Source of the DNA: a virus
Taxonomy: Duplodnaviria > Caudoviricetes
DNA length: 27,362 nucleotides
Direction: 5' to 3' (one strand)
Virus record (IMG/VR): IMGVR_UViG_3300005764_000068
Coordinates: 1 to 27,362 of that record
Below are positions 1 through 27,362 of this stretch, one piece after another. The position numbers were made by a program, and so were the translations under genes. Positions within the stretch are counted from its first letter, which is position 1, and each line of letters begins with the position of its first letter. The notes beneath the pieces were generated by a model. That model ran no database searches. It saw nothing but the letters and a program-made list of their open reading frames with translations, and was not told the origin of the DNA.

Positions 1-238
1 TGGCAAGCTGCCGGATGAGAACCGCACCTGCCAGAACGCTGGTCTGCGGCAGCAGGTAGGCAATGGGTCACGCGCTGAAGCTGGTGATCCGCTGGCTGGC
101 GAATCGGGACAGCCGACGGTGTTGTGGGCGCCGGACTCGCACCGCGATCGCTGGACCGAGGACCCGCTGCTGGCGCGATTGCGCCAAGAGCACGGTCCAT
201 GTGGGCGGCCCGACATTTACGATTCGAGCAAGCGATGA
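1..238 (+). CDS. Hypothetical protein, 3' part only (5' end outside window)
   Basis: Frame 2 is open from base 2 (GKLPDENRTC...DIYDSSKR) to TGA 236-238, which overlaps the next ATG at 235 (ATGA). Confidence 0.6.
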   Translation, partial: GKLPDENRTCQNAGLRQQVGNGSRAEAGDPLAGESGQPTVLWAPDSHRDRWTEDPLLARLRQEHGPCGRPDIYDSSKR

Positions 239-477
239 CCGAAGATCGCCAGCATATTCTGGTCTGCGAGCGGGTCGACGATTTCGAGCCACGGGTGCTC
301 TCGCGTATGGAGCGTTGCGGAGACTGTGATGCGCGGGTGTGGGTGGCTGACAGTTCACCGAAGGACGTTACTGGTTTCGTATGCAAGCGCTGCTTCATGG
401 CGAGTCCGCCACCGCCTGACACCGAGATCAGTCCACCGACTGCCGAGCAGTTGGCCGACATCAAGGGTGGACGGTGA
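235..477 (+). CDS. Small putative zinc-binding protein (CGDC...CKRC), 80 aa
   Basis: ATG 235 coupled to the upstream stop; two CxxC pairs; stop overlaps next GTG at 474. Confidence 0.7.
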   Translation: MTEDRQHILVCERVDDFEPRVLSRMERCGDCDARVWVADSSPKDVTGFVCKRCFMASPPPPDTEISPPTAEQLADIKGGR

Positions 478-743
478 TGGTTGATCTCATTCCGTTTCCG
501 CAGCCCAAGCAGCAGACGAAAGAGGAGCGGCAACGGCGGCTCGCTTACACGCTTGAGCAGTTGATGGCGCGGCTGGCGTTTCTCGGTGCCGACAAGAAGG
601 CCGCGGTCTATGTGCGCTGCGGCTGGATGGCTGGTGTGGTGCATGCTCAGTATCGAGAGGATGGCGTGCACGGCAAGCCGACGGTGCTGCTGTACGTGAA
701 CGAAGACGAGATGCCAGATCGTGCGCGCAGCGGGATGAAATGA
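474..743 (+). CDS. Hypothetical protein
   Basis: ORF track 89 aa; overlapping start/stop codons on both sides. Confidence 0.7.
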   Translation: MMVDLIPFPQPKQQTKEERQRRLAYTLEQLMARLAFLGADKKAAVYVRCGWMAGVVHAQYREDGVHGKPTVLLYVNEDEMPDRARSGMK

Positions 744-919
744 TGGTTCGGCGATTGAGCAATCTCAAGACGGTGATGGAGCTTATCGACAGTGTGATTG
801 CGCCGCCGATGACGGCGTTAGATGCGCGGCTGTTTCTGCAGGAGCTTATGGACGAGCTACGCGTCCGCAATGACGGGTTGCGAGACGACATAGCGATGCA
901 GGAAAGACGTCGTGGCTGA
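740..919 (+). CDS. Hypothetical helical protein, 59 aa (not in ORF track)
   Basis: ATG 740 overlaps the upstream TGA; MMVRRLSNLKTVMELIDSVIAPPMTALDARLFLQELMDELRVRNDGLRDDIAMQERRRG; fills the gap to the next gene. Confidence 0.7.
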   Translation: MMVRRLSNLKTVMELIDSVIAPPMTALDARLFLQELMDELRVRNDGLRDDIAMQERRRG

Positions 920-1220
920 TAAGAAATTCAGGCCTGCTCTGATCGCCCTCGAAGACATGCCGGAGCATGCGCGCAATCGCCTTTCGCCGGATGAGGCGGC
1001 TGATCAATTCGATGACGACCCGACCTGCCTGGTGTTCTCGATCAGCAACGTGGCGAAGGCATTCGGGCTGACCAAGAAGGAAATCCACGAGGAGCTACGC
1101 AGCGGGCGGTTGAAAGCGTCCGGCAAGCCCATGGCTGAAGGTGGCATGACCGCGATCGGTATTCGCGGCGATCACCTCGTCGAGTGGATGGACAGCACTG
1201 GGCGCAAGCTGGAAGAGTGA
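912..1220 (+). CDS. Putative excisionase/MerR-like (HTH_17-type) DNA-binding protein
   Basis: FSISNVAKAFGLTKKEIHEELRSGRLKA...IRGDHLVEWM fits the helix-turn-helix plus G-x-L-x-A wing pattern. Confidence 0.55.
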   Translation: MADKKFRPALIALEDMPEHARNRLSPDEAADQFDDDPTCLVFSISNVAKAFGLTKKEIHEELRSGRLKASGKPMAEGGMTAIGIRGDHLVEWMDSTGRKLEE

Positions 1221-1221
1221 A

Positions 1222-1578
1222 ATGTTCATCGGCTTGGTGGACGCAGATCAGAATCCGTTCTGGCCGGGAGCGGTGAGCCGGATCGCGGCTGAGATCGTGG
1301 TGTGGGATTTGATCTACGTGCGCGGCGACAAGTTCGCATTCATCAATCGAAATCCGGTTGAGTTCCTGGCGTATCGCGACATCGGGCCGATTACCGGCAT
1401 CGCGCTCTACCGTGAGGCCGACGACGAGCGGCCGGTCGGCCCGCCATACATGCTTGGGCGAAGGACTGATCCTGTCAGGGCGGGCGATATGGTGATCCTG
1501 GTGCCGGGACATTTGATGATCACCACGACGCTCAATCCCGATCCGCGCTGGGCAAGGGTAAGGCAGCCGGTGCGATGA
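1222..1578 (+). CDS. Putative small beta-rich virion structural protein
   Basis: N-x(3)-VEF...GPITGIALY...V-x-x-GD-x-V-x-x-x-x-G-x-L-x-IT resembles a widespread small phage tail/fibre-associated family; recognised by eye. Confidence 0.45.
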   Translation: MFIGLVDADQNPFWPGAVSRIAAEIVVWDLIYVRGDKFAFINRNPVEFLAYRDIGPITGIALYREADDERPVGPPYMLGRRTDPVRAGDMVILVPGHLMITTTLNPDPRWARVRQPVR

Positions 1579-1799
1579 GCGATCACCGACCGCACGACGA
1601 TTACTTCGTGAGCGATGACCCGCAGACACAGGCGCACATCGATATGCTGCGCAAGGAGATCACGCGGCTGGAGGGTAAGGTGCAAGCGCTCGAACTGGTG
1701 GTGGCGCGCGACCGTGACGAGATCGGGCGGTTGCGCGCTGACGTCATGAGGGGCGAAGGGGTGCTGCAGCGGCTGCGTGCGGAGATTCGGAATGGCTGA
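1575..1799 (+). CDS. Hypothetical coiled-coil protein
   Basis: Heptad-like LRKEITRLEGKVQALE; ATGA coupling. Confidence 0.7.
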   Translation: MSDHRPHDDYFVSDDPQTQAHIDMLRKEITRLEGKVQALELVVARDRDEIGRLRADVMRGEGVLQRLRAEIRNG

Positions 1800-2049
1800 T
1801 CCGAGGGTCCCGAAGCATTTCATCGTCGCGCCGTGGACGCCGGGCGTGACGCAAGCTGATCCGCTCGGGCATGTCGGGCAGCCGTACAACGTCCTCTATG
1901 CCGACGTTGAGGCCGCGAAGACGAAGGCGAAGGAGTTGGCTGCAGACACGCCCGGCACGATCTGGGTGGTGTATGCGGCGATCTGGTATGCGTGGACGGA
2001 CGAGACGCCGGTCAACCTGCAGCGGGTGATCGGTGCTGCGTTGACGTGA
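1792..2049 (+). CDS. Hypothetical protein
   Basis: ATG 1792 (MADPRVPKH) preceded by GGAG; overlaps upstream stop. Confidence 0.7.
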   Translation: MADPRVPKHFIVAPWTPGVTQADPLGHVGQPYNVLYADVEAAKTKAKELAADTPGTIWVVYAAIWYAWTDETPVNLQRVIGAALT

Positions 2050-2059
2050 TCAACAGGGA

Positions 2060-2383
2060 GTGACCGACATGGGACTGATTTCGCTAGTGACTGACGACGG
2101 CAAGAGCTTGTACGTGGCGACGGACAACATCGCCAGCGTCGAGGCAGTACCTGGAAAGCCGGGCACGCCGGCCGTCGAGGCCGCAGACGAAGTGCCGGAT
2201 GATCCGGGTGAGGAGCCGTCTGCGACCAACCCGCTGGGTCGACCGCCGAAGAAGGGCAGCCCGAAGACCGAAGCGAAGGCTGCGGACCCGGGTGTGCCGG
2301 ATAAATCGATCCTCAAGCTCAAGGTCGGTGGCGATCTCACCGTGGTGATGCCGGCGGCGACATTGGCGTCGATGATCCCGTGA
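2060..2383 (+). CDS. Hypothetical protein, FlbD-like termini with a Pro/acidic/Lys-rich insert
   Basis: LISLVTDDGKSLYVATDNIASVEAVP...PDKSILKLKVGGDLTVVMP; the start may be ATG 2069 (GGGAG upstream). Confidence 0.6.
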   Translation: MTDMGLISLVTDDGKSLYVATDNIASVEAVPGKPGTPAVEAADEVPDDPGEEPSATNPLGRPPKKGSPKTEAKAADPGVPDKSILKLKVGGDLTVVMPAATLASMIP

Positions 2384-2384
2384 G

Positions 2385-2897
2385 ATGCCGCTCGCTCCCT
2401 GGTGTGCGGAAGAGCGGTGGCAATTCTTTCTGGCGGATGGAGCGACTGAGCAGCCGCATCCGGAGGGCTGCAAGTTCGCGCGCGTGACCGGGCGGCAGCG
2501 CTGCCCGAAGAGCATCCAGACGCTGACCTGGATGGTCCGCAATGATTACGAGCAAGATTTATCAACGGCGACCTGGTTCGAGCCGGACAAAGATCAGCCG
2601 ACCCGCGAACGCGATTGGGCCCTGCGAAACCCACTACAGAATGCGCGTCTGTTCGTGTGGGGTTGTGCGGATCGTAATTACACGGTGGAGGTTACGGAAG
2701 GGCACATGAACCCCATGGTCGTGCAGCGTGACGACGTTGGCGAGATCGGCTACCAGCGGCTGCGCTTGTTCGATTTCGAGGACGGCTCGAAGGAGCGCTC
2801 GTTCACCAGCTATTCGAGCAAGAAGCTGCTCTGGTACTGGGGCACGCAGCCGACCGGGTTCTACGGGATGAAGTTCGTGCCGAGGCCGTTCGCATGA
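2385..2897 (+). CDS. Hypothetical Trp-rich protein
   Basis: 170-aa ORF with GC3-rich codons, coupled to neighbours; W-x-x-RN-type segments. Confidence 0.7.
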   Translation: MPLAPWCAEERWQFFLADGATEQPHPEGCKFARVTGRQRCPKSIQTLTWMVRNDYEQDLSTATWFEPDKDQPTRERDWALRNPLQNARLFVWGCADRNYTVEVTEGHMNPMVVQRDDVGEIGYQRLRLFDFEDGSKERSFTSYSSKKLLWYWGTQPTGFYGMKFVPRPFA

Positions 2898-3265
2898 CCG
2901 ACGCGCCGAGCGGTGATCCAAAGAAGTTCGTCTGGATTGGGGATCAAGACTGGAGTTGGCTGATCGGCGCGGTGGCACGGATCGACAGGAATGTGGCGCG
3001 TCTCCTCGGTGAGACGCAGAGAGTGGAGACGAAGATGGCAGCGGTTGATGACGCTTTGCAGGCATTGACGGATCAAGTGACGGCGAACACGAGCGCCGAG
3101 GCCAGCGCGGCTGCGCTGATCTCGGAGCTAGCGGGCATGATCCAGACGCACGTGGACAATCCGGTGGCGCTGACGGACTTGGCGGCGAAGTTGAAGGCGA
3201 GCGCGGATGCCCTGGCTGCAGCGGTCACGGCGAACACGCCGGTGCCGGCCCCGGCTACGCCCTGA
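2894..3265 (+). CDS. Ala-rich coiled-coil phage protein (VTANT twice)
   Basis: ORF track 123 aa; possible internal start at MAAVDD after GGAG (~3036). Confidence 0.75.
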   Translation: MTDAPSGDPKKFVWIGDQDWSWLIGAVARIDRNVARLLGETQRVETKMAAVDDALQALTDQVTANTSAEASAAALISELAGMIQTHVDNPVALTDLAAKLKASADALAAAVTANTPVPAPATP

Positions 3266-3275
3266 GTTAAAATGC

Positions 3276-3339
3276 GAACCGGCTCAGCGTTGGATCGCTG
3301 AACCGGTTCTGACCAAGCGAAACCTGTTAGGAGGCTTCG
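3276..3339 (+). promoter_or_regulatory. Two-hairpin leader of HNH gene; second hairpin partly masks the SD
   Basis: GAACCGG-c-TCAGCG (3276-3289) pairs with CGCTGA-a-CCGGTTC (3296-3309); CGAAACCT (3318-3325) pairs with AGGCTTCG (3332-3339, one mismatch), overlapping AGGAGG 3329-3334; TAAAAT at 3268-3273. Confidence 0.65.
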
Positions 3340-3759
3340 ATGGCTAAGTTGCCGATACTTTATCGAGTCAAGTCCAGCAAGGGCGCGCTGCTCTTAGCGC
3401 GTTTCCAAGCGAAGGTGAAAATAGTTGAGAGCGGCTGCCATGAATGGCAAGGCTGCTTACAGTCTCGCGGTTATGGGATGCTGCGGGCCAACGGAAAGTT
3501 GTTCTTTTCACACCGGCTTGCATGGCAGTTAGTTCACGGCACGATTCCCAATGGACTGTACGTTCTGCACAAATGCGACAACCCATGTTGCGTAAATGTC
3601 GATCATCTATTTCTCGGAACTCAGCGCGACAATTTGAGAGATGCGGTCGAGAAAGGTAGATGCAGACGTTCCATCCTGACGCCGGAAGAGCGGCGTATTC
3701 GCCAGCGTGAATACAATCGGCGCTGGCGCGAAAAGAGGAGGTTGCAACGCCATGTGTGA
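3340..3759 (+). CDS. HNH homing endonuclease (HNH_3 type), apparently intact
   Basis: CHEWQG...GYG...HRLAW...VLHKCDNPCCVNVDHLFLGTQRDNLRD; visibly AT-richer codons than flanks. Confidence 0.92.
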   Translation: MAKLPILYRVKSSKGALLLARFQAKVKIVESGCHEWQGCLQSRGYGMLRANGKLFFSHRLAWQLVHGTIPNGLYVLHKCDNPCCVNVDHLFLGTQRDNLRDAVEKGRCRRSILTPEERRIRQREYNRRWREKRRLQRHV

Positions 3760-4240
3760 CTATTCCATGCACTCGGTGAAGACGCGCAACGCCGAGCAGG
3801 GCGACGTGCTGGTGACCTGCGGGTTCGCCGGCACCCACACGCGCGGCCTGCAGCGGGTCGAGGACGCGGGTTTCACGGCTTACGCGACGTGCCTGAAGCC
3901 TGGGACTGAGGTCGTCTTCCTCGCTCCCGTACGCACCAAGGATATCTTCACTTCGGTCACGCTATGGTTGTTCGGCAAGCGTTCGCGCGCGCTGGCCCAT
4001 CGCACGGCCAAGTTCGTGCAGCGGGATATGGACAAGCCAGCCGTGCATCATGACGCGTTCGAGTTTCCCGGTGGCACGCTGGTCTACGTGACCGCTCTAA
4101 AACCGGGTCAGAAGGTCCGCGTTCTGCAAGTGCCGGCGCCGAGCACTGGCCCGTTCACGATCGCTGATGTCGGTGCAGTCCGGGCGCAGGAGCGCATGTT
4201 CGGTGTGCCGCTGCGCGAGGTCGAGCCGCGTGGTGCATGA
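3752..4240 (+). CDS. MCDYS-family hypothetical protein (seen in Rhizobiales)
   Basis: ATG 3752 after GAGGAGG; MCDYSMH...TRG...CLKPGTE...HHDAFEFPGG...GQKVRVLQVP. Confidence 0.75.
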   Translation: MCDYSMHSVKTRNAEQGDVLVTCGFAGTHTRGLQRVEDAGFTAYATCLKPGTEVVFLAPVRTKDIFTSVTLWLFGKRSRALAHRTAKFVQRDMDKPAVHHDAFEFPGGTLVYVTALKPGQKVRVLQVPAPSTGPFTIADVGAVRAQERMFGVPLREVEPRGA

Positions 4241-4761
4241 TCGCGAAGCTCCAGGAAAATGGCAGGAGGTTCGCGAGTTGGGTTGGCTCAGTCCCGCTTC
4301 CGGTGTGGGGCTTCATGATCACGCAGTTCGCAGTCATCGCGGTCTGGGCCATCAGGCTCGAAGGCCAGGTGTCCAAGAATGACGAATACCTTGCTGCAAT
4401 TCGCAACGAGGGCACCGTCAAGAGCAACGTCAACGAGACGCGGTTGAACAATCTGATCGAGCGCGAGAACAATATCGAGAAACGCCTCGACGCCTGGTTT
4501 CAGGATGGATCGCTCAAGACCAACGCCATCGACACCCGCCTGAATGCCGTGGGCGAGCGGCTCACTAAGGTCGAGCGCAGGCAGGACGAAACCGGCACGC
4601 CAGCACTCACCACGCTCAATGTGACCGTTGATAAACTTCAGTCGCTGATCGAGCGCACGGACCGGATCGTCAAGGCGCTCGACACCATCTACGACCAGCA
4701 GCAGACGAACATTCGCAGACTTGACGTGCTGGAGCAGCGCGTAGGTCAACCGAAGAGATAG
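4237..4761 (+). CDS. Membrane-anchored coiled-coil protein with ~32-aa internal repeats
   Basis: Hydrophobic VWGFMITQFAVIAVWAI, then repeated G[ST]x-K...RLN...ER...EKR-x-D units. Confidence 0.75.
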   Translation: MIAKLQENGRRFASWVGSVPLPVWGFMITQFAVIAVWAIRLEGQVSKNDEYLAAIRNEGTVKSNVNETRLNNLIERENNIEKRLDAWFQDGSLKTNAIDTRLNAVGERLTKVERRQDETGTPALTTLNVTVDKLQSLIERTDRIVKALDTIYDQQQTNIRRLDVLEQRVGQPKR

Positions 4762-4765
4762 CTAG

Positions 4766-4992
4766 AACTGACTGCGCACGCGCTGTCACGCCTTGAGGCG
4801 CCCCCCTCCCACGACGTGGCCCCGCATTCCCATGGCGCAGTCACAGGGCCGCCGTCCGACCTCAAGCCCTCCAACCAGTCGGCGGCGGCTCGCCTTTCGC
4901 CCGCGGGTAGCGCGCGGCTCGCGTAATACCGACACAGCCGCTATGGCGGTCCGCCGCACGAAGCTAGACCGTCGGCGTGGCATCGCGCGCAA
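4766..4992 (+). ncRNA. Candidate structured RNA / sRNA in intergenic gap
   Basis: Stems 4769-4777/4835-4843 and 4846-4860/4878-4891; C-rich CCUCC loops; loop-loop complementarity CTTGAGG (4792-4798)/CCTCAAG (4860-4866). Strand not established. Confidence 0.4.
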
Positions 4993-5010
4993 CATTCAAG
5001 GAGCGCAATT

Positions 5011-5202
5011 ATGGTCAGATTGATGGTGATCGCGATCAGCGCATCGGTGATGCTGCTGGCTGCCGTCGAGGTCGCTGCGGCGGCGAAGATGCGTTGCACG
5101 GATAGCAAGACGGGTAAGTACGTGTCGGAGAGCTATGCGAAGAGGTATCCAGGGCTGACGCAGTGCTCGCCGGTGATGCCAAAGGAGAAGACGCGGGGCT
5201 GA
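5011..5202 (+). CDS. Small exported protein (signal peptide, one Cys pair)
   Basis: AAGGAG SD; hydrophobic N-terminus ending in AAAA; mature part KMRCTDSKTGKYVSESYAKRYPGLTQC. Confidence 0.65.
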   Translation: MVRLMVIAISASVMLLAAVEVAAAAKMRCTDSKTGKYVSESYAKRYPGLTQCSPVMPKEKTRG

Positions 5203-5203
5203 C

Positions 5204-7717
5204 ATGGCCGACAACGTCGTCCCATTCCGCGGGCACTTTCCGTACTTCGGGCACTTCAACAACCTGGTCACCGACACGTGGAAGAACTTCGTGTCGATGC
5301 TCGGCACGGAGAAGGACAAGACCGTTGCCGCGACGCCGGTTGTCGAACTGCTCGACATGCTCAAGCTCGACAATCTTTACCGCGGGAACTGGGTGTGCAG
5401 GAAAATCGTCGATCTGCCGGCGTGGGATTGCTGCCGGGCATGGCGCCAGTGGCAAGCGGAAGAGGATCAGATCGAGAAGCTGGAGGAGGCTGAGCGCAAG
5501 CACGGGCTGCAGCGCAAGGTCATGGCCGCGATCTCGCGGGCCCGGCTCTACGGTGGCGCGGCGATCATCTTGGGCCTGGAAGGTTGCGGCCAGTTCAACG
5601 AGGAGCTTGATCTCGACGACGTCGGCAAGAACGCGCTGAAGTTCGTGCATGTCATCAGTGGTGGCCGGCATCAGATGATCACGGCGGGTCAGCGCATCCT
5701 CGATGTGACGTCACCCTGGTTCGGCGAGCCGAGCTATTACATGCGCTCGAACACGCCGACGCCGCAGCCGCCCGGCAACGTGGCGATGATCGAGACATCC
5801 GGGCTTGGCTATCCGCCGGGCTCGACCTTATACATCCATCCATCGCGGGTGGTGCGCTTGACCGGGCTCGACTATCCCGATCCTGAGACGTCGATGGATT
5901 CGTGGGGCGACAGTGTGCTGCAGCCGGTCTACGACGCGGCGCGCGCTTCGGGCTCGGTCTCTGGTGCCATCGCGGCGATGGTGCAAGAGAGCAAGATCGA
6001 CATCATCAAGATGAAGGGCTTGTCGGAGTTGATGTCGACACGCGAGGGCGCGCAGCGGCTCTACGATCGCTACAGCAACTCCAACGTGGCGAAGAGCGTG
6101 ATCAACACGCTGATGCTGGACGTCGAGGAGGAGTTCGTCCGCCACGAGATGCACTACGCCAACCTCGACAAGGTGATGACGCTGTTCCTCTTGGTGTGTG
6201 CGGCCGCGGCGGACATTCCGGCGACACGATTGTTGGGGCGAGAGCCCGCCGGCATGAATGCGACGGGCGATAGCGATATCAGGAACTACTACGACCGGCT
6301 GGCTGCGGACCAGGAGGTGCGGCTGCGGCCGACCTTGAGCAAGCTCGACGAGGTATTGATCCGCTCGATCTTCGGCGATCGCGACGAGGACATCCACTAC
6401 ACGTGGAACCCACTGTGGCAGATGTCGGACGAGGAGCAGTCGCAGGTCGAACTGCGCAAGGCGCAGGCGTTCGCGATCGACGTCAACGCCGGCCTGATCG
6501 ATCCGATGGCGCTCAAGGAAGGTCGGCAGAACTCGCTGATCGCTTCTGGCTTCCTGTACAAGGGCCTCGATGCGGCAATCGAGGAGGCCGAGACCGCGGG
6601 CGATGACGAGGACATCGACGAGCAGCAAAGCGCGGGGCTGTTCGGCGAGCAGCCTGGACAGTTCGGTCAGCCTGGCGCTCCGCCTGGTGGTGCGCCTGCT
6701 GGCGGAAAGCCACCGCCGTTCGGCGGCAACGGCAAGACGCGTGACACCGCAGACGAGCGTGGCGAGTTCATCCGCGATCCGCTGACGGGGCAATGGGGCG
6801 GCTCGCACGCCGGCTCGCATGAGAGCAAGCTGTCACGGCGCGAGGCGCGTTACCGGCAGCTAATCAGCGCAAAGCATCCGGCGAAGCCGATCGAGTCGGC
6901 GCGGCTGCTGTCGGCTGCGGCGCGAGGTAAATCATCGGCCGGAAAGGAGTTCGAATCGTATGCGCGCGGACTTGAAGGTGTCACCGGCAAAGGTGCTGCC
7001 GCGGGTCCGATCGAGCAGGTCGGCGCGCAGACTGGCGGCAAGACCGAGCCTGCGGGCGGGCGCAAGGCCTCGCCGGGCGTACCGGACCGGCTGGTGCAAG
7101 CGATCGAGGACCACGTCAATGCAATGGCCGGCGAGGGTAGCCGGCACGGTGCCGGCGATCTGTCCGAGTGGATAACTCGTGCGCATCGTGACGACATCAT
7201 CGCGCTGACCGATGCCAGCAAAGATAAGTGGCCGATCCTGTTGCTGCACAAGGGCGATCCTGCGGCGGGGATGCCGACCGTGTGGATGCTGACGTGGAGC
7301 AAGAACGATACGACGTCGATCCACGATCATCTGGAATCGGAAGTCGGCGTGTCGGTGGCGCGCGGCAGCGTCGGCAATCGGGTGTACTCGACCGGCGAAG
7401 GCTATTTGGACAAGGCGAAGAGCAAGGCGGGGTTGGAGTCGCAGACCGGCGAACAGATACTGCAGCGCGACCAGACCGTAACGCTGAAGTCGCCGTACAT
7501 CCACGAGATGTTCGGCACTGCGGAGCCTGGTCAGAAGCGCGACATCACCGTGCATTCGTATTATCCACCGCTCAAGCAGATGCACTATTTCAAGAAGGAC
7601 AACAAAGGTAACCTGCACTACGCTGGCGATTGGGACGAGGATCGCAATCCGGAGGATGTGATGGTGGTTGATGCCATGCGGGGCTTCCGCGGTTGTCCTT
7701 GCTGTTGTCTGGGATGA
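5204..7717 (+). CDS. Portal protein (DUF1073 type) with a C-terminal extension carrying a cysteine-dioxygenase-like cupin
   Basis: LYRGNWVCRKIVDLPAWD, ARLYGGAAI, IHPSRVV, AAAADIPATRLLGREPAGMNATGDSDIRNYYD, WNPLWQMSD; extension has WMLTW...IHDH...YIHEM...TVHSYYPPL. Confidence 0.93.
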   Translation: MADNVVPFRGHFPYFGHFNNLVTDTWKNFVSMLGTEKDKTVAATPVVELLDMLKLDNLYRGNWVCRKIVDLPAWDCCRAWRQWQAEEDQIEKLEEAERKHGLQRKVMAAISRARLYGGAAIILGLEGCGQFNEELDLDDVGKNALKFVHVISGGRHQMITAGQRILDVTSPWFGEPSYYMRSNTPTPQPPGNVAMIETSGLGYPPGSTLYIHPSRVVRLTGLDYPDPETSMDSWGDSVLQPVYDAARASGSVSGAIAAMVQESKIDIIKMKGLSELMSTREGAQRLYDRYSNSNVAKSVINTLMLDVEEEFVRHEMHYANLDKVMTLFLLVCAAAADIPATRLLGREPAGMNATGDSDIRNYYDRLAADQEVRLRPTLSKLDEVLIRSIFGDRDEDIHYTWNPLWQMSDEEQSQVELRKAQAFAIDVNAGLIDPMALKEGRQNSLIASGFLYKGLDAAIEEAETAGDDEDIDEQQSAGLFGEQPGQFGQPGAPPGGAPAGGKPPPFGGNGKTRDTADERGEFIRDPLTGQWGGSHAGSHESKLSRREARYRQLISAKHPAKPIESARLLSAAARGKSSAGKEFESYARGLEGVTGKGAAAGPIEQVGAQTGGKTEPAGGRKASPGVPDRLVQAIEDHVNAMAGEGSRHGAGDLSEWITRAHRDDIIALTDASKDKWPILLLHKGDPAAGMPTVWMLTWSKNDTTSIHDHLESEVGVSVARGSVGNRVYSTGEGYLDKAKSKAGLESQTGEQILQRDQTVTLKSPYIHEMFGTAEPGQKRDITVHSYYPPLKQMHYFKKDNKGNLHYAGDWDEDRNPEDVMVVDAMRGFRGCPCCCLG
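6737..6862 (+). repeat. Cargo-tag copy 1 (portal): TRDTADERGEFIRDPLTGQWGGSHAGSHESKLSRREARYRQL
   Basis: Matches three copies in MuF; TTCATCCGCGATCCGCT (6767-6783) is identical to 11322-11338. Confidence 0.9.
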
Positions 7718-7944
7718 ACACACACACCGTCGAGCGCATGATCATCGATACGCTGCGGCACAAAGCCAAGCGTCCTGGTGGAGGCCTGACGGTGACGGAA
7801 CTGGTGGCCTCGACCGGGATGACGCATCCGAACTTGATCTGTGCTGCGCTGACATTCATGCAGAACGGAAAAGTCGTCGAGAGTTTTACGGTCGACGGCT
7901 TGCGGGCGCGGCGGCTGTACTACCTGACGCGGGACCATCGTTGA
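7714..7944 (+). CDS. Putative winged-helix DNA-binding protein
   Basis: ATG 7714 overlaps the portal stop; GLTVTELVASTGM...AALTFMQNGKVV...RRLYYL. Confidence 0.6.
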   Translation: MNTHTVERMIIDTLRHKAKRPGGGLTVTELVASTGMTHPNLICAALTFMQNGKVVESFTVDGLRARRLYYLTRDHR

Positions 7945-8721
7945 ATGCTGATCAGCTATTCGTCCAATTTGGAAGATGTTCTGCTGACGCGCGTCTTTCA
8001 CAATCTGCACGACGGGCGCTACATCGACGTCGGCAGCTTTCGCCCGACCGAAGAGTCGAACACGATGGCGCTCTACTCGCGCGGTTGGCATGGCGTAGCG
8101 GTCGATCCGATTTACAAGTTCGAGACCGAGTGGGCGCGCAGATGGAAGATGCTGCGGCCGCGCGACACGATGCTCTACGATGCGGTGGGCGCGGCGCCGG
8201 GCCAGATCGAATACTTCCTGTGCAACTTCCGCGGTCTATCGACCTGCTCGCAGGCGGTGCTCACGCGACATCTGGGTCTGAGCGACACCAACAAGAAGGG
8301 CGAGGGCACGATGGTCGGCGTCACCACGCTCGACGAGATCATCGCGAAGTGCCTGGACGGAAAGGTGCCCGAGCTTATCTGCATCGACGTCGAGGGCATG
8401 GAGGGCGACGTTCTCAAGGGCATCGATCTCGCGAAAAATCGGCCGTGGTTGTTCGTGGTCGAGGCCTATTACAGCGCCGATTTGATGCCGCATTATCCGG
8501 ACTGGGAGCCACTGCTGACGGGGAAAGACTACGGGTGTGTGTGGGATGACCGCGTCAATCGGTGGTACTTGGCGGGCGAGCGCGCTGCGGTAGTGGACGG
8601 CGCGTTCGCTTTCCCGCCCAACGTCACCGACAACTACACGACTTACACGGAGTTGAAGCTGCAGCAGCGGCTTGAGGAGTACGAGAGTTCACGCGCGACT
8701 TGGCTCACCAGGAGAGGATGA
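7945..8721 (+). CDS. FkbM-family SAM-dependent methyltransferase
   Basis: ISYSSNLEDVLL...YIDVGS...SNT..LY.RGW.G..VDP...TTLD...IDVEGMEGDVLKGID...RPW..VVE. Confidence 0.9.
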   Translation: MLISYSSNLEDVLLTRVFHNLHDGRYIDVGSFRPTEESNTMALYSRGWHGVAVDPIYKFETEWARRWKMLRPRDTMLYDAVGAAPGQIEYFLCNFRGLSTCSQAVLTRHLGLSDTNKKGEGTMVGVTTLDEIIAKCLDGKVPELICIDVEGMEGDVLKGIDLAKNRPWLFVVEAYYSADLMPHYPDWEPLLTGKDYGCVWDDRVNRWYLAGERAAVVDGAFAFPPNVTDNYTTYTELKLQQRLEEYESSRATWLTRRG

Positions 8722-8900
8722 TGGCAGCGCAGACGCACGAATACATGGTGGTCGAGGAGCGGCTGGGCTCTCCGCAGACGAGCCAGGACGATCTCAACAT
8801 GCATGCGCGCGATGGTTGGCGCCTGGTGGCGATCTCGACCATCGGGCCAATCCCGGGGCGCTGGCTGTACATGGAGCGGCCGATCAGTGTGGCCACGTGA
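8718..8900 (+). CDS. DUF4177-like small protein
   Basis: HEYMVV...LNMHARDGWRLVAI...LYMERP pattern; ATGA coupling. Confidence 0.7.
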   Translation: MMAAQTHEYMVVEERLGSPQTSQDDLNMHARDGWRLVAISTIGPIPGRWLYMERPISVAT

Positions 8901-9282
8901 GATAGCCGAGGCCAACGAGATACTGCCGCGGTTGTGGATCGGCACCTGCGCAAGCTGCGATGCGGCGCGCGGCAAGCTGTTCTGCGTCAACGTGCTGGAG
9001 AACGGGCACACCGATTCTGGTGAGTGCCTGCACTTTCGCATCCTCGGTGATGATGGCCGAGCGAAGATCGACCGCGTACGCGGCGCCGGCCGGCTGATCG
9101 ACTGGAACTGGACCAACGCGAACGGTCTCCTGGTTCACTGCGGCGCGGGCGTCGAGCGCTCGCCGCTCGTAGTGGCGATGTGGATGTGCCAGCGCTTCGC
9201 GATGACCTTAGACGAGGCCTATGGATGGATTCGGCAGCGGCGGCCACAGGCGGAGGATCGCCGTTCCTGGCTGATCGAGTGA
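8887..9282 (+). CDS. Dual-specificity (Cys-based) protein phosphatase
   Basis: EILPRLWIG N-terminus, P-loop VHCGAGVERS (HCx5R), and LDEAY..IR.RRP; likely GTG start at 8887. Confidence 0.9.
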   Translation: MWPREIAEANEILPRLWIGTCASCDAARGKLFCVNVLENGHTDSGECLHFRILGDDGRAKIDRVRGAGRLIDWNWTNANGLLVHCGAGVERSPLVVAMWMCQRFAMTLDEAYGWIRQRRPQAEDRRSWLIE

Positions 9283-12200
9283 AGGGCTATGGGCTCGGTC
9301 GTGATCCGACCGGGACCATCAAGCTGCGTGGCTCGTTCCGGGCCCAACTCAAGCTGCGGCTGCGGTTGATCGGGGCGGCACTGCGCCAGGCCTGCGGCGA
9401 GCACGATCTGCTTGCGCTGGGGCGCGACGGGCCCTTGGCGTTGCATGCGCCCTCGACGGGGCTGCTCGCGTTCCAGCATTGCTTGACGACGGCGGTGCTG
9501 CAGCAACTCGGCAACGACTGGCAGCGCGAGTTCATCGATCGGGCTTGGACCAAGGGCCTGGTTGATGCGGTCGGCGAAGTCGGAATCGATCCCGGCTACA
9601 TCTCGCCTGATCGCGAGCACGAGCTAGCCCGTGCCGAGCTACGTGGGATCGGCGAGGCAATCGTGCAGGCGCTCACGCGCGCGGCCGCGATCGCGCAGGC
9701 GCGCCGGCTGCCGCGGGTGAAGGCGCTGCGCCGGCTGGTGAAGGAGTTCGACAAGTTCAAGCCCCGCGGTGTGGCGTTCACCAACACGGCGGTGGTGGGC
9801 GCGTACAATCGGGCCAAGATCGAGGTCTACCGCGTGGCCGGCGTGACGCATGTCGGAATCACGCCAGAGATGTTGCCGCGCAAGCTCATGCGCGACGCGC
9901 GCAAGCGACCGGAGCCCGAAGAGTATGTCGGCGAGGAGGACCTCGAAGGCGTCGCCACGGCCGGCGACAACGACGTCTGCGAGGAGTGCGAGGACTATTC
10001 CGCGGATAGCCCGTATTCGAGCGACGAGATCGAGCTACCGCTGCACCCGAACTGCCGCTGCGCCGTCTTTCCCTGGTTCGATATGCGGCGCATGCCGGAG
10101 TTCGAGGAGACCGATGCCGGCGAGGACGTTGAGTTCATCCAGGACCCGCGCGGCCGCTTCGCCGGATCGCGGCCTGGCTGGGGGAAGGCCAAGGAGGGCG
10201 GTGCCTTCGAGTTCGTCTCGCCCAACATCGAGCACCTCGAACTCAAGACCGCGCAGAAGAATCTCGGGAGCGTGCGCCAGCGCGCGCTGCGCCAGGCGAG
10301 CCAGGAGATCGACCGCCAGCTAGGGATCAGGAGCGAGGACCACGACATCATCGGCGCCTGGACGGACGGTGCCGAGAACTCGATGATGAGCATCAGCCGG
10401 GCCGACTGGGATCATCTGAAACTCTCGGCGGCGATGAAGGGGCACCTGGCGGACCAGAAATCGGTCCTGGTGTTCCGGCAGACCGACCAGGGCAAGTCGG
10501 TGCTCTACAGCTTCCCGCGCACGGGATCGCTGGAGGACATCCACGCCGACCTGCTCAAGAACGGGCTTGCCTTCCACACCCTGGTGCCGCAGAAAGGCGG
10601 CGCCATGGTCTACGTGGCGGACCTGGATGGATCGCTCTATGACGCAGTCGACAAAGCCTCAACAGGATCAGACGTCGAGTACCAGTTCGGGCGCGCCGAG
10701 TTCGTCGGCACCAACATCGAGACCGGCAGCGACCGCGAGCAACGCGATAACGCACGCCGAGCTTACGAAGAAGCTATCCGACAATCCCCGATTCCGAAGG
10801 GGAACGCAGTCTGGACGCGGATACGTAATCGTTGGGGCGAAGCCCTAAATCCGGACAACGAGAGCTTCGCCTTCGGCGTCAACGGGCCTGCCAACAACAA
10901 GCTGATCGAGGCCTCGCAGAGCGAGGAGACGCGGCCGGTCGAGCAGGTGCATCTGCGCAGCGACGAGCCGGTGACCGGCTTCCTCACGCCGGAAGGTCAG
11001 GTGCTGCAGGCATTCGAGTCTCACAGCGAGAGCGCGCGCAAGGCCGGCACGAGCTTGAGCCGGGTGCAGACCGAGGGCGGCGCACGGCTGTTCTACTACC
11101 CGAAGGACTACGTCGGCGTTGATATGTACGCGCGGCCGACGCAGCAGCAGTTCCGGGCGATCGCCAGGGCGGTGGCGGAGGGCCAGGTCAAGCGGCTGTT
11201 CTTCGACAGCCACAGCGCGGCGCAGCATCTCGGCGGCGAGTTGCCGGTGACGCAGCGTGAGCTACGCGCACTGATCAACAAGCTGCATCCGGCGCTGGAG
11301 ATGACCGACGCGGACGTGGACTTCATCCGCGATCCGCTCACCGGGCAGTTCGGTGGATCGCATGGGCACGCGACCAAGCTGGAGGCGCTGCAGGCGCGGC
11401 ACCAGGCGCTGGTCAATGCGGCGCACCACGACGTCACGGTCTATCACGGCTCGCTGCTCAGTCTGACCGACAAGATCGCGGCGGAAGGATTGACGCTCAA
11501 TCACGAGCACGTCTTCGCGTCGAACCTGTACAAGGACGACCGCGGCAATGCGGTGTTCGTCACGACGAATTTCAACGATGCGGCGCAGTTCGGCCAGTTC
11601 GCGCTGAGGCGGCACGGTCAGCCTGGCGACAAGGTCGCGGTGTTCGAGGTGCACGTCCCGGAGGACGAGTGGAATCGGGATTGGCGCTACGACATGGAGG
11701 GGCTGGAGGGTTCGCGCTATTCGCCGAAGGATGTGCCGGCGGACTGGGTCAAGAAGGTCACTGTGATGGGCGGCTATCGCGAACCTAACGAGACCAGGAA
11801 GCTGCACGACGCGGCCGGCGATCGGAAGGTCTACGTCGTCTATCTCGTGCGCGAGCCGAAGGCGGCAGACGCACAGCCAGATTTCATTCAGGACCCGGCG
11901 ACCGGGAGGTTCGGCGGCTCGCATCCTGGCTGGGGCGAGCAGAAGCAAGCGCCGGCCGGCCCGCGGGTGTCGAAGCTGGAGGAGGCGCAGGCGCGGCATC
12001 GCGAGTTGATGTCGACGGCGGCGACCGGGCGGGCGCGTGGTGGCAAGGCGCACTGGACTGCCGGCGTCGGCGAGAAGCCTGGTCGGCATCCGCTCAAGGG
12101 ATACTCGAAGGAAGCGCGCATCGACGAGGAGGGCGTGATCCACACGTCCAATCTCGATGACGCGGTGAAGGCGCTGTCGGAGAACCGCAAGATCGAGTTG

Positions 12201-12752
12201 AACCAGCCGCGCGAGGTCTCGACCTTGCTCGACAAGCTCGGCGAGGTCGCAGCCGACATGATCGCCAAGGGCGAGAAGGCGCCGATCTTCGATCTGTGCA
12301 ATGTGAGCGTGAAGGGCACGAACCTGTTCTGCCACGAGGCGCACAACATCCCGCGCATCAAGATGCCGCAGGTCGAGACGGGCGAACTCGGAGAGGCCAA
12401 GTTCATCGAGTGGCTGAAAGATCGCGGCTATAAGACGACCGAGGGCGAAGAGGATGCGTCGTACCTGCGCGCATCACAGCACCAGTTGAACGGCGCCAAG
12501 GTCGCCGGCATTGCCAAGTCGTTCCGCGAGGGTAAGCGTACGGACTACAAGCTGTTCGTCTCGCGCGACAACTACGTGCTCGACGGACACCATCGCTGGG
12601 CGGCAGACGTCGGCCTGGAGGCGGCGCGCGGCGAGTTCAAGGGCCAGCGCATCAAGGTGCACCGCGTCAATGCCGGCATCATCGAACTGATCGGCCTGGC
12701 CAACAAATACACGAGCAAGCGGGCGGGCGTTGGCGATCGGCGTCAGAAGTAA
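9279..12752 (+). CDS. MuF (Mu gpF/SPP1 gp7-like) minor head protein, multidomain with four cargo domains, 1157 aa
   Basis: GTG 9279 overlaps the phosphatase stop; TAGDNDVCEEC...PLHPNCRC MuF signature (~9957-10060); then SAM-lyase-like, GFLTPEG...H, YHG-type ART and VLDGHHRW ParB/Srx segments. Confidence 0.9.
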   Translation: MKGYGLGRDPTGTIKLRGSFRAQLKLRLRLIGAALRQACGEHDLLALGRDGPLALHAPSTGLLAFQHCLTTAVLQQLGNDWQREFIDRAWTKGLVDAVGEVGIDPGYISPDREHELARAELRGIGEAIVQALTRAAAIAQARRLPRVKALRRLVKEFDKFKPRGVAFTNTAVVGAYNRAKIEVYRVAGVTHVGITPEMLPRKLMRDARKRPEPEEYVGEEDLEGVATAGDNDVCEECEDYSADSPYSSDEIELPLHPNCRCAVFPWFDMRRMPEFEETDAGEDVEFIQDPRGRFAGSRPGWGKAKEGGAFEFVSPNIEHLELKTAQKNLGSVRQRALRQASQEIDRQLGIRSEDHDIIGAWTDGAENSMMSISRADWDHLKLSAAMKGHLADQKSVLVFRQTDQGKSVLYSFPRTGSLEDIHADLLKNGLAFHTLVPQKGGAMVYVADLDGSLYDAVDKASTGSDVEYQFGRAEFVGTNIETGSDREQRDNARRAYEEAIRQSPIPKGNAVWTRIRNRWGEALNPDNESFAFGVNGPANNKLIEASQSEETRPVEQVHLRSDEPVTGFLTPEGQVLQAFESHSESARKAGTSLSRVQTEGGARLFYYPKDYVGVDMYARPTQQQFRAIARAVAEGQVKRLFFDSHSAAQHLGGELPVTQRELRALINKLHPALEMTDADVDFIRDPLTGQFGGSHGHATKLEALQARHQALVNAAHHDVTVYHGSLLSLTDKIAAEGLTLNHEHVFASNLYKDDRGNAVFVTTNFNDAAQFGQFALRRHGQPGDKVAVFEVHVPEDEWNRDWRYDMEGLEGSRYSPKDVPADWVKKVTVMGGYREPNETRKLHDAAGDRKVYVVYLVREPKAADAQPDFIQDPATGRFGGSHPGWGEQKQAPAGPRVSKLEEAQARHRELMSTAATGRARGGKAHWTAGVGEKPGRHPLKGYSKEARIDEEGVIHTSNLDDAVKALSENRKIELNQPREVSTLLDKLGEVAADMIAKGEKAPIFDLCNVSVKGTNLFCHEAHNIPRIKMPQVETGELGEAKFIEWLKDRGYKTTEGEEDASYLRASQHQLNGAKVAGIAKSFREGKRTDYKLFVSRDNYVLDGHHRWAADVGLEAARGEFKGQRIKVHRVNAGIIELIGLANKYTSKRAGVGDRRQK
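10110..10184 (+). repeat. Cargo-tag copy 2: TDAGEDVEFIQDPRGRFAGSRPGWG
   Basis: Directly after the MuF domain and before the first cargo. Confidence 0.85.
11301..11411 (+). repeat. Cargo-tag copy 3: MTDADVDFIRDPLTGQFGGSHGHATKLEALQARHQAL
   Basis: Directly before the YHG ART domain. Confidence 0.9.
11862..12008 (+). repeat. Cargo-tag copy 4: AADAQPDFIQDPATGRFGGSHPGWG...SKLEEAQARHREL
   Basis: Directly before the ParB/Srx-like cargo. Confidence 0.9.
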
Positions 12753-13003
12753 CGCGGTGCGGCGTTCGGCTTGGCGCGCCTGATGGCGGCCTCGATATCG
12801 ACGCCGATGCTGCGCAGCGCCTCGTCGGTCGAGATGCCGTGCTTCACCATGAGTTCGAGCAGCATGGCGGTGCGGGGATCGACGTCGCTGTGGCCGGAGA
12901 TGAAGCGCCGGCTCGTGCGCGGGGCGAGCCCGAGGAATCGGGCTGCCCCTTGCTGCGAGAGCTTGAGCTTGGCGATGAGCTTCGCGTAGCGCTCGGGTTT
13001 CAT
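12743..13003 (-). CDS. XRE/Cro-like HTH transcriptional regulator
   Basis: MKPERYAKLIAKLKLSQQGAARFLGLAPRTSRRFISG; ATG 13003 overlaps the upstream TGA; 3' end overlaps MuF convergently by 10 nt. Confidence 0.8.
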   Translation of the reverse strand: MKPERYAKLIAKLKLSQQGAARFLGLAPRTSRRFISGHSDVDPRTAMLLELMVKHGISTDEALRSIGVDIEAAIRRAKPNAAPRYF

Positions 13004-13260
13004 CGCTTTGAACTTGCGCATATCGAAGCCTCTGGGTTGGTCTTGCACGACTCGTCTGGCACCGAACTAAGCAGGCCATTCAAGTGGTAGTACATCGGGA
13101 CATCCATCCGGTCGCGCCACTTCGGCGTCACGCTTTGCGCGACGTACGCTAGCACGCCTAAGAGGAGCAACAGCGCCACGCCCCGCACAATGTCGCGGAG
13201 CATGACGCCGTTTAATGCCAGCAAGATGAGCACGAGAAGAATTGCGATCAGCCACAGCAT
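13000..13260 (-). CDS. Small two-TM membrane protein
   Basis: Two hydrophobic runs, C-terminal Cys pair; GAAAGG SD. Confidence 0.7.
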   Translation of the reverse strand: MLWLIAILLVLILLALNGVMLRDIVRGVALLLLLGVLAYVAQSVTPKWRDRMDVPMYYHLNGLLSSVPDESCKTNPEASICASSKR

Positions 13261-13262
13261 GT

Positions 13263-13616
13263 TTATCGCCTTTCGACCTCGAACTCGCCGACGTAGACCT
13301 GGAACTGGCCCTCTTGGGTGAGACCCCAGCCGCGGTCGGCGTCATGCTTGGCGACCAGCTTGCAGAAGTCGCCGATCGTCATAGCAGGTTCGCCGGCAGA
13401 GCCGAAGCCCGAGCTATCGACGAAGTGCTCGTCGACGAGCTTCCAGCCCTTGGGGCGATAGTCGCCGAGGTTGGGGATGCAGCGCACCGGGCCGATTTCA
13501 CCGTCGGCGAGCATCGCGCGCTGCGTCTCGCTGAACACCATCGGGAGCTTGCGCTCGCGCTTGGCGCGCTTGGCGGCCTGTTCCGACAAGTCGCGGATTG
13601 CTTGCAGTGACATCAT
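13263..13616 (-). CDS. Hypothetical phage protein
   Basis: 117 aa; FVDSSGFG..GEPAMT...GQFQVYVG; GAAAGGAAA SD. Confidence 0.8.
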   Translation of the reverse strand: MMSLQAIRDLSEQAAKRAKRERKLPMVFSETQRAMLADGEIGPVRCIPNLGDYRPKGWKLVDEHFVDSSGFGSAGEPAMTIGDFCKLVAKHDADRGWGLTQEGQFQVYVGEFEVERR

Positions 13617-13731
13617 GATCAGTTTCCTTTCGAGTTAATGCGGCGGCCAAGTCGCGCTTGAACGCCTCGTATGCGGTGCGCTCAATGCGGGCACCGTTCG
13701 CCAGTGTGATCAGTTCCAGCTTGTAGGCCAT
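13498..13731 (-). CDS. Possible small protein (MAYKLELITLANG...) or gene remnant
   Basis: Strong SD and TGATG coupling, but the frame overlaps the next gene by ~119 nt. Confidence 0.35.
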   Translation of the reverse strand: MAYKLELITLANGARIERTAYEAFKRDLAAALTRKETDHDVTASNPRLVGTGRQARQARAQAPDGVQRDAARDARRR

Positions 13732-14180
13732 CAGTTTCCTTTCCTGGTCTTGGGCGGTCCGAAGACCGGCCGGTTGCCGATCACTTGGGCCTTGCCGAAC
13801 ACGGGGTGATCGACCGTGTGCGGGGTGATCTGCTCGAAGCCTTGCACCGAGAGTTCGCCGAAGCGCACGTTGCGGCGCGCCTCTTCGAGCGTGGTCTTGG
13901 GCTCGATGCTGCCGCCCTCCTCGTCGGTCCCGAGGATGAGACCGCGGCCGGCGAGAGGCTGGGCGTAGCCGCGCCACTCGAAGAAGTAGCGCGGGTCTTT
14001 CAGGAGCCCTTCGTCGTCGACGTAAATCGCGTCGCCGTTCTGGAGGCCGACGGCCGTGAAGGTGTCGACCTCCAGTTCGTTGAGCTTGTCCGAAAGCAGT
14101 TCGTAGATGTGCCGGTAGTTTCCGGTGTGCTCCACTTCGGTGACGGTGTGGCGCACGGGATCGATCAGGAGTGCTTTCAT
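13731..14180 (-). CDS. DUF3846-like phage protein
   Basis: MKALLIDP...IYVDDEGLL...LAGRGLILGTDEEG. Confidence 0.75.
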   Translation of the reverse strand: MKALLIDPVRHTVTEVEHTGNYRHIYELLSDKLNELEVDTFTAVGLQNGDAIYVDDEGLLKDPRYFFEWRGYAQPLAGRGLILGTDEEGGSIEPKTTLEEARRNVRFGELSVQGFEQITPHTVDHPVFGKAQVIGNRPVFGPPKTRKGN

Positions 14181-14362
14181 TTCCTTTGCTCCGTTGCGGC
14201 GCGGACGAACCGATCGGCATCGAACCTGCTGTTGGTCCGCTTCAACTGCCGGGCGAACTCATCGACGATCATCTTCAGCGTAGGCTGATCGACTGCGGGC
14301 TCGTGCCGCAAGTCCCAGAGCGTGTCGGCGATGAATTGGAAGTGCCGTTTCTGCATGGTCAT
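14177..14362 (-). CDS. Small conserved phage early-type protein (HFxxIA...NxRFDxxRF)
   Basis: KRHFQFIAD...TNSRFDADRFVRAA; SD GAAAGGAA. Confidence 0.8.
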   Translation of the reverse strand: MTMQKRHFQFIADTLWDLRHEPAVDQPTLKMIVDEFARQLKRTNSRFDADRFVRAATEQRK

Positions 14363-14562
14363 TAGTGCACCGTTCCTTTCGCGTGGATGAGGCCCTGGTC
14401 GATCAGGTCGCGGGCGGTCCGCCCGAACCGGCCCTGGAGTTGCCAGGCGAGACCGGTGTCAACCAGGAATTGCCAGGCTTCGAGAACCTGGTCTTCGTTT
14501 TCGGCTTCGACGAAACCCTCGGCGATGCCGGTTGCCGTGTAGGCGTCCATTTTCTTGGTCAT
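14362..14562 (-). CDS. Small conserved phage early-type protein (DTG.AW.LQG.[FY]GRTA)
   Basis: AWQFLVDTGLAWQLQGRFGRTARDLIDQGLI; first gene after the promoter. Confidence 0.8.
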   Translation of the reverse strand: MTKKMDAYTATGIAEGFVEAENEDQVLEAWQFLVDTGLAWQLQGRFGRTARDLIDQGLIHAKGTVH

Positions 14563-14583
14563 TTCGTTTTTCCTTTCACCGTA

Positions 14584-14613
14584 AATATAGGACTTCCCGC
14601 CCTATGGGGCAAG
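14584..14613 (-). promoter_or_regulatory. Sigma70-type promoter driving the inverted operon
   Basis: Minus strand cTTGCCC-N17-TATATT (-35 at 14612-14607, -10 at 14589-14584), close to the rhizobial CTTGAC...CTATAT consensus; followed by GAAAGGA SD. Confidence 0.75.
14586..14606. promoter_or_regulatory. Operator O1 (ATAGG-N9-CCTAT)
   Basis: tATAGGacttcccgcCCTATg; covers the promoter spacer and -10. Confidence 0.7.
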
Positions 14614-14651
14614 GGTGCGGAGATGGTCGCACCTGCAACCAGGCCGAAAAG

Positions 14652-14672
14652 CATAGGTCTTTCAGGCCTATA
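14652..14672. promoter_or_regulatory. Operator O2 (ATAGG-N9-CCTAT)
   Basis: cATAGGtctttcaggCCTATa; same half-sites and spacing as O1, inverted. Confidence 0.7.
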
Positions 14673-14706
14673 GGATATGAAATGCCGCGCACAGAGGTAT
14701 GCAGAA

Positions 14707-16491
14707 ATGCCATGGACCGCAGCAGAGGCTAAGAGCCACACCAAGTCCGCCGACACGCCGAAGAAAAAACGGCAGTGGTCAAAGGTCGCGAACGCCGCGC
14801 TCAAGAAGTACAAGAATGAGGGGCGCGCTATTCGCATTGCCAACGCCGCAGTCGGCGGCGACTCGCTCGAATGGCTCGACGCTGACTTCAAGCTCGTCGT
14901 CGACGCGATCATGTCGGCGGACGAGACCAAGACGCGCATCGTCAAGAAGGACCCGTTCGGTCGCGTGCGCGAGGTGCACGAGAAGCACGAGATCAGTTCA
15001 GAGGACTTCCCGCCGAAGAAGCACACGAAAAAGAAAAAGAACGGCGAGAACGACGACAGCGTCACCGCCGATCGCCGCAAGACAACCTGGCGCGATCCGT
15101 TCGGGCGCCTCAAGGCGACGATCGAAGAGGAGGAGGATGCGGCCGGCGTTCCGGGCAATCCGAACGAAGGCGAGTTCGAGCAGAACGTGTTTCCGAAGAA
15201 GAAGCGACGCGAGAGCGGTCGCGCTTCCGAGTTGGGGGAATGGGCGGCAGGCAATGACCTGGTAAAGGTCGCCGGCGGAGATAATGACTTCGAGATAGAG
15301 GACTATGTACCGCAGCGCATCGAGTTTCACGACACCATCGAGTTCGACGACAAGGCGAACGTCCACATCACGCAGGACGGATACCTTGCGGCGGAGCCGC
15401 GCATCGCGCGCGTGGGTGTGCAGCTATATCGCGGCGCTGAATGTGGGTGCGACGACGTCGATGTGGTGCGCGTCTATCGGCCTTACGATTCCGTCTTTGC
15501 CACCGACTCGATCCGCTCACTCGCACATCGTCCGGTAACCATCGAGCATCCGACCGAGCGCGTCACTGCCGACAACTGGAAGAAGTACGCGGTCGGGCAC
15601 ACCGGCGACACGGTGAGCCGCGACGAGGACGGCAAGATCACCTCGGTGCGCGTGCCGATGGTGCTCATGGATCGGGCCGCAATCCAATCATTCAAGGACG
15701 GCAAGAACCAACTGTCGGTCGGCTACACCTGCGATCTCGATTGGTGTGAGGGGCTGACCGACGACGGCGAGAAGTACGACGCCGTGCAGAGGAACATCAG
15801 GGCGAACCATCTCGCAGTCGTCGCCACGGCGAGAGGCGGCCCAACTCTCAGGATTGGCGACGACGCAGTCCATAAGGAGGTTTCCATGGACCTGAAGACG
15901 ATCACGATCGACGGCATCGCATGCCCGATGAGCGACACCGCTGCGCAGGTGGTGCAGCGGGCGCTCAAGAGCCTGAAGGACGAGTACGACGCCTTCAAGA
16001 AGAAGGTTGCCGAAGAGGAGGAGGACGACGAGGAGGAATCGTCGACCGACAAGGCGACGATCGTCGACCTCAAGAAGAAGCTCGACGCGAAGGATGCCGA
16101 GATCGTCACGCTGCAGAAGCAACTCAAGGACGCGACCGATCCGGCGTTGCTCGACGCGAAGGTCAAGCTCCGCGCCGACACGTTCCGCAAGGCGCAGGCA
16201 GTTCTCGGCGACAGCTACAAGCAGGACGGCAAGACCGTCGAGGATGTGCGCCGCGATGTGGTGAAGGCCTATCTCGGCGACATCGCCAAGGATTGGGACG
16301 AGAACAAGATCAGCGCATCGTTCGAGACGATCACCGCCAAGATCGGTGCGCCGGCCGGCAACACGTTCAGGGATGCGGTGCGCGTGTTCGCGCAACCGCA
16401 TACCGCGGATGAGGACCCACGCAGGAAGGCGTGGGCGGAGATGCTCAACGACCAGGCCAACGCCTGGAAGGGCGAGCGCAAGACGGCTTGA
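14707..16491 (+). CDS. DUF2213 prohead protease/scaffold with ~200-aa N-terminal extension
   Basis: ATG 14707 after AGAGGT; TQDGYL...IARVGVQLY...VYRP..SVF...PVTIEHP...LSVGYTC...QRNIRANHLAVV..ARGG..LRIGD. Confidence 0.9.
   Translation: MPWTAAEAKSHTKSADTPKKKRQWSKVANAALKKYKNEGRAIRIANAAVGGDSLEWLDADFKLVVDAIMSADETKTRIVKKDPFGRVREVHEKHEISSEDFPPKKHTKKKKNGENDDSVTADRRKTTWRDPFGRLKATIEEEEDAAGVPGNPNEGEFEQNVFPKKKRRESGRASELGEWAAGNDLVKVAGGDNDFEIEDYVPQRIEFHDTIEFDDKANVHITQDGYLAAEPRIARVGVQLYRGAECGCDDVDVVRVYRPYDSVFATDSIRSLAHRPVTIEHPTERVTADNWKKYAVGHTGDTVSRDEDGKITSVRVPMVLMDRAAIQSFKDGKNQLSVGYTCDLDWCEGLTDDGEKYDAVQRNIRANHLAVVATARGGPTLRIGDDAVHKEVSMDLKTITIDGIACPMSDTAAQVVQRALKSLKDEYDAFKKKVAEEEEDDEEESSTDKATIVDLKKKLDAKDAEIVTLQKQLKDATDPALLDAKVKLRADTFRKAQAVLGDSYKQDGKTVEDVRRDVVKAYLGDIAKDWDENKISASFETITAKIGAPAGNTFRDAVRVFAQPHTADEDPRRKAWAEMLNDQANAWKGERKTA
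15886..16491 (+). CDS. Nested in-frame scaffolding protein (internal start), 201 aa
   Basis: TAAGGAGG (15873-15880) 5 nt before in-frame ATG 15886, just after RIGD; product is charged and coiled-coil. Confidence 0.7.
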   Translation: MDLKTITIDGIACPMSDTAAQVVQRALKSLKDEYDAFKKKVAEEEEDDEEESSTDKATIVDLKKKLDAKDAEIVTLQKQLKDATDPALLDAKVKLRADTFRKAQAVLGDSYKQDGKTVEDVRRDVVKAYLGDIAKDWDENKISASFETITAKIGAPAGNTFRDAVRVFAQPHTADEDPRRKAWAEMLNDQANAWKGERKTA

Positions 16492-16528
16492 GGGCAGAAG
16501 GCCGTAACTCGAACCAGGAGACATAATC

Positions 16529-17395
16529 ATGGTTGTTGCAGTTCAGAGAATCTACCGCCCTCAAATCGCTCCGGCATTCGAGGGCATGCCAGCGGACCAG
16601 ATGCGTGGACCCGCTGACATCAGTCGCAACGTGGAAACGGCGGCCGGCATCGCATTCGGCCGCGCCGTGAGCCAGGGCACCCGTGATTACGGTGTGATCA
16701 TCGGTGGCTCGGCTTTCGTTGGCTGCTCGATGCGCGATCCGACTGTGGCGCTTGCTCCGGTCGATCCGCTCGCGGCGGCCGGCTCTGCCAACCCGCTCGA
16801 CAGCTACGGCCAGTACACCAGCGCGTGGGTGCGCACTGGCGGTCGCATCTGGGTGCGTGCTGCGGCGAACGTCGCCGCCGGCAACGCGCTCTTCTACAAC
16901 ACGACCAGCGGGCTGTTCACCAACAGCGCTTCGGGCACCGCGGCGAGCGGTTCGATCACCTTCTCGCAGCAGCCGACCGATGGCCAGACCGTGATCATCA
17001 ATGGCGTCACCTTCACCTTCAAGGCGAGCGGCGCCACCGGTGACCAGGCCAACATCGGCCCGACGCTCGGTGACACGATCAACAATGCGGTGGCGGCGCT
17101 CAACGCCTCCGGCACTGCCGGCCTCACCACGATCAGCTTCCAGGCCTATCCGCCTTCGCCGGGCGGTGCGGGCCAAGGCAGCGGCGCTAACCAAATCCTG
17201 CTTGGTGTCAAGGCGGTCGGCGTGGCGGGCAACGCCTACACGTTGGCGGCGGGCACGTTGCCGGGTGTCACGTTCTCCGGCGCGACGCTCTCCGGCGGCA
17301 CCGCGGCGGCGACGGCAATCACCGGTGGTCGTTGGAATACGACTGCGATCACGGGCGACCTCGCGATCGTCAATCTCGGCGTAGCAGTGGCCTGA
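16529..17395 (+). CDS. Head decoration/cement protein with an inserted Gly/Ala/Thr-rich domain
   Basis: Between scaffold and capsid; GMPAD...IAFGRAV...GRIWV...GGRWNTT; AGGAG SD. Confidence 0.75.
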   Translation: MVVAVQRIYRPQIAPAFEGMPADQMRGPADISRNVETAAGIAFGRAVSQGTRDYGVIIGGSAFVGCSMRDPTVALAPVDPLAAAGSANPLDSYGQYTSAWVRTGGRIWVRAAANVAAGNALFYNTTSGLFTNSASGTAASGSITFSQQPTDGQTVIINGVTFTFKASGATGDQANIGPTLGDTINNAVAALNASGTAGLTTISFQAYPPSPGGAGQGSGANQILLGVKAVGVAGNAYTLAAGTLPGVTFSGATLSGGTAAATAITGGRWNTTAITGDLAIVNLGVAVA

Positions 17396-17433
17396 CGGCA
17401 GAACTGGCCAGTCTCAAGAAAGGAGACACGAAA

Positions 17434-18381
17434 ATGCAGAACTGGTTTTCTGATGATATCGGCCAGCAAGCGCTTGGCTTCTTGATCAGCCAGACGACTT
17501 ACCTTGAGCCGCAGGTCTACCGCACGAAGTATCCCGAGTTGAACTATGCGAGATTCGTGCCTGTAGACTACTCAGCCAGCGAGTGGGCGAAATCGATCAC
17601 CTTCTTCTCGATCGACTATGCCGGCCGCGCTGACTGGATCAACGCCAATGCCAACGATATTCCGATCGCCGATTTCACTCGCGGCAAGTTCGAGGCTGCG
17701 ATCGAGATGGGATCGATCGGTTATCGGTACAACATCGAAGAGCTTGGCCAGGCGATGATGATCCCGGGTCTCAACCTCACGACCGAGCGCGCCAATGCGG
17801 CACGCCGCGCCTGCGAGGAGATGATCCACAACATCGCCATGTACGGCGATGTGCGCAAGAACTGGCTCGGGTTGACCAACAACACCGCGCCGACGGTGAT
17901 CAACGCGGTGAGCACTTGGGCTTTCAACATGTCCCAGACCACACCGCTGACGCAACGCGTCATCAACGACGTGAACGGCGCCATCACCAACGTGTGGCAG
18001 TCGACCTTGACCGTGGAGATGGCGAACACGGTGCTGCTGCCGCTCAGCGCGATCAGCCTGTTGGCGATCTCGCAGTTGCCGAACACGACCATGAACCTGC
18101 TTGAATGGCTGCAGCGCAACAACCTCTACACGCAGCAGACTGGGCAAGCACTGACAATCATGGGCGTGCGCGGCCTCGACACTGCTGGCTCCGGCGGCTC
18201 AGGACGCATGATTGCGTACCGCAACGATCCGGAGGCACTGAAGCTGCATATCCCCAAGCCGCAACAGTTCTATGCAGCACGCCAGGTCGGCGCATTCGTC
18301 TACGAGGTGCCGAGCCTGTTCCGCATCGCTGGTCTTGAGTGGCGGCTGCCGGCGACTGCTCGCTACGTCGATGGCATCTGA
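17434..18381 (+). CDS. Major capsid protein (DUF2184 type)
   Basis: ATG 17434 after AAGGAG; ALGFLISQ...YPEL...GYRYNIEEL...YGD...GLTN...RMIAY...P..ARYVDGI. Confidence 0.92.
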   Translation: MQNWFSDDIGQQALGFLISQTTYLEPQVYRTKYPELNYARFVPVDYSASEWAKSITFFSIDYAGRADWINANANDIPIADFTRGKFEAAIEMGSIGYRYNIEELGQAMMIPGLNLTTERANAARRACEEMIHNIAMYGDVRKNWLGLTNNTAPTVINAVSTWAFNMSQTTPLTQRVINDVNGAITNVWQSTLTVEMANTVLLPLSAISLLAISQLPNTTMNLLEWLQRNNLYTQQTGQALTIMGVRGLDTAGSGGSGRMIAYRNDPEALKLHIPKPQQFYAARQVGAFVYEVPSLFRIAGLEWRLPATARYVDGI

Positions 18382-18428
18382 CGCCGTCGATCTTCCCCCT
18401 GCAACCAACTGACATGGAGGCGCTCGCG

Positions 18429-18791
18429 ATGGGCGAGAATTATCCTACGCTCGGGCCGATGGTCGACCCGACGCGCGGAGACAGACCGCATCAGATCGTC
18501 AAGGTGAGGAACACTGCGGAGAAACAATCGCATGTCGTGTTCGATCGCAATGGTCGCGGCATCACGCTCGAACCTGGCCAGACGAAAGACATCGACATGC
18601 TGCTGGAGGAGGTGGCGCACTTTCAGCATGAGCGGAAACCTGGACGCATTCGCGAGATGATGGTGCAGAAGGGAAACGTCTTCACCTTCGAGGACACCGA
18701 AGCACCACCGCATCCGATTTCGATCGAGGGCATCCCCGACATCGACATCCAGGCCAAGCCCAACAACAAGCAGCAGCCACAGAAGTCCTGA
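18429..18791 (+). CDS. Hypothetical head-associated protein
   Basis: ATG 18429 after GGAGG; immediately after the capsid gene. Confidence 0.7.
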   Translation: MGENYPTLGPMVDPTRGDRPHQIVKVRNTAEKQSHVVFDRNGRGITLEPGQTKDIDMLLEEVAHFQHERKPGRIREMMVQKGNVFTFEDTEAPPHPISIEGIPDIDIQAKPNNKQQPQKS

Positions 18792-19216
18792 TGGCGACGG
18801 CGCAGGACATCTTCGCCTTCCGAGCACAGTTCGCGGAGTTCGCCGAGGTCTCCGACGCGGACGTCGCGATGGTGCTCAACACGGCTGACATCTTTCTCGA
18901 TGAGGAGGCGTGGGAGGGCTCGGCGGATTATCAGCCGGCTCTTCGATATTTCGCTGCGCATCTGCTCTCGCTGCTGCTGACGCAGAAGGCTACCGCCGCG
19001 ATGATCGGCGCCGGGGCGGGAGGCGGCTGGAGCAACCTGTATATGCGCATGGTTGCGATTGGCGAGCGACGCGTGATGTTCGGCGAGCGGCAGTCGTTCG
19101 GCAAGATGCAGGGCGAAAGCAATGCTCCTGGCGATGAGATGCTCGATCTCACCTTCTATGGCCAACTCTACAAGAAGCTGCGTGCGCGTAACTTCCCGGC
19201 GATACTGGTGATCTGA
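18791..19216 (+). CDS. Head-tail adaptor (DUF4054-like)
   Basis: FRAQFAEF...AAHLL...T.YGQ.Y..L. Confidence 0.8.
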   Translation: MATAQDIFAFRAQFAEFAEVSDADVAMVLNTADIFLDEEAWEGSADYQPALRYFAAHLLSLLLTQKATAAMIGAGAGGGWSNLYMRMVAIGERRVMFGERQSFGKMQGESNAPGDEMLDLTFYGQLYKKLRARNFPAILVI

Positions 19217-19629
19217 TGGCAGCGAACTGGAGAGCACTTGAGGCGCGGCTCGATGCCTACGTTGACGCGACATGGGCTGAACCGGTCGAGCTACATCCGA
19301 TGACGCCGGGCGACATCGACACGAACCCGGGACCCGATCCGTCGCGGGCGATCGTCAAGACATTTGCCGTGTTCATGAAGCCAGGTGCGTCGATCACGGG
19401 TGAGGGAGGCGCGGCGCGTGCTTATGGCGGCAACATACAGCAGGTCACGCAGGACACTTGGATCAGCATCTGTGACGCGCGTCTGATCGTCGACCTCCTG
19501 GCTTGGAAGCAGCACGATCGCGTGTACTTGCCGGACCGTGGTGAGTGGTACGAGATCAACTGGATCAATCCGAGTGCGACGGCGCGTCCAGACATTCATC
19601 TGATACGAGTGCAGACGGCGGACGTATGA
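19216..19629 (+). CDS. Putative head-closure/head-tail joining protein
   Basis: Position after the adaptor; beta-rich with DRV......YEI; TGATG coupling. Confidence 0.6.
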   Translation: MAANWRALEARLDAYVDATWAEPVELHPMTPGDIDTNPGPDPSRAIVKTFAVFMKPGASITGEGGAARAYGGNIQQVTQDTWISICDARLIVDLLAWKQHDRVYLPDRGEWYEINWINPSATARPDIHLIRVQTADV

Positions 19630-19641
19630 TATGAATGGGGC

Positions 19642-20052
19642 ATGGCTCGAAGTAGCAAGTCAACCTTCTGCACCGTTCGCGGTTGTGATCTTCCCCGTTA
19701 CGGGAAAGGATATTGCTGGCGCCACTATCTACGATGGCGACGGCACGGTGATCCGACAGCCGGTCGGATAGATAACGGGAAAACGAGAGAGTTCTTGCGT
19801 CAGGCCATCGCTCATGTCGGGCCCGATTGTCTGTTCTGGCCCCATGCGAAAAGCGGAGATGGCTACGCGCAAATCACGGCCAACAGGATTGTGCATTATG
19901 TACACCGGCTTGTGTGTGAAGAAGTGCACGGCAAGCCCTCGAAAGATAAACCCTACGCGCTGCACAGTTGTGGCAATGGTCATCTCGGTTGTGTGAACCC
20001 GCGGCATCTCCGCTGGGGTTCGCAAAGCAGACAACGTGGCGGATCGTCGTGA
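19642..20052 (+). pseudogene. HNH endonuclease with an apparent frameshift at the end of the nuclease motif
   Basis: C..GC....KGYC..HY.RW.RHGDP and HSCGNGHLGCVNPRHLRWGSQ; the expected ADNVAD continues in the +1 frame from 20027. Confidence 0.7.
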
Positions 20053-20918
20053 GCTTACTCAGGCCCGTAATGAGAGCATGTGTAGTAGGGGCGCTCAGGA
20101 ATAAAACTTGGGCGGGGCCGCGCGTTTTCGACTCGGACATGACTCCACTAGCTGAAGCCGTCCTCGGCACGGCGGCGAAGCCTTACATCGTCGTCTATAC
20201 GGACACCGATGACATGCCAGTCGTCGGCGGCAAGGCCGAAATATACGACGGACGCTATCGGCGCCTGCAGATCGCGATCGAGATCGGCGTTGCGAGCGCG
20301 ATCCACGATCCGGCACCGGCGGGGCCGATCGTGATCAAGTTCTCGGCGACAGACCAGGGCATGGAGTGGGCGGTCGATTTCATCGAGTCGCAGGTGATGG
20401 CGGCGCTATGGGGTGATCCGCATTCGGACTGGGGCGACCTATTCAAGCGCTTCGCTTACAAGCTGCACCGCATTCAGCGTCGGCGCGGCGGCCAGGCGCA
20501 GACCGGTGTGCGGTTCGCGGCGCGGCGCATCACGATGACATGCGAGACGTTGTTCGATGTTGCGCCGGGCGTGCGGCCACCGCCGCAGCATCCGATTTAC
20601 GATTTCATCGAACTGGCGACGATTTCGCCGGCAATCGGAGAAGTGGACATGGCGGGGCTGGTGAAGAGCTTCCTGGAGCCGACGAACGCGCCGGAGTGGC
20701 GCATCGCGCAGGCGCATCTCGGGCTCGACAGCGAGGGCGCACGCGAGGCGCTGGTGGTGACGGGCTCGCCGCTGCCATGGCCGCTGCGCGAGACACCGCT
20801 GCCGGATGGTACGCTGCCGCTCGGTGACGAGGATGTGCCGCGGCTCGACGTGCTCAACCTGGACGACGATGAGCCACAGCCGGGCCAGGTCGGTCCGGTG
20901 AACGGAGGACCGCCATGA
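20049..20918 (+). CDS. Putative tail completion/terminator protein
   Basis: GTG 20049 (MSLLRPVMRACVVGAL..TWAG.RVFDS...PYIVVYTD); position in the neck cluster. Confidence 0.6.
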   Translation: MSLLRPVMRACVVGALRNKTWAGPRVFDSDMTPLAEAVLGTAAKPYIVVYTDTDDMPVVGGKAEIYDGRYRRLQIAIEIGVASAIHDPAPAGPIVIKFSATDQGMEWAVDFIESQVMAALWGDPHSDWGDLFKRFAYKLHRIQRRRGGQAQTGVRFAARRITMTCETLFDVAPGVRPPPQHPIYDFIELATISPAIGEVDMAGLVKSFLEPTNAPEWRIAQAHLGLDSEGAREALVVTGSPLPWPLRETPLPDGTLPLGDEDVPRLDVLNLDDDEPQPGQVGPVNGGPP

Positions 20919-21148
20919 CGGTTATCGCCGCGCTGGTCATTTTATTCGTTGCTCTAATCCTGATCGGGCTAGCGTGGTGGGTGGCAGGACAACTTGCGCC
21001 ATTGATCACGCCATATCTGCCGGCCTTCATCGTGAGGCTGCTTTACGTGCTGGCGGTTGTCATCATGGTGCTGATTATTCTGGGGGTGCTGCTTTACGTG
21101 TTGTCAGCGCTCGGCGTGCCAGTGCCGCATTGGGCACTGCTGCGGTGA
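20915..21148 (+). CDS. Small two-TM membrane protein
   Basis: Almost wholly hydrophobic 77 aa; GGAGG SD. Confidence 0.7.
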   Translation: MTVIAALVILFVALILIGLAWWVAGQLAPLITPYLPAFIVRLLYVLAVVIMVLIILGVLLYVLSALGVPVPHWALLR

Positions 21149-21151
21149 AGG

Positions 21152-21790
21152 ATGCTGAAGTACAAGGTTGATGCGAGCGATCTGCTGCACTGGGCGCGCT
21201 TCCTCGACGAGATGCCAAGGCGCACCAAGCCGGCCATGGCGCGTGCGCTCAACACTTATGGTGAAGGCGTGCTGCGATCCGTCGTTGACAGCATTGCCGA
21301 GCGCACTGATCTGCCGAGCGGTGCGATCTTTAACGCGATCAACGTCAAGGAAGCATCGCCTGACGATCTGATCTGGGAGATGGATGCCAGCCAAGTATTG
21401 CCGGGTGCGATGGATTGGGAGCGGCCATGGGAGAGCCGCGACACCAAGCAGTTCGAGAACGATCTGCTGCTCAAGGTCGTGACGTCAGGCGATCACACCG
21501 TGTGCGACGTGTGCAACCAGGTTGCCGAGAACTCGCCGTACACGCAGGAAGAAATTCGCGAGATGCAGGCAAAGTGGGCGAACTATGAGCCGCCGCATCC
21601 AGTCGAAGGCATTCGCACCAACCTGGTGCATCCGAACTGCCGTTGCATCACGCAGCCCTGGTCGAGCTTGCGCCGGCTGCCGCTCGCATTCGATGCCCCT
21701 GGTCAGGCGCCGCAGCAGCTATTCACCATGCGCCAGCTTGGCCAGCGTGTGGCGGATGAGTTGAAAGTCGCATTAAGGGTTATCCGATGA
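21152..21790 (+). CDS. Lambda gpZ-like tail completion protein carrying a MuF-like Cys module
   Basis: AMARALN...A.P.DL..E N-terminus; TSGDHTVCDVC...SPY...HPNCRC..QPW. Confidence 0.65.
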   Translation: MLKYKVDASDLLHWARFLDEMPRRTKPAMARALNTYGEGVLRSVVDSIAERTDLPSGAIFNAINVKEASPDDLIWEMDASQVLPGAMDWERPWESRDTKQFENDLLLKVVTSGDHTVCDVCNQVAENSPYTQEEIREMQAKWANYEPPHPVEGIRTNLVHPNCRCITQPWSSLRRLPLAFDAPGQAPQQLFTMRQLGQRVADELKVALRVIR

Positions 21791-22704
21791 CGTTCCGACC
21801 GCAATGGGACGAGCTACTGCACAAGATCGAGAACCTGCAGCGCCAGACCGGACAATCTGGCGGGCCGCGCTACGGCTATGTCAAGGAGGTCAAGGAAGGC
21901 GGCGGCGAGCGCAAGTGCCGTGTGGTGATGGGCTTTCGCCCGGACGGCAGCGAGTGGCTGTCACCATGGTTGCACTGTGACGATCATTCCGGCGGCGGGC
22001 GCGAGCAGCAGCTTTACGAGAAGGGCCAGAACGTCACCGTCAGTGCACAGGGCAATGATTTTCGCATGGCGCGTGTATCGCCATCGGCGCAATCGAAATC
22101 ATTTCCGCAGCCGGACTTCGCGCCGCAGACCAACGGCGAGACGAAGCAATACGGCAACTTCGGTCAGCGCATGCACAAGCCCGGCGAGCAGCAGCAAGGC
22201 GGCCAGGGCGGTGCTGGCGGCGGCGGAGGTGGCGGCGGTGCCGGCGGAGGTGGAGGCCAGAGCGGCGGCCACATCTATGACGCCTTCATGTTCGAGGCGC
22301 AGAAACATCCGGCGCATCAGGACCAACAGAAAATTCCGCTCCTCGGCGGCGGCGGCGGTGGTGCCGGGCCGATGGGCGGTGGCGCTGGTGCCGGCGGAGA
22401 AACTGGGAAAGTTGAATCGCCTGCTGCTCAACAGCAGCAGCAGAAGGAGGTCGAGCCGACGATCATCTCGCGCATCCACGAGAAGGACAAGTCGATCACG
22501 CACTTCATCAAGGAAGGCAAGAACCGCGCGCACACCACCGACAAAGGCTGCGAGATCAGCGCCAACGACGGCAAGACGTACGGGACTGCTTTCACGGACG
22601 GACCGTTTCAGGTTGTGGGCAAGCCGCCGCAGGTCAACATGCCGTGGCGCATCAAGACCAAGCCGGGTCTCAAGAAGACCGACGTGAAGATTTCTAAATC
22701 GTAG
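21787..22704 (+). CDS. Baseplate spike protein (P2 gpV-like) with Gly/Gln-rich insert
   Basis: YGYVKEV...CRV......LSPWL...GQNV.V OB-fold pattern; precedes W, J, I. Confidence 0.75.
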   Translation: MTFRPQWDELLHKIENLQRQTGQSGGPRYGYVKEVKEGGGERKCRVVMGFRPDGSEWLSPWLHCDDHSGGGREQQLYEKGQNVTVSAQGNDFRMARVSPSAQSKSFPQPDFAPQTNGETKQYGNFGQRMHKPGEQQQGGQGGAGGGGGGGGAGGGGGQSGGHIYDAFMFEAQKHPAHQDQQKIPLLGGGGGGAGPMGGGAGAGGETGKVESPAAQQQQQKEVEPTIISRIHEKDKSITHFIKEGKNRAHTTDKGCEISANDGKTYGTAFTDGPFQVVGKPPQVNMPWRIKTKPGLKKTDVKISKS

Positions 22705-22714
22705 GAGGTGAACT

Positions 22715-22957
22715 ATGCCCGTTTCTAATCGTCAGAAGTGGAACCAGCGCAGTGGTGTCACGCCATCCGACACTAAGGTCTACGAGATCATCGCGCCGGA
22801 TCATAAGCCGGATGGACGCGCCAGCACGCCGTTCGAGGGCAAGTATTACTACGAGGGCGGCAAGGCTCTCGTGCGCATGACCGAAGCTGAGGCGCGGTTC
22901 TTTGTCGACATGGGCGCACTGGCGCCAGTCGTGCCGCCGGCAGAAACGCCTGCATAA
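22715..22957 (+). CDS. Hypothetical protein
   Basis: AGGAGGT SD; V.MTEAEARFF..G.L motif. Confidence 0.7.
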   Translation: MPVSNRQKWNQRSGVTPSDTKVYEIIAPDHKPDGRASTPFEGKYYYEGGKALVRMTEAEARFFVDMGALAPVVPPAETPA

Positions 22958-22960
22958 GTC

Positions 22961-23533
22961 ATGGCCGACGGCGATAACTTTACCAACCTGCCAATCATAT
23001 CGTCGTCGGAGCCGTACTTCCGGCAACTCGCGACGATCTGGCCGGACCTCTACAACCGACGCGTCATCGTCGGTCCGGCCGGCAATGGCGTCGATCGGCG
23101 CAGCGGCAAGGTGCTGATGGGTTGGCGCCATGTCGAGCAGTCGATGCAGGTGATCTTCGCGACGCGATTTCACTCGCGGGTTCTGCGACGATGGGTCGGT
23201 AGTTTCGTGCCGCACATGCTCGGCGAGAGCATCGTCCCGCGCGTGATCACTCGCTTCTTCTGGGCGATTGCGACGTCGATCGATCTGTGGGAGCCGCGCT
23301 ATCGCATCAAGCAGGTCTACTTCATGGGCGACGCGTTGAGCCAGTGGGCTCCGCGCTCATCGCTTGCGGCGGCTGATCTGCTGCGGCTCGGGCAGGCGAT
23401 CTTCCGCCAGGAGGGCGTCTACTTCCCGCGCGGGCATCTCGGTGACTTCCAGCCCTACGAGCGGCGCCACTTCGGCATTGTCGGTCACGGCGCTGATCTC
23501 TGGGATGTCACGCCGATCGGCATGGGTTCGTGA
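22961..23533 (+). CDS. Baseplate wedge protein (P2 gpW/T4 gp25-like)
   Basis: GVDRRSGK.L.GW.HV.QS..I..T...SRV.RR..GS..P...WEPR. Confidence 0.88.
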   Translation: MADGDNFTNLPIISSSEPYFRQLATIWPDLYNRRVIVGPAGNGVDRRSGKVLMGWRHVEQSMQVIFATRFHSRVLRRWVGSFVPHMLGESIVPRVITRFFWAIATSIDLWEPRYRIKQVYFMGDALSQWAPRSSLAAADLLRLGQAIFRQEGVYFPRGHLGDFQPYERRHFGIVGHGADLWDVTPIGMGS

Positions 23534-23724
23534 CTACCCGCACGGTGATCAGGGCTCCGCTCTGCGAGCATTGTGATCGCAAGCGCAAGATGCGCATGCG
23601 GCACATCGAGAAACGCATCCGCGACCAACTGACGTTCTGCTGGCGCTGTGATGGCTGCGAGACGATGACCTACGTGATCGTCGAGCTAACGGACAAGAGG
23701 GCCTTGAGAGCACGCAATGGCTGA
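23530..23724 (+). CDS. Small zinc-ribbon protein (CEHC...CDGC)
   Basis: GTGA coupling; two CxxC pairs; fills the W-J gap. Confidence 0.55.
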   Translation: MTTRTVIRAPLCEHCDRKRKMRMRHIEKRIRDQLTFCWRCDGCETMTYVIVELTDKRALRARNG

Positions 23725-24757
23725 TCCGATCGCATTGCTGAACCTGGTTACGACGACGCCGACACGATTCACGGTCATTCGGCCGGAATTGCTGCCGGAC
23801 ATGCAGGTCCTGCAGTCGATCTCGACGGAGGACATGATCTCGAACCGCATGGCGCGGTTCAAGGCGCTGTGGTCGAGCTACGACCCACCGATGGCGGCCG
23901 AATACGACGTCGGTCCGCTTGAGTTCGATCCGATCCGCATCAACCAGGAATGCAATTCCTTCTTCGAGGCATTGGTGCGGGATCGCGTCAACCAGGCGTG
24001 CCGGGCGATCACGCTGGTGTTCGCGGTCGGCGGCGATCTCGACGCGATCGGCTCGCGTTATCCGTATGGTGTGCCGCGCATCACCATCGCGACTGGCGGC
24101 GCTTTCGACGAGACCGATGCTGCCTATCGCACCAGGCTGTGGCTGTCGCCCTCGATCCTGAGCCTCAACGGGCCAGGCCAGGGCACGTACGAGAGCTACA
24201 TATTCTGGGCGCTATCGGCACCGATGCCGGCCGGCGAGCTTCCGATCCGTCATGCGGCAGCGTTCACAAAGCGTGCCACCGGGCACGTCTTCATCGCCAT
24301 CATGGCGGACAACTACCAGCCGCGGATCATTCAGGACTTTCAGACTGGCGATTGGATCATGACCGATTCCGGTACGCCGACGCCGACCGACCTGCAGATC
24401 AAGACGGTGTTCGACTTCATCAACGACAAGAAGTTCGCTCGCAGAGGGCTGACCGATTGGATCAGTGTGCTGCGACCGAAAATTACTCACACGAATATCC
24501 GGGCGAACATCAAATCGTTCCCGGGTGTCGCCAGCGAAGCACTGATGACCGACGTGCGGGATCGCGTGCTGGCGCTGGTGGATGCGATCCGCTGGCTGGG
24601 TGCTGATTTGACGATGATGAGCCTTGAGGCATCGATCGCGGCGAGCGGCGCTTACAACGTCGAGATCGTCGAGCCCAAGGCTGATGTGATCGTGGCGCAG
24701 GATGGTCTCGTCAAGATCGATGAGGTGCGCCTCGCTTACGCTGGCGTAGGTGAGTAA
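23717..24757 (+). CDS. Baseplate J-like protein
   Basis: RVNQAC....FA.GGDLDAIG...ETDAAYRTR...G....Y.FWALSA...R.LTD. Confidence 0.88.
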   Translation: MADPIALLNLVTTTPTRFTVIRPELLPDMQVLQSISTEDMISNRMARFKALWSSYDPPMAAEYDVGPLEFDPIRINQECNSFFEALVRDRVNQACRAITLVFAVGGDLDAIGSRYPYGVPRITIATGGAFDETDAAYRTRLWLSPSILSLNGPGQGTYESYIFWALSAPMPAGELPIRHAAAFTKRATGHVFIAIMADNYQPRIIQDFQTGDWIMTDSGTPTPTDLQIKTVFDFINDKKFARRGLTDWISVLRPKITHTNIRANIKSFPGVASEALMTDVRDRVLALVDAIRWLGADLTMMSLEASIAASGAYNVEIVEPKADVIVAQDGLVKIDEVRLAYAGVGE

Positions 24758-26890
24758 GTGGCGATCCAGCAACTCACTGCGTCGCTGGCTGGTGCAGGCG
24801 CGCTGCCAGGTCGCGTCGTTACTGCCCGGAGCCAGATCAAGACTGTCCTGGTTGGTCTCGGCGGCTGGAGCGCTCGGTTCGGATACAGGGATACGATCTA
24901 CGGTCCCGTCGCGATGTCAGCGATGGGCTTGCTCAGCGCCAGCTTTGTCCGTGTCTATCAGGTCCAGTCGTTCATGCAGGCGTTCGGCAGCCTCGTTCCG
25001 CCGATCGTCTACAAGGGTAATGAGCGACTGATCGCCGCCGCGCTGGCGGGCACCGCTGCGTTGCGGCTCGGCACGCTGTACAAGTCCAACGAGCAGCCCA
25101 TCGCAGCGGCCTTCGCGGGCGCTGGTGCGTTGTCCGGTCGCTTCACGTTCCGCGACTTGCTCACGCCGCCGCCGTTCCGCGGCTGGGATGAGGCGGTCTT
25201 CCGCATCGCGGACAAGAATATCCAGGTCGCCGCCAACTTCGCGGGCTCCGGCGTCATCCAGCCGTACTCGAACGTGCGGCAGCGTATGAACCTGCATCCG
25301 TCGTTCGCGGCGGTTGGCAGCCTCGCTGCGCGCTTTGCCAGCACCTACCCGATTGCGGCGGCGTTGTCGGCATCGGCGTCGTTCAACTACTACAGCATCT
25401 ACATCCTGCATCCGCCGGTGCCAGGTGCATTCGCTGATTGTGCTCTCGCCGGCACGGGCACGCTCAAGCTCGACATCGAGTTGGTCAACAGTGATTTCAT
25501 CTGGCCGAACATCGATGAGCTTGCCGGCAGCAAAGTGCTGTTCGCACAAGCGACTGGCATGGAGAAGGCACTGGCCGATGTCGACGCGTACAGGCTCACC
25601 CGCATGTACGCCGAGATCATCATCGATCAGTGGGACCCTTATCGGATCAGTGCCCGCAATCTTCCTTACCTCGCGTGGGCTACCGGTGTGAACCTGTGGG
25701 AAACCTGGTGGACTGAGGAGTTCAAGCGCTACTGGGTTGCAATCCAGTGGACGGCAAAGTACGAGCGCGGAAGTCGCAAGGGCCTCGACCGTTTCATCAG
25801 CGCGGTCGGCGGCCACATGAAGCGCTGCATCACGCCACCAGCCAAGACATTCCCGACGCATTCGCTGACACCGGATGAGCGCATCGCCTACCTGATGCGT
25901 TTCCCACAGCTACGGCTGTATCCGTACTTCGCGCGCGGGCAGCGGCCGTATGACTGCTTTCCGGGCGGTCATTCGTTCAGCCTGAAGGTGCCGCCTGGAC
26001 ATCTCATCCGCGCGCGCAACGGCGGCTACGTCGGCTCCGCGCTGCGCAAGATGTATCCGACGGCGCAGACTGCCGGCGGTCGCTATCAGCATATCGCTAC
26101 GATCTGGGATCGAGGAGTTGAGACCCAACTGACTGTCCGCAAGATCGAGCATGTGCTGATGGGGCCGTCGGCCGGCTGGGGCTTCTCGCCTGGTGTGTCG
26201 CAGTACGACGAGGAGGTTGTGCTGCCGATGACCGAGCGGGTGTTCTTCTACGTCGGTGAGGCGAAGTTTCTCAGTGCCAGGGGCAGGCAAGGCATCTTCA
26301 CCGGCAAGAAGGCGGCACTTCGCACCATCACGATTTCGCGCTCCGGACCGCTGCCGCTGATCCAAGGGCAGATCACCTATCAGACGATCGCGCCTAGTGA
26401 GCAGTTGATGGAGAAGTATCCGCAACTGGTGACGCAGCGGCATCCGTCGCGGCGTTACCGCATGTATCCTGCGCGACGGCGCAAGCAGTTCATCCACGAT
26501 CGCTATCCACTGCAATCGGAGGCCTGGCGCTACATCTATGAGCGCTGGTTTCTGTTCGACCCGGATCGGCTGCCGGATCATCTCAAGGGTGGCCAAGCAT
26601 ATCTCGGTCACACGCGGCTCGGCATCGACAACTATACGGCAGAGGCGATGGTCGCGATCCGCACGCCGTATGCGAAGTTCTTCGTCCGCTGTGGCGGTTA
26701 CTGCGGCCGCTTCCGCTTCCTGCACAAGTTCAACCCAGAGGCGGTCTACCGATTGCGCCGCGGCGTTACCGCGTCGATGGCGCTACGTGACACAGTGCTG
26801 CTCAACACCAAGACGCAGCGTCCGCTGCAGGTCCGCGATGTCTTGCATCCCGATGGGACCTTCACGGTTGGGCAACTCGCCTCGAACTGA
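24758..26890 (+). CDS. Tail protein I (P2 gpI-like) with N-terminal repeats and a long C-terminal region
   Basis: EKALA...WDPY......LPYLAWA.GV.LW...W....KR...GS..G from ~25540; follows gpJ. Confidence 0.8.
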   Translation: MAIQQLTASLAGAGALPGRVVTARSQIKTVLVGLGGWSARFGYRDTIYGPVAMSAMGLLSASFVRVYQVQSFMQAFGSLVPPIVYKGNERLIAAALAGTAALRLGTLYKSNEQPIAAAFAGAGALSGRFTFRDLLTPPPFRGWDEAVFRIADKNIQVAANFAGSGVIQPYSNVRQRMNLHPSFAAVGSLAARFASTYPIAAALSASASFNYYSIYILHPPVPGAFADCALAGTGTLKLDIELVNSDFIWPNIDELAGSKVLFAQATGMEKALADVDAYRLTRMYAEIIIDQWDPYRISARNLPYLAWATGVNLWETWWTEEFKRYWVAIQWTAKYERGSRKGLDRFISAVGGHMKRCITPPAKTFPTHSLTPDERIAYLMRFPQLRLYPYFARGQRPYDCFPGGHSFSLKVPPGHLIRARNGGYVGSALRKMYPTAQTAGGRYQHIATIWDRGVETQLTVRKIEHVLMGPSAGWGFSPGVSQYDEEVVLPMTERVFFYVGEAKFLSARGRQGIFTGKKAALRTITISRSGPLPLIQGQITYQTIAPSEQLMEKYPQLVTQRHPSRRYRMYPARRRKQFIHDRYPLQSEAWRYIYERWFLFDPDRLPDHLKGGQAYLGHTRLGIDNYTAEAMVAIRTPYAKFFVRCGGYCGRFRFLHKFNPEAVYRLRRGVTASMALRDTVLLNTKTQRPLQVRDVLHPDGTFTVGQLASN

Positions 26891-26905
26891 TGGGAGACTT
26901 CTAAA

Positions 26906-27362
26906 GTGGAAAACAAAGTGATCTATCGTGACAATCAAGAACTGCCCGCGGCCGATCTGAACAACGCGGAGGGATGGACGCAGGATGCGATCGATCACGT
27001 CATCTTGGATACGATCGTCAACGTCAACAAGTACAGCGGCTTCGCGATCTCCAAGTCTTCGGCGACGCTGATCCAGACGCAGCCGGGGCGGCTCTACACC
27101 ACGAGTGGTGCGGTCTACGCGCGCGAAGAGGTCGTGAGCCTCGACATCTTCAACGATCGTCCGGTGACGGCAAAGCGCTACTTCGCCATCGTCGCCTGGG
27201 GACAGACCGTCCAGCAAGATATTCAGCCGCGTGACTTTCTCATCGACGCCGACACCGGCCAAGCCGAGCCGCAATCGGTGGCGATGGAGGAGACGCGCTA
27301 CTGCAACGTCAATCTCGTGCGCGGTATCGAATCGGCCGATCCGCAGTTTCCGCCGATCGATG
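26906..27362 (+). CDS. Tail fibre/baseplate protein, N-terminal part (runs off the window)
   Basis: GGGAG SD, GTG 26906; MENKVIYRDNQELPAADLNN...QPRDFLIDADTG, open to the window end; gpH position after gpI. Confidence 0.75.
   Translation, partial: MENKVIYRDNQELPAADLNNAEGWTQDAIDHVILDTIVNVNKYSGFAISKSSATLIQTQPGRLYTTSGAVYAREEVVSLDIFNDRPVTAKRYFAIVAWGQTVQQDIQPRDFLIDADTGQAEPQSVAMEETRYCNVNLVRGIESADPQFPPID

Follow-up and report, generated by a model that had tools for sequence, protein, structure and literature searches.

We found that four copies of a short peptide tag head enzyme-like domains strung on two head proteins, the portal and a MuF-type protein, in a 27,362-nt stretch of a Caudoviricetes virus record (IMGVR_UViG_3300005764_000068; hereafter the window). 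An apparently related tag marks cargo starts in many other phages, where the residue ahead of it matches the family of the head protease. How effectors fused to MuF or portal are freed from the dodecameric portal and delivered to the cell has been a question since their first description. We favour, with moderate confidence, a reading in which the DUF2213 head protease of this phage would cut portal and MuF after Asp during capsid maturation, so that every freed cargo would begin with the tag, an address gripped by a head or tail-channel protein that keeps the cargo inside and sends it out with the DNA. Cargo would be loaded by being fused to portal or MuF, and the tag alone may also suffice, as stand-alone tag-first genes suggest. 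Within this reading, cleavage behind Asp is judged from sequence to be very probable, packaging and injection of the cargos are probable, and a binding role for the tag is moderately well favoured.

The portal gene (5204..7717, + strand, as are all features below) encodes 837 aa, with a PF06381 match at aa 56-424 (E = 9e-93; phrog_146) and a cargo tail of ~325 aa. Tag copy 1 (6737..6862; core Phe at 6767, aa 522), made up of a predicted Asp cut site, core and helix, opens this tail; a stretch at aa ~575-680 precedes a cysteine-dioxygenase-like cupin (7265..7597; PF05995, E = 2.6e-8, above the cut-off; PDB CDO, E = 0.005; Atlas 0.91-0.92), which had no homologues among the tagged proteins compared. 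The portal of a close relative, L001, stops at 517 aa, and tags and cargos are missing together from this phage. Among the nearest portal relatives, the tag was present in 25 of 38 long tails and 1 of 81 short ones and never in the portal core, with Asp preceding 27 of 32 tags; the other 13 long-tailed portals are untagged, so not every cargo needs the tag.

The MuF-type head protein (9180..12752, 1190 aa; the database gene call begins at 9225) carries three tagged cargo units. It matches phrog_4728 (head morphogenesis, E = 4.6e-6), scores 15.5 bits against TIGR01641 (E = 0.016, below the cut-off of 39.65) and gave no match to PF04233 (SPP1 gp7 MuF family), and its aa 35-299 share 62% identity with a 392-aa protein of L001. 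Tag copy 2 (10107..10184; core Phe at 10134, aa 319) is followed by cargo 2a (10200..10847), whose predicted fold (AF2 pLDDT 94) is of the tandem ferredoxin-like kind and most resembles that of phage SAM lyases. By VIA, the best two of 48,161 chains were 6zm9 (Z 8.2) and 7ock (Z 7.1), both modest matches, and Foldseek listed 8bb1 at rank 7 (prob 1.00); PF23780 was matched at E = 0.19 (12 bits, cut-off 28), and Glu65 is invariant in the alignment (alignment numbering). Atlas returned nothing for cargo 2a, and PDB sequence searches returned nothing for cargos 2a and 3; on its model, 2a is predicted to have the SAM-lyase fold. Directly behind it lies an untagged domain, cargo 2b (10875..11297, aa ~566-706), without a PHROG match, whose homologues also directly follow 2a with no tag between (3/3). 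Tag copy 3 (11301..11411; core Phe at 11322, aa 715) heads cargo 3 (11424..11858), a predicted ADP-ribosyltransferase (ART) fold closest to KptA/Tpt1 (Foldseek 8tg4, E = 2e-5, prob 1.00) with an invariant His. Behind tag copy 4 (11862..12008; core Phe at 11883, aa 902), cargo 4 (12084..12719; phrog_2859, E = 6e-21; 34 homologues) has no Pfam match and carries a DGHHR motif, which we take to mark a ParB/Srx-like domain; by tblastn it matched large structural proteins of F116-like phages. The cargos may act against host defence through SAM depletion or ADP-ribosyl chemistry.

An earlier note on this DNA had reported the four copies, and all were confirmed in frame, although its position for copy 2 was one codon off (the Thr of the ETD site, rather than its Glu, lies at 10110). 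Its description of mix-and-match parts also held, with PGWG in copies 2 and 4 and a KLxxxxARxxxL helix in copies 1, 3 and 4 but not in 2. All four have an xxD-[AT] site ahead of them and a separate domain behind them, as the note had it; only the second domain behind copy 2 departs from this scheme, being itself untagged. When all six frames of the window were scanned with two loose core patterns, no further copies appeared, and local alignment of the portal tail with MuF scored 114, against a mean of 45 and a maximum of 72 in 500 shuffles. Structure prediction of copy 3 (AF2) gave a helix at residues 27-41, but the core lacked regular structure and was not confidently folded (pLDDT 54-68). 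The helix was absent from every other protein among 3,414 searched and is therefore not part of the general tag; by sequence it is private to the window phage. The note had further proposed a profile of the four copies as a finder across phages, which failed in practice: its only matches among 1,950 candidates were the MuF of the window and a piece of that protein, in metagenomes it matched the window itself, and two matches in cultured phages were rated as chance. By these searches, the exact 46-aa form is private to this phage. A single locus caught by a narrow DNA pattern (L011) was judged unrelated, and a locus search seeded with the protease gave no result.

The general tag is short and follows the pattern aromatic-x(3-4)-[HQE]PR-x(n)-G[RKQ][FW]-Gly-rich; two narrow patterns found it on ~480 and ~160 IMG/VR stretches, and no Pfam family covers it in 30 tagged proteins. 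A general-tag profile built without the window copies did not detect them, and they were therefore filed as a variant, apparently private to this phage. Their kinship to the general tag is deduced from where they stand, from cargos in common and from bridging forms, both tag forms occurring within one phage or protein in P0128, L290, L298, L299, L304 and L306. Homologues of the window's cargos stand behind the general tag elsewhere in 13 of 16 cases for the SAM-lyase-like domain (2.6 expected), 4 of 4 for the ART fold (1.2 expected) and 19 of 34 for the ParB-like domain (5.2 expected). The tag occurs on 47 of 161 portal, MuF and protease proteins, on none of 51 terminases and on none of 20 stand-alone capsid proteins, which bears out the expectation that it marks the starts of varying cargos in head proteins. 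The expected pairing with DUF2213 was found, as in the cultured phage Orimi01, which has a portal tag (aa ~522) behind Asp and a canonical DUF2213, but the tag is not tied to DUF2213, portal or MuF and is also present in the protease chain, with other protease families and in stand-alone genes. It lay beside the start Met in 39 of 64 tagged proteins of a GTDB prophage set, which is dominated by a few related groups and in which protease absence was judged by three local profiles and PHROGs; among the 111 tags of protease-bearing IMG/VR loci, none did so. Phage 7-7-1 also has a tag-like stretch, without a cut site, in its baseplate hub.

The head maturation protease-scaffold of the window (14677..16491; PF09979, E = 5e-49; phrog_530) has its DUF2213 domain at aa 231-395, ending in IGD395, and His291, Ser347 and His378 are invariant in 23 of 23 sequences. 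By its profile match and conserved His and Ser, we assign it to the DUF2213 family; at the Ser strand it gave a weak profile match to S78 (E = 0.002, probability 12%). DPFGR hairpins in this protease were considered as tags, found no match by the tag profiles and were left uncounted. The cement protein and major capsid protein (16529..18381; PF22758, PF09950; 8hdt, E = 9e-80) are both untagged.

The residue before the tag follows the protease type. Asp precedes 28 of 29 tags in phages with a canonical DUF2213 (background 24%), Asn 11 of 17 in a divergent DUF2213 clade, and Lys or Arg 81 of 94 in phages with an S78-type protease (background ~33%), which upholds the link that the note had drawn between Asp and DUF2213. 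The association gave a permutation P ~1e-5 over 35 collapsed phage groups, a value to be read with the rules having been drawn from the same data and the groups being related to each other. The protease domains themselves end in Asp in the canonical DUF2213 proteins and in Asn in the Asn type, and a prophage found afterwards (L321) combines an Asn-ending protease with an Asn-preceded tag. Exceptions are L164 (S78_2 with Asp sites) and the L028 group (Leu). The window's tag variant is Asp-rich also in Lys/Arg-type phages, so the window's own Asp sites are weak evidence. For E217, whose protease is a DUF2213 (E = 4e-29), the available text of PMC10329688 describes the first 65 capsid residues as absent from the map, and this missing stretch ends in AMD64-S65. 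The capsid of Sf11, with a divergent DUF2213, is modelled from residue 46, after Asn45, yet peptides are seen from residue 40. We also considered an N-degron, bared as Phe, Trp or Tyr by the cut, and dropped it because Ala or other spacers usually follow Asp-type cuts and Met-start tags occur.

In T4, gp21 removes the capsid targeting sequence, which is a propeptide. The window tag, in contrast, does not precede its predicted protease site but comes after the P1 residue predicted there, and the mature cargo would retain it. As proposed for the tag, the capsid targeting sequences of T4 internal proteins and P1 DarB are short N-terminal peptides that address unrelated cargo to the head, and DarB residues 1-30 package a reporter; as far as the available text goes, the P1 Dar proteins have no common consensus, whereas the tag recurs in different phage families and is found inside polyproteins as well (PMC9024508). 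The window phage resembles the polyvalent proteins, described in the available text of their sources as unrelated enzymatic domains on MuF, portal or head protease for which packaging and injection are predicted (Iyer et al. 2017, PMC5512222; Zhang et al. 2012, PMC3482391; Iyer et al. 2022, PMC9503650). At least two disparate domains per chain are found here, with SAM-lyase-like, ART-fold and ParB-like domains on MuF and a cupin on the portal, and they lie among head genes in the order portal, protease, cement and capsid, no terminase being identified in the 27,362-nt fragment. Unlike the cutting by DUF2213 proposed here, processing in those accounts is assigned mainly to zincin metallopeptidases within the chain and in a minority of cases to assemblin-like proteases, and the sections consulted describe no shared junction peptide and no covariation of site and protease. 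In SPN3US and phiKZ-type phages, portal, capsid and internal proteins are all processed by a single head protease, which cuts at the short P3-P1 motif AXE (PMC10052503, available text); those cuts take off N-terminal propeptides, whereas the window cuts would free several C-terminal enzymes at a P1 Asp. No published description of a portal and MuF sharing such a junction tag was found in the literature searched, mostly outside subscription papers and the Iyer supplements.

The predicted site lies 0-4 residues ahead of the tag in most cases, and in L209 and L079 the tag directly follows the protease domain's own end. Such spacing, together with the homogenisation of tags within a phage, would suit a tag that merely makes up the product side of the junction: as a docking or spacer cassette, it would render the site cuttable and have no task thereafter. 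This is unlikely, since the same tag stands behind the sites of three protease families (Asp, Asn and Lys/Arg) and, in stand-alone genes, at the start Met, with no upstream part to be cut off. A protein partner would be superfluous if the tag were instead a small DNA-gripping hairpin, by which cut cargos cling to the packaged genome and leave with it. DNA-binding phage proteins have similar RDxxGRF hairpins, Arg and Gly are nearly invariant in the tag, and its spread over five portal families, three protease families and both myo- and siphoviruses suits an invariant ligand; but the 15-residue core has a median net charge of -1, no stable fold is predicted for it, and phage-specific variants fit a phage-encoded partner instead, which makes this explanation distinctly improbable.

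The earlier note had also suggested that the tag DNA could serve as a recombination joint, an idea that is only half upheld. In its pure form, this would make the tag a copied DNA cassette for cargo exchange and the peptide a tolerated linker in proteins that stay whole. Tags are indeed alike within one phage (52 of 56 groups; identity 0.55 within phages vs 0.32 between), the four copies have mixed parts, cargo exchange happens at the tag, and the Pa193 and E217 maps cannot separate a cut from a mobile portal tail. However, of the 14 codons compared between copies 1 and 3, 6 show a synonymous and 1 a non-synonymous change, which indicates selection at the peptide level; the tag copies share only 24-34 identical bases of 39-42, the peptide is conserved across phyla, and a neutral linker would not follow the protease type. 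A purely DNA-level joint is therefore disfavoured, and we give it very little probability.

The reading of Asp-cut cargos addressed by their tag may extend further, though we put this forward only tentatively: any enzyme behind this portable, family-crossing peptide would be retained in the head and then ejected into the host cell, whether from a stand-alone gene or from behind a local protease site in portal, MuF or protease chain, and the preceding residue would reveal the P1 specificity of head proteases not yet characterised (for DUF2213, Asp or Asn). If true, the address peptide defines a general phage route of effector delivery. The shared tag behind protease-matched sites gives exact cut positions that are open to test and predicts the specificity of uncharacterised DUF2213 proteases, it offers a sequence handle to mine injected anti-defence proteins, and it could serve as a loading tag in phage protein delivery. 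DUF2213 relatives were found in 1,434 of 50,697 phage records. As a separate observation, E217 combines Asp sites and a long portal tail that carries no tag.

The window is a 27-kb piece of a contractile-tailed phage, identical to its own complete record, and it encodes a PF06381 portal (5204-7717), a MuF-type protein (9180-12752) and a DUF2213 protease-scaffold (14677-16491), which is followed by cement and capsid proteins and then by baseplate genes. The four tag copies were all found in frame where the earlier note had placed them, and the mixed make-up that it described (PGWG in copies 2 and 4, the KLxxxxARxxxL helix in copies 1, 3 and 4) was borne out. Two loose core patterns searched in six frames of the window matched these four copies only, and the portal tail aligned with the MuF-type protein at a score of 114, against 72 for the best of 500 shuffles. 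The tag observation is real and no artefact. The helix was absent from every other protein among the 3,414 compared.

A general motif, aromatic-x(3-4)-[HQE]PR-x(n)-G[RKQ][FW] followed by glycines, recurs in the long tails of portal relatives and in cargo-sharing proteins. With two narrow DNA patterns, the IMG/VR stretches carrying it were estimated at about 480 (143 listed) and about 160 (132 listed), and a third pattern gave 62 matches in GTDB genomes. A profile of this general tag detected 344 copies in 233 proteins, 0 in the reversed set and none of the window copies. The window copies were linked to it as a variant because of the shared position ahead of the same cargos: after near-identical matches were collapsed and matches beginning late in the cargo left out, a tag lay within 75 residues upstream in 13/16 homologues of cargo 2a (2.6 expected), 4/4 of cargo 3 (1.2 expected), 19/34 of cargo 4 (5.2 expected) and 0/3 of cargo 2b. 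The window-like pattern D-[FY]IQDPxTG matched 17 loci; with a GS[RH]PG-like tail it occurs in eight proteins from loci that bear head genes or tags and in two more on short contigs; six matches are apparently unrelated by context and three loci have no called gene bearing the pattern. Both forms occur together in five loci and, within a single chain, in the protein P0128; intermediate forms with HDP or HPHDP were found. The same slot behind a predicted site is also filled by other junction peptides, namely H[PE]F[RH]GNQY, a GSGNFGH form and an HDQ form (P0088, P0096-P0103, L028, L194).

The expectation that the tag sits at cargo boundaries of head proteins is supported by the 119 nearest portal relatives, picked regardless of tag status: 25/38 long tails were tagged, 1/81 short ones and no cores, the tag being optional as 13/38 long tails lack one. 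In loci fetched by tag pattern and labelled with local profiles, it was present on 20/67 portals, 15/46 MuF proteins, 9/36 proteases, 2/11 protease-capsid fusions and the single portal-MuF fusion, and on 0/51 large terminases and 0/20 stand-alone capsid proteins. Of the other tagged proteins, 98/165 had a head gene no more than 3 kb away, compared with 310/985 untagged ones. Whole-record scans of 9 tag-bearing phages gave 55 matches, 46 of them inside one block per genome (up to about 15 kb); of the remaining nine, six were in stand-alone genes, behind Lys and adjoining tail-fibre-like or terminase-like genes, two were weak (E 0.03-0.05), and one was in the 7-7-1 baseplate hub.

To relate the residue before the tag to the protease type, 140 tags were compared, drawn from 35 collapsed phage groups whose protease had been labelled and leaving out untagged loci, tags without the aromatic anchor and tags at the very start. 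With canonical DUF2213, Asp stood within 4 residues before 28/29 tags (background 24%), and it was the majority residue in 11/11 such groups versus 7/19 S78-type groups. With divergent DUF2213, Asn stood within 2 residues before 11/17 tags, comprising every one of the 11 tags from four groups; a fifth group has Leu instead. Lys/Arg within 3 residues preceded 33/40 S78_2 and 48/54 S78 tags (background about 33%). One S78_2 locus with Asp sites is an exception. The permutation p of about 1e-5 overstates this association, because the rules came from the same data and the groups are related. The earlier proposal of tag-DUF2213 co-occurrence is supported for Asp beside canonical DUF2213 and does not hold as a general rule, since tags also accompany S78 and S78_2 behind Lys/Arg. 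The end of the protease domain agrees with the rule, being Asp in canonical DUF2213 (IGD395 in the window) and Asn in the four Asn groups. Data added afterwards are in line with it: Asp precedes 27/32 tags in those portal relatives for which no protease was in view, and three GTDB loci with DUF2213 agree, one having an Asn-ending protease and an Asn-preceded tag. The cultured phage Orimi01 (L288:2270-4381), whose portal pairs an Asp site with the general tag and has a short enzyme-like tail, alongside a canonical DUF2213, also agrees and offers a ready test system. In phage E217, the capsid map begins at residue 66 (PMC10329688), after AMD64-S65 in the sequence, and AMD-S recurs in the portal and scaffold. 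Pa193 has a portal whose first 93 residues were unseen by MS and whose residues 529-765 lack density (PMC11456595), and Sf11 (PMC12724387) is an ambiguous case.

We propose that the DUF2213 protease most likely cuts after Asp inside the prohead, which would free units whose first part is the tag, and the tag would then probably offer a handle by which they are retained or ejected. In 39/64 GTDB tagged proteins the tag lies close to the gene start with a Met no more than 4 residues ahead of it, versus 0/111 tags in protease-labelled IMG/VR loci; several of these cases come from prophages that have a terminase, a portal and minor head genes but in which no protease was found. The tag comes first behind the predicted cuts of proteases unrelated to one another and also behind a start Met, which points to a role at the mature N-terminus, not in cutting.

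The tag could instead be a DNA ligand, or purely a recombination joint for swapping cargos. Tags must get copied. However, tag identity is 0.55 within one phage and 0.32 between phages (higher within in 52/56 groups), the median charge of the tag core is -1, and between copies 1 and 3 there are six synonymous codon changes and one non-synonymous one; together these make a DNA ligand or a pure joint less favoured, and favour a peptide probably read by a phage protein. No partner of the tag was found, and the predicted model of the tag core showed no stable fold.

In the close relative L001, the portal is 73% identical to that of the window and 517 aa long, stopping about where copy 1 starts, and the MuF protein (392 aa) has neither tags nor cargos; L001 thus serves as an empty-site control, tag and cargo being gained or lost jointly. 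Cargo 2a was modelled confidently (pLDDT 94), and its predicted fold is closest to phage SAM lyases at a modest Z. SAM depletion serves as anti-restriction in T3. Cargo 3 is modelled as an ART fold nearest to KptA/Tpt1, cargo 4 matches phrog_2859 and is presumably ParB/Srx-like, judging from its DGHHR motif, and the portal-tail cargo is a predicted cysteine-dioxygenase-like cupin. Effectors fused to MuF, portal or head protease (PMC5512222, PMC9503650, PMC3482391), packaging peptides in T4 and P1 (PMC9024508) and motif-directed head proteolysis in SPN3US (PMC10052503) are already known. No prior description of the tag or of the site-protease switch was found in the literature searched, in which this widespread tag is undescribed; the system is a previously unreported variation on protease-processed head cargo, its processing being predicted.

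Several features of the window lie beside the tags. Genes for an FkbM methyltransferase, present at the same place in L001, and a dual-specificity phosphatase lie between portal and MuF (7945-9282), and the head operon is broken after MuF, ahead of the protease gene, by small minus-strand genes, HTH-like and DUF3846 (12743-14180). At its N-terminus the protease is extended by a long segment (14677-15330) in which two DPFGR hairpin-like units follow Asp sites and basic runs; this segment is kept in L001, with no further homologue among the proteins compared. P0002 (464 aa) is identical to the window MuF as far as aa 378 and unrelated thereafter, and P0003 departs from the window portal just ahead of its tag; either chimeric assembly or real variants would account for both.

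Two Met-start tagged genes (L324:9101-10072 and L341:9962-10405) have bacterial housekeeping genes as neighbours, and no phage gene was seen across 20 kb. In L027, L049 and L067, a Met-start tag is carried by LRV-repeat proteins (417 aa) whose neighbours are an AAA_10 ATPase and a TnpB-like gene; head genes were not detected, and this is possibly a non-phage element. The baseplate hub gp113 of 7-7-1 (L287:3903-5267, PDB 9rku; PMC12796354) carries, at residues 82-96, a Gly-rich insert resembling the tag (E 0.013 in PDB), the sole match in that genome and without an upstream aromatic or cut site, which could reveal contacts of the motif if resolved in the map.
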